Assembly (NCBI GenBank): GCA_043745805.1
Contig: JAYTSD010000004.1
Location: 192,001 to 256,000 of the forward strand
From: Fibrobacteria bacterium
GTDB taxonomy: Bacteria; Fibrobacterota; Fibrobacteria; UBA11236
DNA length: 64,000 bases
Direction: 5' to 3'
Shown piece by piece: positions 1 through 64,000 of the stretch (position 1 is the first letter of the stretch; every line of letters starts with the position of its first letter). Made by a program: the position numbers and the translations under genes. The notes under the pieces are model-generated. The model was not told where the DNA came from, did no database searches, and was given only the letters and a program-made list of their open reading frames with translations.

Positions 1-582
1 TAAGCCAATAAGTGCTAAAGAAAGTAAATGTGAGATACGACAACCACCTACAAAAACCATTGCGATAGAAATCGCGAGTATGGTAGCCGCCGTGCTGTAA
101 TTAGGTTGCTTAAGAATTAAGAGAAAAGTGATGGCAGCCACCACCAAAGAGGCTAAAAATCCTTTACGAAAATCCGACATCAATTCTTGTTTTTCAACCA
201 AGTAACGCGCGAGAAAAAATACCATAGAGATTTTTGCCAACTCAGAAGGCTGTAATCCAAAACTGGCAAACCCCACCCAACGCCTAGCTCCATTGACACG
301 GCCAACCAGCGAAGAGGTGATTAAAAATAAAAGCAAAAGTAAGGAGAGAAACATTAATGGACGCGCAGCTTTTTCCCAAAAACGATAATTAACACTCAAA
401 CCCAGTAACATGGCACAACTGCCTAAAATTACTTTTTGAATGTGGTGCATGAGATAAAATGATTCTGGTAAATTACGCGCCACCGCATAAGCCGCCGAGG
501 AACTATAAAGTATTACAATACCCATTCCCACCAGAGCTAAAACTCCAGACAAAAGAATCATGTCTATCTTCAAAGCTTTCAT
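1..582 (-). CDS. ftsW: FtsW/RodA/SpoVE family cell division protein (3' part runs off the window)
   Basis: Manual translation from ATG at 582: MKALKIDMILLSGVL...RVNGARRWVGFASFGLQPSELAK...LKQPNYST, the SEDS family motifs; starts 1 nt after the murF stop. Confidence 0.9.
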   Translation of the reverse strand, partial: MKALKIDMILLSGVLALVGMGIVILYSSSAAYAVARNLPESFYLMHHIQKVILGSCAMLLGLSVNYRFWEKAARPLMFLSLLLLLFLITSSLVGRVNGARRWVGFASFGLQPSELAKISMVFFLARYLVEKQELMSDFRKGFLASLVVAAITFLLILKQPNYSTAATILAISIAMVFVGGCRISHLLSLALIGL

Positions 583-583
583 A

Positions 584-1993
584 CTATTCGTTTATCGATT
601 CTTCGGGTTGTGTGGTGACCATTTTAAGCTTGTCTTTGAGAAATTCATAGACTCTTTCTAGATGCATGCCATGCGAACCCTTTACGAGTAAAGTATCACC
701 GGGTTGTAAATTTTTAATTAATTCAGCGCAAAGCAAATTAAAATCTAAAAAATGATGAGCGCGTTCGCGTTTCATGCCTTTTTCACGAGCGCCCTGATTA
801 ATGAAGCGACTTAGAGTACCAAAAGTAAACAGTTCCGTTACGCCCATTTCTACTAGGTAACGTCCAATTTCCAAATGCATTGCAGGGCCTTCATCGCCTA
901 ATTCTAACATATCGCCCAAAACGGCCAAACAACGACCACGCCCTTGCATACTACCCAAAGTAGACAAGGCTGTTTTCGTAGAAGTAGGGTTAGCATTATA
1001 ACTATCATCAATAACCGTGAGGCCATTAAGTTTTTTAATCTGTAAACGATTAGGGCTGGCAGTAAAAGATCGTAATCCTTTAACCATAGCTTTTTTAGAG
1101 AGGCGCAAATAAGTGCCTACGGCAATTGCCGCCAAAGCATTATATACATTATGCTCACCAGGAACTTGTAACTTAAACTCCGTACGTCCAATGCGAAAAG
1201 AGGCGCAACCTTCAGCATCATAAGTCAATTCATCAGGTCGAATTTGTCCGCGATGTAAACCATATGTCAATAATTTTGTTTTTGCATTACTTCGCGCTTT
1301 GGCTAAATAAGGATCATCTACATTAATTATTAACGTGCCCTTGGTTTTAAAACCACTGGCAATGGATAACTTTTCTTCGGCAATTTTTTCTTGCGATCCC
1401 ATATGTTCCAAATGAGCGGTGCCCACATTGGTGATAACAGCTAAAGTAGGAGAAACTACGTCACTTAATGTTCGAATTTCACCCGGATGACTCATGCCAA
1501 TTTCAATCACAGCAAAATCATGATGAGATTTTAATTCAAATAGCGTTAGAGGTACGCCAACATGATTATTAAAATTTCCTTGCGTCCCTAAAACATTACC
1601 TGCCTGGGAAAGCATTTTAACAATCATATCTTTGGTAGTCGTTTTTCCATTACTCCCAGTAACACCAATTTTTGGAATACGAAACTTCGCAGCATACCTT
1701 TTGGCCAATGCCAACAAGGCCGTATTAGGATCATCTACGGGAATATAAACATTAATGGATTGCCCATTTTCTCGATGCCAATTTTTGCTTACCACAGCAG
1801 CACTCCCTCCTAATTTAAAAACTTCATTTGCAAATACATGTCCGTCGAAATTATCTCCTGACAAAGCCCAAAATATTTGCCCTTTTTTAAGCTTGCGTGA
1901 ATCGGTGCAAAGTTGAATTTGCTTACGCGCCCGCCATGGACCGACCAAATCTGCATCCAATAATTTCGCCAATTCTTCCAAACCAATTTCCAT
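584..1993 (-). CDS. murF: UDP-N-acetylmuramoyl-tripeptide--D-alanyl-D-alanine ligase
   Basis: TDSR, GVTGSNGKTTTK, GNFNNHVGVP, DDSYNANP, LGDMLELG, VKGS motifs; start moved to ATG 1993, just after the murE stop. Confidence 0.95.
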   Translation of the reverse strand: MEIGLEELAKLLDADLVGPWRARKQIQLCTDSRKLKKGQIFWALSGDNFDGHVFANEVFKLGGSAAVVSKNWHRENGQSINVYIPVDDPNTALLALAKRYAAKFRIPKIGVTGSNGKTTTKDMIVKMLSQAGNVLGTQGNFNNHVGVPLTLFELKSHHDFAVIEIGMSHPGEIRTLSDVVSPTLAVITNVGTAHLEHMGSQEKIAEEKLSIASGFKTKGTLIINVDDPYLAKARSNAKTKLLTYGLHRGQIRPDELTYDAEGCASFRIGRTEFKLQVPGEHNVYNALAAIAVGTYLRLSKKAMVKGLRSFTASPNRLQIKKLNGLTVIDDSYNANPTSTKTALSTLGSMQGRGRCLAVLGDMLELGDEGPAMHLEIGRYLVEMGVTELFTFGTLSRFINQGAREKGMKRERAHHFLDFNLLCAELIKNLQPGDTLLVKGSHGMHLERVYEFLKDKLKMVTTQPEESINE

Positions 1994-1994
1994 T

Positions 1995-3467
1995 TCAATT
2001 CTTTCCAACTTGCATGAAATCCAAAACTTCACGCTGATCACTGAAAGGTTTTTTTTCTCGTCCTATAACTTGATATTCTTCATGCCCTTTTCCTGCAATC
2101 ACTAAACAATCACCACGCTGCAAACCTTGCAAGGCCAAGCGTATTGCTGCCCGTCTATCAGATTCCACGGTAACATCGTCTTTATGTATCATGCCGGATA
2201 AAATTTCTTGTAAAATAGACTCGGCATTTTCTGTACGCGGATTATCGCTGGTTAAAAAAACTTTATCGGCACACTTCTCTGCTAAAGCACCCATTTGTGG
2301 ACGTTTAGTTTTATCTCTATCGCCACCACATCCAAATAAACAAAAAATGCGTCCCGGAGTTAAAGGACGTAAGCTCAATAAAACTCTTTCCAGTGCGTCC
2401 GGCGTATGCGCATAATCCACAATAGCATAAGCGCCCATGGGCAAAGCAAATACTTCATTACGTCCATGCACCGTAACATTGGCGATACTACGCGCGAGCT
2501 CCTCCGCAGGAATGTCCAAAGAAAAACCTAAAGCAATGGTTGCCAATAGATTTTCGAGATTTAATTCTCCCACCAGTTTAGAAGTAAAGGAATAGCTTTT
2601 ACCTTGAAAATTTAAGGTTAATTGCGTGCCCGATAATTGCATTTCGGAATGCTCTAAATAAATGTCAGGAGTTAAACCTTGTTGCGCGGATTTTTGTCGA
2701 GAAAATCCAAGACGCGGGTTTTTGATTTCTAAAGCGAGTCGACGACCATAGGAGGAGTCTAAATTAAGAATGGCTATTCCATCGTCAAGCAAATATTCGC
2801 TAAACAATTTTTTCTTGGCTTGATAATAATCTTCAAAACCTTTGTGATAATCAAAATGGTCTTGCGTTAAATTGGTAAAAATAGCTCTTTGAAAATGAAA
2901 GCTTCGCAAGCGATCTTGATCTAAAGCATGCGAGGAAACCTCCATCACTAAAGCATTGCAGCCTTGATCTACACCGCGGCGCAATAAAGGAAAAAAAGCT
3001 TCTGGCGCAGGAGTAGTCCAAGGTGCATTTAATATTTCATTTCCGATTTGATATTGAATCGTTCCTAAAGCCATTACTTTTTTGCCTAGGCCTTCTAAAA
3101 CCGAAGCGCATAAACGCGTAATCGTGGATTTCCCATTAGTTCCCGTCACGGCAATACTCAATAGCCCCTGCCCAGGATTTTCAAACCAACTATTAAAAAG
3201 TGGAGCCACCCAATTTCTTAAACCTTCAATTTTTTTCCATGCTATATTCGGATTAATGTCGATTAATACTTCTTCCGATAAAACCGCAATGGCTCCTTGC
3301 ATAATGGCTTCGTCAGCAAATTCACTTCCGCTTTTTACAGAACCATTAAGTGCCAGAAATAATTCGCCCTTTTTAACCAAACGAGAATCTACCGAAACAC
3401 CCGTAACTTCAAAATCCCATCCCATATCGGATAAGCCAGCCTGTTGAAATAATTTGGCAATATGCAT
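1995..3467 (-). CDS. murE: UDP-N-acetylmuramoylalanyl-D-glutamate--2,6-diaminopimelate ligase
   Basis: VTGTNGKST, MEVSSHAL, DYAHTPD, GCGGDRD, DNPR (mDAP-specific), GKGHE; TAATG overlap with the ftsI stop. Confidence 0.95.
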   Translation of the reverse strand: MHIAKLFQQAGLSDMGWDFEVTGVSVDSRLVKKGELFLALNGSVKSGSEFADEAIMQGAIAVLSEEVLIDINPNIAWKKIEGLRNWVAPLFNSWFENPGQGLLSIAVTGTNGKSTITRLCASVLEGLGKKVMALGTIQYQIGNEILNAPWTTPAPEAFFPLLRRGVDQGCNALVMEVSSHALDQDRLRSFHFQRAIFTNLTQDHFDYHKGFEDYYQAKKKLFSEYLLDDGIAILNLDSSYGRRLALEIKNPRLGFSRQKSAQQGLTPDIYLEHSEMQLSGTQLTLNFQGKSYSFTSKLVGELNLENLLATIALGFSLDIPAEELARSIANVTVHGRNEVFALPMGAYAIVDYAHTPDALERVLLSLRPLTPGRIFCLFGCGGDRDKTKRPQMGALAEKCADKVFLTSDNPRTENAESILQEILSGMIHKDDVTVESDRRAAIRLALQGLQRGDCLVIAGKGHEEYQVIGREKKPFSDQREVLDFMQVGKN

Positions 3468-5377
3468 TAGCCCATCCAACCCAAAGTAAGGATGCATTTA
3501 TGTCCTGGCACAACGGGCGATCCAATGGCAGGCTCTTGTTTTATCACTTTACCGCTACCTTGATATTCTACATCCACATTCAAATACTTGAGTTTAAGCA
3601 AGGCTTCGCGCAGTGTAAGATTATTTAAATCCGGCATACTTTTGGAATTGAAATAGCCCATGCTTAAAACTAAGGTATCACGCAAAAGTATTTTTCTTTC
3701 AGGAGGTAAGTTTTGCGCCAATACCACATCCCCTTTACCTTCAATTCGAAAAGTAAAACCTTTTTGTGATAACCGATTGGCTGCATCCGAGCTGGAGTAA
3801 CCAATTAGATTCGGTACCCGCGCCGAATCACCAGTCTTATCCAATTCATTGGTCGAAGCCGTTTTTGAATTGGCAAATTGCGCCAAAGCATAATTAGGCT
3901 CGGCTAATAAACGATCGACAATTTCGCGAAAAACTGGAGCTGCACTTTGTCCACCATATTTTAATAATGAAGGTTCATCAAATAAAACCAAACACACATA
4001 TTGCGGTTTATCAACCGGAACCATTCCTACAAAAGAGGAATTGAATTTTCCATGCACATAATGATGCGTTATAGGATCAATTTTTTCTGCCGTACCCGTT
4101 TTTCCAGCCATGGAAATGCGGTCCGATTTAATATCCATCGCAGTTCCATACTCCACCACGGATCCCATCATAGAGCGTAATTGAGCAGCAGTTTGTTCGG
4201 AAATTACTCGGCGAACTCGTTTCACCGGAACCTCTGCACGAATGTTACCTCCTTCATCGGCCCATGCTTTTATAATACGCGGCTTCATCAAAGTTCCACC
4301 GTTTGCGACAGCGGCACATGCCATAGCCACTTGCAATGGGGTAACAGCAATTTCATGACCAAAAGCCATAGTACTTTGGGTACGACCACTCCAACTTTGT
4401 ATGCTTTTTAAATAACCACTTTCCTCTGCGGGCAAGCCAATAGCCGTTTTCATTCCGAACCCGAAAGAACGTATATAGCGGTAAAATGTTTCGGGAGAAA
4501 TGCGCGTAACGGCTTTAGCAAAACAAATATTACTAGAATAGGCTAATGCATCCCGGAAACTAATGCGGCCATGTGCATGTGTATCACTAATAAGTTCACC
4601 CATAAGTTTATAAGTACCATTTTCACCATCTATGGTATCTTCAGGACGAATTCTTTTTTCTTCTATTAAAGCAGCCGCGGTAATTATTTTAAATGTGCTA
4701 CCCGGTTCATAAGTCTTGGCTACGGCTTGATTTTTCCATGCGTCTTCATTTACATTCTCGCGTGTATTAGGGTTATAAAAAGGATAATTCGCAAGCGCAA
4801 GAATATCCCCATTAAAAGGATCTACTATTAATGCTAATCCTTGCTTTGCTCCCGAACGAAGCACACCACGCTCTAAAGCTCTTTCTGCAATAGACTGCAT
4901 ATTTGCATCCAACGTTAATACGGCATCATAACCATCTACAGCTTCTTTTTGCTTATCTTGAAAGCCGGGTGAAGGCCGATTACGAGCATCGTAACGCAAA
5001 TATTTCCAACCGTCAGTGCCGCGTAATTCTCTATCTAAAAAATATTCTAAGCCTAATTGACCGTAACCATCGCGACCTACCTGACCTAGCACTTGTCCCG
5101 CTAAAGGACCATTAGGACAAACTCTATGCAAAGCCGTTTCACCTTTTCCATTTTCAGGGGTAACAGGAAACTCTGCATTTACAATTAATTTTTTTAAATT
5201 CCGATCAAGAATTTCTCCGCGCCGAGGAGCCAACACATTACGTCGAATGGATTGACGATAAGCTATGCCTTGATAAAAATCGGATTTCCAAACTTGTACA
5301 TAAAATGTGCGCGCAGTCATTCCTATCCACGTAAGGATGAGGAGAAAACCAAGAGTTATAATCCTTTGGTTGGCCAT
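3467..5377 (-). CDS. ftsI: Class B penicillin-binding protein (FtsI/PBP3) with two C-terminal PASTA domains
   Basis: N-terminal TM, RGEILDRN, EPGSTFK (SxxK), SSN, KTGT; VPNLIG/MPDL PASTA repeats; dcw context. Confidence 0.93.
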   Translation of the reverse strand: MANQRIITLGFLLILTWIGMTARTFYVQVWKSDFYQGIAYRQSIRRNVLAPRRGEILDRNLKKLIVNAEFPVTPENGKGETALHRVCPNGPLAGQVLGQVGRDGYGQLGLEYFLDRELRGTDGWKYLRYDARNRPSPGFQDKQKEAVDGYDAVLTLDANMQSIAERALERGVLRSGAKQGLALIVDPFNGDILALANYPFYNPNTRENVNEDAWKNQAVAKTYEPGSTFKIITAAALIEEKRIRPEDTIDGENGTYKLMGELISDTHAHGRISFRDALAYSSNICFAKAVTRISPETFYRYIRSFGFGMKTAIGLPAEESGYLKSIQSWSGRTQSTMAFGHEIAVTPLQVAMACAAVANGGTLMKPRIIKAWADEGGNIRAEVPVKRVRRVISEQTAAQLRSMMGSVVEYGTAMDIKSDRISMAGKTGTAEKIDPITHHYVHGKFNSSFVGMVPVDKPQYVCLVLFDEPSLLKYGGQSAAPVFREIVDRLLAEPNYALAQFANSKTASTNELDKTGDSARVPNLIGYSSSDAANRLSQKGFTFRIEGKGDVVLAQNLPPERKILLRDTLVLSMGYFNSKSMPDLNNLTLREALLKLKYLNVDVEYQGSGKVIKQEPAIGSPVVPGHKCILTLGWMG

Positions 5378-5781
5378 TCCCTATTTCCAGCATCTTCACC
5401 ACCGGTGAAAACATTTCTAATCCCACTCCACGTAGCTAATTTCTCGACCGGCTTTTGAACTTCCGTATTTTCCGCATACACCCAAACTGGAGCCGCTCCA
5501 TTTTCTAAACCAAAACGCATTTTAGCAATGGCTTCAATTCTATCACCGCGTTTCAATTCATTGATTTGCATTTCAAGACGCGCAATTTCTCCCCGTAAAC
5601 GAGTTTGTATTTTTTCATTTTTGGATATGGATTTCGCTAAACGCATATAGGTGTTTTGCTTCCACACTTGCGCCACAAAAACACTCGCTAAACAAAAGGC
5701 CATAATCATCCAAAGCAAAATTTTGCGTAACCTTACCCCTTTTGTAGGTCCTTTAGCTGTTGCTTTAGAAATACGTTTCAT
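5356..5781 (-). CDS. ftsL: Cell division protein FtsL
   Basis: Basic N-terminus, single TM, coiled coil ending RIEAIAKMRFGL; position between rsmH and ftsI. Confidence 0.8.
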   Translation of the reverse strand: MKRISKATAKGPTKGVRLRKILLWMIMAFCLASVFVAQVWKQNTYMRLAKSISKNEKIQTRLRGEIARLEMQINELKRGDRIEAIAKMRFGLENGAAPVWVYAENTEVQKPVEKLATWSGIRNVFTGGEDAGNREWPTKGL

Positions 5782-5793
5782 AGGCAATCTACT

Positions 5794-6708
5794 TTATACC
5801 TTTTCCACAACACGAAATTTTGCACTACGCGAACGCGGGTTTTCTTTTTGCTCCAAAGCTGAAGGCAACAATGGCTTGGATGTTACCTTACGCAGTTGCC
5901 GATTTTTTCCTCCACATTTACAAACCGGCCATTCTTTGGGACATACGCAATCACGTTCAAATTTGGCAAAGGTTTCTTTCACGCGTCTATCTTCTACTGA
6001 GTGATAGCTCAATACGGCAATACGTCCACCGGATCGCAATAAACTTATGGCTCCTTCCAAGCCTTCTTCCACCTCTTGCATTTCCTGATTCACTTCCATG
6101 CGCAAGGCTTGAAATATTCGTGCCAACATGCTATTGCGGTTTTGGGAATGCAAATGCAAAACATCATTCGCGACACGCGCTAAACTATCGCTATTAATTT
6201 TTCCTTTGGCTTGCATCTCGGCTTTAAGCGCTCGAGCTAAGCGCCGCGAAGATTGAATATCCGAGTTTTTCCAAAATAAAAGAGCCAAATCTTCTTCATC
6301 ATAATCGCGAACAATATCTTCAGCGGTATAGCCTTCTTGACCCATACGCATATCCAAATTGGTTCCAGGTGCAAAAGAAAATCCTCTCGCCTTCTCGTCG
6401 ATTTGATGAGAACTCACACCTAAATCAAATAATACGCCTGTCAAATGCTGCTTAGCACAAGCTTCTTTGACACGGGAAAAAGGACTATGAATAATGGTGA
6501 CTCTCCCATCTTGCAATAATTGCTGCCCTCTAGTCACAGCTTCTTGATCTCTATCTAAAGCAATAAGACGCCCATTAGGAGCCAATCGCTCTAGAATTAA
6601 GCGACTATGCCCACCGCCACCTAAAGTGCAATCCACATAAACACCTTGAGGATCCACTAGTAAATATTCGAGCACCTCTTGAGGCATTACGGGCCGATGA
6701 TATTCCAT
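5794..6708 (-). CDS. rsmH: 16S rRNA m4C1402 methyltransferase
   Basis: HRPVM, DCTLGGGGHS, DLGVSSHQID, LDMRM, FQALR, SYHSVEDR, NPRSRSAK. Confidence 0.97.
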   Translation of the reverse strand: MEYHRPVMPQEVLEYLLVDPQGVYVDCTLGGGGHSRLILERLAPNGRLIALDRDQEAVTRGQQLLQDGRVTIIHSPFSRVKEACAKQHLTGVLFDLGVSSHQIDEKARGFSFAPGTNLDMRMGQEGYTAEDIVRDYDEEDLALLFWKNSDIQSSRRLARALKAEMQAKGKINSDSLARVANDVLHLHSQNRNSMLARIFQALRMEVNQEMQEVEEGLEGAISLLRSGGRIAVLSYHSVEDRRVKETFAKFERDCVCPKEWPVCKCGGKNRQLRKVTSKPLLPSALEQKENPRSRSAKFRVVEKV

Positions 6709-6729
6709 TATTGTTCCTCATCTCTCGGC

Positions 6730-7191
6730 CTAAAACCAATTTTCAAACTGTTGTTCTTGCTCAGTAGAAACATCTTCAATTTGTTCATGAAATTTCGCAG
6801 GAGACCATAAGCGCACTCGTTTTCCATCACCGACAAACGTTACGTCGCCTTGAATTCCTGCATATTGCATTTGCTCACTTGTTAAAGTGATACGATTTTG
6901 CACATCTAAGGTGGAGAGTTTTGCCATGGAAGTGATGCGCGTACGAAACTTGGAAACATCCGCACCACGACCTAAACTTTCGAGATATACGATATAATTA
7001 TTCCATCCATCTAATGGAAACAAAGCCAAGGTATACCCTTCAGCAATTGTTACTACTACTTGTCCATTAGCATTTTCATTTAAAACTTTGCGAAAATCTT
7101 TTGGAAAATTTGTACGGCCCGTTACATCGATTGCAACGGTGGCTTTACCGATAAATGATTCGAGTTTTATTTCCGTTTTAACTTTAGCCAT
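6730..7191 (-). CDS. mraZ: Division/cell wall cluster transcriptional repressor MraZ
   Basis: Two AbrB-like repeats (IDVTGRTNFPK, LDVQNRITL); first gene of the dcw cluster. Confidence 0.85.
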   Translation of the reverse strand: MAKVKTEIKLESFIGKATVAIDVTGRTNFPKDFRKVLNENANGQVVVTIAEGYTLALFPLDGWNNYIVYLESLGRGADVSKFRTRITSMAKLSTLDVQNRITLTSEQMQYAGIQGDVTFVGDGKRVRLWSPAKFHEQIEDVSTEQEQQFENWF

Positions 7192-7230
7192 AATTACACA
7201 TTTCTACCCAAAATCTACCATTTTTACCCG
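7191..7230 (-). promoter_or_regulatory. Putative MraZ operator: four TGGGN-like direct repeats at a 10-nt period
   Basis: Minus strand reads CGGGTaaaaa TGGTAgattt TGGGTagaaa TGTGTaatta, abutting the mraZ ATG. Confidence 0.65.
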
Positions 7231-7442
7231 ACTAGCGGCAATCATTCTTTGTGAATATTTGACTTTATTTCCCATTTGCTAAAGGATTTTGGGATTAGGT
7301 AACCGATAAACTACTGCACAAAAAAGCAGGTATTTTTGATAACCGAAAACAAAATGAATATGTATTTGCTTTAAAATCAATGTATTACAAGATTGATTAG
7401 CTCACCAAATGATGTTGGCGATTATTTAAAATGAAAAACGAA

Positions 7443-9521
7443 TTAATCTAAACGGATACGTTTACGCAAAAGCCAAGAACAGGTCAATAAGCCAAGCAGT
7501 ATGCAAAACCAAGGTAGCGTATTTGTTAAACCAATTTGTCGATCTTGATTTTCCTTCATTTGTGCATTTGGCAGGAAAGGTAACGCCAATGTTTCCCCAT
7601 CCCCATTCACCCACAAAATTTTTCCGGTTCTGGCATCCGCCCATTTTTGAAGTTGCGGGAGATTATAACCAATACTAGTCCATTCCAGTTTTTCACGAGG
7701 GAAAACCTGAATGTTTTGTGACCAAATATTTTTTTTGTCACTTGCTTTATCTCCTTGGTCATGAATTTCCTGCAAGCGTAAAACATATTTACCAGCTTTT
7801 AAATTCACTTGGGAAACCATCGCCGATCCTCGACTAAGATTGGTTATTTCATAGCTCTTGAAGTTCATCGAATCGCCTTCTGCTAAGACTTCAAAAATCA
7901 TTTTGCCATCGCTTGTATTAGACTTTGCTTGTTTAGGCGGTAAATTTATATCTACAGAAAATGGAAGGTCAGCGTAAAAACTGTTCGGTAACTTTATTTG
8001 ATAAGCATTACTTTTCCATAAAGCCACTTGGCTTATAAAATTCAAATACGCCTTTAAGTTTTCTTCTTTCGTATAATCGGGTTGTTCAGTAAAAAGTGAT
8101 TGCCAAAAATCGGGCCATACACAAAACAATACTTGATCCGCATTTGCCCCATTCACTAGGCGACCAGCCAAAACGCCTTGTTCAACATCTTGTTTACTGA
8201 ATTGGTTTTCATGAATTAGTAAAAAAGTATCCCAATTTGAATCAAACCTTGGTGCCTTAACAACTTGGGTAGAAAGTGTTTTCCAAATACTAGCATCAAG
8301 GGGATAGCTTTCTTTATTTACTAGTGGACAAATAGATGCTGCTTGTGAAAATAATGCAAGGGAATTTTCAGCACGGTTCATTTGTTTTTCATCGCTGTAA
8401 ACAACCCACTGTGCGGACCCGCCCAAGGCTAAAAATGCTTTACTATTCGTTTGCCACAACGAAGCGGAAACCCATATTTCATCTGTAACATTAAAGTGAT
8501 GTGTAGATAAGGTTTCCGGAGAAATCACTTCCACCGCAAAATGTTTTTGCGATCGTAACAAATCGAGTACAGCCTTTTCGCTTAAAGATTTAATGGGCGA
8601 TAAGAAAAAAAGTTTAGTGACCTGATTATTCGACTCGAAATTAACCGACAAACTATCATTCCATAAATCAATATTATCTTGGACTTTAACTGGTTTGAAT
8701 ACTGCCGTGAGCGCTTTGGCATTTTTTAAATTACTCCCTCCCACTAATGCAAAGGTTTCTTGCTGCGCGGCAAGCCTCACTGCAAAATGTTGTATGGACT
8801 TGGAAAACAAAACTTTCCCCTCACTACACAAATCTAATTGCCAAGGCCCTAACCCTGTTCCCAAGCGCTTCCATGCTATGTCTAGAAAAAGTTGTTGACT
8901 GGGTTGCATGCGTATTTCCGCTTTTTCTAATTGCGCTTCATGAATAGGCGACGCGATAATAAGAGGAAATATGGGCCATTGCAGCTCTTCCAAATTTCGA
9001 GGTTTAGTTTGTAGGGTAACTTGTCCGTCCGAAAACAAAAACAACCCTTGTACATTTTTTAAATTTAAAGAATCTAATAAGCTGGCTAAAGCCGAGAAAT
9101 CGGTAAGTTCAGCGCCTTTAATTGGATTCATGTGCAAATTATTTTTACTCGAACTGACCATAGCTTTTTCACCGAACTGAATTTCGGAAACTATAAATCC
9201 TTGATCCCGATAAGCTTTTTCCAAAGCCAATCTTGCACTGTCTACCGCTATTTTCTGCCTTAAGGTTTCTCCTCCTGCAAAACTAGCACTTTGATCAACG
9301 GCAATAATTATTCGCGGACTCACAAATTTTGTGGACCTCATTAAATATACGGGACCCCACAATGCCAATACCAAAAGCATTAAAGCAAGGATTTGAGTAA
9401 TAGCGATGAAGCTTGGCCAATGAAGAGCTATAACTTTATCTCTAGTCACATATTGCCAATAGATAAGTGCGAAGCCAGGAAGCAATAAAAATAAAAACCA
9501 AGGCGAGCCAGTAAAAATCAT
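7443..9521 (-). CDS. Membrane protein with vWA-like domain (BatA-like N-terminus)
   Basis: N-terminal TMs (PWFLFLLLP, LLVLALWGP), AVDQSAS MIDAS-like motif, FLFSDG, C-terminal TM followed by WLLRKR. Confidence 0.6.
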   Translation of the reverse strand: MIFTGSPWFLFLLLPGFALIYWQYVTRDKVIALHWPSFIAITQILALMLLVLALWGPVYLMRSTKFVSPRIIIAVDQSASFAGGETLRQKIAVDSARLALEKAYRDQGFIVSEIQFGEKAMVSSSKNNLHMNPIKGAELTDFSALASLLDSLNLKNVQGLFLFSDGQVTLQTKPRNLEELQWPIFPLIIASPIHEAQLEKAEIRMQPSQQLFLDIAWKRLGTGLGPWQLDLCSEGKVLFSKSIQHFAVRLAAQQETFALVGGSNLKNAKALTAVFKPVKVQDNIDLWNDSLSVNFESNNQVTKLFFLSPIKSLSEKAVLDLLRSQKHFAVEVISPETLSTHHFNVTDEIWVSASLWQTNSKAFLALGGSAQWVVYSDEKQMNRAENSLALFSQAASICPLVNKESYPLDASIWKTLSTQVVKAPRFDSNWDTFLLIHENQFSKQDVEQGVLAGRLVNGANADQVLFCVWPDFWQSLFTEQPDYTKEENLKAYLNFISQVALWKSNAYQIKLPNSFYADLPFSVDINLPPKQAKSNTSDGKMIFEVLAEGDSMNFKSYEITNLSRGSAMVSQVNLKAGKYVLRLQEIHDQGDKASDKKNIWSQNIQVFPREKLEWTSIGYNLPQLQKWADARTGKILWVNGDGETLALPFLPNAQMKENQDRQIGLTNTLPWFCILLGLLTCSWLLRKRIRLD

Positions 9522-9563
9522 AACGAAGAAATCATGCCTATGGTTACCCTCTTGTCACTGAAA

Positions 9564-11183
9564 TTAATTGGGGCGTTTTCGTAAATGCGTATGCTTTAAA
9601 ACCGATAAGGTTTGGGGATAATCCAAATTATAATGTAAACCTCGTGATTCTTTGCGAGCCTTGGCACTCTTAATAATTAATTCCGCAATTAAAGTAAGAT
9701 TGCGTAATTCAATTAAATCCGGTTCAATAGAAAAGGACCAATAATCCTGATTAATTTGCTTACTGATGACGCGAATAAATTCACCGGCTCGTTGTAAACG
9801 AGAATTACTGCGCACAATGCCTACATATTGCCATAAAGTGGATTTTATAGTTTCCAAAGCATGGGAATAAAGTATAGTTTCGGGCACTGGCTTTAAATGA
9901 AAGTTATTCCAATCTTTAAACTGAATTAATTTGGGTCGCACTAAATAATTTTTGCTCCGATGCATTAATACATGTTGTAAGGCACGATCGGAAAAAACCA
10001 CCGCTTCTAATAAAGAATTACTCGCCAAACGATTCGCCCCATGCACACCTGTGCAAGCGGTTTCGCCTACGGCATAAAGGCCAGTTATATTGGTCGCAGA
10101 ACAATCATCCACCTTAACACCGCCACACATAAAATGAGCGGCTGGCACTACCGGTATCCATTTTTCAGATATATCTAATCCAAAACTCAAACAATGTTTA
10201 AAAATATTAGGAAAATGCTTTTGCAAATCTTTGCGACTAAAAGCCTTCATGTCTAAATAAACGCACGGTTGTCCGGATTTTTTAATCTCGGCATCGATAG
10301 CCCGTGCCACAATGTCTCTCGGCGCTAAGGATTTCATAGGATGCGTTTTATCCATAAAAGCCAAACCTTTATGATTGCGTAATATGCCGCCATGTCCCCG
10401 TAAGGCTTCGGAAATTAAATAAGTAGGATGTCCTGGATTATAAAAAGTAGTGGGATGAAATTGCATGAATTCCATATCTTCCACCGAGGCACCGGCACGG
10501 TAAGCCATCGCAATTCCATCTCCAGTAGAGACCGAGTCATTGGTAGTATGACTATAAACTTGCCCTGCTCCGCCCGTGCAAAGAACAGTTACGGCACCCA
10601 AAAACATTTCCACTTTATTTTTGTTCATATCGAGTGCATAAAGCCCAAAGCATTGCTCTTTGGATAAATGATGTTTTGGTTGAGCATGTTTTCCTGTCAC
10701 CAGATCAATCGCTAAAACATTTTCCAACATTTGGATATTCGAGTTTATTCTTGCCGCTTCAAGCAAAGCTCTTTGAATTTCATGACCGGTAATATCATCG
10801 GCATGTAAAATACGTTCGCGGGTATGGCCGCCTTCGCGCGCTAAATGAAATGGAATTAAGCCCTTGCCTTTTTTTTCCGCTCGCGTAAATCGAACGCCCC
10901 AATCCACCAGATTTTGAATGGCCTCTGGTCCTTGTGTCACTAAGATTTTCAAGGGTTTTGGACGGCATAAACCCGCGCCAGCTATCAATGTATCCTGAAT
11001 ATGCTGTTCTATAGAATCGCCCGGACTCATCACCGAGGCAATCCCACCTTGAGCCAAGGAAGTGGAGCCTGACCAACCCATTTTTTTGGTAAGAATAAGG
11101 ACTTTGCCATAAGCAGACGCTTTTAAAGCAAAGGATAAACCCGCAATACCCGAACCTACTACAACAAAATCGTAAACAGCCAT
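9564..11183 (-). CDS. nadB: L-aspartate oxidase
   Basis: GSGIAG, AQGGIA, REGGH, MQFHPT, LISEALRG, LAPRDIVAR, HGANRLASNSLLE, ESRGLHY. Confidence 0.95.
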   Translation of the reverse strand: MAVYDFVVVGSGIAGLSFALKASAYGKVLILTKKMGWSGSTSLAQGGIASVMSPGDSIEQHIQDTLIAGAGLCRPKPLKILVTQGPEAIQNLVDWGVRFTRAEKKGKGLIPFHLAREGGHTRERILHADDITGHEIQRALLEAARINSNIQMLENVLAIDLVTGKHAQPKHHLSKEQCFGLYALDMNKNKVEMFLGAVTVLCTGGAGQVYSHTTNDSVSTGDGIAMAYRAGASVEDMEFMQFHPTTFYNPGHPTYLISEALRGHGGILRNHKGLAFMDKTHPMKSLAPRDIVARAIDAEIKKSGQPCVYLDMKAFSRKDLQKHFPNIFKHCLSFGLDISEKWIPVVPAAHFMCGGVKVDDCSATNITGLYAVGETACTGVHGANRLASNSLLEAVVFSDRALQHVLMHRSKNYLVRPKLIQFKDWNNFHLKPVPETILYSHALETIKSTLWQYVGIVRSNSRLQRAGEFIRVISKQINQDYWSFSIEPDLIELRNLTLIAELIIKSAKARKESRGLHYNLDYPQTLSVLKHTHLRKRPN

Positions 11184-11317
11184 GCTTCCCTTTGCTCAAC
11201 AATTTGACGAGTTAAATATAACTTACGACTAAGCACCTGAATTAGCACCGAAGCACTTGCCGGTACTCCCTACCTAAGGTAAGTTTTATCCCTTTGTAAA
11301 ATCCGAGGTTTTTCTTT

Positions 11318-13171
11318 ATGAGTATGATGTGGTTGAAAAAGCAAGCCAAGTGGATCATCATCCCTTTTGGCGTTTTAATTGTTGTTGGTTTAGTGTGGAT
11401 GGATAGAGCGGGCGCAAGTCGTTCCTCACGAGATCATTCGTATGCAGGCAAGGTCGATGGCGAGGAAATTTCCGCCGAACGCTTTGTGATGGAAATGAAA
11501 AATTATGTGCATAGCGAAGAAATGCGCAGTGGAAAAGCTCCCGAAGGCGTGCAATTACAACAAATGCGCGAAGGACTTTTTAACTTTAAAGTTCAAAGTA
11601 TATTACTTGACAAACAATTCGCAAATTATGCATTAATGGCTTCTACCGATGAAATGCTCGACTATTTGTCCAAGCACCCTCAAGATGTAAGCGTGGCTAT
11701 TCGCCGATATAAAGGATATGAAGAACTCCCTTCTTTCATGGCTGATTCATCGATAGACGAAAATCGTTATCGTAATTGGCTTTCCCAAGATTCCGTATAT
11801 GATCGCGCCTCCATGCGTGAAATGGAAGTACAAATGAAAAGTACCGTAATTCCTCAAAGCCAATTGCAACAAATTATTAAAGCCCAAATACATCCCACCA
11901 ATTTGGAAGAAGCATTTGCCGTTGCAGGACGTGAAAACAAAGCCCGTTTAAAATTTTATGCCGTGGCTTTCGACTCCTTAAAAATTTCTGCCGACAAATA
12001 TAAAGACGAAGAATTACAAGCCTATTTTAAAGCCCATGCGGACAGCTTTACTTATGAAGAAGAAGGTGCGCAATTAGGTTATATACGCCTTAGCCTTACC
12101 CCCTCTAAAGGGGATAGTGTATTAATGTTTGATTTCGCAAAAGAACTTAAAGGCAAAGCCCTCGAAAATAAAAACTTTGCAGAATTAGCTAGCAGCTACT
12201 CTAATGATCCTGCTAGCGCAGAAAAAGGGGGTAACTTAGGGGGTTTTCATACTAGAGAAACTTGGACGCCCGCTTTCAGCGCTGCCGCATTTGCTTTAAA
12301 TCCTGGGGAAATTTCGGATCCTGTGCTTACCCCTTATGGCTATCACATCATTATGCTCAATGCAAAAAAAACCGATAGTGCGGTAGAAAAAGCCGACGTG
12401 AGCCATATCCTCTTAAAAATTACCGCCGGTGCAGAAACTCTTGATAGCTTACAAGAAAAGGCAAAGACTCTCAAAGAACTTGCCGAGAAAAAAGACGACC
12501 TTGCTGCCATCGCTAAGGAAAATAACTTGACTTATGAGAAGACTCCAATTTTTGACAAAACCAATCCCACGCCTATAAATGGAACTTATGTGCAAGGAAT
12601 TATTTCGTTTGCCTTTAGCCCGCATGAAAGTAAAGAAAAAATTTCCGATGCTTTGCAAAATGACGAAGCCATTTATCTCTTTGAAAAAGTTAAGCATTTT
12701 GCCAAAGGTTCGAGTTTTGAAAGAGCCAAAGCAAGAATTGCTGAATCCTTGCTAAAGCAAGAGAAAAAAGAATTTGCTGAAAAGGCATTAAATGAAGTTA
12801 AATCGCAAATTATGGCCAGCACTAGCAATTTTCAACCTAGCGTAGGTAAAGCCATTCTCGATAGCTCAGGTTTAATTAGTGCCGAAAGCTGGTTACCTAG
12901 TTATGGCTATGCAAGCCCAGCCTTATTTAAAGCGCTAAACCAAGCTCCCAATACTTGGGGACCTATTGCTTTAACAGAACAATCGGCGGCCATGGCCTTA
13001 GTGGTGGAAAAACAGGTTTTAAGCAATGAACAAATTCAAAGTAAAGCGGTGGTTATTCCCAATTCACAAAATGAAAACTTTTTAGTGTCTTCATTGTATC
13101 AAGAATGGGTTACCAGCTTACAAAAAAGCACAAAAATCGAAAACAATTTGGACATGTTATTTCGAGAGTAG
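11318..13171 (+). CDS. Membrane-anchored peptidyl-prolyl isomerase (SurA N-terminal domain / PpiD-like, parvulin)
   Basis: N-terminal TM, KVDGEEIS, parvulin motifs FAELASSYSNDPAS, GGNLG, EISDPVLTPYGYHII. Confidence 0.85.
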   Translation: MSMMWLKKQAKWIIIPFGVLIVVGLVWMDRAGASRSSRDHSYAGKVDGEEISAERFVMEMKNYVHSEEMRSGKAPEGVQLQQMREGLFNFKVQSILLDKQFANYALMASTDEMLDYLSKHPQDVSVAIRRYKGYEELPSFMADSSIDENRYRNWLSQDSVYDRASMREMEVQMKSTVIPQSQLQQIIKAQIHPTNLEEAFAVAGRENKARLKFYAVAFDSLKISADKYKDEELQAYFKAHADSFTYEEEGAQLGYIRLSLTPSKGDSVLMFDFAKELKGKALENKNFAELASSYSNDPASAEKGGNLGGFHTRETWTPAFSAAAFALNPGEISDPVLTPYGYHIIMLNAKKTDSAVEKADVSHILLKITAGAETLDSLQEKAKTLKELAEKKDDLAAIAKENNLTYEKTPIFDKTNPTPINGTYVQGIISFAFSPHESKEKISDALQNDEAIYLFEKVKHFAKGSSFERAKARIAESLLKQEKKEFAEKALNEVKSQIMASTSNFQPSVGKAILDSSGLISAESWLPSYGYASPALFKALNQAPNTWGPIALTEQSAAMALVVEKQVLSNEQIQSKAVVIPNSQNENFLVSSLYQEWVTSLQKSTKIENNLDMLFRE

Positions 13172-13237
13172 GACTCAGATGCCAAGCTTTTTCGCAAGCA
13201 GAGTTGCTTTAATAAAAAAGCTTGGTAGATTACCCAT

Positions 13238-13381
13238 ATGAAAAAGTTGCTTTTATTGTCCTTACTTAGTTTTACCCTGTTTGGCCTAGGAAATGTTTTT
13301 TCCAAAGCCTTCAGTGCACATACTACCGCAAAAGCTTCTAGTGTTTCTGAATGGGCTAAGTTTAAAGACTTATTCCATTAA
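13238..13381 (+). CDS. Small 47-aa putative secreted/membrane peptide (below the ORF-track cutoff)
   Basis: MKKLLLLSLLSFTLFGLGNVFSKAFSAHTTAKASSVSEWAKFKDLFH*; signal-peptide-like N-terminus; fills the intergenic gap. Confidence 0.55.
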   Translation: MKKLLLLSLLSFTLFGLGNVFSKAFSAHTTAKASSVSEWAKFKDLFH

Positions 13382-13498
13382 TTTTAAACCGCAGTTAGAA
13401 GCTAAATAATCTCTAAGATTGGGACCGAACCCTAATCTTAATTTCTTTTCCGCATTGCTTTTATATTTTCCACCGCCTACAATCGATTCTGTGGTCTT

Positions 13499-14557
13499 AT
13501 GCTAGAATCTAAAGGAAATATTCTTATTGTAGATGATGAACCTTCCATCTGCAATGTGATCTGTGACTATTTAAAACTTCAAGGTTATTCCTGTATGAGC
13601 GCAAATGCCGTAGATACCGCTTTGCAAACTTTACAAGAACATTATGTGGACTGCATTCTCTCCGACATTAAAATGCCAGGAAGAACTGGTTTAGATTTAC
13701 TGCGTGAAGTAAAAACTTATTGGCCCGATATGGCGATTATTTTATTTACCGGCAATGCGGAAATTCATACTGCCGTCGCGTCCATGCAAGATGGTGCTTA
13801 TGATTTTATTTTAAAACCGATTCAGCTCAAGCAAGTTACTCATAGCATTACCAATGCTTTAGAAAAAAAACGTTTAAAACATGAAGTACGCCTCTATCAG
13901 AAAAGTTTAGAAAAGCTGGTGATGGAAAGAACCTCGCAAATTAAAGAAGCCATGAAGGCTCTTGAAGGTTCGCATTTAGATACTATAAATCGTTTATGTA
14001 ATGCGGCCGAATACCGCGACGATGAAACCGGCTATCATGTTTTACGCATAGGCAAATATTGTGAAGTACTCGCGAGAGGCTTAGGTTTTAATGAAGAAGA
14101 CATTTGGTTTTTAGCTAAAGCCAGTCCTTTGCATGATATCGGTAAAATTGGCATACCCGATTCTATTCTATTAAAGCCCGCAAAGTTAACGATTCAAGAA
14201 TTTGATATCATGAAAAAGCATGCAGAAATTGGTGGGGAAATTTTAAAAAATGCCTCTTCCAAGGTTTTACAAATAGCAGAAGCGGTAGCCATTAGTCATC
14301 ATGAAAAATGGGATGGTTCCGGTTATCCTCGCGGCTTAAAACAAGAAGAGATCCCCATTATGGGACGTATCACCGCGGTTGCGGATGTCTTTGATGCTTT
14401 AACCATGAAACGCTGTTATAAACCCGCATTTCCTTTAGAAACTTCAGTACGAATTATTTTGGAAGGCAAGGGACAACATTTCGATCCCCATATCGTAGAT
14501 GTTTTCTCCAGTCAAATTGATAAAATCGTACAAATTCATAAAGAATATTCAGACTAA
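13499..14557 (+). CDS. Response regulator with HD-GYP c-di-GMP phosphodiesterase domain (RpfG family)
   Basis: REC domain (ILIVDDE, SDIKMP), ETGYHVLR, LHDIGKIG, HHEKWDGSGYP, ADVFDAL. Confidence 0.93.
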   Translation: MLESKGNILIVDDEPSICNVICDYLKLQGYSCMSANAVDTALQTLQEHYVDCILSDIKMPGRTGLDLLREVKTYWPDMAIILFTGNAEIHTAVASMQDGAYDFILKPIQLKQVTHSITNALEKKRLKHEVRLYQKSLEKLVMERTSQIKEAMKALEGSHLDTINRLCNAAEYRDDETGYHVLRIGKYCEVLARGLGFNEEDIWFLAKASPLHDIGKIGIPDSILLKPAKLTIQEFDIMKKHAEIGGEILKNASSKVLQIAEAVAISHHEKWDGSGYPRGLKQEEIPIMGRITAVADVFDALTMKRCYKPAFPLETSVRIILEGKGQHFDPHIVDVFSSQIDKIVQIHKEYSD

Positions 14558-14566
14558 AAAATGCTT

Positions 14567-14612
14567 AAGACAATAAAAAAGGCGGTTATAAAACCGCCTT
14601 TTTTATTGTCTT
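14567..14612. terminator. Bidirectional intrinsic terminator
   Basis: Perfect 21-bp inverted repeat aagacaataaaaaaggcggtt / aaccgccttttttattgtctt between convergent genes. Confidence 0.9.
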
Positions 14613-14643
14613 TTCTCAACTAAAAGTTGTTGGAAAAATTGCC

Positions 14644-17600
14644 TTATAATTTGATTAAACTTTTTAATGCTTTATACTTTCCTTTGGCATTTGTTGCTTC
14701 CAAAGACAAATTATATAAGCCTTTAGGCAAAAGATTATTGGTATTGTCACGGCCATCCCATACATAGTCTAAAGTTTTTTGACCGGTAAAAGTTCGTGTC
14801 CAAACCTGTTTTCCTTTGGCATCAAAGATTTTCAAAACCATGTCCGAACTTTGATCTATGGGTAAAGCATAATGCAATTGTACTTGATTTAAAAAAGGAT
14901 TGGGATAGCCGGTTAAATTAAGCGTTGAAAGCGATGCGAACCCTGTAAGCACCGATTTTGCATCGCCCGAAACAATTTGATAAGTATTCTTTTTCAAATC
15001 AGCTGCTGATAAGGTAACCGCTGAATCCACGGTTAAAGGATAAGCGATTTGATGATTGATATCAACTAAACTTACTGGAATGCCATAGATATTATCTTCT
15101 AAAACAAAATTAACAGCTTCATCTTTTTGCAAGGATTTAAAGTCTAGTAACCAGCTTCCTTGCATTCCTTCACCGCTTTGAATCATACGAGAAAAGGTTT
15201 GCTTTGATTCAATTCCATTTTTTAAACTCGCATAAAAATTTTGATTAGGAACCAAAGGAGCTTCGCCTATGATTTCAGTATTTGCATTTTTGCCAATGCC
15301 AAGATACATGGAAGCGGAAGAATTAAAGGCCTTTATATTGGCAGACCAGCCTTGTGTAGATTTTTTCGCAGCAACAAAAACCGCACGATTTACATCAAGT
15401 ACAGGAAAACTCAAACTTCCACCTGCAGCCGATTTCGCGGTATATCCTTCCCAAGGACTTAAGATATCCCCATCAGCAACTATTCTCCACGCTTTGTTGT
15501 CAATATCATAGTGATATGCGACGACATCTCCGGCGGACAAAGCATGAATGTTTTTCCAACGCATTTTGAAATTAAAAGGCAAACCAAAATCTGTCCAAAC
15601 CGCGGCGGGTAAGGGCAAAGAAAATGTTTGATAATCTAAGGATGTTGCTAAGGTTGATTTTGGCGTGTAAGTAACCAAGGAAGCCGTCCAAATCGCATTT
15701 CCAGAATGAAAGGTCACGCCATCATGTGCAGTCGCACCCGTGTATTTTATAAAGCTGCTCGGGTTATATTTCCAAATTGCAAAACTATTAATGTCCCAAC
15801 TATCGCTAGCAAATATTTTTGCTAAAATTCCTGTCTCGGCTTCCTGCCAAGGATAAGCAAACAAATTCCATTTTGCATTATCATACCCTTTTTTTTCATC
15901 TGCGGGGACATCGTCAACCACTTGTCTACGAATATATCCGGTACTTCGTGAAACTTTACCACCATCGAATACCGTAAAAACAACTTCAAAGCTTCTCATT
16001 TTGCCGGAATTAACTGCACCTGTTGAAGTGGTTGTCGCAAAGGCTACAGAAAAATTTGAAGGCTTGATAAGAATAGAGATATTGTCTGATGTCAAATCTC
16101 CGGTAGGACTAATAACCAATGCTTTACTTCTTGTATTAATTACATCAGAAAAATCCGCTTCTGGCAGACTTGGATTCAAAGCAAAAGGCTTTTTTATTTG
16201 CGAACTATCACCCGGATTAGTTATGTCTTCTATGCCGGCTTTCACTAGGTATTTTGCAAGGCGACTTCTTTTTAAAGAATCGCCAAGACTTATAAAACTC
16301 GAAGTAATTAGGTCTATTTTATTATTTGATATTATGGAAAAGGCCTTAGAATAAATCGAAGCTGAAGTTACCCCCCCTGCAGGAATAACATTCACAAGAA
16401 TTAATGGATTCGCTGTTATAAAACCGGTTCCTGAAAAATCGAAAGGAATTGTTTTCCCATTACTAACCATTGAGTCTGTTAAAATAGGAGTCAATGCACC
16501 CTTAGAAACAATATCGATCTTTCCACCTGAAGAAGCTGTTGGAAGCCCAAAGGCATAGGTAGAAGCACCAGGTTCTTGATCGTAAATGGTAAGCTTTCTT
16601 GAGTTGGCGGAAATATTTTCCATTTTCCATTCGGGCATTAAAGTTGGCAAACCCGAAGCATTTAATTTGAAAAGCTCCAAGCCTGCAGTAGTAATGGCCG
16701 AATCAAATTGTATTTCAATTCTGTAACCCTGATCAGACCCATTCGTTAAATCGTTCTCAGTAATATTGGTAGATATTTTTGGTATAGTCGATAAACTAAT
16801 ACCGTGCACAACAGTTCCCGTAGGAACTGTTGTGAAAATTGGACTTGCAACAATACCATTAGTTGCAGGTTTATTAAAAATCACATTGCTTTTAATTAAT
16901 TTATCGAAGGGCGCTGCTGGTTTAAAATATCCACTTTGAGCAGCTGGAGGGCAATCTTTTGTTCCGTTAATTTTGCATTCGCCACCTGAAATGATATTTT
17001 CAAGAGTTACTATCACAACACTATCTCTATGGCCAATACTACTTGGGCTAACAACAAATGCCGCACGGAAAAAATATTTAGTTGCATCAATAAGATTTTG
17101 AGCGGAATCAATAATACTTCCAGAATTTAACTTTGCGAGTGGATAAACTTTTTTGTCGGTAGTAGCGTCCGTATAACTGTCCAGTTCACGAGTAGCCCAC
17201 CAAACTGCCACCGAGTCAGCGTCTGCAGGATCAAAATTATTACTGACCACGGTAAACTTTAAGCGAGAATATTCGCCTGCATTTTGCACACTTAAAGAAA
17301 GCTTCCCTAGGAGTGGTTTTGGATTTCCTTGAATAAATTGATATTCAAATGCACCCACTTCCGACTTACTCGAACGTAATAATCCACGATAATCTGTAGC
17401 GACAGTATCCGTAGCATTTGAACCCGCAAATAAGGAGGAGCAGCCGATGGATCCGATAAGTTGGCAATCCATGACTTTAGCAAATGCGGATTCTAAATTC
17501 GCAAGATAAGCTAAACCTCGGAAACCACTGGAAACATCTAATGAACGCGCCAAATCCAAAACTGGACTTTCCGTAATTCCCTGTCTATTTGGTGCCGAAG

Positions 17601-18429
17601 AGTAAGCGTTATTTTTTAAAATGATTTTTTTTCCTGATAGCGATGCATCATAAGGATCTTTGATTCCTGAGAAATAATTATTAGAAATACTTGCCGACAT
17701 GCTAGTTGCCAAAGTATTAATACCGGAGGACACTGGAGTAGTCGCATCATCAATAAAAGTATTATTCAAAATTTTCACTGTATCACTTGTAGTAGTGCCT
17801 GAAACTTGAATGTTTTTATTAAATCCGATAAACACATTACTGATAATCCTTAGAGGTTGAGTTACTCCATTAATAATGTTTATAGCAGGAACATTCACAT
17901 TTGCACCAATCGCACCAGGACGAAAAATATTTCCCACTAAAGTCACTACTCCTCCACCGCCAATATTAACTGCTGGAGAGGTCGCCGCAATAGGCATTTC
18001 AATCAACAGTCCCTTGATCGTTACATTACTGCGAGCGGAAGGTATGCTTAATGCAGGCAATCCTCCGGTACTGCTCTTTAGCACACCCCTTTTATCTGCG
18101 TATCTCGTGGGAGCTGCCCCTGGAGCAGTGCTTTTATCGGAAGTTATTAATAAAGGCAAATTACTTGCTGAATCTAAGCTTAAATTAGTTATTACGGAGG
18201 AATCCATAATAACTAGAGTTCCCCCTTTTTTACCTAAAACTTTTAAGACACTATCCATACAGTTGGATTGTCCACGTTGAGTAGCCGGTCGGGAAATCAA
18301 GGTAGCACAGGCTTGACCAACCCAAAGCGTATCACCTGATGCAAAAGCAGATATTGCTGCATTCGCATTGGAAGAAAGGCCCAAAAATAGAGCAGACAAA
18401 ACGAATATCCCGACCACGATTTTTTGCAT
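14644..18429 (-). CDS. Large secreted protein: beta-helix-like N-terminal region, C-terminal FlgD-Ig / T9SS-CTD-like domain
   Basis: Signal peptide (ANA-A), repeated 'ISNVF/LNNTF/SNNYF' beta-helix rungs, TDYRGLLR..VGAFEYQ, C-terminal YPNPF...KIFDAKGK...WDGRDN...GLY. Confidence 0.7.
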   Translation of the reverse strand: MQKIVVGIFVLSALFLGLSSNANAAISAFASGDTLWVGQACATLISRPATQRGQSNCMDSVLKVLGKKGGTLVIMDSSVITNLSLDSASNLPLLITSDKSTAPGAAPTRYADKRGVLKSSTGGLPALSIPSARSNVTIKGLLIEMPIAATSPAVNIGGGGVVTLVGNIFRPGAIGANVNVPAINIINGVTQPLRIISNVFIGFNKNIQVSGTTTSDTVKILNNTFIDDATTPVSSGINTLATSMSASISNNYFSGIKDPYDASLSGKKIILKNNAYSSAPNRQGITESPVLDLARSLDVSSGFRGLAYLANLESAFAKVMDCQLIGSIGCSSLFAGSNATDTVATDYRGLLRSSKSEVGAFEYQFIQGNPKPLLGKLSLSVQNAGEYSRLKFTVVSNNFDPADADSVAVWWATRELDSYTDATTDKKVYPLAKLNSGSIIDSAQNLIDATKYFFRAAFVVSPSSIGHRDSVVIVTLENIISGGECKINGTKDCPPAAQSGYFKPAAPFDKLIKSNVIFNKPATNGIVASPIFTTVPTGTVVHGISLSTIPKISTNITENDLTNGSDQGYRIEIQFDSAITTAGLELFKLNASGLPTLMPEWKMENISANSRKLTIYDQEPGASTYAFGLPTASSGGKIDIVSKGALTPILTDSMVSNGKTIPFDFSGTGFITANPLILVNVIPAGGVTSASIYSKAFSIISNNKIDLITSSFISLGDSLKRSRLAKYLVKAGIEDITNPGDSSQIKKPFALNPSLPEADFSDVINTRSKALVISPTGDLTSDNISILIKPSNFSVAFATTTSTGAVNSGKMRSFEVVFTVFDGGKVSRSTGYIRRQVVDDVPADEKKGYDNAKWNLFAYPWQEAETGILAKIFASDSWDINSFAIWKYNPSSFIKYTGATAHDGVTFHSGNAIWTASLVTYTPKSTLATSLDYQTFSLPLPAAVWTDFGLPFNFKMRWKNIHALSAGDVVAYHYDIDNKAWRIVADGDILSPWEGYTAKSAAGGSLSFPVLDVNRAVFVAAKKSTQGWSANIKAFNSSASMYLGIGKNANTEIIGEAPLVPNQNFYASLKNGIESKQTFSRMIQSGEGMQGSWLLDFKSLQKDEAVNFVLEDNIYGIPVSLVDINHQIAYPLTVDSAVTLSAADLKKNTYQIVSGDAKSVLTGFASLSTLNLTGYPNPFLNQVQLHYALPIDQSSDMVLKIFDAKGKQVWTRTFTGQKTLDYVWDGRDNTNNLLPKGLYNLSLEATNAKGKYKALKSLIKL

Positions 18430-18627
18430 AATTTAGTCCTATAGCTGTTGTTGATCAGCCCTACCCCTAAGATAGCTTTTAACTGCATTCTAACCATACA
18501 AAAAGTGAGCCTTTCAGGTAAAAACGAGGTTTAAATTATCGACATTATCCTGCATACAAATTCATATTTAAGGGTTTGTAGGCTAGGTCTGTTAAAGAAA
18601 TGCAAATTTATTATACTTGTGGGTCTT

Positions 18628-18699
18628 GGTGTGTTCGTCTAGTGGTTAGGACGGTGCCCTCTCACGGCGCAAGCAGGGGTTCAACTCCCCTACGCACTA
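18628..18699 (+). tRNA. tRNA-Glu (anticodon CTC), CCA not encoded
   Basis: Cloverleaf: acceptor GGTGTGT/ACGCACT, anticodon arm GTGCC-CT-CTC-AC-GGCGC, T-arm AGGGG-TTCAACT-CCCCT. Confidence 0.93.
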
Positions 18700-18860
18700 A
18701 GAAAATAGCTCATGATTTTTCCTCTTTCTTTGCTTGTGAACCTATTCGATTAAACGTACCTTACCGCTCATCAATGAATTGTCGTTTCTTGCGAAGCTAC
18801 TTTCTTTTGTAAAGATTAATTCTGTATAATCCAACCATGTTTTAAACAAGGATTCAGCAT

Positions 18861-20105
18861 ATGGACAGCTTATTAGCCATGATTTTGGCAGGTGGACAAG
18901 GATCTCGCTTACAACCGCTCACCAATGAAAGAGCAAAACCCGCCGTGCATTTTGGTGGTAAATACCGCGTTATTGATTTTGTACTCAATAATTTTATGAA
19001 TTCGGGATTTTATCAGATTAAAGTTTTAACGCAATTCAAAAGCGATTCCTTAAATCGGCATATTGCTACGGGCTGGTCACTGAATCGAAATCTAGATCAG
19101 TATGTGGATTTAGTACCTGCGCAAATGCGTACCGGCAGTAATTGGTATACCGGAACGGCGGATGCCATTTATCAGAATGTAAATCTTATTCGTGATGTAC
19201 GTCCCGATCACGTAGCCATTTTTGGCGGCGATCATATCTATAAAATGGATGTGAATCAAATGTTACAGTATCATGTAACGAAATCCGCTATGGCCACTAT
19301 ATCCGCCATCCCGGTTCCTTTGGATGAAGCCCGAAGTTTTGGCGTTATTGAAGTGAATGAAGAAGGGCGCATGATTGGGTTTGAAGAAAAACCGGATAGA
19401 CCAAAATCTATTCCTGGCCTTCCAGGATGGGCTTTAGCGTCGATGGGTAATTATATTTTCAATAGTAAATTTTTAGTTCGCGAACTCTTAAGTGATAGCA
19501 AATTAGAACATTCGCATCATGATTTTGGACGCGATATTTTACCTTCGATTTATAATGATCATCCCGTTTATGTTTATGACTTTAATACCAATCGTATTCG
19601 CGGAGAAAAAGAAATTAGCTGGGGCTATTGGAAGGATATTGGCACCATTGAAGCCTTTTATGAAGCCAATTTAGAATGCTGTGCCGTGTCTCCGGTTTTT
19701 AATCTATATAATTCCAAATGGCCCTTAAGAACTATCAATTGGAATTTGCCTCCTGCCAAATTTGTTTTTGGAAAATCGGATCCCGAAGGGCGTTTAGGCC
19801 AGGCATGGGACTCCATTGTATGCGAAGGCTGTATTGTATCCGGTGGACGCGTAGAGCATTCCATTCTCTCTCCCGGTTGTTATATACATAGCCATTCCCA
19901 AATCGCGAATTCGATTTTATTTCCAGATGTAGACGTGGGACGAGGTGCAAAAATTCAAAATGCCATTATTGAAAAAGGCATAAAGATACCTGCGGGCTTT
20001 GAAGTGGGAGTTAATCTTGATTTAGATCGGGAGCGTTTTCATGTGACCGATAGTGGTATTGTTGTTATTGCCAAAGATACTATTATTCATCAACCAGGAA
20101 TGTAG
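18861..20105 (+). CDS. glgC: Glucose-1-phosphate adenylyltransferase
   Basis: ILAGGQGSRL, RAKPAVHFGG, WYTGTADAIYQN, GDHIYKMD, ASMGNYIF, HDFGRD, YWKDIGT. Confidence 0.97.
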   Translation: MDSLLAMILAGGQGSRLQPLTNERAKPAVHFGGKYRVIDFVLNNFMNSGFYQIKVLTQFKSDSLNRHIATGWSLNRNLDQYVDLVPAQMRTGSNWYTGTADAIYQNVNLIRDVRPDHVAIFGGDHIYKMDVNQMLQYHVTKSAMATISAIPVPLDEARSFGVIEVNEEGRMIGFEEKPDRPKSIPGLPGWALASMGNYIFNSKFLVRELLSDSKLEHSHHDFGRDILPSIYNDHPVYVYDFNTNRIRGEKEISWGYWKDIGTIEAFYEANLECCAVSPVFNLYNSKWPLRTINWNLPPAKFVFGKSDPEGRLGQAWDSIVCEGCIVSGGRVEHSILSPGCYIHSHSQIANSILFPDVDVGRGAKIQNAIIEKGIKIPAGFEVGVNLDLDRERFHVTDSGIVVIAKDTIIHQPGM

Positions 20106-20118
20106 TTTCTATAAAACT

Positions 20119-20140
20119 TATGTAACACAAGTGTTACATA
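20119..20140. promoter_or_regulatory. Perfect palindrome between glgC and pgm, candidate transcription-factor site
   Basis: tatgtaacac-aa-gtgttacata. Confidence 0.45.
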
Positions 20141-20184
20141 TTATTTTTAAATTTGCAGTTTTGTTTATTGGATAAGGGGAGTAT

Positions 20185-21555
20185 ATGGTTTCTGCCATTT
20201 TTAGAGAATATGATATTCGAGGAATAGTACCTTCTGAACTTAGTCAGGACACTATCGTTAAAATCGCCAAAGCTTTTGGTACAATTTTAAGACAGCGCAA
20301 TTTAAAAACCATTTCTGTTGGTGGTGATGTGCGTTTACATACACCACAAATTAAAGCTTGGTTTATTCAAGCCATTAATGAAACGGGAATTGATGTAATT
20401 GATATTGGAATTATTACTACTCCCGTCAGTTATTTTAGCGCCTACCACTTGCAAATAGATGGCTTTGCCATGATTACCGCGAGCCATAATCCTAAAGAGT
20501 ACAATGGTTTTAAATTGGGCATTGGTAAAACAACTATTTATGGAAATGACATTATCGAAGTACGCGATTTAGCAGCCAAGGGAGAGTTTACCCAAGGTCA
20601 AGGCAGCTGTAAGGAAGAAAGTATTACCGATGATTATTGTGATTATGTTATCGGCAAATTCAAATTACAAAAACCCATAACCGTGGTTTATGATCCGGCC
20701 AATGCGACAGGTGCCTTATTCGGTAAAAAAATTCTGGAAGGTATTGGCGCAACCGTGATCGCCATTAATAATGAAGTAGATGGGAATTTTCCCAGTCATC
20801 ATCCTGACCCCACCATTTGGGAGAATATGATACAACTTTCCGAAAAAGTAAAATCCATTGGCAGCCCTATTGGCATTGGTTTAGATGGCGACTCGGATAG
20901 AATTGGTATCATCGATGAAACCGGCGAATTAATTCCAGGCGATTTACTCACCTTAATTCTCGCTAAAGACTTACTACAAAGAAGGCCCAAAGCCAAAATT
21001 ATTTATGAAGTCAAATCGACCATGGCCATGGAAGAAGAAATTGAAAAAGCCGGTGGCATTCCCATTATGTGGAAGGTTGGCCATTCTTTACTCAAAGCGA
21101 AAATGGCCAGTGAAAATGCTTTACTGGCGGGTGAATTAAGTGGACATATTTTTATTGCGGATGATTATTTTGGTTTTGATGATGCCATTTATGCAGCTTG
21201 CCGAGTCCTTAATATTATGGATAAAACCGGCAAAACTATCACCCAACTTCTGGAAGGTGTTCCCCGTTACCCCAATACTCCTGAAATCCGTTGCGAATGC
21301 GAAAATGATGATGAAAAATTTAAAATCACTGCCAAAGCTGTAAAGTATTTTTCCGAGAATTATAAAGTTTTAGCCATAGATGGTGTGCGCATTTTGTTCT
21401 CTGATGGTTGGGGTCTAGTGCGAGCTTCCAATACACAACCCACTCTAGTCACACGCTTTGAAGGCAAAACGGCTGCACGCCGTGATGAAATTAAAAATAT
21501 GGTACTAAACAAAATCCAAGAGTTTGGTAATATCATCATTGGATCAAAGCATTAA
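20185..21555 (+). CDS. Phosphomannomutase/phosphoglucomutase
   Basis: FREYDIRG, ITASHNP, DGDSDR, GELSGH, GLVRASNTQP. Confidence 0.95.
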   Translation: MVSAIFREYDIRGIVPSELSQDTIVKIAKAFGTILRQRNLKTISVGGDVRLHTPQIKAWFIQAINETGIDVIDIGIITTPVSYFSAYHLQIDGFAMITASHNPKEYNGFKLGIGKTTIYGNDIIEVRDLAAKGEFTQGQGSCKEESITDDYCDYVIGKFKLQKPITVVYDPANATGALFGKKILEGIGATVIAINNEVDGNFPSHHPDPTIWENMIQLSEKVKSIGSPIGIGLDGDSDRIGIIDETGELIPGDLLTLILAKDLLQRRPKAKIIYEVKSTMAMEEEIEKAGGIPIMWKVGHSLLKAKMASENALLAGELSGHIFIADDYFGFDDAIYAACRVLNIMDKTGKTITQLLEGVPRYPNTPEIRCECENDDEKFKITAKAVKYFSENYKVLAIDGVRILFSDGWGLVRASNTQPTLVTRFEGKTAARRDEIKNMVLNKIQEFGNIIIGSKH

Positions 21556-21575
21556 AAAAATATTCTTGTTAAATA

Positions 21576-21607
21576 AAAAAAGGACGATTACATAATCGTC
21601 CTTTTTT
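21576..21607. terminator. Bidirectional intrinsic terminator
   Basis: aaaaaaggacgatta-ca-taatcgtcctttttt. Confidence 0.85.
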
Positions 21608-21668
21608 GCAGCGTTCCTCTGTTACATAGCAATTATCTGACCTAGCAGAGGAGTTCCGTTGCGCGGGA

Positions 21669-23648
21669 TTATTTTATTTGTCCATTCCTTTTTAGCCAAT
21701 CTTTCATTGCTAGAAATAAAGCTTGTTTCTTTGCATTACTATTTTCGCCAGCGATTTGAAAAACACCACGTTTTTGGCTGAAAAGATATTCGCTTTCCCC
21801 AGAAGAACTAACTGGAGCGAGATTATTCAAATCCCAATCGATGGGTATTTGCTGTGGAAATTGCAAAAGTAACTGCTTCAATTCCAATAAAGCCTCCGCA
21901 GATATTTGGACATAAAATCGTATGGCTTTTGTATTATCATTAGGATTACTTTTAATATTTAAAACTCTTCCTTTTTCCGAGATATAAATATCGACCAAAC
22001 AAGGTTTTGATTCCAGTCCATCAAAACGAAATTCTTGTGAACTTTGTAAAATGCGATAATTCAATAATGGATCCATAAATTCCAAATCGATTGGAATAAT
22101 TCTTTCTCGTAATTCTAAAGAATCAGCAGTATAACGTTGTATCAGATTGGATCCTTGTGGATTCGAAATGTGAAAAACCTCAACCCCTTTTCCATTCATT
22201 TCTATCATCATGGAACCTACGCGCTCTGATGAACTTGTATTTTTATACCACGATGACTTTATGTTTTCTAATAAATGAATATTTTGAAAATAATCGACTT
22301 GTTTAAAACTGCGTAGGCGCATTGCTTTGCCACGTGTCACATTATCCGGAACAAGCACAAAACTGACTTGCTGCCCAGGCTTTAATTGTGAACTATTTAA
22401 CGATTGTTCATAGGTGTGAAGGTTATACCGCAATAATGCATCTTGATGTCCAATGCCTCCTTCACCGAGATTTTGTAATTCCCCTCCTAACGGTAAAACT
22501 ATATAATTAGGTAATGAGGTATCGCCTACAAAGCTTATTTCATCAAGTCCCCAAAATTGCAAATCATTTCCCTGTAATAATTTTTTCTTATTGATCTTAA
22601 ATTTCCAGTATACTTCTCCATTAATAGATCCAAAATTAGTCGGCTCAATAGCTTGCGCATCAATTATAAAATATGGCATTGTTTGTTGAGATTCACTGGC
22701 AAGATTAAAAATCCACTTCTTTTCTACCATGCCACTTTGTAGATAAATTTTCAAAACAATCTTATTGCTAAACCCTTCCAAAAGCATATTTGAATTCATT
22801 TCTAAACTTGGAGCCAATTTATATTGGCTTTCCATATCGGCATTCAAATATTTATTGTGAGGGATGCTTTTACCATTTGCGCTCCAAACTACCGAGTCAA
22901 TCAAGGCCATAGGAGCATCCACTTGCACTTGAAAAGCCCAAGGCAATTGGCTAAATGAGGCTCTGATGGTATCACCCATATTTCCATCTATCACATAGCC
23001 ATAATTAAGCTTGAGCGTGTCGGCTATAGTTGTTTTGCGACCAGGTTCGATATGAATAGGAATATTATTTAAAGGATTAGCCCCTTCGTATTGAACAGTT
23101 AATAAATAATCCCCAGTTGGAATTTTGTTAAAGTTGAAGCGACCATTTAATTCCGACTCAATTGTCCATGGGGTTCCAATTAAATGTAAAGTGAATTTTT
23201 TGTGGTGCAAGGGATCGTTCGTCCAAGCCACGCCTTCAATGGATCCGAGGCTGTCGAGACGTAATTTACTTAAATTATTTTCCATCTCGGGATTGTAATT
23301 ATAATCGTATACCAAGCCCAAATTTACGCTATCGGTTGCAATTAATAAATAATTACCGGCATCCATTTTAGTAAAGCTGAATTCACCATTATCATTTGAA
23401 GTTGTTCGAAATATGGCTCCATCCTTACGAGAATACATAGAGACTGAAGCATTTTTTAGTGGATCATAATGTGGGTTTAAAATCATCCCTGTAACATTAC
23501 CCGCTTCGGTGCCGCCACCGCGGGGTGTAGAACTCAACCTATTATCTAAATCAAAGGTTTGGTCGCAACCTATTAATAACAAGCCTGCGAAAAAGAAAAA
23601 CAGCAATGTTTTACGATTTTTTTTCACAGAGGCGAAACTCAATTCCAT
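21669..23648 (-). CDS. Lipoprotein with tandem carboxypeptidase-regulatory-like (beta-sandwich) domains
   Basis: GAGG RBS before ATG 23648; lipobox LLIGC; GGGTEAGNVTG; TTSNDNGEFSF..AGNYLL and ESELNGRFNF..PTGDYLL repeats. Confidence 0.7.
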   Translation of the reverse strand: MELSFASVKKNRKTLLFFFFAGLLLIGCDQTFDLDNRLSSTPRGGGTEAGNVTGMILNPHYDPLKNASVSMYSRKDGAIFRTTSNDNGEFSFTKMDAGNYLLIATDSVNLGLVYDYNYNPEMENNLSKLRLDSLGSIEGVAWTNDPLHHKKFTLHLIGTPWTIESELNGRFNFNKIPTGDYLLTVQYEGANPLNNIPIHIEPGRKTTIADTLKLNYGYVIDGNMGDTIRASFSQLPWAFQVQVDAPMALIDSVVWSANGKSIPHNKYLNADMESQYKLAPSLEMNSNMLLEGFSNKIVLKIYLQSGMVEKKWIFNLASESQQTMPYFIIDAQAIEPTNFGSINGEVYWKFKINKKKLLQGNDLQFWGLDEISFVGDTSLPNYIVLPLGGELQNLGEGGIGHQDALLRYNLHTYEQSLNSSQLKPGQQVSFVLVPDNVTRGKAMRLRSFKQVDYFQNIHLLENIKSSWYKNTSSSERVGSMMIEMNGKGVEVFHISNPQGSNLIQRYTADSLELRERIIPIDLEFMDPLLNYRILQSSQEFRFDGLESKPCLVDIYISEKGRVLNIKSNPNDNTKAIRFYVQISAEALLELKQLLLQFPQQIPIDWDLNNLAPVSSSGESEYLFSQKRGVFQIAGENSNAKKQALFLAMKDWLKRNGQIK

Positions 23649-23664
23649 TGTGTAGTCCTCAGTT

Positions 23665-24489
23665 TCATTTGCGCGTGAGAGGGAATAATTGCAAATTGCA
23701 TTGGAAAATTCTATCGGGCTTAATTTCATCTAAAGCCATTTTTAATATTCTTTTTCGCAATAATCGAATTTCTTCTACCGCGGCCAAAAAACTAGTGTCC
23801 GACAAAGTTACCGTGAGCACAGAAATATCTCGGTCAGGATGAGGAATTCTATCAATGGCTGTTTTCGCTAATTCCATAGTAGCCACTTGAAAATTCGCCA
23901 CCTGCAAAGATTTTACTTCATCCCCAGTGCCAATTAAATTTTCTTTTTGACGATAAATTCCTTTACCGTCTTTTTCGATTAAACCTAATTGCGTCAACAC
24001 TTCTATCGCTTCTTTGGCATCTTGGGTTTTGATACTGGGCAACATTTTCTTTGCAAGCGCTTCATAATCATTTCGAAAAGGAAAGAAAAATAAAAGCTCC
24101 CTAATAGCAACATAATGCCATTTGGAAAATAATTCGTATTGTGATTCTTCTATTTTTTTTATCCGCAAAGGTTTAATAGAAAGCAAATTACGGAAAAAGC
24201 GATTTTTATCCGCTAAGGTTTTGGACTGATTAAAGGCGACTAAGTTTTCAAAATAAAAAGTGGATTTTTTGTCGAGCTGCAAAGCTTCGGCTAATTTGCT
24301 TACATGCGAGAGTGGTAAATTACGTTTTTTGGTAATGATATTGGATAAAAAACCACTGGAGCTCACACCCATTTTAGCCAATAAATAACGATGGGAAAAC
24401 TTAGGCTTAATCGCCTTCATTTCCTTCAACCAATCCGATAGATATTGGCGATAATCGTAATATGCAAAAAGATCCAATGAACTGTTCAC
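23665..24489 (-). CDS. TIGR02147 family protein (N-terminal HTH + DUF4423)
   Basis: YYDYRQYL, FSHR, SSGFL..KRNL, FSKWHYVAIRE, RDISVLT, FQCNLQLFPL. Confidence 0.88.
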   Translation of the reverse strand: MNSSLDLFAYYDYRQYLSDWLKEMKAIKPKFSHRYLLAKMGVSSSGFLSNIITKKRNLPLSHVSKLAEALQLDKKSTFYFENLVAFNQSKTLADKNRFFRNLLSIKPLRIKKIEESQYELFSKWHYVAIRELLFFFPFRNDYEALAKKMLPSIKTQDAKEAIEVLTQLGLIEKDGKGIYRQKENLIGTGDEVKSLQVANFQVATMELAKTAIDRIPHPDRDISVLTVTLSDTSFLAAVEEIRLLRKRILKMALDEIKPDRIFQCNLQLFPLTRK

Positions 24490-24566
24490 AAGATCTAGTA
24501 TAGATTGCAGAATTAAATGGCGCTGCCCATTTTAAAAAATTACTGCTTACAAATTGGGAGCAGGTT

Positions 24567-25679
24567 TTAACCCTTATAGGTATCGCCAAAGACAATATCC
24601 GGCTCATTTTTTCCATTTAGCTCTTTTACTTCATGGAATACACGACCCCGATAATTCACCACACTGGCAAAAAAAGCATCTAATTCAGTAAAAAATTCAT
24701 CCGTAGATTGTGACCTTAATAAGGTGGTACGCCCTTTGGCACTATTGGGTAAGCATTTCATAGTACGCGCCGCCATTTGCTTGAGCTTGCCTAGCACGCG
24801 CATTTCTATGTCCATTTCTTCGCGCAATAATTCGGCATAGAGTCGAAAAATATCGCGTTGTTCATCGAGTGTCGGCTCTTTAGGAATAATGCCGGCATAG
24901 ACATCGGCCACTTGATTGAATATCCAAGGATTATGCATCGCGCCGCGACCAATAGCCACACCGTCTACGCCCCATCGCTCTAATTTATCCACCACATCGT
25001 CTACCGTGAGGATGTCCCCATTGCCCACCACGGGAATGCTTGCACGACTTTTGGCTTCCGCCATAATCTCCCAATTGGCCAAACCCTTATACCCTTGTGC
25101 GCGCGTGCGGCCGTGAATCACTAAGGCACTAGCCCCTTCGCCTTCAACAATGCGTTGAGTTTCGGGTAAGTTGATGCAATCATCACTCCAACCAATTCGC
25201 ACTTTTACTGTAACCGGGATTTTAACTGCCTTTTGCACTTTGCCGATAATATTTTTCAAATTATCTAAGTCTTTAAGCAAACCGGAGCCGCCACCTTTTT
25301 GCACTACTTTGGGCGCGGGGCAACCACAATTGATTTCCACAAAATCAGCACCGCAGTCTTCTACCATTTGCGCTCCCCAAGCCATGCGCTCAGGTTCGCC
25401 ACCAAAAATCTGTACCGTAAAAGGACGTTCTTCTTCCGCAAAAGCCATTTGTCGACAACATTTGGGATTCAAGCGGGTAATCCCTTCCACCGAAACAAAT
25501 TCCGAAACCATTAAGCCTGTGCGTCCGCCCGCTAGGCGAGAGACTAATCGACGAAAAGAAATATCGGTTACCCCAGACATAGGCGCTAAATACACATTGG
25601 GGAAAATATCTTTTCCCGCTACCGTGTAGCGTTGTTTAATCTTGGCGGCTCTCGCCAATAAATCTTCGTGATAAGTCAT
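24567..25679 (-). CDS. dusB: tRNA-dihydrouridine synthase (DusB-like)
   Basis: LAPMSGVTD..FRR, QIFG, INCGCP, HGRT, GNGDI, IGRGA..NPWIF. Confidence 0.88.
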   Translation of the reverse strand: MTYHEDLLARAAKIKQRYTVAGKDIFPNVYLAPMSGVTDISFRRLVSRLAGGRTGLMVSEFVSVEGITRLNPKCCRQMAFAEEERPFTVQIFGGEPERMAWGAQMVEDCGADFVEINCGCPAPKVVQKGGGSGLLKDLDNLKNIIGKVQKAVKIPVTVKVRIGWSDDCINLPETQRIVEGEGASALVIHGRTRAQGYKGLANWEIMAEAKSRASIPVVGNGDILTVDDVVDKLERWGVDGVAIGRGAMHNPWIFNQVADVYAGIIPKEPTLDEQRDIFRLYAELLREEMDIEMRVLGKLKQMAARTMKCLPNSAKGRTTLLRSQSTDEFFTELDAFFASVVNYRGRVFHEVKELNGKNEPDIVFGDTYKG

Positions 25680-25702
25680 TTTATTTTTTTCCCAGCCGTT
25701 TA

Positions 25703-26962
25703 CTATGCAGCTACGAAAGCATTTTTATAAAGAGGAAAATGCGCACATAATTCTTTAACGTCATTATGAATCGTTTGCAAATACGCTTCATCGCCTACAT
25801 GCATTATTGCTCTATCAATAAAATCCGCTACTTGACGAATTTCACTCGCACCCATGCCACGTGTAGTAATAGCTGCCGTGCCTAAGCGCACGCCCGAGGG
25901 ATCCATGGCTTTTCGCGTATCAAAAGGTACGGTACTACGACTGCAAGAAATTCCAATTTTATCGAGCGCCACTTCAGCTGCTTTACCCGCAACATCTTTG
26001 TTACGTAGATCAACAACCATCAAATGATTATCCGTGCCGTCGGTTAAAATGCGATAACCTTTTTCCATTAATGCCGACGCTAAAGTTTGTGCATTGATAA
26101 TCACATTTTTCGCATAGGTTTGGAATTCAGGTTGCAAAGCTTCTTTAAAGCAAACCGCTTTAGCAGCATTGATATGATCATGTGGGCCGCCTTGTATACC
26201 AGGGAATATGGAACGATCGATATCCTTTTGGAATTGGCTTTTGCACATGATAATCGCGCCGCGCGGGCCACGCAAAGTTTTGTGAGTAGTCGTAGTTACT
26301 ATATCAAAAAGAGGCACGGGATTCTCAATAGCTTTACCGGCTATGAGGCCTGCGACATGCGCAATATCACCAAAAGTGATTGCACCCACTTCGTCGGCAA
26401 TACTTTTAAAAGCTTTCCAATCGATATTGCGTGAGTAAGCGGAGAAACCGGCGATGATCATTTTCGGACGTTCACGCAAAGCAATTTCGCGTACTTTGTT
26501 CATATCAATACGACAAGTTTTTTCATCCACTTCATACTGTGAAAACTGATACATCATACCGGAAAAATTCACGGGATGGCCATGGGATAAATGTCCACCA
26601 TGATCGAGTTTTAAACCAAGCACTTTATCGCCAGGTTTTGCCACCGCTAAATACACCGCTAAATTGGCAGGCGAACCGGAAAGTGGTTGAATATTAACAT
26701 GCTCAGCACCGAATAATTCTTTGGCGCGCGCAATGGCTAAAGTTTCCATTTGGTCGATGACTTCATTGCCCCCATAATAGCGTTTGCCAGGGTAACCTTC
26801 GGAATACTTATTGGTGAGTACGGATCCCATGGCTTCTAAAATTGCTGGGCTCACATAATTTTCGGAGGCGATAAGCTCAATGCCTTCTTCTTGGCGTTTG
26901 GCTTCATGCTGAATAATTTTCAGGATTTCGGTATCGGTGTGCTTTAAGTTTTGCATAGTCAT
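25703..26962 (-). CDS. glyA: Serine hydroxymethyltransferase
   Basis: LIASEN, NKYSEGYPGKRYYGG, GGHLSHG, TTTHKTLRGPRG, GTDNHL. Confidence 0.97.
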   Translation of the reverse strand: MTMQNLKHTDTEILKIIQHEAKRQEEGIELIASENYVSPAILEAMGSVLTNKYSEGYPGKRYYGGNEVIDQMETLAIARAKELFGAEHVNIQPLSGSPANLAVYLAVAKPGDKVLGLKLDHGGHLSHGHPVNFSGMMYQFSQYEVDEKTCRIDMNKVREIALRERPKMIIAGFSAYSRNIDWKAFKSIADEVGAITFGDIAHVAGLIAGKAIENPVPLFDIVTTTTHKTLRGPRGAIIMCKSQFQKDIDRSIFPGIQGGPHDHINAAKAVCFKEALQPEFQTYAKNVIINAQTLASALMEKGYRILTDGTDNHLMVVDLRNKDVAGKAAEVALDKIGISCSRSTVPFDTRKAMDPSGVRLGTAAITTRGMGASEIRQVADFIDRAIMHVGDEAYLQTIHNDVKELCAHFPLYKNAFVAA

Positions 26963-27207
26963 CCGGCTTTAAAGGAAGCGGCAAATGTAGAAAAATCACG
27001 GGTTTTATTGGGCGGGAAAGATGTTACTCGGAATTGAGAAATTCGGGACGCTAAAGGATTTTATCAGCTATTAAAACAAAAATAACCTAAGGCAAGCTAA
27101 CTACATCTAAATCAATTAGTTTCATTAACCCAAAATACCAGTTTTGGCGTATATGCAAAAAACCAAAGCTTCCCTTAGTTGTTCGTAACTCCTAAATTTT
27201 AGCTCCT

Positions 27208-28389
27208 TTAACTCCTGTAAGAAGCGTTAATCTTGACATAGTCATAAGTCAAGTCGCAGGTCCAATAAGTCCACTCACTAGAGCCGGAGTGCAGATTTAA
27301 AACGATGGAAATATCTTTAGCCAACATTTTATCCGCCACGTCCTTTTCCACATAACTCGCCGGATTGCCACCCCGTAACACGGGTGTTTCGCAAAAATCG
27401 AGATCGAGTTTTTGTGGATCAAAAGCCACACCACAAGAGCCCGCCGCTGCAACCACACGACCCCAATTGGGATCGCCGCCGAACAGTGCGGTTTTCACTA
27501 AAGGAGAATTCGCCACCCCTTGCGCTATGGTTTTGGCTTGCGCCGCATTTTCGCAGCTTTTTACTTGAATGGTGACTAACTTGGTCGCCCCTTCCCCATC
27601 ACGCACAATAAGCTTGGCTAATTTTTGCATTAAGGAAAGTAAAGAGTCGTCGAAGGATTTTTGCTCCGTAGCATGGAGGTTAACATAATTCACACCACTG
27701 GCCCCATTGGCTAAAAGCAAGGCCGTGTCATTGGTGCTCATATCGCCATCTACCGAAATGGAATTAAAACTTTTCTCCACCAAGGCTGCGAATTTTTCTT
27801 GATAACTTGCCGGTAATGCTATATCTGTGGTGAGATAAGCCAGCATGGTAGCCATATTGGGACGTATCATGCCCGCGCCTTTGACCGCGCCGCCGATGCG
27901 GATTTCTTCGCCTTGAATCGTTAAGGAAATCTCTCCGATTTTTTCAAAGGTATCCGTAGTCATAATGGCCTGATGAAAGGGGCTATAATCCTTTTCCTTG
28001 GCGAATAAACGGCGAATGCCCGCGCTTAATTTTTCCATTGGTAATACTTCGCCAATAACCCCGGTGGAAGAAATTAAAAGATCGCCCTTGGCGGATGAAA
28101 CCTCGAGTAAAAGAGAGGCCGTTTCTAAAACATTTTTATCACCGACTTCGCCTGTACAGGCATTAGCATTGCCGCTATTGACTAAAACATGAGAGATTTT
28201 TTTTCCGCTCTGTAAAACTTTAATGTCATATTTCACCGGCGCCGCTTGAAAAACATTGGTGGTGAATACGCCGAAGGTTTGTGCGGGAGGTTCGGAAACT
28301 AAAATGCCTAAATCGGGTTTGCCATTTTTTTTTATTTGGCAAGCCAAGCCCCAAGCGATAAAGCCCTTTGGATAAGTCACATTTTGCAT
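27208..28389 (-). CDS. argJ: Bifunctional ornithine acetyltransferase / N-acetylglutamate synthase
   Basis: NSGNANACTG, SSTGVIG, AIMTTD, KGAGMIRPNMATML, STNDT, DGEGATK, DPNWGR. Confidence 0.96.
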   Translation of the reverse strand: MQNVTYPKGFIAWGLACQIKKNGKPDLGILVSEPPAQTFGVFTTNVFQAAPVKYDIKVLQSGKKISHVLVNSGNANACTGEVGDKNVLETASLLLEVSSAKGDLLISSTGVIGEVLPMEKLSAGIRRLFAKEKDYSPFHQAIMTTDTFEKIGEISLTIQGEEIRIGGAVKGAGMIRPNMATMLAYLTTDIALPASYQEKFAALVEKSFNSISVDGDMSTNDTALLLANGASGVNYVNLHATEQKSFDDSLLSLMQKLAKLIVRDGEGATKLVTIQVKSCENAAQAKTIAQGVANSPLVKTALFGGDPNWGRVVAAAGSCGVAFDPQKLDLDFCETPVLRGGNPASYVEKDVADKMLAKDISIVLNLHSGSSEWTYWTCDLTYDYVKINASYRS

Positions 28390-28559
28390 AAACCCTCAAT
28401 AAAACTCAAAAGATATCGTAAAAAATTATGATTCGCAGCCTTTTTTAGTGCAAATTCTGTAAACTTGCCGAAAGTTCTGCTCTTAAAATTGGTAAAAATC
28501 TATATTTTGTATCAGCTAAACCAATACTTTTGGTTTGAGATCAAATTTTAGAATGCATT

Positions 28560-28638
28560 AACGACTATGCTATTAAAAGTAGCAGGCAGTCGTTTTTTGT
28601 TTCAGTTAAATATTTCAAAGTCTTGAAATATTTAACTG
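28560..28638 (+). promoter_or_regulatory. Structured greA leader: terminator-like hairpin plus a perfect 16-bp inverted repeat
   Basis: aacgact..tgcta/tagca..agtcgtt + T-tract (28560-28598); cagttaaatatttcaa-agtc-ttgaaatatttaactg (28603-28638). Confidence 0.55.
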
Positions 28639-28668
28639 TGAATTTTGCCGTAATGGCATGGAGGTTTT

Positions 28669-29142
28669 ATGAGTGATGGAAGAATTCCGATGACGCAATT
28701 GGCTTTTGATAAGCTGACGGCGGAATTAGAAGTTTTAAAAAAAACCGATAGGCCTGCGATTATTTATGAAATTGCTACGGCGCGCGCGCAAGGTGATTTG
28801 AGTGAAAATGCGGAGTATCATGCGGCCAAAGAAAAGCAAGGCGTGATTGAAGACAAGATTAAAGAAGTGGAAGATAAATTAGCACGTTCCGAAATTATGA
28901 CGCTTTCCGCTGCGGATAGTGATCATGTTATTTTTGGCGCCATCGTTTCCGTAAAAAATTTAGGTACCAATAAAGTTTTGGAATATACCTTGGTGAGTTC
29001 CGATGAAGTCGATGTGCCCAATGGAAAAATTTCTTCGGCCTCTCCTATCGGTAAAAGTTTGCTGGGCAAAAAATCAGGCGATGTCGTGGAAGTTATGATT
29101 CCCAAGGGTTTAATTCAATTGGAAATTTTGAATTACCGTTAA
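28669..29142 (+). CDS. greA: Transcription elongation factor GreA
   Basis: ARAQGDLSENAEYHAAK, ISSASPIGKSLLGK; GGAGG RBS. Confidence 0.96.
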   Translation: MSDGRIPMTQLAFDKLTAELEVLKKTDRPAIIYEIATARAQGDLSENAEYHAAKEKQGVIEDKIKEVEDKLARSEIMTLSAADSDHVIFGAIVSVKNLGTNKVLEYTLVSSDEVDVPNGKISSASPIGKSLLGKKSGDVVEVMIPKGLIQLEILNYR

Positions 29143-30119
29143 TGCCCTTATTTGCATTTAGCGGCAATGATGATTTAAGCAAACAGGAAGCCTTGGACAA
29201 GGCTTTGCTGCAATGGTTAAATGCTGCGGGCTTTGCTGCACAAAGTGATCAAGATGGCTCGCTGCATAAAGAATTTTTTTTTGGTGATGACTTTCCAGTT
29301 GAGCGTTTTATGGAGAGTTATCAAACCGTTTCACTTTTCGTTGAAAAAAAAGCTCTCATTCTCAAAAATGTGGATAAAGTTCCCGCCGCTAGCTTGAAAC
29401 GTTTGGAAACGCTTTTCAAAACCGATAATCCTGATAGAGCGGTATTTGCCACGCTCGATAAATGGGGCACCGGATCTACTTTGAAAAAAATCTTTACCCA
29501 GCATGGTGAAATTTCGGAATTTAAATTGCCTTATGCGAATCAAATTCCCGCTTGGCTGAATCAACGCGCCAAACAAAAATATCAAAGGCATTTGGGATTA
29601 AGCGAAGCGCAATTTTTGCAAGATATGGTGGGCGCAGACATGGCTGAATTGGATAGAGAATTAGAAAAGCTCGATACTTTTTTGCCCAAGAAGCAGGCGA
29701 TTTCCCATGCCGATATTGAAGAGTTGATTGCGCCGACACGTGCCATCGATATTTTTGAATTTCAAAAAAATATGGGCTTAAGGCAGAAAACCTTGCAATT
29801 GCAGGCCTTGCGGAGCATGCTCGATAATGGGGATCCCGCTTTTCAAATTGCTTTATTATTGTTTCGGCACTTTTTGGTTTTGTTAAAAATCCGCGATCGA
29901 CTCGATCAAGGGCAAAATCCCAAGGATATCGCCGATGCACTCAAGCTCAATTATTTTTTTCATTTCCAACGTTTAAATTTTGTCGATCAAGCGCGCTCAC
30001 GCAGCGTGACGCTATGGAAAAAATGTCTTATTCGTTTGTCACAAATGGAATTGGAATTTAAACAAGGCAAAATGACGCAACGATTTGAAATTGAAATGGC
30101 TTTTGCGACTTTAGTTTAA
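29142..30119 (+). CDS. holA: DNA polymerase III subunit delta
   Basis: SLF..K, MVGADM..LDRELEKL, IFEF motifs; typical length; TAATG coupling with greA. Confidence 0.8.
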   Translation: MPLFAFSGNDDLSKQEALDKALLQWLNAAGFAAQSDQDGSLHKEFFFGDDFPVERFMESYQTVSLFVEKKALILKNVDKVPAASLKRLETLFKTDNPDRAVFATLDKWGTGSTLKKIFTQHGEISEFKLPYANQIPAWLNQRAKQKYQRHLGLSEAQFLQDMVGADMAELDRELEKLDTFLPKKQAISHADIEELIAPTRAIDIFEFQKNMGLRQKTLQLQALRSMLDNGDPAFQIALLLFRHFLVLLKIRDRLDQGQNPKDIADALKLNYFFHFQRLNFVDQARSRSVTLWKKCLIRLSQMELEFKQGKMTQRFEIEMAFATLV

Positions 30120-30172
30120 TATAATCTTCTTTTCTATTCTTCTATTCTCATTGTCTTTTATTGGAGGTCACT

Positions 30173-30922
30173 GTGAACACCCTTACCCCACGTGTGAAAA
30201 CAGGTTGTGAAGGACTCGATCAAATTTTACATGGCGGCCTTTTAGAAGGCAATGCCACCTTGATTGAAGGTTCTGCCGGCACCGGCAAAACCACTTTAGC
30301 TACGCAATTTATTATGCAAGGCGTGAAAGAAAATGAACATGGTGTACTTTTCGCTTTCGAAGAATATCCTGAACAATATTATGATTGCGCTGCTGAATTA
30401 GGTTGGGATTTGCGTGGCTTAGAAAAAGCCGGAAAAATCAGTGTGATTTTTACTACTCCCGAAAGTTTTTTGGAAGAGATCGAAGAAGACGATGGTCGTC
30501 TCACGAAATTGTTTGAAGAGAAAAAAACCAAGCGTGTGGTGATCGATAGCATTACCCATTTTGAAAAACTCTCACCTGAAATTGGTCAATTGCGCAGTAT
30601 TGAAACCGATATTGTCAATGCCATGAAGCGCGAAGGTATTACGGCATTGGTTTTAAAAGAGAATGCCAATGTGCTCGGTAAATGGGATGTTTCGATGAAC
30701 AAAATTCCATTTATTGTGGACACTTATATTTTGTTACGCTATTTGGAAATGGATTCACAAATTAAGCGCTGCCTTATGGTTTTAAAAATGCGCGGTAGCG
30801 ATCATGATAAAGATATTCGCGAATATGTGATTGAAAAGGGTGGCTTAAAAGTGGGAGAGAAATTCTCAGGCGTTTCGGGAATTTTCCTCGGCACCGGCAT
30901 TCATGCCCGAGCTGCAAAATAA
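30173..30922 (+). CDS. Single-domain KaiC/RAD55/GvpD-like RecA-superfamily ATPase
   Basis: VKTGCEGLDQILHGGL, Walker A GSAGTGKTT, FEE, RVVIDS, LKMRGS; GGAGG RBS then GTG at 30173. Confidence 0.88.
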   Translation: MNTLTPRVKTGCEGLDQILHGGLLEGNATLIEGSAGTGKTTLATQFIMQGVKENEHGVLFAFEEYPEQYYDCAAELGWDLRGLEKAGKISVIFTTPESFLEEIEEDDGRLTKLFEEKKTKRVVIDSITHFEKLSPEIGQLRSIETDIVNAMKREGITALVLKENANVLGKWDVSMNKIPFIVDTYILLRYLEMDSQIKRCLMVLKMRGSDHDKDIREYVIEKGGLKVGEKFSGVSGIFLGTGIHARAAK

Positions 30923-30934
30923 TACGCATGAACT

Positions 30935-31618
30935 TCATTTTGGTATGACCAGAGCGGTTTGCATTTGCAAAAGCTCTTGGTATAAAGCCTGAAATTCCGC
31001 CACCCAAAAAGGATCTTGCCCTTTTAAGGTATTGAAAAAATCTTTCAAATTCCAGCGATCATTATAAGGGCCTACGACTTGCTCAGGCAAATGCGTTTTA
31101 TTTGTTCCCATTTTGGCTTGCTTTGTTTTGCTCACTGCGCGTAAGGCCACCATACGATGACGTAACAGGCGCGTATACAAGCGCGAACGAAAATCCGTCA
31201 AGTCAGTATTATGCGTTCTATCTATGTTGCGATTCGTCGTTTTGCTTTCCGAAAGCTTATCTTCGAAGCGTTGCATCCATTGCAAACCTTGGGCTTTTTC
31301 TAAATTCGAAATGCCACGACCACTATTTTGTAAAGTTTTTTTAACGCGCCGAATTTTTTCTTTATTCCAATCCTGTAAGGGTTGAGAAAGCGTGCGCGTC
31401 TTTTTGATTTTAGGTGAAGTGGATTTTTGTCCCTGCGCTAAAAGTTTTTCTGCTTTATTTAAAAAATAGACTCCGGCTTTATTCTGTAATTTGGATTCCG
31501 CTTGTTTTAATAGTAAGCCCACATAACGCGCTTTAGGGCGCGATAAGCCCGTGCTTGGCAACTGCTGACGTAAAGCCTGCAATTGCTCCATTAAAACTGG
31601 GTTTAAAGTTTCGGACAT
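30935..31618 (-). CDS. Hypothetical protein, DUF2894 (ZorG)-like C-terminus
   Basis: C-terminal PEQVVGPYNDRWNL...DPFWVAEFQALYQELLQM resembles the DUF2894 'P.NAGPLNS...SP.YL.RF..Y...L' signature (recognised from memory). Confidence 0.55.
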   Translation of the reverse strand: MSETLNPVLMEQLQALRQQLPSTGLSRPKARYVGLLLKQAESKLQNKAGVYFLNKAEKLLAQGQKSTSPKIKKTRTLSQPLQDWNKEKIRRVKKTLQNSGRGISNLEKAQGLQWMQRFEDKLSESKTTNRNIDRTHNTDLTDFRSRLYTRLLRHRMVALRAVSKTKQAKMGTNKTHLPEQVVGPYNDRWNLKDFFNTLKGQDPFWVAEFQALYQELLQMQTALVIPK

Positions 31619-31628
31619 AAATTAAAGC

Positions 31629-33068
31629 TTAATTTTCCGTCGTTAAACTTTGATCGCGTGCTTCGGACAAGGCCGCCAAAGCTTCCATTAAAATTTCTTG
31701 CGTTTTATAAGTATTTTCTAAAAGTAATTCCGAGGACTTTTCTTGGAAGGCCATGAGAGAATCATTCAATTGACCCACGAAATCTTTTTCCGCATCCGTG
31801 CTTTCCACTTTGGCATCGAGTTTTTCTAATAGTGTCATCAAGCCTTCATTGAGCAAGCTCACGCCCGCTTGCATTTCCCCTTGATTAATCTGTAACAAAC
31901 TCGTTACCTCAGCAAAAATACCTGAGGTATTCTGTAAGTTACCAGCTAAGCCATCAACCTTTTGCGCCAATTCCAAACCTAATTGCGCTTGGCCTTGCAT
32001 AAGCTCTTGCGTTTCGCTCATGGTTAAGCGATAGCGTTCCAATAAACTCTCGAGCAATTCCCCATTGGGACGAATGGCATTTTCTTCCAAGGTTTGCAAT
32101 AATTCCAAAGTTTTTTCCGCACCCTTTTGCACCGTCTCTTGCATGGAAAGCGTAGCCTGTTGTAAAGCTTCAGCTTTCGTCGCAAAGCTATCAGACGCTT
32201 GCTGGGCTTGCTTTTCCCAAGTTTGCAGCGACTGCGCTAAAATGGAAGCTAACTGATAGTTTTGATTTTCTCTCTCCGCTTTGGCCAACTCAGATTGTTC
32301 ACTTAAAGTTTCTTGATACTGCGTATTTAATACACTCAAAACTTGTTGTAAGTCCACTTGCCATTTTTCTCTCAAGCCTGCAAAATTTGCATTTTGTGTT
32401 TGCGCATTTTCCAGTAAAGCCTGATGAGCATTGCGAGTTACGGTTGCTTCTTCATACCAATTTTCTAATTGCGTTTTGAATTGCTCCACTTGTTGCGCTT
32501 GTACTTTTTGCCAGCCGTCTTTCCATTGACTTAAAAGTTCCTGTGCCGATTGTGTGGCACGTTGATCCGCCGCCTGAATTTGAGCCTTTGCTTGCGCTTG
32601 CGCTGCTTCAATTTCGGCTTTCGATGATTTACTTAAAGCGTCTTCTCTTTTAACATCTTCTGCCAAAGTTTTCTCGGCTAACTGCGTTTGCTTCTCAGCT
32701 AATTGTGATTGCAATTGCCCTAATTTTTCCACCGCCGCAACCGTTTGCAAAGTTTGTTTATTTTGCTCCGCTAAACTTTTTTGAAAACCATCTTGAAATC
32801 CTTTTTGTATAGACTCGGAAACTTTATCCGAGGATTCATCCAAGGCTTTAGCCATTGCTACTAAATGCGAAACGAGGTCCGGCTTGTTTTGTTGTTTATC
32901 GCGGCGAATTTGCAAAGCGAGTATTTGGCTATAGGCCCAGAAGCCCAGTCCCACCACGCTTAACCCAGCAAGGGCAAAATTTTTAGTGGTGGCACCAATA
33001 GCGATAATGGCTATGCTACTAATGGCCATAGCCATCCAAATTTTCTTTTCTTGATTTTGTTCTAGCAT
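31629..33068 (-). CDS. Membrane-anchored long coiled-coil protein, DUF802 (ZorA type III)-like
   Basis: AAGGAG RBS before ATG 33068; two N-terminal TMs, about 400 aa of Q/E/A-rich helix; C-terminus LNDSLMAFQEKSSELLLENTYKTQEIL patterned like the DUF802-protein tail. Confidence 0.5.
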   Translation of the reverse strand: MLEQNQEKKIWMAMAISSIAIIAIGATTKNFALAGLSVVGLGFWAYSQILALQIRRDKQQNKPDLVSHLVAMAKALDESSDKVSESIQKGFQDGFQKSLAEQNKQTLQTVAAVEKLGQLQSQLAEKQTQLAEKTLAEDVKREDALSKSSKAEIEAAQAQAKAQIQAADQRATQSAQELLSQWKDGWQKVQAQQVEQFKTQLENWYEEATVTRNAHQALLENAQTQNANFAGLREKWQVDLQQVLSVLNTQYQETLSEQSELAKAERENQNYQLASILAQSLQTWEKQAQQASDSFATKAEALQQATLSMQETVQKGAEKTLELLQTLEENAIRPNGELLESLLERYRLTMSETQELMQGQAQLGLELAQKVDGLAGNLQNTSGIFAEVTSLLQINQGEMQAGVSLLNEGLMTLLEKLDAKVESTDAEKDFVGQLNDSLMAFQEKSSELLLENTYKTQEILMEALAALSEARDQSLTTEN

Positions 33069-33970
33069 GGAACACTTAACTCCTTGTGAAATTCTTTCAC
33101 CGCTACTCCTTTGAGTAACAGTTCCCATTTTTTTTGAAAATGCATAATCATATGCTCCGTATATGATTCGGCAAAGCCGGAAAATTGTTGCATAAATCCT
33201 TCGAAGCCGCTTTCATAGCGATATGGATTATGCCAAGGCGCAGCGATTTGCGCAAATAAAGTTTGTTCATTGGGATAAAATTTCTTGTCCCATTTATTGA
33301 CTTTGTTCACAAAAGTTTCGAGTGCCATTTCATTTAATGACAATCGAATTTTTTTGAAAATTTCAAATTCTTTTTGGCGAATGCCACTTTCCAAAACCAT
33401 GAGCAAGCGCTGATAAGGATGTTTGCTCAGTTGATCTTGTTGCGAAAAATTTTGGGCAAACTGTTGTTGCAAACGAAAAATAATTCCGGAAATGGCCGAA
33501 ACTGTGCGTTCACAATCCGAAGACATATCATGCAAGCTTTGTATATACAGCGTTTTCGCTTCCTTACGCGAGCCTTTGCCCACTAAGGCATGGCCTTCGA
33601 TTGTTTCCGTAAACCATTGATTACGTGCTAAATAAGGATGCAGTTGCGCATAGCTTAAACGTTTTTTCCACTTGTCACGAAACTCCACAAAGCGTTCATT
33701 ACATTCGGTTTTTAAGGCCGAGAATTTTTCTATGGCTTCATTATAGGTTTCTGTATAAACTTCAGAATCAGAATGGGATGAGGCTGTCAGCAAGGCTTTG
33801 GGATTGCGTTGTATGGCATCCATGCCTTCGCGCAAAATAATCGATGGCATGGAATCCAACATTCCCGAAATGAAATTCATGGTGGAATTTTCATTTGGCT
33901 TTTGCAATATGTTCTGAAATTGGCTTTGGGCGCCGAATCGATTGAGACGTGTTTTTAAATCCGATATCAT
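33062..33970 (-). CDS. Hypothetical helical protein, possibly DUF3348 (ZorF)-like
   Basis: Intact 302-aa ORF whose end overlaps the next start; helical pattern RLLMVLESGIRQKEFEIF similar to DUF3348 proteins; first gene of the operon. Confidence 0.4.
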   Translation of the reverse strand: MISDLKTRLNRFGAQSQFQNILQKPNENSTMNFISGMLDSMPSIILREGMDAIQRNPKALLTASSHSDSEVYTETYNEAIEKFSALKTECNERFVEFRDKWKKRLSYAQLHPYLARNQWFTETIEGHALVGKGSRKEAKTLYIQSLHDMSSDCERTVSAISGIIFRLQQQFAQNFSQQDQLSKHPYQRLLMVLESGIRQKEFEIFKKIRLSLNEMALETFVNKVNKWDKKFYPNEQTLFAQIAAPWHNPYRYESGFEGFMQQFSGFAESYTEHMIMHFQKKWELLLKGVAVKEFHKELSVPC

Positions 33971-34156
33971 CTCATGCTTCCCATGGGTTGGGAAATATAA
34001 AAGTTATTGGGGGTTAAAACCAGAATTTTTATGTGAATCGACGCTTTATTATGGCTTTAAAAACTCAATTTCGAAGGGTTTGGCAGGATTGGATAGGAAA
34101 ATTTGCTTTTAAAAGGAAATGAGTGGGCGAAGGTTTTTATGCCTTTTATTGCCCCC

Positions 34157-36859
34157 TCACTTATTTAGTAATTTTTCAAGGTACCGGTATTCAAAGGTGT
34201 TTTCTGGGAAGTTTTTCAGATTCTGTGATAAATATGTTATAGCATGGCGCGATTTTCCCGCTTGATCCAATTTTAAATATTCCACTAAAACATCTTCTAA
34301 TGTAGCTAAGGTATTTTCTGCACTCCTTGGTGTGATAATGGCTTCACCATTTTTCCCATTGAGATAAGTCATTTTTAAAAACTCATTACGTGAAGAGGCG
34401 TCCCCAGAAGATAATTTTTTTGTTTCAATATTTATTCCAAAATCTGCAATTTTTGCTAAGGCTTGATTATGTATAATCGCCTGATAATGAGTGCCGTTAA
34501 TATCTGCAAAGCGATTGAATAATTGATCGTATTTATTAGCTGCTAGGCGATAATCATCGGATAAAAAAGCTAAATCGCCTTGTAATAAACATAAAGCGCT
34601 CGCATTAACCGGCGATAAATTTTCTATGCCCAGCTCTTGCACTACTTGGCTGGCCTTTTTAAAATCCTGCGAACCTAAAAAATAGCGGGCTTGCAAAAAC
34701 CTTAATGCGGTATGAACATCTGCATTGTCCTTGTAATAGCTCAATAAATTTAAAGACTGTTGCAAAGGTGGAGTAAACCCTAAGCGCCGAAAAATTTCTA
34801 AAAGTTGCGCATAATAGTTTCCAAAAATAGGTCGTAAAGCATCTTCATACTCAATGAGAAAATGAAATTCTTCTGCCATTTTATTTGCACATGCTTCCGC
34901 ACTTCCGCCATCATTTAAACACTGATAAATCGATTCTACTCGATTATCCACTAAAGCGGCATTAAATTCTGATTCAGGATAGGCTAGCGGTAACAATTTT
35001 AATTTGTCAAAAGCCAAATTATTTTTTCCTAAACCGAAATAACATTGCCCTAATTGAAATAAAGCATCGGGAATTAATCGTGGATCTTTGGAGTGACTAA
35101 GGGCATTGGTAAGGTGATTAATCGCTTGGGAATAATTTTTTTGCAACATATAACATTTGCCCAATTTTAAATAAGCGACTTGCTTTACGCTTTTTTTAGG
35201 GTAGGCTTCAATGACATGTCGATAGGCTTGAATGCTATTTTGAATGAAGCCTAATTCCAAGTAGGCATCGGCCACCACCGTAGGGCTAGCCGCAAGCGCT
35301 ACGGCCTTTTTATAAATGCGAATATCATCAAGTGCTACATTTGAATTCCAAGTGAAAAATCCAAAACGACTATTGCGCTCCACCTTTACTGGCAGAGTAC
35401 AAAAACGATGAGCTACTTGTTTATCGTCGATTAATAGCCTTAAATCATTATCCTCTTTTTCCACCGTCACTTTATATACTTTGCCACTGCGTAAGGGCAC
35501 TGGCACTGCATTAAAAGCATACTTGCCTACTTTTCCCATTTCAATTTTAGCGTCCTGACTTCCATACCCACCCAATGAAAAGCGAATACCTTCTTCGGGA
35601 GAAGAGCCAAAAAGAAAAATATTTAAATCATTGTTTGCGCCATTTAATCCTTTAATCGAAAACTCGATTTTCACATCACCGAATACTTCCTGATTTGCCA
35701 AAGCATAACTTTCGCCTGTTGAAAGCCCTTCCAATCGTTCATGTACAATTTGCCAATTATGCGAAGGGATCCAAATATTATTTTGTCGCTCAAAGGAAGT
35801 AAATAATATAGAAGTATCTTTACTATTGAAGTTTTCTTCTTGCACCCAGCCCCATGGAGCCTGTTTATTTTCTTCTTGCAAATTAAGGAAAAAGAAAACC
35901 AAAGCCGATATGAGTAGTAAAATTCCACCGCCCACGTATAAAATTGGGTTTGCTTTTACAAAACGCCATGTCAGATTCAAAATACTAGGTGGCTTCGCTT
36001 TAATAGGAAGCCCATGTTTATAGGCGGAAATATCTTCTAATAATAAATCCAAACTTTGATACCTATCGACCGCTTCTTTATAGATGCATTTACCGGCAAT
36101 GGCCGCAAAGTCCGCATCGAGCCAAGGGCATAAAGAACGTAAGGATACAGGTTCCGCACGAATGGCATTGAGGGCGGTTTGATGTAAAGAACGAGGATCC
36201 AAATAAGGGTTTTTAAAAGACACGAGTTCATAAATAATAATGCCTAAAGAACAAATATCTGAAAGTACTCCTACGCCCTGTCCCATTGCTTGCTCTGGGG
36301 ACATATAAGCGGGAGAACCAACTACTTCACCGGATAATGTGAGAGTAACTGCCAAGTTAGGATCCACGGATTTAGCTAAACCAAAATCAATAATGATCGG
36401 TTTATTTTTTTGCATTAAAATGTTTGTAGGCTTAAGGTCTCGATGGATAATTCCTTGCTGATGACAATACGCTAAGCCTTGTCCTATTTGTTGTACTATA
36501 TCTAATACTTCAGGAAAGCTGGGTTTCTTTTCATGTAAAAAAGTCAGTAAATCATTACCCTCAATATATTCCATCACCAAGTAATAAATACCGTTTTGCT
36601 CACCGACTTCATAAATTTTAATCACATTGTCGTGACTCATTTTAGCAACGGCACGCGCCTCGGCTTGAAAGCGTTCAATAAAACGCTGATGTAAAGCCAC
36701 ACCAAACAATACTTTGATAGCCACAATGCGATCCAAATCGGTTTGATGCGCTTTGAAAACCACGGCCATTCCACCGCGGCCCAGTTCCGAAAGAATTATA
36801 TATTTACCGAGCCTGCCGCCTACTTGGAGGTTAAGCAATGCATCAGTAGCCATGCTCAT
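34157..36859 (-). CDS. Hanks-type Ser/Thr protein kinase with TM, beta-sandwich and TPR region
   Basis: LGRGGMAVVF, VAIK, HRDLKPTN, DFG, GSPAYMSPE; TM ILYVGGGILLLISALVFFFL; TPR-like AYLKLGKCY and ALFQLGQCY. Confidence 0.9.
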   Translation of the reverse strand: MSMATDALLNLQVGGRLGKYIILSELGRGGMAVVFKAHQTDLDRIVAIKVLFGVALHQRFIERFQAEARAVAKMSHDNVIKIYEVGEQNGIYYLVMEYIEGNDLLTFLHEKKPSFPEVLDIVQQIGQGLAYCHQQGIIHRDLKPTNILMQKNKPIIIDFGLAKSVDPNLAVTLTLSGEVVGSPAYMSPEQAMGQGVGVLSDICSLGIIIYELVSFKNPYLDPRSLHQTALNAIRAEPVSLRSLCPWLDADFAAIAGKCIYKEAVDRYQSLDLLLEDISAYKHGLPIKAKPPSILNLTWRFVKANPILYVGGGILLLISALVFFFLNLQEENKQAPWGWVQEENFNSKDTSILFTSFERQNNIWIPSHNWQIVHERLEGLSTGESYALANQEVFGDVKIEFSIKGLNGANNDLNIFLFGSSPEEGIRFSLGGYGSQDAKIEMGKVGKYAFNAVPVPLRSGKVYKVTVEKEDNDLRLLIDDKQVAHRFCTLPVKVERNSRFGFFTWNSNVALDDIRIYKKAVALAASPTVVADAYLELGFIQNSIQAYRHVIEAYPKKSVKQVAYLKLGKCYMLQKNYSQAINHLTNALSHSKDPRLIPDALFQLGQCYFGLGKNNLAFDKLKLLPLAYPESEFNAALVDNRVESIYQCLNDGGSAEACANKMAEEFHFLIEYEDALRPIFGNYYAQLLEIFRRLGFTPPLQQSLNLLSYYKDNADVHTALRFLQARYFLGSQDFKKASQVVQELGIENLSPVNASALCLLQGDLAFLSDDYRLAANKYDQLFNRFADINGTHYQAIIHNQALAKIADFGINIETKKLSSGDASSRNEFLKMTYLNGKNGEAIITPRSAENTLATLEDVLVEYLKLDQAGKSRHAITYLSQNLKNFPENTFEYRYLEKLLNK

Positions 36860-37863
36860 GTTTGGTCCGGAGAATTATTTCGCGAGGTTTCTAAATTATC
36901 AATGCTGTTTAAGCACTCTTGTAAATCCGCAGGAAGCGGTGCAGTAAAATGACAGGCTCTATTTTTCCAAGAAAAATCCAAGCGGGCCGCATGTAAAAAA
37001 GTGCGTCGCAGACCTAAATCCTTTTTGTATTGTCGATTATTATTGAAGTTTCCATATCGGCTATCTCCCAAAACCGGATGTCCGGCATCAGCCAAATGCG
37101 CCCTAATCTGGTGCATGCGACCTGTTTCTATAATAACATCCAAGAGCGCAAATAACCCCATCTTTTTTTTCACTTTATAATGGGTCACGGCGTCCTTACC
37201 TTCAGGATCGCCCACAACCGATTTAGCACCGCCCTCTTTGGCATCAATACGCAAAAGGGGTCCATTTAATGTGCCTTCTAATGGATCGGGAATGCCTTCC
37301 ACCAAGGTCACATATTGTTTACGAAAATTCTTTTCCCGCAAGGCATGATGCAACTCTCTCAAACTAGTACTGTTCTTCGCTATTAAAATGAGGCCCGAGG
37401 TTTCTTTGTCTAAACGATGTACCAAGGCAGGCTGAAAAAGCGCGCGCGGATCTTGACTAGGTGCCAAATAAACTTGGGCCTTTTCAATTAAGGAATTACC
37501 CAAAATTATGCCCGTGCCAGGGTGAACCGCGAGGTTACCTGGTTTATTTAAAACCAACAATTCCTCATCTTCAAAAACAATGGGAATATCAAATTTGATC
37601 GGTTTTTCTGGTTTTGTGGAATCCGTAACAACTTTCTTTTTGTGACCTGCCGTCAATTCATCTTCATGTAAACCATAGATTTTTAAGATATCATCCGTTT
37701 TCAGGATATAATTATGATTAACGGGTTTTTTTCCCACCTTAACTTCATCGCGGCGAAATAAGGAATGCAAGCGACTCGTGCTTAAATGGGGTAATAATTT
37801 TTGCAAATATTTATCTACTTTTTGACCCACATCTTTATCGGGAATAAGCCATTCTTTTAACAT
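36856..37863 (-). CDS. RluA-family (RluC/D-like) 23S rRNA pseudouridine synthase
   Basis: S4-like N-terminus, LNKPGNLAVHPG, VHRLDKETSG, TGRMHQIRAH, GHPVLGD, LHA. Confidence 0.93.
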   Translation of the reverse strand: MLKEWLIPDKDVGQKVDKYLQKLLPHLSTSRLHSLFRRDEVKVGKKPVNHNYILKTDDILKIYGLHEDELTAGHKKKVVTDSTKPEKPIKFDIPIVFEDEELLVLNKPGNLAVHPGTGIILGNSLIEKAQVYLAPSQDPRALFQPALVHRLDKETSGLILIAKNSTSLRELHHALREKNFRKQYVTLVEGIPDPLEGTLNGPLLRIDAKEGGAKSVVGDPEGKDAVTHYKVKKKMGLFALLDVIIETGRMHQIRAHLADAGHPVLGDSRYGNFNNNRQYKKDLGLRRTFLHAARLDFSWKNRACHFTAPLPADLQECLNSIDNLETSRNNSPDQT

Positions 37864-37864
37864 A

Positions 37865-39502
37865 TTAACCTACCCAAGCCTTTATTGTATCGGCGAATTT
37901 AAGTCCATCGCCTCCTGAAGAAACTATTCCACCGGAATATCCGGCTCCTTCACCTAAAGGATAAAGTCCGGAGATATTTGTCGAGGCAAAAGTATTTGCC
38001 TCTCTGCAAACTCGCACTGGTGAAGAGGTACGCGACTCTGGACCAATAATAACACCCGTAGCAATAAAGCCAGGAATTTTCCGATCAAAGTTTTGAAAGG
38101 CTTGATGTAAAGCATTATTCACAGTGGGTGAAAATAAATTATTGAACTCGGCAAAGCGCAAAGCTTTTTGAAAAGATGTTTTGGGAAATTCTCCCGTTTC
38201 TAATTGCCCGTTCATATAGGCAGAAATACGTTGTATCGGATAGGTAAAATCACCGCCGCCCAAAACATTCGCTTTACGTTCCAAATCACTTTGATATGCT
38301 AAACCGGCTAAAACATCTTGCGAAGGCAAATCATCGGTTTGTACCGGAACTACTACTGCGGAATTAGCAAAAGCACTGCCGCGCGAAGAGTAGCTCATAC
38401 CATTGGTAAATATGCCATCTGCCGAATCCGCGCAAGGCACAATCACACCACCCGGACACATACAAAAAGAATACGCAGCTAAACCTTGTTCTTCCTGGTT
38501 AAAAGTCAAAAAATATTCCGCGGCACCCGTAACATCTAAGTTAACTTTGTCACCTAATTGCCGAGTATTAATAAGTTGTTGAGGATGTTCTACACGCACG
38601 CCTACCGAAAAGGGCTTGACTTCCATAGCCACATTCCAAAATTTCAACCTATCGTATAAAATCCTTGAAGAATGGCCCGCAGCCAATACTACGGCATCAA
38701 AGGGTAAGGTTTCACCGGAACTTAGCACTAAACCTTTTATAGTTTTTTCTTGCATAACAAAATCTGCCACCTTGGTATTGAAATGCATTATACATCCCAA
38801 AGCCAAACATTTTTCGCGCCAAGCTTTAATGAGAAATTGCAATTTATCGGTTCCAATATGCGGATGCGAAAGATAGAGAATGTTTTCAGGAGCGCCACAT
38901 TCGATGAGTAATTTTAAAAATGCTTCCGTAAAAGGATTACGTGTGCGTGAAGTAAGCTTTCCATCAGAAAAAGTTCCCGCTCCTCCTTCCCCAAAAAGAA
39001 TATTCGAATCGGCATTAAAAATATTTTGTTTTAAAAAACGGCGAATATCGAGAAAGCGTTGCTGCACGGCGCTGCCCTGTTCAAAGACATCTACCTTATA
39101 CCCTTTATGAATTAAACCCCATGCCGCTGCCATGCCAGCCGGACCGCTACCAATAATAGCTACACGCTGCCCAGGTAATAAATTTTTTACACCATTAATA
39201 ATGGTTTTTATGGATTCGTTATCTTTCGCCTCTTTAAGCTTCGCTTTGGGATGACGAATTTCTCCCGCAAAAGAAAATTCTACTGAATACTTCCACCGCG
39301 GTTGATTACGCACTCGCGAATCCAAAGACTGCCGTAAAATTTTTAATTGTTCAATGCGATTCGCTTTAATGCGAAGCATTTGGCCTACGCGCTCACGTAG
39401 AACTTTTTCGTCGGGTGCGGAAGTTAATGCCGGAAGATCTACTTCATGTATAACATAAGTGATGGGCATTTCCTGCCGGATTGTTGGGTCCGGATTTTTC
39501 AT
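37865..39502 (-). CDS. FAD-dependent oxidoreductase/dehydrogenase (uncharacterised conserved family)
   Basis: IIGSGPAG, GEGGAGTFSDGKL, PHIGTD, FCMCPGG, GEGAGYSGGIVSS. Confidence 0.85.
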   Translation of the reverse strand: MKNPDPTIRQEMPITYVIHEVDLPALTSAPDEKVLRERVGQMLRIKANRIEQLKILRQSLDSRVRNQPRWKYSVEFSFAGEIRHPKAKLKEAKDNESIKTIINGVKNLLPGQRVAIIGSGPAGMAAAWGLIHKGYKVDVFEQGSAVQQRFLDIRRFLKQNIFNADSNILFGEGGAGTFSDGKLTSRTRNPFTEAFLKLLIECGAPENILYLSHPHIGTDKLQFLIKAWREKCLALGCIMHFNTKVADFVMQEKTIKGLVLSSGETLPFDAVVLAAGHSSRILYDRLKFWNVAMEVKPFSVGVRVEHPQQLINTRQLGDKVNLDVTGAAEYFLTFNQEEQGLAAYSFCMCPGGVIVPCADSADGIFTNGMSYSSRGSAFANSAVVVPVQTDDLPSQDVLAGLAYQSDLERKANVLGGGDFTYPIQRISAYMNGQLETGEFPKTSFQKALRFAEFNNLFSPTVNNALHQAFQNFDRKIPGFIATGVIIGPESRTSSPVRVCREANTFASTNISGLYPLGEGAGYSGGIVSSGGDGLKFADTIKAWVG

Positions 39503-39517
39503 TTCAGATTTCCCGAA

Positions 39518-39979
39518 TTAATGATGATAAGGAATATTTTTCTGTATGCAATAAGCTCGATAAATTTGTTCCATTAATAGCAATTTAGCCATTTCATGGG
39601 TAAGAGTAAATCGACTTAATCTGAGTTTTTTGGGAATCAAAGCTTTCATTTCTGGAGCCAAGCCATGCGAAGAGCCAATAATAAAGGTTAATCTTTTGGT
39701 CGCGCGATTTTCTTTTTCACTGATCCATTTGCAAAACTGCAAGGAGTCCATATCCTCACCACGTTCATCCAAAATTACCGTATCACTAGGCGCATCCATT
39801 TTAGTTTGAATGAGTTTAGCTTCTTGCGCTAACCGTTTTCCCGCTTCGTGCTCTTGACCATCTTTTAAAATCACATTTTCAAAATCACAAAAATGGTTGA
39901 GACGATCGGCATACTCTTCGACTAATGCTTTTAATTGTGCATTTTGCATTTTCCCAATACTAAGTAAACGAATTTTCAT
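39518..39979 (-). CDS. rlmH: 23S rRNA (pseudouridine1915-N3)-methyltransferase
   Basis: MKIRLLSIGK, LDERG, FIIGSSHGL, LSRFTLTHE, EQIYRA, PYHH. Confidence 0.95.
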   Translation of the reverse strand: MKIRLLSIGKMQNAQLKALVEEYADRLNHFCDFENVILKDGQEHEAGKRLAQEAKLIQTKMDAPSDTVILDERGEDMDSLQFCKWISEKENRATKRLTFIIGSSHGLAPEMKALIPKKLRLSRFTLTHEMAKLLLMEQIYRAYCIQKNIPYHH

Positions 39980-42024
39980 GGAGATTCTATGTTTGCCACG
40001 TTTACTGTAGCTATGGGTGAAGGGGTGATTGCTGGCTTAATTGCCATTTCTGTGGGTTCAGAAAGGTTTGCAAAAATCCCGCTAAAAAAATCTTCGATGA
40101 AAGCTTTTTTCTCCTCTAGATCTTTTTTGCCTAAAGGGCCATCCCAAAACTCTTCGGGGATTTCATATAAAAAGCGCGAAGGAATAACTTCGCGTACCAC
40201 GCGATAATAAAATTTTTGCGTGGGCCAAGAAAAATATAAGCGACGTTTCGCGCGCGTCATTGCCACATAAAATAAACGACGCTCTTCTTCGATGCCATTA
40301 TCGGTATGATTTTGTTTGGAAGGAAAAATATCATCATCCATATTGGGGAGGAAAACTATTTCATATTCCAAACCCTTGGCTGCATGCACCGTCATCAAGC
40401 GTACGGCTTGCTTTTCCCCATCTTCTTCGAATTTAGTTTCTAAGGCTAAGGTATTGAGCATTGCACCTAAGCTCGCTTCAGGACGACGTTCTTCTTCCGC
40501 ACGGAGTAATCGCAAAAACGATTGTACATTAGCCGATTTTTTTTCACCTTCCACGAAAGCCGATAACACGCCGGTTTCCTGTAATAAACTTTCTAGTACC
40601 GAATAAAAATTTCCTGCGCTTAGCTCATGCGCTTTACTTTTTATTTTTTTTAACAATTCAATGAGCGGCGCGCACCAAGCCCGACCAAGGCTTTCGGCAT
40701 AGACCAATAAATTATCTAACACGGGCTCTTCGCTGCGGGTCATATCCGCTAAAGTATTTTTAGGAAAGCCGCGCTTGGGAAAAACTAATACTTTGGAAAG
40801 TGACAATTCATCATGCGGATTATACAGCACTTTGGCATAAGCCAGTACAGCCTGAACCTCAGGTAACTCCAATAAATTTTGCGCGCCCTTCATTACAAAG
40901 GGAATGCCTGCCGGAATAAAATATTCCATCATATCACGAAGCTGTAAATTGGTACGTACCAGTACCGCCATTTCTTGCCAACGTACACCTTCCTCTTTAT
41001 GCAAAGATTTAATTTTTTCGGTTAACCAAATCATTTCACTTTTTTCATCATCGGCGGCGAAATGATAAAGTGGTTCACCAGAATCTTGTTGGGTGAATAC
41101 CGTTTTAGCGCGACGTAATTGATTCTTTTGAATAAGTGTATTCGATGCACGAATGATAGTATCGCTAGAACGATAATTTTGTTGCAGCTTTAATAAAGTG
41201 GCTTGTGAAAAGCGACTTTCAAAGCTCAATAAATTTTGCAATTCCGCTCCGCGCCAGGCATAAATACTTTGATCATCATCACCGACCACAAAAACATTTT
41301 GTTTCGCTCCCGATAAAGCCTCTAGCACATTTATTTGCGCCGAATTGGTATCCTGAAATTCATCCACATGAAAATAATGCCATTGATTTTGATAACGCGC
41401 ACAGATTGCTGGCTGTGCTTTAAATAATTCTAAAGGCCTTGCCAGTAAGTCTTCAAAGTCCACTTGTCCAGCTTTGCGTTTACTCTTTTCATAGGCCCCA
41501 TATAATTTTCCTAAACGTGGACCATACTCCGTATCTTCCGGACAGTTTTCGGGAAGAATTCCTTTTTCACGTAATTGCCCTAAACAAGCAGACAATTCAA
41601 ACACATCAAATTTTAAATTCTTCGGCCAATGCTTTCGCGCTAAACCCATCAAGATGGAAAAACGTTCATGCGCATCCAAAACCGAAAAATCTGACCGTAA
41701 CTCTGAGGCTACGGTATTCTCTTTTAATATCCGCAAACCCAAAGCATGAAAGGTTCCAATCCAAACATCTTTTACAAGGCTGCCACCACTGGCTTTTAAG
41801 CGTTCTCGCATTTCTTGCGCCGCTTTATTACTAAAAGTTAAAGCTAAAATTTGTTCCGGTTTTACTTTTTGATTTTCGAGTAAATGTTGTATGCGGCTAA
41901 TCAGCACTCGCGTTTTACCTGAGCCGGCACCCGCTAAGACAAGTACCGGGCCTTGTACAGCTTTAACCGCTTGCTCTTGTTCGGCATTTAATCCTTTAAA
42001 TAAAGATCCTGAAGCAAATGCCAA
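39976..42024 (-). CDS. UvrD/Rep/PcrA superfamily I DNA helicase
   Basis: LAGAGSGKT, TFSNKAA, DEFQDTN, VGDDDQSIYAWRGA, NYRS, TVHAAKGLE, EERRLFYVAMTRA. Confidence 0.93.
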   Translation of the reverse strand: MAFASGSLFKGLNAEQEQAVKAVQGPVLVLAGAGSGKTRVLISRIQHLLENQKVKPEQILALTFSNKAAQEMRERLKASGGSLVKDVWIGTFHALGLRILKENTVASELRSDFSVLDAHERFSILMGLARKHWPKNLKFDVFELSACLGQLREKGILPENCPEDTEYGPRLGKLYGAYEKSKRKAGQVDFEDLLARPLELFKAQPAICARYQNQWHYFHVDEFQDTNSAQINVLEALSGAKQNVFVVGDDDQSIYAWRGAELQNLLSFESRFSQATLLKLQQNYRSSDTIIRASNTLIQKNQLRRAKTVFTQQDSGEPLYHFAADDEKSEMIWLTEKIKSLHKEEGVRWQEMAVLVRTNLQLRDMMEYFIPAGIPFVMKGAQNLLELPEVQAVLAYAKVLYNPHDELSLSKVLVFPKRGFPKNTLADMTRSEEPVLDNLLVYAESLGRAWCAPLIELLKKIKSKAHELSAGNFYSVLESLLQETGVLSAFVEGEKKSANVQSFLRLLRAEEERRPEASLGAMLNTLALETKFEEDGEKQAVRLMTVHAAKGLEYEIVFLPNMDDDIFPSKQNHTDNGIEEERRLFYVAMTRAKRRLYFSWPTQKFYYRVVREVIPSRFLYEIPEEFWDGPLGKKDLEEKKAFIEDFFSGIFANLSEPTEMAIKPAITPSPIATVNVANIESP

Positions 42025-42074
42025 AGCGATTTCCTTTTACTAAAAATTAAAACGGGGAAAAAAAGACGATTGGG

Positions 42075-42803
42075 CTAGCGCCCTTCGGCCAAGCGATTCA
42101 CTAAAAATTCGGCAAAGTCCAATTTTCGCATTTCTGCTTGGGTTTTAGAAATATCATATTGCACGCGCACAATTTCCACCGTCATAGTTTGCGTATCAAA
42201 GTAACACCAGCTCGCTAAAGGCACGCGATCACGAGGTTGACCTACACTACCCACATTCACTAAAATGCGTTGATTAGGTAACATGCGATGTGCTAAAGAT
42301 TCCGAAACCCAAAAGGATTGTTCGTTTTCCATGATTACAATAGAAGGAATATGCGTATGTCCTACAAAACAAACGCGTTCATTAAAAAAAGAAAAGGCAT
42401 CAATAGCATCATCAAAGCTCGTGATATAATACCAATCCACCGGAGATCTTGGGCTTGCATGCACAAAACTTAAAGGTGGTTCATCTACAACGTATGGTAA
42501 TTTGTCGAGAATATTATATGACTCTTGACTTAAATTTTCTTTCGTCCATTCAATGGCTTTACGTGCGTAAAAGTTGAAATTTTCCGAAGATTCTCGGCCT
42601 AAGGCCACGCTATCATGATTGCCCAACAAAAAAACCGCGCTACGTTCTTTAATCATTTTAACACATTCATTGGGATTGGCGCCATACCCTACCGCATCGC
42701 CCAAGCATATGCGACGCTCCACGCCCACTTGGTCCATGGCATCCATAACCTGAGTTAACGCTTCCAAATTACTGTGAATATCTGAAAAAATGCCGTATTT
42801 CAT
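42075..42803 (-). CDS. Calcineurin-like metallophosphoesterase
   Basis: SDIHSN, LGDAVGYG, GNHD, VHASP, GHTH, NVGSVGQPRD. Confidence 0.92.
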   Translation of the reverse strand: MKYGIFSDIHSNLEALTQVMDAMDQVGVERRICLGDAVGYGANPNECVKMIKERSAVFLLGNHDSVALGRESSENFNFYARKAIEWTKENLSQESYNILDKLPYVVDEPPLSFVHASPRSPVDWYYITSFDDAIDAFSFFNERVCFVGHTHIPSIVIMENEQSFWVSESLAHRMLPNQRILVNVGSVGQPRDRVPLASWCYFDTQTMTVEIVRVQYDISKTQAEMRKLDFAEFLVNRLAEGR

Positions 42804-42944
42804 GCTGTTATTAAATTTTCCTGAAACTTATTCATTTGCGTATAGTGTAAAATACTTTTAGCGAAAGATAAAGTTCTTTTTGCAAAGACTCTCTCATTGC
42901 TTCAGAGAAAGAATAAGCGGTATAATTCACAAGTGAATTTCGCT

Positions 42945-44888
42945 ATGCCTCAAAACACCCAAGGTCACGAATTAATCGTTCATAATTTCACCTCATTGAT
43001 AATTCCATCCCTAAGGTCCGATGGGATACCCATCCGCGTTATTCAACCCGAGACCTTGCTAGATATTGCTCCTTTTAGTCTGGTAATATTGAATTCGGTT
43101 CAAATAGAACAAGCCGAAGAATTGTCTTTTTTACGCCAACAAACGGCTGTATTGCTCTGGGATCCCGAACAAAAATTAACCGATTGGCCGAGCTGTGCCG
43201 ACATCGCATTATCTCCACAACCCTCCGAAGCCGAATTGCAAAAGGCCCTGATACAAGGGGCACGTATTGCCAAGTTAAAAGAGCAATGCTTGCAATTACA
43301 AAATCAATGTGCCATTGCCGATACGCGCAATCAACAACTAGGCCAAATTGGAATGGCCTTAATGTCGGAACGCCATATCGACACACTGCTCAATTTGATT
43401 TTAGATAAAGCCATGAGCTTAACGCAAAGTGATGCGGGCTGTTTGTATTTACTCGAAAATCGTGCAGGAACTGTCGAAAACCCCCGTGCCTATTGGGAAA
43501 ATAAACAAGTACGCTTTAAATTAACACGCAATAATTCCGTGGAATTTCCTTTTGAAGAAACCCTTATCCCCATAGCACACAGTTCGATCATTGGCTATAC
43601 CTTAGTCGAAGGTGTGGCGCTCAACTTGGAAGATGTTTATCATCTCGATGGAAAATTACCGTATAAGCATAATCATATTTTCGATACTAACTCAGGCTAT
43701 TATAGTCGATCCATGTTATGTGTGCCACTCATTGATAACCATAATCATGTGATTGGAGCCCTTCAATTAATCAATAAATGTCGCCGTAAAAACCACGCCA
43801 TTACGTCCTCTGCGGCAGCCGATGCACAAGTAATGGCATATCAAACCGATGATGTGAATTTATGTATGTCCTTGGCCTCACAGGCCTCCGTGGCGATTTT
43901 AAATGCGCAGTATGAACATGAAATTAAAAATCTTTTCGAAGGCTTTATTAAAGCCAGCGTCACCGCAATTGAATCTCGCGATCCCACCACCTCAGGTCAT
44001 TCGCAGCGCGTTGCCGATTATTGTATTGATTTTGCCCTTTGTCTTTCACGCCTAAGCAATGCGAAATTCAAGCATTGTTATTTTTCCGATTCGCAATTAC
44101 AGGAATTACGCTATGCCGCATTGTTACATGATTTTGGAAAAATTGGAATTCGTGAACAGGTACTTACGAAAGCAAAAAAATTATATCCCGAAGCCTTAGA
44201 ACAAATTGGCCAGCGCATTGCCTGTATCAAACGCTGTATTGCATGGGGTTGCGCCTTAGATAAAGTTCGCTTGTATCAAGGTAAAACCACTCAATATGCA
44301 GAATCTATTTTTTCCACTTGGGATAAAATTCAACGCGATAAAATTGAAGAGATGGAAGATATGTGGGCTTGTATTTTAAAGGCCAATGAACCGTCTCCCT
44401 TAGCCAATGAAATCGCTGAAAAGCTACAACGCTGGGCAGAAACCCCTTATACCGATCCCGAAGGTTATACCATTCCAATTTTATTAAAAGCCGAGCTAGA
44501 ACAATTACTCATTCCGCAAGGTACCTTGAGTCATGAAGAAAGAGATTCCATCCAAAGTCATGTGATGCATACCTATAATTTTCTTTCCAAAATTCCTTGG
44601 ACCAAAGATTTAAAACATATTCCTGAAATTGCTTTTGCTCATCATGAAAAACTCAATGGTACAGGTTATCCACGTGGCTTGATTGAGGAACAAATTCCCG
44701 TGCCCTCACAGATTATGACGGTATGTGATATTTACGATGCCTTGACTGCAAGAGATAGGCCTTATAAACGTGCTATTCCCACTGATAAAGCCTTAGCAAT
44801 TATTGAAATGGAAGTCAAAAGCGGTAAAATCGATAAAGAACTTTTTCGAGTTTTTGTAGAAAGCAAGATTTATTTGGGTTCGAAATAA
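42945..44888 (+). CDS. GAF domain + HD-GYP phosphohydrolase
   Basis: GAF (RSMLCVPL..IGALQLINK), RDPTTSGHSQRV, LHDFGKIG, HHEKLNGTGYP, DIYDALTARDRPYK; start uncertain (TTG 42897 or ATG 42945). Confidence 0.9.
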   Translation: MPQNTQGHELIVHNFTSLIIPSLRSDGIPIRVIQPETLLDIAPFSLVILNSVQIEQAEELSFLRQQTAVLLWDPEQKLTDWPSCADIALSPQPSEAELQKALIQGARIAKLKEQCLQLQNQCAIADTRNQQLGQIGMALMSERHIDTLLNLILDKAMSLTQSDAGCLYLLENRAGTVENPRAYWENKQVRFKLTRNNSVEFPFEETLIPIAHSSIIGYTLVEGVALNLEDVYHLDGKLPYKHNHIFDTNSGYYSRSMLCVPLIDNHNHVIGALQLINKCRRKNHAITSSAAADAQVMAYQTDDVNLCMSLASQASVAILNAQYEHEIKNLFEGFIKASVTAIESRDPTTSGHSQRVADYCIDFALCLSRLSNAKFKHCYFSDSQLQELRYAALLHDFGKIGIREQVLTKAKKLYPEALEQIGQRIACIKRCIAWGCALDKVRLYQGKTTQYAESIFSTWDKIQRDKIEEMEDMWACILKANEPSPLANEIAEKLQRWAETPYTDPEGYTIPILLKAELEQLLIPQGTLSHEERDSIQSHVMHTYNFLSKIPWTKDLKHIPEIAFAHHEKLNGTGYPRGLIEEQIPVPSQIMTVCDIYDALTARDRPYKRAIPTDKALAIIEMEVKSGKIDKELFRVFVESKIYLGSK

Positions 44889-44968
44889 AGCGCATTTTTA
44901 CTCTCCAATTTTGCTTCAAAACGCTTTACAAAAACTGCTTTTCGAATTACTTTTGCACCGGCTTTTAG

Positions 44969-45044
44969 GTTCCCATCGTCTAGTGGCCTAGGACAACGCC
45001 CTTTCACGGCGTCGACCGGGGTTCAAATCCCCGTGGGAACGCCA
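44969..45044 (+). tRNA. tRNA-Glu (anticodon TTC), CCA encoded
   Basis: Acceptor GTTCCCA/TGGGAAC, anticodon arm ACGCC-CT-TTC-AC-GGCGT, T-loop GTTCAAATC, 3' GCCA. Confidence 0.97.
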
Positions 45045-45045
45045 A

Positions 45046-45083
45046 ATAAAAAAACCTTCTCCTCCAAGAGAAGGTTTTTTTAT
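45046..45083. terminator. Bidirectional intrinsic terminator
   Basis: ataaaaaaaccttctc / gagaaggtttttttat. Confidence 0.88.
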
Positions 45084-45125
45084 GAAATTCTTTTAGTTAG
45101 CGTCTCTTTTTAATTAAAAATCTTT

Positions 45126-45914
45126 TTAGGACGAGGCCGAAGAATAAACTCTTAATCCCGCTCGCCAAACAATAAACACAATACCCATAAACAATAAAAT
45201 CACACCCAAGAATTGTCCTAAAATCCAAATATCAAAAGGCTCCAATAAAATTCGCGCAGGAAAAGAAGCCATTAAAGCGAAGGGTACCGCAAAGATTAAT
45301 ACTTTACGCGTGAAACCTTGATAAATCCGATCCGGCCTTTCCATAAAGCGCGTGGTATTATAAAAAATTTGATGCAAAGTTTTTGCCGATTCCAACCAAA
45401 ATACCGGAAGGATGGTTAACAAATGCACCATAAAATAAAGGATTGCACCCAAGCCTATGGCAAAAAAATAAGCGAGGACTGAGGTAACGCCAAAATGACC
45501 GGGATAAGAAAAAATGGCCCAACACATAATGCCCAAAGCAAAAATTAAATTGATGCAAGAATTTGCCGCGAAATCGCGAAGATTTAAAAAGAAAAAAGAC
45601 GAGACTGGCCGCGTCAGATAATAATCCAAATCCCCTTTATTCACGAGTACCGGCAACCACCATACATTATTGGAAAAAAAAGTCATGTGCAGCGCATCGA
45701 CCGTAAGATAACCGGCAACAAAAATAAACATTTGCTGCGCATTCCATCCCCCTAATAAATTCGTATGCAAAAATACCAATTGGAAAAAAGTAAGGTTCAC
45801 GCCATAGTAAACCAAATCCATAAAAATGCGAAAGAAAAAATCCATGCGAAATTCCATATTGCGACTAATGGAAAAACGCACAAAGTAGGCATAGAGACGA
45901 AGATAGCGTAACAT
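45126..45914 (-). CDS. ABC-2 family transporter permease
   Basis: Six TMs, LGGW, GDLDYYLTRPVS, VPFALMASFPA, C-terminal YSSASS. Confidence 0.88.
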   Translation of the reverse strand: MLRYLRLYAYFVRFSISRNMEFRMDFFFRIFMDLVYYGVNLTFFQLVFLHTNLLGGWNAQQMFIFVAGYLTVDALHMTFFSNNVWWLPVLVNKGDLDYYLTRPVSSFFFLNLRDFAANSCINLIFALGIMCWAIFSYPGHFGVTSVLAYFFAIGLGAILYFMVHLLTILPVFWLESAKTLHQIFYNTTRFMERPDRIYQGFTRKVLIFAVPFALMASFPARILLEPFDIWILGQFLGVILLFMGIVFIVWRAGLRVYSSASS

Positions 45915-46723
45915 TAAATTCCCACTCCGGCATATTGCCGTGTGCCTTTACGCCATAGCCAAAGCGAGATGGCAGTAAATATTCCAGACCAAAAAATCAA
46001 AACCCCGAAGCCGAATAAAGTTTCTTGCCAAGTTAAAGTTTCGCGCAAAAATCGAATGGGAAATGAAACCATATAGGTAAAGGGTAAATAGCTCAAAACC
46101 TTTTGTGCCCAATTAGGAAAGAACGCCAAGGGGATTAATCCTCCGCCAAATAAATGTAAGATGATGCGATTCAATACCAATAAGCTCCACACATTATCCG
46201 CCCAAAAAGCTAGCATTTCCAAAGCGGAAGCTAACATAAAATAAAGATAACCGGCTCCACCTATAGCTAGTACCGCTAAAGTTACCCCTAACGGTTCAAA
46301 ATGAAAGGAAGGTGGCTTACCAAAACAAAATAAATAGACGCTTGCGGCTAGCAAAAATTGCAAAATAAAAACGGCGCTCTGTGCTAAGGAGGAAACATAT
46401 TTAAAACGAAAAAAGGAAATCGGATATAACAGGTAACGTGTCAGTGTCCCTTCATAAATTTCCGGTGAGATAAAACCCATTTCTGGGCCGGCCACGACAC
46501 GCTCAATCAGTGGTACCATCAAATAATACAGAATGAGATCGGGAAAGGTAAACCCTTGCAAGGTGCTGATGGCACGATATGCAAAAACCGCTTTCCATAA
46601 AAAAAACGCCACCCCAAATTGAGAAAAAGTATTGCCTAAAAATCCAATCCAAAATTCGGCACGAAAAGAAATGATCTTTTTAAATTCTAAAACAAAAATA
46701 TGGCGAACTAAAGCGAATTGCAT
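45914..46723 (-). CDS. ABC-2 family transporter permease
   Basis: IYEGTLTRYLLYP, GGLIPLAFFP, LPF, C-terminal YAGVG. Confidence 0.88.
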   Translation of the reverse strand: MQFALVRHIFVLEFKKIISFRAEFWIGFLGNTFSQFGVAFFLWKAVFAYRAISTLQGFTFPDLILYYLMVPLIERVVAGPEMGFISPEIYEGTLTRYLLYPISFFRFKYVSSLAQSAVFILQFLLAASVYLFCFGKPPSFHFEPLGVTLAVLAIGGAGYLYFMLASALEMLAFWADNVWSLLVLNRIILHLFGGGLIPLAFFPNWAQKVLSYLPFTYMVSFPIRFLRETLTWQETLFGFGVLIFWSGIFTAISLWLWRKGTRQYAGVGI

Positions 46724-46730
46724 AAATGCT

Positions 46731-47723
46731 TCATTCAGTCTTACGAATTAAAGCTTCGATCACCGTACCAATGTCTTCTTCTTCAATGCTTAAATCCGCT
46801 ACCGCATAATGCTGTAATAACCATCCTGCCGCTTCAGCGACTTTTGAGCGTAACACTTTCACTTTAAGACATTCCGGCGTTTGTTCTAGGGACATTCCCA
46901 ATTCTTGGGGGAAAAGGCTTTCTGGTTTTTTTGTGTTTAAAGGATCATGATCTTCAAAGGTTACCGTGAGAATCTTATGCTGAGCATATTGCGTTAAAAT
47001 TTTTTGCAAAGATCCATCATATACCATTTCGCCTTCGCGAATAATAATAATACGCTCGCAAAGCTTTTCAATATCTTCCATATAATGCGAAGTCAATAAC
47101 ATAGCCGGTTGATGCTCTTGCCGATACTTTAATAAAAATTCTCGTATCGCTCTTTGCGCACTCAGATCGAGACCAATAGTGGGTTCATCCAAAAAAACCA
47201 CTTTAGGTTGATGTAACAATGCGGCTATCAATTCCATTTTCATACGTTCGCCCAAACTTAATCGGCGAATTTGAATATTCAATTTATCTTGCACTTGCAA
47301 AGTATGCGTTAAGGTTTCTAGCGTCGCATTAAATTGCAAACGCGGGATTTGATAAATCTCACGTAACAGTAAAAATCCATCCGCAGCCGGTAAGTCCCAC
47401 CAAAGCTGAGCCTTTTGCCCCATGATTAAAGCGATTTGTCGACGAAATGCATCCTTGCGTTGCCAAGGCACATGATCGAGCACTTGTGCCTCACCACTCG
47501 TGGGATGAATAATGCCCGCTAAGGCTTTTACTAAAGTTGTTTTACCGGCACCATTCGCGCCAATGAGGCCCACAATTTCGCCCGCTTGCACTTGCAGGGA
47601 GATGTTTTTCAAAGCATGTACTTGCTGCCATTCTCGCACAAATAAGGATCGCAGCGAGCCCTTAAGCCCTGCTGCTTTTTTATGCACGCGAAAAGTTTTA
47701 CTTAGTCCTGCGACTTTAATCAT
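46731..47723 (-). CDS. ABC transporter ATP-binding protein
   Basis: GANGAGKTT, QLWWDLP, LSLGERMK, FLDEPTIGLD, TSHYM. Confidence 0.93.
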   Translation of the reverse strand: MIKVAGLSKTFRVHKKAAGLKGSLRSLFVREWQQVHALKNISLQVQAGEIVGLIGANGAGKTTLVKALAGIIHPTSGEAQVLDHVPWQRKDAFRRQIALIMGQKAQLWWDLPAADGFLLLREIYQIPRLQFNATLETLTHTLQVQDKLNIQIRRLSLGERMKMELIAALLHQPKVVFLDEPTIGLDLSAQRAIREFLLKYRQEHQPAMLLTSHYMEDIEKLCERIIIIREGEMVYDGSLQKILTQYAQHKILTVTFEDHDPLNTKKPESLFPQELGMSLEQTPECLKVKVLRSKVAEAAGWLLQHYAVADLSIEEEDIGTVIEALIRKTE

Positions 47724-47757
47724 AAAACTTCACTCATTTTTTGGGGTTGAAACTTAT

Positions 47758-48138
47758 TTATTCCAATACCGCATCGGCTTCAATTTCGACCAACATTTCT
47801 GGTGCAATTAAACGCGTCACTTCCACCATCGCCGTAGCGGGACGGATTACGCTAAAAAATTCACCATGGGCTTTGCTAGCTTTTTCCCATTCGTCAATAT
47901 TTTTCAAATACATGCGCGTGCGCACCACATCTTTCATTTCCGCACCCGCAGATTTCAAAGCGCTTTCAATATTTTTCAAAGCCTGCAAAGTTTGGGCATA
48001 GACATCACCTTCTACTTTACCTTCGGCATTGCTACCCGTTGTGCCCGATACAAAAATTTGTTTGCCTATACGCACTGCACGCGAGTAACCAATAATAGGT
48101 TCCCATTTCGATCCGGTGCTAATATTTTGTCTGGTCAT
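47758..48138 (-). CDS. RidA/YjgF family protein
   Basis: [33 protein letters not shown] 48138 preceded by AAGGA. Confidence 0.9.
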
Positions 48139-48190
48139 GAATATTCCTTTCAAACTTGGAAAAATTTCTTATGAAGTTTCAAAATAGAAA

Positions 48191-49408
48191 TTAATCTCGG
48201 TTCTCCAGCAAAGGCGCCAAAGCCGGCGCATATTTTTTGCGAATCCAAACCCCGTCGCGACGCGACTTCCCTTTCCAATACAAGCTCAAATCATGATCCA
48301 AGCCATATAAAAAGGCATACCATTCGCGTTGCAAAGGTGATTTCCATTCCCATAATAAAGTAAACAAGGCTTTTTTGCAGGCCTGTAAATTCCGCGTATT
48401 AAAATGCTTGGCTTGTGGCTTAAAAAAGGGGGAGTCCAAAAAATCCGCCACTACTTTAAAAGCCGGCGGCACAGCAAATTCATGCAAAGTTTTTTCCCAA
48501 ATTTTCTCGGAACTTTCAGCTTGTGCAAAGCCTGCCATCAGCTGAAATACAAACCGATCGGTTTCGGGAAGTCCCGTGGGATTCAATAATAAACCGGCCA
48601 CAGCTTTAGTCAAAGCGGGTGGACGATGACGATAAGGCCCTACAAAAAGCTTGGAAGGGCAATAATCATTAGCATACAAATTATCCCATAATACAATTCG
48701 CCCAGGAAACATAGACGTTACCGTAGACAAATCTTGCGGTCGTAACTTTTCCGAAATAATGCGTGGTCCGGTCCATAATAACGGAATGTTTTCCGGCATA
48801 CAGTTCGCCAAATCTAATAGGTACACATTTTTTTCAATAGGGCCTTCCGAGAATTGATCCGTATACACCGTGGGACAAAACCAAAGCTTTGCCGCTTTTT
48901 TTATAGCCCTATTGGTACTATTGGATATTTTTTTAAAAAAAGCTTTTTTGGCGAATTTTAAATCGTTTTGCAAAGCTTGCAAAAGCAAAGCATGCGCTTC
49001 CCCTAAAGAATTAAATTTACCCTGAGCCGCGGTAGGCAATTCCGGTGAAATATCGTCCATCAGTAATGCGACATCCTGACAACCCCACTCGGCAAAAGCC
49101 TGTAATTTTTTCAGCAGAGTTTTATAATCCGCCTTACTCGTATAATTATAGGAGAGCCCAGGAGCCATACCCGGAATAACCGAAATCCCTAAATGCTTCG
49201 CCTCTGCCACAAAAGCTTGAAACTCTTTTTGCCAAGCCTTAGGATAAGCCTCTCGCCAGTAACGTCTATGATACGGATCTTCCTTCGGCGCATAAACATA
49301 AACATTCGCACCATTTTTTTTTAACACTTTTAATAAATGGCTTCGCTCGGCAAAAGAAAAAAGCTTGCCATAGTAACCTTCAATATACCCTTTAAAAAAA
49401 GTCGTCAC
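48191..49408 (-). CDS. GH84 beta-N-acetylglucosaminidase (O-GlcNAcase-like)
   Basis: GYIEGYYG, YVYAPKEDPYHR..WREAYP, LLMDDI (catalytic DD), FCPTVY, WTGP, WDNLYANDY. Confidence 0.9.
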   Translation of the reverse strand: MTTFFKGYIEGYYGKLFSFAERSHLLKVLKKNGANVYVYAPKEDPYHRRYWREAYPKAWQKEFQAFVAEAKHLGISVIPGMAPGLSYNYTSKADYKTLLKKLQAFAEWGCQDVALLMDDISPELPTAAQGKFNSLGEAHALLLQALQNDLKFAKKAFFKKISNSTNRAIKKAAKLWFCPTVYTDQFSEGPIEKNVYLLDLANCMPENIPLLWTGPRIISEKLRPQDLSTVTSMFPGRIVLWDNLYANDYCPSKLFVGPYRHRPPALTKAVAGLLLNPTGLPETDRFVFQLMAGFAQAESSEKIWEKTLHEFAVPPAFKVVADFLDSPFFKPQAKHFNTRNLQACKKALFTLLWEWKSPLQREWYAFLYGLDHDLSLYWKGKSRRDGVWIRKKYAPALAPLLENRD

Positions 49409-49803
49409 TATTTTCCTTCTGGAGAGTTTGTATTTGCATCTTCCTTGTCATAATTCATCTGACGTCTACCTTCGAGTACGCCACGCTGATGCGAACGCGG
49501 CACAGGTGAATTTGCACTCAAACTCACTCTTGCTCGAGGCTGACTGCCATCTTTCAAAAAAGTAATTACTGCGGAATAACCCTGTATCCCTCCCCGCTCC
49601 AAAGCACCCCATTGCCAGCGCCCACCCTCAAACATGGCATCATAATCACTAGGTTTAAAAGGCTTTTCGCCAAAAAGTTTAAAACACTCCTCATTGGCCA
49701 GTCGCGCAGCAAATTCATTCGCATGGTTTTGACTCATAGAGGATGCGCAGGCGCAAAGTATTAACAGGCTTAGTCCCATACATAGTTTTTTAGTCTGATT
49801 CAT
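49408..49803 (-). CDS. Small lipoprotein, unknown function
   Basis: Basic N-terminus, hydrophobic stretch, lipobox LCAC. Confidence 0.6.
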   Translation of the reverse strand: MNQTKKLCMGLSLLILCACASSMSQNHANEFAARLANEECFKLFGEKPFKPSDYDAMFEGGRWQWGALERGGIQGYSAVITFLKDGSQPRARVSLSANSPVPRSHQRGVLEGRRQMNYDKEDANTNSPEGK

Positions 49804-49969
49804 AAAACCCCTTTGTGTGCCGGAGCATCCGGATTTTAAAATTATAAAGACTATAACATGATAGCTTTAAAAATCGCAAGTCAAAGGTTTAGACAAATCC
49901 ATAAAACCCACCAACAATTCCCCCTAACTTTTTTACTTTTACCCGCATACAAAAGACAAGGAGAAGAAA

Positions 49970-52036
49970 GTGGATCAATCGATCGTCAAACGCATTGCAG
50001 ATAATATTCGCATACTCTCGGCAGCCATGCCTGAGCAAGCTAAAAGTGGCCATCCAGGCGGAGCTATGGGCGGAGCGGATTTCGCAGCCGTTTTATTTAC
50101 CGAGTTTTTGAATTTTGATCCCAAGGATACCACTTGGCTAAATCGCGATCGCTTCTTCCTTGACCCAGGGCATATGTCCCCTATGCTTTATTCCACGCTT
50201 TCCATGTTTGGTTTATACAGCATGGACGAATTGAAAAATTTCCGCCAATGGGATAGTCCTACTCCTGGCCATCCTGAAGTGGATGTAAAACGCGGTGTAG
50301 AAAATACTTCCGGTCCTTTAGGCCAAGGCCATGCAATGGCTTTGGGCGCTGCCATTGCCGAACGCTTTTTGGCGGCTCGTTTTGGCGAATGGATGCAACA
50401 TAAAACTTTTACTTTCATTTCCGATGGTGGCGTGCAAGAAGAAGTTTCTCAAGGTGTTGGCCGTTTAGCAGGTCATTTAGGTTTGCATAATTTGGTCATG
50501 TTTTATGATTCCAATCAAGTACAGCTTTCTAGCGTAACCGGCGTGGTAACTAGCGAAGAAACCGCTAAGAAATATGAAAGCTGGGGCTGGAAAGTACTTA
50601 GCATTGCCGGAAATGATCATGATGCTATTCGCGGCGCATTAAAACAAGCCATTGCCGAAACCGCAAAACCGACTTTGATTATTGGCAATACTACCATGGC
50701 AAAAGGCGCGGTAACCGAAGCCGGTGGCTCTTTTGAAGGCCAAGTAAAAACGCATGGTATGCCTTTATCCAAGGGCGGCGCTTCTTTCAAAAAAACCGTA
50801 GCCAATTTAGGCGGTGACCCTGAAAACCCTTTCCAAATTTTTCCCGATGTAGCGGAATATTTAAAAGGCATTTGTGCTGCCAAAACTGAAGTGGTTAAAG
50901 CAGCCAAACAAAAACAAGCAGAATGGGAAAAACAAAATCCTGAATTAGCGACCAAATGGCAAAGCTTCTTCTCCGGTAAACCTCCTGCTCTTGATTATAG
51001 CGCCATTGCCCAAAAAGCCAATAGCGCTACGCGTGCCGCTTCCAAAGAATGCTTGGCTTATTTCGTAAAGCAAGTGCCGAATATGATTGTCGCTTCCGCG
51101 GATTTATCCGACAGCGATTATACCGATGGCTTTTTACATCATACCCAAGCTTTTAAAAAAGGGGATTTCAGCGGAGCTTTCTTACAAGCCGGTGTAGCTG
51201 AATTAACTATGGCTGCGGCTTGCGCAGGTATGGTTTTGCATGGGGGAGTAATTCCTGCTTGCGGAACATTTTTTGCATTCTCCGATTTTCAAAAACCGGC
51301 TGTGCGCTTAGCGGCCTTAATGGAACTCGGTGTGATTTATATTTGGACACATGATGCTTTCCGCGTAGGTGAAGATGGTCCAACTCATCAACCAATTGAA
51401 CAAGAAGCACAAATTCGTTTGTTGGAAAAATTAAATAACTTGGCCGGTCATCGCAGTATGTTAACTTTGCGTCCAGGTGATGCACATGAAACGACTATTG
51501 CTTGGAAAATGGCTTTGGAAAATCGCCATGCGCCAACAGCTTTAATCCTCACTCGTCAACCGGTAACCGATTTGCCTGCCGCTACTGGTAAACGCTTTGA
51601 AGAAGCCAAGCAAGCTTCGCTTGGAGCCTATACCGTTTTAGAAACTGAAGGTAAACCGGAATTAGTTTTGGTTGCTAATGGTTCGGAAGTTTCTTTATTA
51701 GTGGAAGGCGCGCAAAAGCTTATTACTAAAGGCTTAAAGGTTCGCGTGGTGTCGGCTATTTCTGAAGGACTTTTCAATGAACAAAGCGAAAGCTATAAAG
51801 AAAAGATTTTGCCTTTCGGCATTCCTACTTTAGGCTGGTCTGCTGGTCTTCCAGTGACCTTGCAAGGTTTAGTGGGTCCTTTAGGTAAAGTATATGGTAT
51901 GACCCGCTTCGGTGCTTCGGCTCCTTTTGAAGTACTCGATCAAAAATTCGGTTATACTGCAGACAATGTAGTTGTTCAAGCCGAAAAATATTTAGCTGAA
52001 TACAAAGCCACCGTTGCCAAGATTGCGGCTTTGTAA
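49970..52036 (+). CDS. tkt: Transketolase
   Basis: SGHPGGAMG, NRDRF, TPGHPE, GPLGQG, SDG..QE, GEDGPTHQP, FGASAP. Confidence 0.97.
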   Translation: MDQSIVKRIADNIRILSAAMPEQAKSGHPGGAMGGADFAAVLFTEFLNFDPKDTTWLNRDRFFLDPGHMSPMLYSTLSMFGLYSMDELKNFRQWDSPTPGHPEVDVKRGVENTSGPLGQGHAMALGAAIAERFLAARFGEWMQHKTFTFISDGGVQEEVSQGVGRLAGHLGLHNLVMFYDSNQVQLSSVTGVVTSEETAKKYESWGWKVLSIAGNDHDAIRGALKQAIAETAKPTLIIGNTTMAKGAVTEAGGSFEGQVKTHGMPLSKGGASFKKTVANLGGDPENPFQIFPDVAEYLKGICAAKTEVVKAAKQKQAEWEKQNPELATKWQSFFSGKPPALDYSAIAQKANSATRAASKECLAYFVKQVPNMIVASADLSDSDYTDGFLHHTQAFKKGDFSGAFLQAGVAELTMAAACAGMVLHGGVIPACGTFFAFSDFQKPAVRLAALMELGVIYIWTHDAFRVGEDGPTHQPIEQEAQIRLLEKLNNLAGHRSMLTLRPGDAHETTIAWKMALENRHAPTALILTRQPVTDLPAATGKRFEEAKQASLGAYTVLETEGKPELVLVANGSEVSLLVEGAQKLITKGLKVRVVSAISEGLFNEQSESYKEKILPFGIPTLGWSAGLPVTLQGLVGPLGKVYGMTRFGASAPFEVLDQKFGYTADNVVVQAEKYLAEYKATVAKIAAL

Positions 52037-52082
52037 AAAAATACCGCATGGGTTACTAGTTAAATAACTATTAACCCTATAA

Positions 52083-52121
52083 ATAAAAAAAGGCTGCGAT
52101 TAATCCGCAGCCTTTTTTTAT
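52083..52121. terminator. Bidirectional intrinsic terminator
   Basis: ataaaaaaaggctgcg / cgcagcctttttttat. Confidence 0.88.
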
Positions 52122-52146
52122 GCTCTAAAATACATTGGTCTAGTCG

Positions 52147-54495
52147 CTAAAACTTAAGCCCTATCACATCCACGCGGAAAATCGTAGTCTTCCCCAAATC
52201 ATTGGTAGTAAGCGTTATATTTGCATGACCAGGCTTTGTGCCAACCAAACGTTCACCCAACACTTTCACCGAAGTACTATCATCACTAATAAGCGTAAAA
52301 TGTTTATTAAATGCACTTGTAGGATTCCACGTTAAATTCGGCGCTACTGGCACTGTATCATTTACTAAAATTTTCATATCCGGCGCGGAAACAGATTGTA
52401 CATGCACTCGAACGCGCGCTTTAAAAGCGTTTTGCGCACCACCACCATCCAGCGCTTGAATTACAAAGTATGCGGAATCTTCCTTGAGCCCCGTCAAAGT
52501 AAGTCCATTTTCCCCTACCTTAACTATGCTTGAATCATATGAAACTAGGCGATACGATTTATTCGTTGCGTCTGTCGGCAAGGCTATAACCGTAGGTTTT
52601 CCTGTTTCACCTAAATACACATTGAAAGCATTTGAAAGGGTAAAAGACGTAACTTTCACAATTGGCTTTACCGTAACGGTAAACTTTTTGTAGGTTTTGC
52701 TTCCATCCATAGCAGTCGCTTGTATAGTGGCGGTTCCCACGGATTTAGGCCTTATCTTTTGATTTGTTCCGCCCACCCCCGATATTATCTCCACAAAATT
52801 GGTATCCGCGGTTTCCAGTAAAATACCATTATTGGTTGCTGTTTTCGGACTTACCGTGATCAATGGTAAAGTATCCGAACCCCCTTCAGTTAAAATTAAA
52901 TTTGCCACAGCAATACCTTTGACATGTGCCAAAACGGTAAGGGTGCATTTCGCTCTAATGTTATTGTCTACCAACGAATAAGCCCATACTTCGCCCACAC
53001 CCACCGAATCCGGTTGAGGTCTCAACGTTTTATCATTGATATAAACCGCAGAAAGATTTGAAGATAAGCCATAAGCCTGAGGGGCGCCGATCGGCTTTAC
53101 CGTTACATTAGGTGTCCAAGTTACCCCAGTGTCGCTATAAAGAGTATCGGTTGAAACTATCACAATGGAAGTGGGACTGATGGTTGCTGTTTTAACAGTT
53201 ATCACCATGAAAGCATATTTAGACGTATCAGAAATAGCCGTTACCTTTATAGTATCGACTCCTGCAGCGATAGCAATAACTTTTTTACGATCGGCCGACA
53301 GCGTCACTGCTCTTTTGGTTTTAGTACCTACGGTATCCAAGAAATATTCAGAGCTCGTTAAACTTACAGGATTCCATTGAATTGTTGGAATCGAACTATC
53401 TCCTACAATTAAAGATAATGGATTCACGGTTATGCCGAGTAATGTTGGGGAAACACGTACGTTAAAAGTACTTTTAATCGAAGGCCTATCCGTAGATTGC
53501 ACGGTAACCGTAGCATTACCCTCTGCCAAACCTTTAACGCTTTGCTTATCAGCTGTAATACTTACGATTTGCTGACCCGTTGCATTGGCTATCGACAAAG
53601 TATAGTTCTTATCAATAGCCCCACTGGGCAGCCACAGAAGAGTGGGTTTCAAAATTTCATTGACTTTAATATTCAATTCTGAAGGAATCACTGAGGTCAC
53701 ATGTATGGATGTATCCTTTTTGGAAACCGTTACTTCAAAGATACCTTTGCGCGCATTATTGACCCAAATCTCTACCGAGTCTTTCCCAACCGATAACGGA
53801 TTCAAACCCATTTGATCCGCACTTTTTTTCACAATCGTGGTAGATTTAGGTTTAAGAATATAATCACGTTCCGTGGTATTATCGGGGATAAAGGTAAGTG
53901 ATGGCATAAAAGCCGTAGAATCTTCCAAATAAATCGCGGCATTAGGAGCTTGAATAGTGTCGAGAGGGATAGTCGCTGCGCTCACATAAACCATAAAGCT
54001 ATCCAAAGTATTATGCGTCAAGAAATATATCATGGATTCCCCTACCGCATTGGCTTCCACTTGGGAGGTAATTTTATTGATTTTTACTGCGGGCGAAAAT
54101 GACAATAATAAAGAATAGCTTTTGTCCGAAACTGAATCTGGATAAAAATGAAGATTAGGTGCTTGCACCTCTCCTACTACTAAATACAAGTCGTCAGCAT
54201 GAACAGAATCTAAAGGCACGGTAAGATTATTGCTTTGAGATTTTTTGATAGCCAAAGCCGAGTCTAAACATTTTTGGGGAGTAAGTTTACAATTGGGAAA
54301 ATATTTAGCTACGCTGTCCGCTACACCATCATGATTTTTATCTTCGGTAAAAGTAGTATCCTTGCTACTCAAATAAGGATTTGTAGTATAGTCGCGATTA
54401 CAAGACATTAACCATGTACCCAATAAGCCAACTAATAAAAAAGCACAAGCACCAATCAAGCACTGCTTAAAAAATACCAAGGATTTTATTCTCAT
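52147..54495 (-). CDS. Surface lipoprotein with tandem bacterial Ig-like (Big_2-type) repeats
   Basis: Lipobox LMSC; about eight 85-90 aa repeats (P..A..K.Y.L.S....V.V....G...G.A.I.V). Confidence 0.75.
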   Translation of the reverse strand: MRIKSLVFFKQCLIGACAFLLVGLLGTWLMSCNRDYTTNPYLSSKDTTFTEDKNHDGVADSVAKYFPNCKLTPQKCLDSALAIKKSQSNNLTVPLDSVHADDLYLVVGEVQAPNLHFYPDSVSDKSYSLLLSFSPAVKINKITSQVEANAVGESMIYFLTHNTLDSFMVYVSAATIPLDTIQAPNAAIYLEDSTAFMPSLTFIPDNTTERDYILKPKSTTIVKKSADQMGLNPLSVGKDSVEIWVNNARKGIFEVTVSKKDTSIHVTSVIPSELNIKVNEILKPTLLWLPSGAIDKNYTLSIANATGQQIVSITADKQSVKGLAEGNATVTVQSTDRPSIKSTFNVRVSPTLLGITVNPLSLIVGDSSIPTIQWNPVSLTSSEYFLDTVGTKTKRAVTLSADRKKVIAIAAGVDTIKVTAISDTSKYAFMVITVKTATISPTSIVIVSTDTLYSDTGVTWTPNVTVKPIGAPQAYGLSSNLSAVYINDKTLRPQPDSVGVGEVWAYSLVDNNIRAKCTLTVLAHVKGIAVANLILTEGGSDTLPLITVSPKTATNNGILLETADTNFVEIISGVGGTNQKIRPKSVGTATIQATAMDGSKTYKKFTVTVKPIVKVTSFTLSNAFNVYLGETGKPTVIALPTDATNKSYRLVSYDSSIVKVGENGLTLTGLKEDSAYFVIQALDGGGAQNAFKARVRVHVQSVSAPDMKILVNDTVPVAPNLTWNPTSAFNKHFTLISDDSTSVKVLGERLVGTKPGHANITLTTNDLGKTTIFRVDVIGLKF

Positions 54496-54504
54496 AAAGC
54501 CTTT

Positions 54505-55722
54505 CTAAAAAACCCAGAGTACCGCTGAAAAAGTAAAAGCTACACCACTTAATAAACCCCATCCATTCGCTTTTTTGTCAAAAGCTTGGGATTTCTTTTT
54601 ATGATCCAGCGCTGATTCTGCAGATTGAGCATTTTGATATGATTTGTATTCATCATTTGCATTTTGATTTGCTTGATAGCATAAAAGCCCGCTTGTTACG
54701 CCTAAAGCTATTCCAGCCGCATAAGTCCATTTACTATGTCCTTTAGTAGCCGGAGGCGCAGCATAGGTGTTTTCTCCAGATGAAGCAAATAAGGTGGCAA
54801 AAAATTTATTTTCGAATTGCAAGAGATCCCTAAAATCGGAGCTTTCCTTAGCCGGCCATTCGCGCACTTTTTGTTTGTTCTTAATATCAAACATGGCCAA
54901 TTGTAAGCGATAATTTTCACCCTTGCGCGTGAGTCGGGAATAAGCCAAATGCGCAATATCCATTTTCTGACCCAAATCAAATAAGGCGCTATCTGCTAAT
55001 AAAAAATCTCGTTTGCGAATATTTAATGCTAGTAGTAGCTCTTCTAATTCTTTTTGGCCCATTAAATCATAATTGCGAGAAGCGAAAAGTTGAGTAGTAA
55101 TTCTATCGGTAATGGCCCGTGAATAAGGTGTGGACTGACTTAAATCAATTACACTCATCAAGCCATGTTTTTCAACCTTACCAATTTTGAATTGACTTTT
55201 ATCCAATTCAGAAAGTATTTGGCTGAGTTGTGATTTAACCGCAGCAACTGAATCATCTCCCTTTTTACTACGCATATCCCCTATGCGTGACCAGACAACT
55301 TGAGAGGACGGTACATGGATCAAATTCAGTGTGTATGTGTAAAGCTGATCAAGGCGCGTTAAGGAACTGAAAAGGACAAATTCAGCAGGAAGCATATTAC
55401 CTGTATCAAAAGCACATTGAAATTCATGACAAGGTTTTTGCGCATCTAATTTATATTCTAAAAGTCTTTTTTGTACGGTATCACGAGAGATAACTATCCA
55501 TTTTTTACGCAGAGTTAATTCATCGCGTATAAAGTCACCCCATTCACGCTTCACTTTGAAATCCCCAATATCCACTGGATCGAGAACGATTAAACTGGTT
55601 AATGAATCGGATCCTGATCCTATTTTTTTTTGCGCAGTCAGACTATTTTGCGCAGCTTGTCCATAGATTACTTTTACCAATCCCATTGGAAAAAGAGTGA
55701 TGGCAAAGAAAATGAATGTCAT
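54505..55722 (-). CDS. Exported protein with two CsgG/TolB-N-like alpha/beta domains and a hydrophobic C-terminal hairpin
   Basis: Internal duplication (VISRDTVQKRL..CHEFQCAFDTGNML vs LMGQKELEELL..LFDLGQKM); start uncertain (ATG 55722, ORF open to 55845). Confidence 0.5.
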   Translation of the reverse strand: MTFIFFAITLFPMGLVKVIYGQAAQNSLTAQKKIGSGSDSLTSLIVLDPVDIGDFKVKREWGDFIRDELTLRKKWIVISRDTVQKRLLEYKLDAQKPCHEFQCAFDTGNMLPAEFVLFSSLTRLDQLYTYTLNLIHVPSSQVVWSRIGDMRSKKGDDSVAAVKSQLSQILSELDKSQFKIGKVEKHGLMSVIDLSQSTPYSRAITDRITTQLFASRNYDLMGQKELEELLLALNIRKRDFLLADSALFDLGQKMDIAHLAYSRLTRKGENYRLQLAMFDIKNKQKVREWPAKESSDFRDLLQFENKFFATLFASSGENTYAAPPATKGHSKWTYAAGIALGVTSGLLCYQANQNANDEYKSYQNAQSAESALDHKKKSQAFDKKANGWGLLSGVAFTFSAVLWVF

Positions 55723-55994
55723 ATTGATGAGTTTAATGGTATTTCCTATTCTATACCTATAGTGAAGTCTGAAAAGTATCAAAAAAAACGGGGCTAAACC
55801 TGCCAAAAAGCATATAAACAATGGGAGAATTGGTCCCAGATCCAAAAGGATCTCAAAAACTGAGAGCAGATTATTTCCATTCTCCAGAGAATACCCGTCT
55901 CACCAAGTACTTTTTACCCTTGTTAAAGGGTTGGTCCACCGATATGATCATATGATATCAAACACGGGCAGAACTTTATTAAAAAACCTTCAGG

Positions 55995-57719
55995 ATGGTA
56001 GTGATGCGATGGAGTAAGGTACTCACCTTTATCGCGATAATTACTGGATTTGGCTTTGGTCAAAAATTATGTGATCTAGAGTTTCTAAATTGCCCCAAAG
56101 ACTTTCAGCAAAAAATCCTTAGTCTTTCCTCCGATATTGTCTCAATCGCTCCCAAAATTCCTTTTTGTATTGATCAAGTTGTGTCTCGAATTAATGTGCC
56201 CATGTCCTTGGTGATCATGATTGACAATTCTTCTAGCATGCATGCAGTGGATCTGCAAAACACTCGTTTTTCGGAAACCCGAAAACTGCTCGATAAGCTG
56301 CAACTTGTTTACCCTTCTTTAAAGGTAAGTCTTGTCGTTTTTACCCGTCGGCTGCTTTATGATGATCAATTAAATCCCTATAGCAAAGCTTTGTTTAAAG
56401 ATGGAATACAACATGATGCGTATATCCCTCTCACCGCATTAGATACAACTTTTGCCAATGGAAGAAGAGGAATAGATACTTTAAAATCTTTTTTACAAAT
56501 CGATTCTCTCACCATGACTTTAATTAATGGCCTCAACAATAACAATAAAGCACAGCATCTCGACGCACGCAAAAATACCCAATTCCTTCCCGATAATATT
56601 ATCAATGGCACCGATATTAATTTGGCTTTTGAAGCGGCAAAAGCATCCCTAGCCACTTCCAATGCCACCAAAGAACAACAGGTTTTGCTTTTACTCACGG
56701 ATGACGGTGTACCCAAAGATATGGATACCGAAAGATCACCGCCCATTATCGATATCTATGAATTTCGTAAAGGGAAAGCTACTCCTACAACATTCACTAT
56801 TTCTTTCACTAATGATATTACTGAACGCAATCCGCCAACACCTATTCGTGAGATGACCTTAAACATTCAGAACAACAAATACTCCTTGGCTAATTTTCAA
56901 AGTAAAGCTTGGATTTGTAATAATTTAGCGGGGAAGCTGGAACAACTATTCAGTCAAAGTATGCTTCCTAAATTCAATCCTTTAACCCCTAAATCCATGC
57001 GCTTGAATGGAATAAATACAACACAACTTAGTGGAGAGAGTTTTGATTTTGGCAAAGTCTTTCCATTGCCGGATGACAAAACCAATATTAACATACAAGT
57101 TACCTACACCTTTAGCAAACAAGGTATTTTACAAGAACTGATAGACACCACTATTTTCACTTTAGAAAAAGGTTCCTCAAGTTCTTTACCTAAAGGCTTA
57201 AATAAGATTTGTCGTGATCCCACTTTAATGGGAATACTTTCATTCTCGCCACTCAATAGTATTGCAAAACCCAAAACACAAGCGTCGTCGGTTGTTAATG
57301 AACATTGGACACTCCTTAACCCCAATGTGCTGGAGATACAAACACTAGGAAAAGGAAAATGTTGCAATACCCGAACACAACCATTTACTGCTGAGGATTC
57401 CCTCGAATATGTTGGCCTTAATCTGGAGATGTCGAGAGAATTTTCTTTAGAGATAAAGGTATATGATCATTTAGGATTATTTGTGGACAAAGTTCATTTA
57501 AAAGTTCCACGCAGCGAATTTTTAAAATTGCCTGTCGGCCATACTCTCGGGTCCAAAGCCTTTCGCCTATTATGGAATAACCGCGCGGAGAACGGTAACC
57601 TAGCAGGTACGGGAGTTTATATTTTCAAAGTGCAAATATATTTAGAGCCCTTAGCAGGAGCCGTTCCGGCTAGCTTGGATTTTGTTTATCGCTGGGGAGT
57701 GATACGTTCAAAAAATTAG
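55995..57719 (+). CDS. Secreted vWA-domain protein with Fibrobacter-type C-terminal domain
   Basis: Signal peptide, MIDNSSSM MIDAS, GTDINLAF, LLLTDDG; C-terminal VYDHLGLFV...WNNRAENGNLAGTGVYIFK. Confidence 0.75.
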   Translation: MVVMRWSKVLTFIAIITGFGFGQKLCDLEFLNCPKDFQQKILSLSSDIVSIAPKIPFCIDQVVSRINVPMSLVIMIDNSSSMHAVDLQNTRFSETRKLLDKLQLVYPSLKVSLVVFTRRLLYDDQLNPYSKALFKDGIQHDAYIPLTALDTTFANGRRGIDTLKSFLQIDSLTMTLINGLNNNNKAQHLDARKNTQFLPDNIINGTDINLAFEAAKASLATSNATKEQQVLLLLTDDGVPKDMDTERSPPIIDIYEFRKGKATPTTFTISFTNDITERNPPTPIREMTLNIQNNKYSLANFQSKAWICNNLAGKLEQLFSQSMLPKFNPLTPKSMRLNGINTTQLSGESFDFGKVFPLPDDKTNINIQVTYTFSKQGILQELIDTTIFTLEKGSSSSLPKGLNKICRDPTLMGILSFSPLNSIAKPKTQASSVVNEHWTLLNPNVLEIQTLGKGKCCNTRTQPFTAEDSLEYVGLNLEMSREFSLEIKVYDHLGLFVDKVHLKVPRSEFLKLPVGHTLGSKAFRLLWNNRAENGNLAGTGVYIFKVQIYLEPLAGAVPASLDFVYRWGVIRSKN

Positions 57720-57724
57720 GCGTT

Positions 57725-57845
57725 AAAAAAATCGCCGCCACCTAGGGGGAACCAGATAGCGACGATTAGGATTCTCGTTGGGGGAACGAGAAATTGAGAT
57801 TATTTTCAGTTATCGATATATTGCATTGTGCTTGCATAGCCATAT
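57725..57845 (-). ncRNA. Candidate small RNA with two C-rich-loop hairpins, the second a terminator (5' end approximate)
   Basis: Minus strand: UUCUCGUU-CCCCC-AACGAGAA, then a 14-bp stem with three G-U pairs, loop GGUUCCCCCU and a U-tract. Confidence 0.55.
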
Positions 57846-58005
57846 TTTCTTTTTCGACCTTCTAATTACCCCTAAATCTGCTCTTAATTTAAATCATAAC
57901 TCCTAATATAAATCACAAATAGCTCTCTTTTTGTAATAAATAGCTCATAAATTGCTCTCATGTTTTTTATGGGTTTAGGTTATATTATAGAGCAAAGAGG
58001 CAAAT

Positions 58006-58866
58006 GTGGAATCGCAGTCAAACTTAAATATTTTTGAATTTTTTGAGTATCGCTCTTATTTAAACGAATATTACCGTTATAAAAAATCATTGAATCGACA
58101 TTTTTCCCATCGACAATTTGCACTCAAGGCGGGAATTAAATCCAGCGGCTATTTTAGTGAAGTACTCAATGGACAAAGAAAACTTTCTAAAGCACAGATT
58201 CCCAAATTTGCCCAGGCCTTGAATTTAACTGAAAAGGAAAAAACTTTCTTTGAGCTAATGGTCGATTTTTGTCATGCTAAATCTCCTTTGGCGAAGCAAA
58301 AAATTTATAGCCTTATGTTAAAAATATTGCCTTTACAAGTTCAACAAGTAAGGCTATCGCAACAAGAGTATTTTTCCAAATGGTATTATGTTGCGATACG
58401 CGAATCGCTGTCTATTGCTAAGATAAAAGGCGATGGCGAAGAATTAGCCGCCTTACTCGACCCACCCATTACCGTGGTGCAAGCACGCAATGCCATCAAA
58501 TTATTAGAACGTTTAAAACTTATTGTACGTGACAAAAATGGTTACTGGCAAGTTAATCATAGCTCCTTATTGTCTTCCGATGATCCTGCCGCAGCCATGC
58601 AATTGCGTGCTTTTCAGGCAGAAATGATGTTGCGAGCCCAAGAGGCATTAGAGCGCGTTCCCCAGCCCCTGCGCGATATTTCCTGTGTAACGATGAGCGT
58701 ATCGGATGAAGGCTGGCAAAGAATAAAAACATTATCGTCAGAGTTTCACAAACAAATTTTGCAAGTGGTACAATCGGATAAACATGAAGATCGCATTATT
58801 CAACTTAACTTGCAATTATTCCCCTTAACACGCATCGAGGACAAAAATGCAAATGATAAAATTTAA
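58006..58866 (+). CDS. TIGR02147 family protein (N-terminal HTH + DUF4423)
   Basis: IFEFFEYRSYL, FSHRQFA, SSGYF..GQRKLS, YFSKWYYVAIRE, RDISCVT, QLNLQLFPL. Confidence 0.9.
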   Translation: MESQSNLNIFEFFEYRSYLNEYYRYKKSLNRHFSHRQFALKAGIKSSGYFSEVLNGQRKLSKAQIPKFAQALNLTEKEKTFFELMVDFCHAKSPLAKQKIYSLMLKILPLQVQQVRLSQQEYFSKWYYVAIRESLSIAKIKGDGEELAALLDPPITVVQARNAIKLLERLKLIVRDKNGYWQVNHSSLLSSDDPAAAMQLRAFQAEMMLRAQEALERVPQPLRDISCVTMSVSDEGWQRIKTLSSEFHKQILQVVQSDKHEDRIIQLNLQLFPLTRIEDKNANDKI

Positions 58867-59554
58867 TTTTCGACTCTTTTTACTGTGTTTACTTGTAAGT
58901 TTTTTGCTTATTAATTGTATCACAGACAATCGAACGGCAGGAACATCCACCACGGTAACCAATCCTCCTACCGTAACCGGAATGGTTATTTTAGCGGAAG
59001 GTAAACCCGCAGCCCATGCAGAAATTGCTCTACGCACTAGGCAGGTGATATTTTCGGATCAAGGCATTCCCGCTTCCAAACTCATCGCATCCACTATTAC
59101 CGATGATTCGGGAAAGTTTACGTTTCCGTCTATAGCCGATCATGATATTTATATGGAAATCAAACAAAACCCTACGGCCCTACCTATTGCGAGCAAAGAC
59201 TCCCTACAAGTTTTTCTTCGCGGCTGGATTGATGGCTTACCCCTTAAAGGACAACTGGGAACATTTCGCTTAGCCAATCCCGGAACCATGGCGGGACAAT
59301 TCCTGCCCGATTCTTTATTTTCCGACTCTGCACGTTGGGTAGGTATAAGAGGAACCGCAAACTTCGCCGCAATGAAAAATAATCGCTTTAAGCTTAGAGG
59401 CATTTGCCCAGGTATTCCAAATATCACCTTGGTAAAGCCACGCGATCCCACAGATACGTCACATATAGCGCGCATCACAGGTTATGTCGTAACCGATTCC
59501 GTGCAAGCCGGTAAAGATATTGATTTTGGGACGGTAACTATAATTGGGGATTGA
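58847..59554 (+). CDS. Lipoprotein with carboxypeptidase-regulatory-like domain
   Basis: Lipobox-like LLINC, AGTSTTVTN..VTG, TITDDSGKFTF; overlaps the TIGR02147 stop. Confidence 0.7.
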   Translation: MQMIKFNFRLFLLCLLVSFLLINCITDNRTAGTSTTVTNPPTVTGMVILAEGKPAAHAEIALRTRQVIFSDQGIPASKLIASTITDDSGKFTFPSIADHDIYMEIKQNPTALPIASKDSLQVFLRGWIDGLPLKGQLGTFRLANPGTMAGQFLPDSLFSDSARWVGIRGTANFAAMKNNRFKLRGICPGIPNITLVKPRDPTDTSHIARITGYVVTDSVQAGKDIDFGTVTIIGD

Positions 59555-59578
59555 GTAACTTTGAGGTTACTCATTTTT
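59552..59578 (+). terminator. Intrinsic terminator
   Basis: tgagtaac-tttgag-gttactca followed by ttttt. Confidence 0.65.
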
Positions 59579-59618
59579 ATAACTTTATTTCCGAATCAAA
59601 AGTGAAAAGATAAAACGA

Positions 59619-62600
59619 CTAATGCTTATTCCGATTAAAAATCTTGCTTGCCACATGATCAAGCACTTCCGCATGCTTAACTAAAGGATCGCCGTTTTCC
59701 AAAGCCTGCTTCGCTTCCACAGCCACTTGGGCGAGAGTCTTAGCGGGTAATGCAGGTACCGTTCCAGGATTCGCCATTAATAAAGGCATTAAACTCGGCC
59801 TTAGGGTTTTAAGAATTTGCACGGGCAATGAACTCGTGAAACCAAAATCTTTTGCGGCTTCCCCATGGACATGCGCTGTAACCGTACCGAAAAAGCGATC
59901 GCCTAAAAAGAAAACAAATGTGGCTGTGCGATTGACCACACGCGACTCTAAAAGCTTTCCTCCTGGAGCAAAGGTATCAAAGCGTTGATCACCTGTTCCC
60001 GTTTTACCACCCAAAGGAATGTATTTTCCATCCGCAAGCGGAAAGGCTTTATAACCGCGCACCGCGGTACCTTTTTCCACAATGTCCAATAAACAACCTT
60101 TTATGGCTTGCGTTAAAGCCAAGGGTAATAAACGAATACCGCTGCTATCACTAGAGGAAAATACCGTCTCATACGGGGTACCCTCACCAAAATGTAATTT
60201 TCGCATCGCCGTGGAGGGATAATGCATCCCTTCATTTTGAATGAGTCCTACCAACTCCGCCAAAGCCATTGGCCTATCCGCAGAGCTCCCAATAGATGTC
60301 GCATACGATGGCACTAACGATCCAAATGGGTAACCTAAACGTTGCCAGGCTTTGTGAATTTCTAAGAAAGCTTCCATTTCCAAAATACTGGAAATGCGAA
60401 AATCTTGTGCATGTTTACTATGCGATTGAAATAACCAGCGATAAACACCTTGTACCTCGGTTTTGCTCGCATCCTTTATTTGATTCCATCCAGCACTCGG
60501 ATATTGTTTTAAATAACTAATAAGCCATAAATCCAAAGGATGCACACCGGCCACATATCCTCTATCCGCCAAAGAGAGGCTATCCTTAAAAAATTGATCG
60601 AAAAGTGGTTCCATTACTTTTTGGGGATAAAGAGAGTCGCTCATTTGTTCGCGAATAAAAGCAAAAAATTGATTTTTATTGGCATCGGGATGAATACTCA
60701 AATAGGCAGTAGTTAAGCGACGTGGACTAGTATGCACACCTTGAAAAAATTCATCTTCCATTTCTGCAAAAACATGTCCGCGATACTTTTTAAAAAATCG
60801 ACTTAAAAAAACTTGTCCTTCTTGTTCTGCAAACTTACCCAAATATTTTTGTCGCTCCGGTGAAGCAATCGTATCTTGTATGAGGCCTGCCGCTCCCGGA
60901 ATTTGCGCACGATAATAAGAAACAATGTCGCGCATCAATCGTACAAAAACCAAATTTATTGAATGGCGAAAACCTAAACGTAAAGTAATAGCCTGATGAT
61001 CATAATCCGTTTCGAAGTTTACAAAAGTGTGTGCGCCGCCTCCGGTGAAAAATGTCTCCGCGGGACTCGCTGAATATTTTCTATCCAAAGCCACCGCTAA
61101 CAAAGTATCTAAGGTGGAGTCATTACCCGCTTTAAAATAATCCAAAGTCCAAGAAGTAATAGGATCATTACCAATAATTTTAATACTATCGAGAGCCTCG
61201 CGCGTTTTACCCTTAAAGCGTTGATGTAAACTGCAAACAATTTCCAAATAATTCACCAAGGTACGTAACTTGGCTGTAGATCCTAAATCTAATTTTACCC
61301 CTTCATTAATATTAAAAGGTTGCTCATAATTATCTGCTTGTACACGCAATAAATTGCGGCCTGGAACATGTTCATACAAAGTGAAGCTATAAATCACTTT
61401 CGCAGGATCCCCTTTATCTAAAAGGCGAAATGCATTCAATCCCGAAGAATCCACAAAAGCTTTGGTGCCTAGGCGTTTTAATAATTGCACCACCGAACTT
61501 TGAGTTTGCCCATCTAAAGTAGTTTGTACATGTAAATCGAGTCGATCCAAATCATAGAGTCGCGGCAGTCCGAGTAGGGTGGTTAAATGAGCGCGAATAG
61601 CATTCACGGCTTTACGTTCGGCAAAGCCAGTGGGTGGAAAAGGAGCGGCGCGCTTCATCAATACAGGGTCCGCGAGTAAAGCGGCATCCCGCAATTGCGG
61701 AGTAATATTGTATCCTTGGCCCACCAACCCCACATAGCTTTGGCTAATTGATTTTAAAGCCAAACGATTTTGTAGTAGATAAGAAGTAGGGCGACGATGC
61801 GCGATAAATAAATTCAAAACTTTTCGATAAGCTAAACCTGTTTTAGCCATATCCACGCCACTATCAATCCCTTCGGGCGAAAGACGCAAGGCCACAGGTT
61901 GGCGCAACAATCTGTTCAAGGTATCAATAGGAGTACCGTACCATGCTAGTAACCCATCGCCCAAACCATTTACTTCGCCGTAACCTGGAAGTGCCGCCAA
62001 AGGAACAGTATTAATATATTCCAAAGCAATACGCCTACGCGCATCCAACGTATTTTCACCTTGTTGATACGCTCTTAAACTGGCCGATACCATTTGTTGC
62101 AGCTTTTCCGTTGCGCCCACGGTACGTCCTTCATCGGAATGCTTATACTTTTCTAATTGTGTGGCTAAAGTACTGCCGCCAGGTACATCCTCTCCTATTC
62201 CCAAACGCTTGCGAATAAATTCCGTACCTGCTTTTACAAAGCGTATCCATTCAAGCGCGGGATTACGATAAGGATGTAAACTATCCAACAAACTTTTATT
62301 TTCAATAAACAATAAGGTTTGCGTCACTTCGCTCGGAATGGAAGCAAAGTCGGGATAAATTTTCATGGGATAATTGGAGTTATAAAGCAATTCACCAGAT
62401 CGATCGAGTAAACGTAAGCCCGCTTGCGTTTTTTCGATATAAGTCGGATTAATCCCTTTTTGCGCTAAATCAAACATCGTTGCTGAAAAACGACTTTGGC
62501 TTTCGATAGTATACCCTTTCGCCAATAAATGTTCCGTGAAAGTCGGGAGCATAATATACCCGCGTCTTTCATCCGAGGGCCCTTTTTGAGGAAATACAAT

Positions 62601-62807
62601 ACTAGGACTAGGTCCGGTTTCTACTGAGTAAAAAATCTTCTCGGTATATTTTTTTACGTAATGAGCTTGCAGCCGAGAGGATTGCAGCTCAAAGCCTATT
62701 AATGCGCCTATTATTAGACATAGGATAAAAAACAGCCAACAGCTGTATTTAAAAAAAGTTCTCAATTTTGTTGTGCTCTTCAAGTTTTTCCTATTTGGCA
62801 TCCTCAT
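59619..62807 (-). CDS. Large bifunctional transglycosylase (GT51)/transpeptidase, class A PBP-like
   Basis: N-terminal TM; LLFIEN, GGSTLATQL, EYINTV; GSTAK (SxxK), SIN, KTGTG. Confidence 0.85.
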   Translation of the reverse strand: MRMPNRKNLKSTTKLRTFFKYSCWLFFILCLIIGALIGFELQSSRLQAHYVKKYTEKIFYSVETGPSPSIVFPQKGPSDERRGYIMLPTFTEHLLAKGYTIESQSRFSATMFDLAQKGINPTYIEKTQAGLRLLDRSGELLYNSNYPMKIYPDFASIPSEVTQTLLFIENKSLLDSLHPYRNPALEWIRFVKAGTEFIRKRLGIGEDVPGGSTLATQLEKYKHSDEGRTVGATEKLQQMVSASLRAYQQGENTLDARRRIALEYINTVPLAALPGYGEVNGLGDGLLAWYGTPIDTLNRLLRQPVALRLSPEGIDSGVDMAKTGLAYRKVLNLFIAHRRPTSYLLQNRLALKSISQSYVGLVGQGYNITPQLRDAALLADPVLMKRAAPFPPTGFAERKAVNAIRAHLTTLLGLPRLYDLDRLDLHVQTTLDGQTQSSVVQLLKRLGTKAFVDSSGLNAFRLLDKGDPAKVIYSFTLYEHVPGRNLLRVQADNYEQPFNINEGVKLDLGSTAKLRTLVNYLEIVCSLHQRFKGKTREALDSIKIIGNDPITSWTLDYFKAGNDSTLDTLLAVALDRKYSASPAETFFTGGGAHTFVNFETDYDHQAITLRLGFRHSINLVFVRLMRDIVSYYRAQIPGAAGLIQDTIASPERQKYLGKFAEQEGQVFLSRFFKKYRGHVFAEMEDEFFQGVHTSPRRLTTAYLSIHPDANKNQFFAFIREQMSDSLYPQKVMEPLFDQFFKDSLSLADRGYVAGVHPLDLWLISYLKQYPSAGWNQIKDASKTEVQGVYRWLFQSHSKHAQDFRISSILEMEAFLEIHKAWQRLGYPFGSLVPSYATSIGSSADRPMALAELVGLIQNEGMHYPSTAMRKLHFGEGTPYETVFSSSDSSGIRLLPLALTQAIKGCLLDIVEKGTAVRGYKAFPLADGKYIPLGGKTGTGDQRFDTFAPGGKLLESRVVNRTATFVFFLGDRFFGTVTAHVHGEAAKDFGFTSSLPVQILKTLRPSLMPLLMANPGTVPALPAKTLAQVAVEAKQALENGDPLVKHAEVLDHVASKIFNRNKH

Positions 62808-62869
62808 TTGGATGGCTATATTGTAGCATGATTCGGTTTGCTTTTTTCACTTATCGATTTAGAAAAATT

Positions 62870-63397
62870 ATGAAGCTTGATCCTGAAGATGAAATAACAG
62901 AAAGCTCGGCTCCTTGGGGCGTTTTGCTATTAGCATTTTTGAGCGGTATTTTCATTGCTTATTTCGGATTAAAATCCACCCTTGAAGATATTCACGAGCT
63001 CAAGCATTTGACTAGCTTCGACACTTACACGGCCACCGAAGGTCGCTTCTTGCAAGTTAAAACGCGCGCCGACACCGCCAGTCCCGAAGATTATTATCCG
63101 GATATTCTTTTCGAATATTTTGTGAATGGAAAAAGTATTTGGGGATGGCGCTTGAGCTATGAGGAAGTGAATAAGCCGAAAGCTTATTGGGAAAATCGTT
63201 TGCGAAACTATACAGTAAATCAAAAGACTACCGTTTACTATAATCCGCTCGATCCTAAAGACTCTATGGTGGAAAAGAAGAATGATGGTTTGCTCAAGCC
63301 TATTTTAAAATTATTGGGTGGATTAGCTTTTGTGATTTTCGGATTATTTCTCTTTTATATACCGCTCAATACTTGGCTGCACCAAGGGTTTCGCTAA
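62870..63397 (+). CDS. DUF3592-like membrane protein
   Basis: TM, ATEGR, YYPDILFEYFVNGK, VYYNPLDPKDS, TM; start taken at ATG 62870. Confidence 0.7.
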   Translation: MKLDPEDEITESSAPWGVLLLAFLSGIFIAYFGLKSTLEDIHELKHLTSFDTYTATEGRFLQVKTRADTASPEDYYPDILFEYFVNGKSIWGWRLSYEEVNKPKAYWENRLRNYTVNQKTTVYYNPLDPKDSMVEKKNDGLLKPILKLLGGLAFVIFGLFLFYIPLNTWLHQGFR

Positions 63398-63465
63398 GCT
63401 TTCAAAATGCCTAGCCTAGTCCCAAAGAACTAGGACAACCTAGCGAACCTATATGTGAACTGATA

Positions 63466-63888
63466 CTATTTTAACACCGTCCCTAGGCCTTGCAATTCTT
63501 CCGGAGCTAATACTCCTTTCACAATTTTTTGAGCTTCAAATTGCGCCGTAACCGTATCACCTTTATTTAAAGCGACTTTAGCCTTCTCTGCGGCATCCTT
63601 AGAACGTTCTTGCATATTCTCTATCGAATCGAGTCGAGCATAAATTAAGCTGTCATTTTTAGAGGTTAAATACTGAGCCGTTTTCAATTTTTCATAATGT
63701 TGTTTTGCGGGCAAAAACTCCCCTTTAGTAAAAAGCGAATCCGCAGTACTAAAGCTATGCAGTGAGGATTTTTTTTGGAATTGATAATAAGCGGTAAATC
63801 CACCGATAATAACTATCAAACCTATTCCTACTACCCAATCCCAAAAGGAGGATTGACTTTCCTCACCATCTTTATCTAAAAAACTCAT
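63466..63888 (-). CDS. Hypothetical single-TM protein with helical (TPR-like) region
   Basis: AAGGAGAG RBS; TM WVVGIGLIVIIGGFTAYY; ADSLFTKGEFLPAKQHY. Confidence 0.65.
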   Translation of the reverse strand: MSFLDKDGEESQSSFWDWVVGIGLIVIIGGFTAYYQFQKKSSLHSFSTADSLFTKGEFLPAKQHYEKLKTAQYLTSKNDSLIYARLDSIENMQERSKDAAEKAKVALNKGDTVTAQFEAQKIVKGVLAPEELQGLGTVLK

Positions 63889-64000
63889 AACTCTCCTTTT
63901 CAGTCCGGCACAAAGTTAAAAAAAAGCGCCTAAGTCGGAATAGCTTGAATGCGTTTCAACCAAAAGGATTGTCCTTCGCTTAATTGAGGTTGAAACCCGT

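Follow-up and report, generated by a model that had tools for sequence, protein, structure and literature searches.

Zorya type III systems comprise four genes, ZorF (DUF3348), ZorA (DUF802), ZorB (OmpA/MotB) and ZorG (DUF2894) (Payne et al., 2021; PMC8565338). By the account given there, such a system lowered plaquing when cloned in E. coli, and the only type III system described as tested for anti-phage activity is that of Stenotrophomonas. For type I, ZorA and ZorB are reported to form a ZorA5B2 rotary motor with a 70-nm tail (Hu et al., 2024; PMC11946911). Rotation and tail are both described as required for defence, with ZorB D26N and all tail truncations abolishing it; the tail tip is needed for recruiting two soluble partners, the DNA binder ZorC and the nuclease ZorD.

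The DNA analysed here (the window) is a 64,000-nt stretch of a Fibrobacteria genome (assembly GCA_043745805.1, contig JAYTSD010000004.1, positions 192,001 to 256,000). It includes an operon whose genes are, in order, ZorF-like, ZorA-like and ZorG-like, with no zorB, and an earlier note, made from the sequence alone, had described this as three coupled minus-strand ORFs of 302, 479 and 227 aa. The ORF list, together with a 7-nt overlap and a 10-nt gap, bears out that description:

33062..33970, minus strand: gene A, in the ZorF position, encoding a 302-aa helical-bundle protein (ORF list)
31629..33068, minus strand: gene B, truncated ZorA-like, 479 aa with a coiled-coil tail between membrane anchor and conserved tip, and without TM3/TM4
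30935..31618, minus strand: gene C, in the ZorG position, encoding a 227-aa basic all-helical protein (ORF list)
33062..33068, minus strand: 7-nt A/B overlap, ATGCTAG, in which the B start codon overlaps the A stop codon
31619..31628, minus strand: 10-nt gap between B and C, the site of a zorB-like gene in four-gene relatives

The 479-aa length of B is counted from its second ATG (33068); from the first, the ORF runs from 31629 to 33128 (499 aa). The GC content of the locus is unremarkable, and promoter and terminator scans gave numbers at the level of chance (8 vs. 6.9 expected, and 5 vs. 5.0).

Four-gene relatives and origin of the operon

Loci with B and C orthologues behind A were typed in related genomes, giving 18 of three genes and 15 of four. 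The latter have the full order A, B, zorB-like gene, C, as do proteobacterial reference loci. One of them, in genome G026 (sister family f3, same order as the window), occupies the window's own locus: A, B, a zorB-like gene (X) and C are followed by KaiC-like, holA and greA genes, as in the window. This operon (L066:550-4668) has its zorB-like gene at 3363-4001, in the slot matched by 9435-10073 in the four-gene operon of a second genome, G035 (L023:6865-10729). The G026 B protein is 622 aa long, with an LLGLFGTILG motif and TM3/TM4; a channel domain of this kind (TM3/TM4) is present in B orthologues of families f3 and f5-f7. No name for the Fibrobacteria four-gene operon was found in the literature searched.

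Both motor subunits of these relatives resemble those of Zorya type III. The X protein matches the PADLOC ZorB3 model with E-values of 1.7e-50 in G026 and of 4.7e-41 and 1.8e-44 in f5. Across 89-96% of its length it also shares 35-41% identity with OmpA genes from operons of the DUF3348-DUF802-OmpA-DUF2894 type. The reference operons lie on chromids or plasmids; four are annotated as DUF3348/DUF802/OmpA/DUF2894, and the same ORF order could be read in two that are unannotated. The membrane domain of the four-gene B proteins aligns with DUF802/ZorA3 N-termini at an hhalign probability of 97.3% (E 2.1e-11, 217 columns).

The four-gene form fills the largest family of the class and is found on both sides of the deepest split in the A tree (support 100/99), which separates f1/f2/f3/f4 from f5-f8. 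Compared with it, the window operon lacks TM3/TM4 and the zorB-like gene, while direct orthology links A, C and the tip of B in the two forms (A is 24-46% identical between window and four-gene operons) and the downstream neighbours are the same in G026. These comparisons show that the window operon is an in-situ motor-less derivative of a four-gene operon ancestral to this Fibrobacterota class, and that the order, gene sizes and motor subunits of the ancestral operon match those of Zorya type III. The Zorya type III-like origin proposed in the earlier note is thereby upheld, through ZorB3-like and four-TM ZorA3-like genes retained in the orthologous operons of relatives.

The window operon also differs from Zorya type III in several respects. 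It has neither zorB nor channel helices, its A and C proteins match no ZorF or ZorG model, and its B protein, at 479 aa vs. 720-885 aa, has a shorter tail; moreover, it is a core, vertically inherited operon of a single class, whereas type III is sporadic. Shared with type III are the ZorA3-like ancestry of B, its long hendecad tail like those of DUF802 proteins, and a motif in C that aligns with DUF2894.

The truncated ZorA-like protein

Three parts can be distinguished in B:

32913..33041, minus strand: residues 10-52, N-terminal hydrophobic hairpin (hydropathy scan and orthologue comparison)
31974..32912, minus strand: residues 53-365, coiled-coil tail with a hendecad-type hydrophobic periodicity of ~3.64 residues
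31632..31973, minus strand: residues 366-479, conserved tail-tip domain, ..LLQINQGEMQAG..LLEKL..F.EK..ELLLEN..KTQEIL..

The hairpin, in which one segment exceeds a Kyte-Doolittle threshold of 1.6 and the second is weaker, is the counterpart of TM1-TM2 in four-TM orthologues. Behind it B retains a long ZorA-type tail, with ~310 aa of coiled coil plus the tip. Over tail and tip together (residues 71-479), the best period is 3.64, with a power of 1.59 vs. a shuffled 95th percentile of 1.26, while the power at 3.50 is about 0; a peak at 3.58-3.68 is common to the tails of four-gene B proteins and true DUF802 proteins. A long, membrane-anchored, non-heptad coiled-coil tail is likewise a feature of Zorya type I, from which the window operon differs in lacking a motor and any nuclease-like fold.

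The tip is conserved in all 30 aligned B orthologues, motor-less and motor-bearing, and over 100 aa it has 44% identity (E 3e-20) with its counterpart in the full-length ZorA-like protein from G026. Judging by synteny and this tip identity, B is orthologous to the full-length ZorA-like genes. An hhalign comparison of the tip with DUF802 C-termini gave an uninformative P of 0.013. The PADLOC ZorA3 model PDLC00650 matches window B at E 1.2e-4, in the tail part only; this was set aside as a family assignment of low specificity, since another ZorA3 model also matches in 4 of 14 control genomes.

As the earlier note had supposed, B has lost the MotA/ExbB channel helices: a motif scan found no G-x-[LMIV]-G-T-[FL]-x-G channel motif in it, and there was no match to MotA_ExbB (PF01618) at E <= 1. 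MotAB, ExbBD and TolQR 5:2 stators have a common ancestry with the part of B and the zorB-like gene that were lost; without the family-defining helices or motifs, window B is not a member.

Distribution and genomic context

The A profile was found in 161 of 251 genomes of the phylum, all from one class: 161 of the 163 genomes of that class carry it, mostly in single copy, vs. none of the 88 from other classes. The motor-less families are no exception (27/28 f1, 5/5 f2 and 10/10 f4 genomes). Trees of A group most taxonomic families and genera as clades, among them f2, f4 and subgroups of f1 and f5. The family is small, a profile search among 1.84 billion representatives yielding 70 clusters in all. 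The neighbours of the window locus include ArgJ, GreA, HolA, RluD-type and similar genes; within f1 the order is rluD, a Ser/Thr kinase gene, A, B and C, then convergent KaiC-like, holA and greA genes. Such a housekeeping neighbourhood surrounds the window operon and the examined f1 loci, and its downstream side is also seen in f2 and f3.

A near-universal, mostly single-copy, class-wide pattern of this kind is unusual for a defence system, and the patchy distribution and the defence-island or mobile context of accessory defence systems were not seen for the window operon. Given this pattern, vertical inheritance and the housekeeping context, a fixed role in the cell, connected with its envelope or membrane, appears somewhat likelier than that of a mobile accessory anti-phage system.

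One alternative is that the operon is still anti-phage, with the three proteins sensing or blocking phage at the membrane, either constitutively or in response to a trigger other than PMF-driven rotation. The ancestral operon is after all homologous to Zorya type III, reported to lower plaquing in E. coli (Payne et al., 2021; PMC8565338); tip-dependent recruitment of effectors is described for type I (Hu et al., 2024; PMC11946911); and the partners A, B and C are conserved. One argument against it is the distribution just described, near-universal and vertical across a class and, in the window and f1, among housekeeping genes. Another is that neither A nor C shows a nuclease or other effector fold (Foldseek, VIA-align), and a third is the reported loss of defence in type I motor mutants (PMC11946911). 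We consider continued anti-phage function rather unlikely.

The A and C proteins

Gene A is predicted to encode an all-helical protein with one small hairpin (AlphaFold2 pLDDT 88.4, pTM 0.85). The earlier note had matched its sequence pattern to DUF3348, which no HMM confirmed: A had no usable Pfam, NCBIfam or PADLOC ZorF match, and its f5 and f3 orthologues had none in Pfam or PADLOC; the DUF3348/ZorF HMM matched none of 32 family members at E <= 10; and the Pfam DUF3348 match was absent from the seven scanned of the 70 clusters, weakest longer matches included. By hhalign, A aligns with DUF3348 collinearly over its full length, a weak match at P 0.023-0.028. The case for homology of A to ZorF leans mainly on gene position.

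The C protein, also all-helical in its predicted structure (AlphaFold2 pLDDT 84.5, pTM 0.55), has a pI of 10.4 and a net charge of +22, and ends in PEQVVGPYN...DPFWVAEF. The invariant residues of its family lie in one motif:

30992..31072, minus strand: residues 183-209 of C, G-P-Y-N-x15-D-P-x-W-V-x-x-F, with the invariant residues of the C family

Among 31 family sequences, G183, Y185 and N186 are invariant, and D202 and W205 nearly so. In each of the 33 complete loci typed, the C orthologue comes after B or, where there is one, after the zorB-like gene. A match of C to DUF2894 had also been suggested beforehand, and here the part that quoted the C-terminal motif stands: it aligns with the DUF2894 motif GPLNS..SPxYLxxF at the same C-terminal position. 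The overall match is weak and collinear (hhalign P 0.0015-0.003 vs. 0.047-0.53 for cross-family controls), and no Pfam, NCBIfam, PADLOC ZorG or DUF2894 HMM matches C or any of the 31 family members. A word-index search for homologues of C recovered the query alone (1 protein among 390 candidates). C may be a remote homologue of ZorG, a reading that is favoured but only weakly.

Structural comparisons revealed no functional fold in either protein. Foldseek found nothing in the PDB for either model at E <= 0.001 (best E 0.24 for A and 0.83 for C), and VIA-align wide gave Z scores of at most 9.3 for both, below a helical background of ~13. The VIA-align matches at this level were dynamin/Mx-type stalks for A and generic three-helix bundles for C. 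The folds did not bear out the Atlas look-alikes either, which were Sey1_3HB/GBP_C for A (0.93, low recognition, 1443) and Ntox15 (0.81) or NucA/NucB (0.76) for C.

It could be argued that A and C are not homologues of ZorF and ZorG at all, and that the Fibrobacteria operon is a separate Zorya-type system in which two helical proteins of other origin joined a ZorA3/ZorB3-like motor; the window would then hold its motor-less form. No search produced an HMM link, the hhalign probabilities of A and C against DUF3348 and DUF2894 are only 2-17%, and the look-alikes, Sey1_3HB (at low recognition) and Ntox15, are other helical families. Against this, gene order and similar sizes are common to the Fibrobacteria and proteobacterial operons; the cognate hhalign comparisons of both proteins outscore the cross-family controls, with collinear full-length alignments; GPYN..DPxW and GPLNS..SPxYL coincide in position; and the C and DUF2894 families are both basic, with median pI of 9.3 and 9.95. 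Recruitment of unrelated partners seems, on this evidence, a rather improbable origin for A and C.

Loss of the motor and maintenance of the remainder

The 10-nt gap between B and C leaves no zorB at the window locus. A search for an orphan zorB or a full zorAB pair elsewhere, which the earlier note had proposed as a check, came back negative in this 99.2%-complete genome: no ZorA3 match was found there, nor any full-length ZorB3, the best match to which (63 bits) covers model positions 85-207, the OmpA domain only. Nor did the three-gene form arise by a recent deletion private to this genome. With a cut-off of E <= 1e-25, ZorB3 was found in 0/28 f1, 0/5 f2, 0/10 f4 and 0/8 genomes of genus g24, and in 102/113 f5, 1/1 f3, 2/2 f6, 1/1 f7 and 2/2 f8 genomes. 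The window lineage, to judge from the gene comparisons, has lost the zorB-like gene together with the part of B that holds the linker and the channel helices TM3/TM4, and motor loss occurred at least twice. In g24, B is reduced to 180-209 aa and retains just a single TM helix, a spacer rich in Pro and the tip; A and C are kept alongside. Genome G025 has a possible A-C-tail fusion, a candidate that hints that A and C work together.

What remains has not decayed, in line with the earlier note. In 18/18 three-gene loci typed, no ORF is disrupted and translational coupling is preserved. Three motor-less species pairs gave dN/dS values of 0.10-0.25, approximate because dS (0.85-1.6) is near saturation and with B of one pair giving no dS; a four-gene pair gave 0.04-0.12. 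These values and the orthologues across genomes show A, B and C to be real genes and not chance ORFs; as a coupled, unbroken set they are maintained by purifying selection.

Rotation might still be retained if the motor were supplied in trans, by another MotAB, ExbBD or TolQR-type stator driving the B tail. Canonical stator members do occur elsewhere in the window genome, with 10 MotA_ExbB-family proteins and, on contig C20, a stand-alone MotA/MotB pair. In 5:2 motors, however, the TM3/TM4 helices of the A-subunit wrap the B-subunit, and B has neither. The occurrence of the C20 MotA does not follow that of the motor-less form, the protein being found in 1/10 g4 and 0/5 f4 genomes, all motor-less, and having a distant homologue (33% identity) in motor-bearing G026; the g24 B protein has almost no tail to drive. 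A motor in trans is thus very improbable.

That the three genes are leftovers heading for pseudogenisation after a deletion is scarcely credible and already contradicted by the conservation data: two of the four components of the ancestor have been lost wholly or in part and dN/dS is somewhat above that of the four-gene pair, but it lies well under 1, the ORFs are coupled and intact in every three-gene locus, A is kept in nearly all f1 and all f2 and f4 genomes, and conservation is strong in the tip and in the motif of C.

A possible static output module

If type I is taken as a guide, needing both rotation and tail, a motor-less form is predicted to be dead, which leaves a change of function or an error in the inference. 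Since whole bacterial families keep the remaining parts intact, these probably function without rotation. The best explanation overall, and one that we think reasonably probable, is a maintained motor-less Zorya III-like derivative that acts as a static, membrane-tethered output module with a fixed cellular role.

Without an ion channel, plug Asp or peptidoglycan-binding domain, B would not be expected to conduct ions, to rotate or to attach to the wall. It might instead be a static, membrane-tethered coiled-coil stalk, probably oligomeric, whose conserved tip would keep A, C or both at the inner membrane face; docking of A and C by the tip is suggested by analogy with tail-tip recruitment in type I. 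Tail tip, A and C would then form an "output" module that can be separated from the rest of the ancestral machine and that selection has retained. The presentation of A and C on a static stalk is close to an even call. More tentatively, the operon may be a domesticated Zorya, a defence-type rotary machine turned into a fixed core component of the class, its output module autonomous of ion flow, rotation and wall anchoring.

If this were so, ZorF- and ZorG-type proteins would be active at the membrane in their own right, and "Zorya type III" might be primarily cellular and only secondarily a defence system. A defence-type system that behaves as a core, class-wide, syntenic gene set would bear on the domestication of defence systems and raise the question whether PADLOC-type Zorya III calls always imply immunity. 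The class also offers a natural deletion series, from four genes to three with a long tail, three with almost no tail and possibly a two-domain A-C fusion, which points to the tip with the ZorF-like and ZorG-like proteins as a self-sufficient module and would be a tractable route to asking what ZorF and ZorG do.

A DUF6263-like upstream gene is seen in other f1 genera; a single query for it gave no match in the window genome, an empty answer that carries no weight as a negative. The upstream Ser/Thr kinase gene was dropped as a conserved partner because G026 does not share it. Most f5 and f6 four-gene loci have two envelope genes upstream, for a DUF6263-like lipoprotein and a beta-helix protein.

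The operon and its products

The earlier note had described three tightly coupled minus-strand reading frames. The ORF list and a reading of the junctions confirm these, with their 7-nt overlap and 10-nt gap; they are called here genes A, B, and C, in the positions of zorF, a truncated zorA, and zorG.

33062-33970, minus strand: gene A, ORF, 302 aa
31629-33068, minus strand: gene B, ORF, 479 aa, counted from the ATG in the 7-nt overlap with the A stop codon
30935-31618, minus strand: gene C, ORF, 227 aa, starting 10 nt past B
30161-30922, plus strand: KaiC-like RecA-type ATPase gene, converging on C with 12 bp between stop codons
34157-36859, minus strand: Ser/Thr kinase gene with TPR repeats, 900 aa, 186 bp upstream of A

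The B frame is also open from an alternative start at 33128, giving 499 aa. The GC content of the operon is unremarkable (0.41, in a range of 0.37-0.45 within the window). The gene A product is confidently predicted to form a long bundle of helices that includes a single small hairpin (pLDDT 88.4, pTM 0.85). The gene B product has the architecture first read from it, with an N-terminal hydrophobic hairpin (aa 10-52) followed by coiled coil, and searches of it for a MotA/ExbB motif or a Pfam match found neither. The third protein is basic, as described (pI 10.4, net charge +22), ends in GPYN-x15-DPFWVAEF, and is predicted to be all-helical (pLDDT 84.5, pTM 0.55). No activity is known for ZorF or ZorG, and a known enzymatic fold is seen in neither the A nor the C model.

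Pfam, NCBIfam, and PADLOC returned nothing for A or C. The sole family match of B was to one ZorA3 model, in the tail region (E 1.2e-4, 18.7 bits); it was set aside because a sister ZorA3 model matches 4 of the 14 control genomes. With PADLOC PDLC00647 (ZorA3) matching Caulobacter, Synechococcus, Thermus, and Sulfolobus among these controls, tail-only ZorA matches are weak evidence by themselves.

Four-gene relatives

In related loci with a fourth gene, B has four TM helices with the pattern LLGLMGTFFGL...GIFGTSLCGL, and is followed by a gene of 212-229 aa, designated X. X has an OmpA domain (Pfam E 3e-15 to 4e-17) and matches the PADLOC ZorB3 model over its full length (E 4.7e-41, 1.8e-44, and 1.7e-50), and ZorB1 and ZorB2 far worse. 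A tblastn search (206 records) aligns X over 89-96% of its length, at 35-41% identity, with OmpA genes of betaproteobacterial chromids and plasmids. All six matching proteobacterial loci that were opened have the order DUF3348, DUF802, OmpA, DUF2894 (read from ORFs in the two that are unannotated). The membrane domain of 13 four-gene B proteins aligns with that of five DUF802 proteins (hhalign 97.3%, E 2.1e-11) over 217 columns, running from TM1 past TM4. The four-gene operon is therefore Zorya type III-like in the motor subunits that it encodes and in the order and sizes of its genes, which supports the origin that the earlier note had proposed for the window operon.

The reference Zorya III operons (loci L060-L065, on chromids or plasmids) lie among ordinary metabolic and transport genes, with no obvious defense islands, and 135 of the 206 records with a match to the ZorB-like protein are Ralstonia, which makes it possible that Zorya III is core in betaproteobacteria as well.

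For A and C, the proposed HMMER comparison with DUF3348, DUF2894, and PADLOC models gave no match: at E ≤ 10 against Pfam, none of 32 A and 31 C sequences matched a ZorF or ZorG family. Profile-profile comparison did give a weak signal, clearest for C, where hhalign against six DUF2894 proteins yields P 0.0015-0.003 (cross-family controls, P 0.047-0.53), placing GPYN..DPxWVxxF on GPLNS..SPxYLxxF and collinear over 183 columns at a relaxed threshold. A aligns collinearly with six DUF3348 proteins at P 0.023-0.028 (controls, P 0.11-0.39). Basicity is alike within both family pairs. C is probably a ZorG homolog, and the balance tips slightly toward A being a ZorF homolog; in each case a large share of the argument comes from synteny.

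Loss of the motor

The four-gene operon of G026, a genome whose family, f3, shares its order with the window's genome, is as follows.

550-1446: gene A
1498-3366: gene B, 622 aa, with TM3/4 present
3363-4001: gene X
to 4668: gene C

Downstream lie a convergent KaiC-like gene, holA, and greA, exactly as in the window, and the tip of the window B protein (residues 366-479) is 44% identical to that of G026 over 100 aa (E 3e-20). The window operon is thus an in-situ deletion derivative of a four-gene operon. In the A tree, four-gene forms occur on both sides of the deepest split (support 100/99), which separates families f1, f2, f3, and f4 from f5-f8, so the four-gene state is ancestral.

Well-supported branches of this tree force at least two changes, the most parsimonious count being three; a tree that joins every motor-less row of f1, f2, and f4 in one clade is not rejected in an AU test (p 0.564). 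The motor has thus been lost at least twice, in the f1/f2/f4 group or groups and in g24, a genus of f5; the count is three if the species tree agrees with the taxonomy, which groups f3 with f1 and f2 in one order and leaves f4 out of it. At E ≤ 1e-25, ZorB3 is found in 1/1 f3, 102/113 f5, 2/2 f6, 1/1 f7, and 2/2 f8 genomes, and in 0/28 f1, 0/5 f2, 0/10 f4, 0/8 g24, and 0/14 control genomes. The earlier note had raised a recent deletion among uniformly four-gene relatives; the f1, f2, and f4 counts show whole families without ZorB3.

Searches of the window's own genome (99.2% complete) for an orphan zorB or a full zorAB found no full-length ZorB3-like gene (the top match, 63 bits, covers an OmpA domain only) and no ZorA3 match. 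It does have 10 MotA_ExbB genes, and one canonical stator pair.

Contig C20, L034:451-2151, minus strand: tail-less MotA (253 aa) and MotB (306 aa)

This pair adjoins a PiT-like transporter gene. MotA of this type occurs in 15/24 f1, 3/6 f2, 1/1 f3, 0/5 f4, and 0/4 f5 genomes. The occurrence of the pair does not follow that of the motor-less state, since among motor-less genomes it is found in 1/10 of g4 (an f1 genus) and 0/5 of f4, yet motor-bearing G026 has a distant homolog (33% identity).

Distribution and maintenance

Homologs of A fall into 35 clusters, annotated simply as hypothetical proteins from MAGs of Fibrobacteres, Fibrobacteria, or Fibrobacterota. A is present in 39 of 41 relatives, and its profile in 161 of 251 genomes of the phylum: 27/28 in f1 (the window's genome excluded), 5/5 in f2, 1/1 in f3, 10/10 in f4, 112/113 in f5, 2/2 in f6, 1/1 in f7, and 2/2 in f8, with 0/88 in other classes. 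(The tallies for A, ZorB3, and the C20-type MotA include an unpublished genome, G021, no sequence of which was used.) Among 1.84 billion representatives, the profile search gave 70 clusters only. The family is small and, within the phylum genomes searched, confined to one class.

Conservation of the three-gene form across Fibrobacterota, a check the earlier note had suggested, is seen in 18 fetched and typed loci (f1, f2, f4, and g24), alongside 15 four-gene loci (f3, f5, f6, and f7); in all of these A is followed by orthologs of B and C, and one further locus, L017, ends ahead of C. In two f8 genomes the operon is divided among contigs, with B, X, and C present, and the reduced genome G025 has an extended A alone.

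Values of dN/dS for A/B/C are 0.14/0.21/0.25 in g3 (an f1 genus) and 0.13/0.13/0.10 in f4, and for A and C are 0.13 and 0.17 in g24, compared with 0.04-0.12 in a four-gene pair, all approximate at a dS of about 1-2. In B, conservation of the final ~100 residues extends to 30/30 orthologs; the C family (31 sequences) has three invariant and four nearly invariant residues, five of the seven in the C-terminal motif. The motor-less operon is thus maintained rather than decaying, in line with the distinct system first proposed. Genus g24 has a second, independent motor-less form.

L056:8519-9061 and L057:7183-7812: motor-less B of g24, 180-209 aa

This B has one TM helix, a Pro-rich spacer of PKIE/PPAKE-type repeats, and the conserved tip, with shortened A (245-251 aa) and C (174-179 aa) kept on either side. 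The window operon is a motor-less descendant of a Zorya III-like operon found across the class, in a form that is conserved and has evolved repeatedly; the original observation is confirmed and its interpretation supported.

Possible role and mechanism

A hydrophobic period of 3.58-3.68 residues, with none at 3.50, is common to the tails of motor-less and four-gene B proteins and of true DUF802 proteins; this fits the non-heptad, right-handed coil described for the ZorA tail (PMC11946911). The same source describes type I ZorA5B2 as a PMF-driven rotary motor whose tail, tip included, is required to recruit soluble effectors, defense being lost in motor-dead and tail-truncated mutants.

The window operon is missing the channel helices, the plug helix with its Asp, and the wall-binding domain, so ion flow, torque, and wall anchoring are excluded on the sequence. 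Kept under selection are the anchor, a variable-length spacer, the tip, A, and C. B might then be a static membrane-tethered stalk with a tip that putatively docks A and/or C, in a sub-complex whose activity never needed, or no longer needs, rotation; we offer this tentatively, as a reading with at best an even chance of being right. A gene in G025 (f2, 1.6-Mb genome) may bear on it.

L058:7208-8467: extended A-like gene of G025, 419 aa

Its 130-aa extension closes with YN-x15-DKIW, which corresponds to the C motif and keeps its spacing exactly (10 bits; E 2.7e-5 as a single sequence, 0.053 among 1,991 ORFs), and no B or C gene follows. It is possibly an A-C fusion after loss of B, a Rosetta-stone hint.

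Cloned Zorya type III is reported to have lowered plaquing (PMC8565338), and the operon might be an accessory immune system. This seems the less likely reading given that A is near-universal in the class and mostly single-copy, that its tree runs largely along taxonomic groups, and that the window and f1 loci have housekeeping synteny; these features lead us to lean modestly toward a fixed cellular function. Full-text literature searches turned up nothing published on a Zorya system lacking its motor or on Zorya systems of Fibrobacter, the names Zorya and Fibrobacter meeting only in a survey of Tn7 cargo.

Neighboring genes

The KaiC-like gene occupies the same place, at 55-78% identity, in f1, f2, and f3 relatives; it marks the locus consistently, and may be more than a marker. 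Homologs of the Ser/Thr kinase (48-59% identity) are found in seven of the eight f1 loci fetched (L019 is without one), and the gene upstream of A in G026 is not homologous to it. Other genes around the operon encode ArgJ, GreA, a DNA polymerase III delta-type protein, an RluD-type synthase, and an FAD protein.

Most f5/f6 four-gene operons have two co-conserved genes directly upstream of A.

L023:5306-6855: DUF6263-like lipoprotein gene (Pfam E 5e-7) and NosD-like right-handed beta-helix protein gene (E 1e-8 to 1e-4); homologs in L022, L024, L040, L043-L048, L052, L053, and L055

Both are absent from the f7 locus L041, and the beta-helix gene is also missing in L045. The window carries neither, with just the 186 bp between kinase and A; the f1 genera g3 and g4 have a distant homolog of the DUF6263-like gene only. 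These two envelope genes ahead of A are a hint that the ancestral four-gene form was tied to the envelope.
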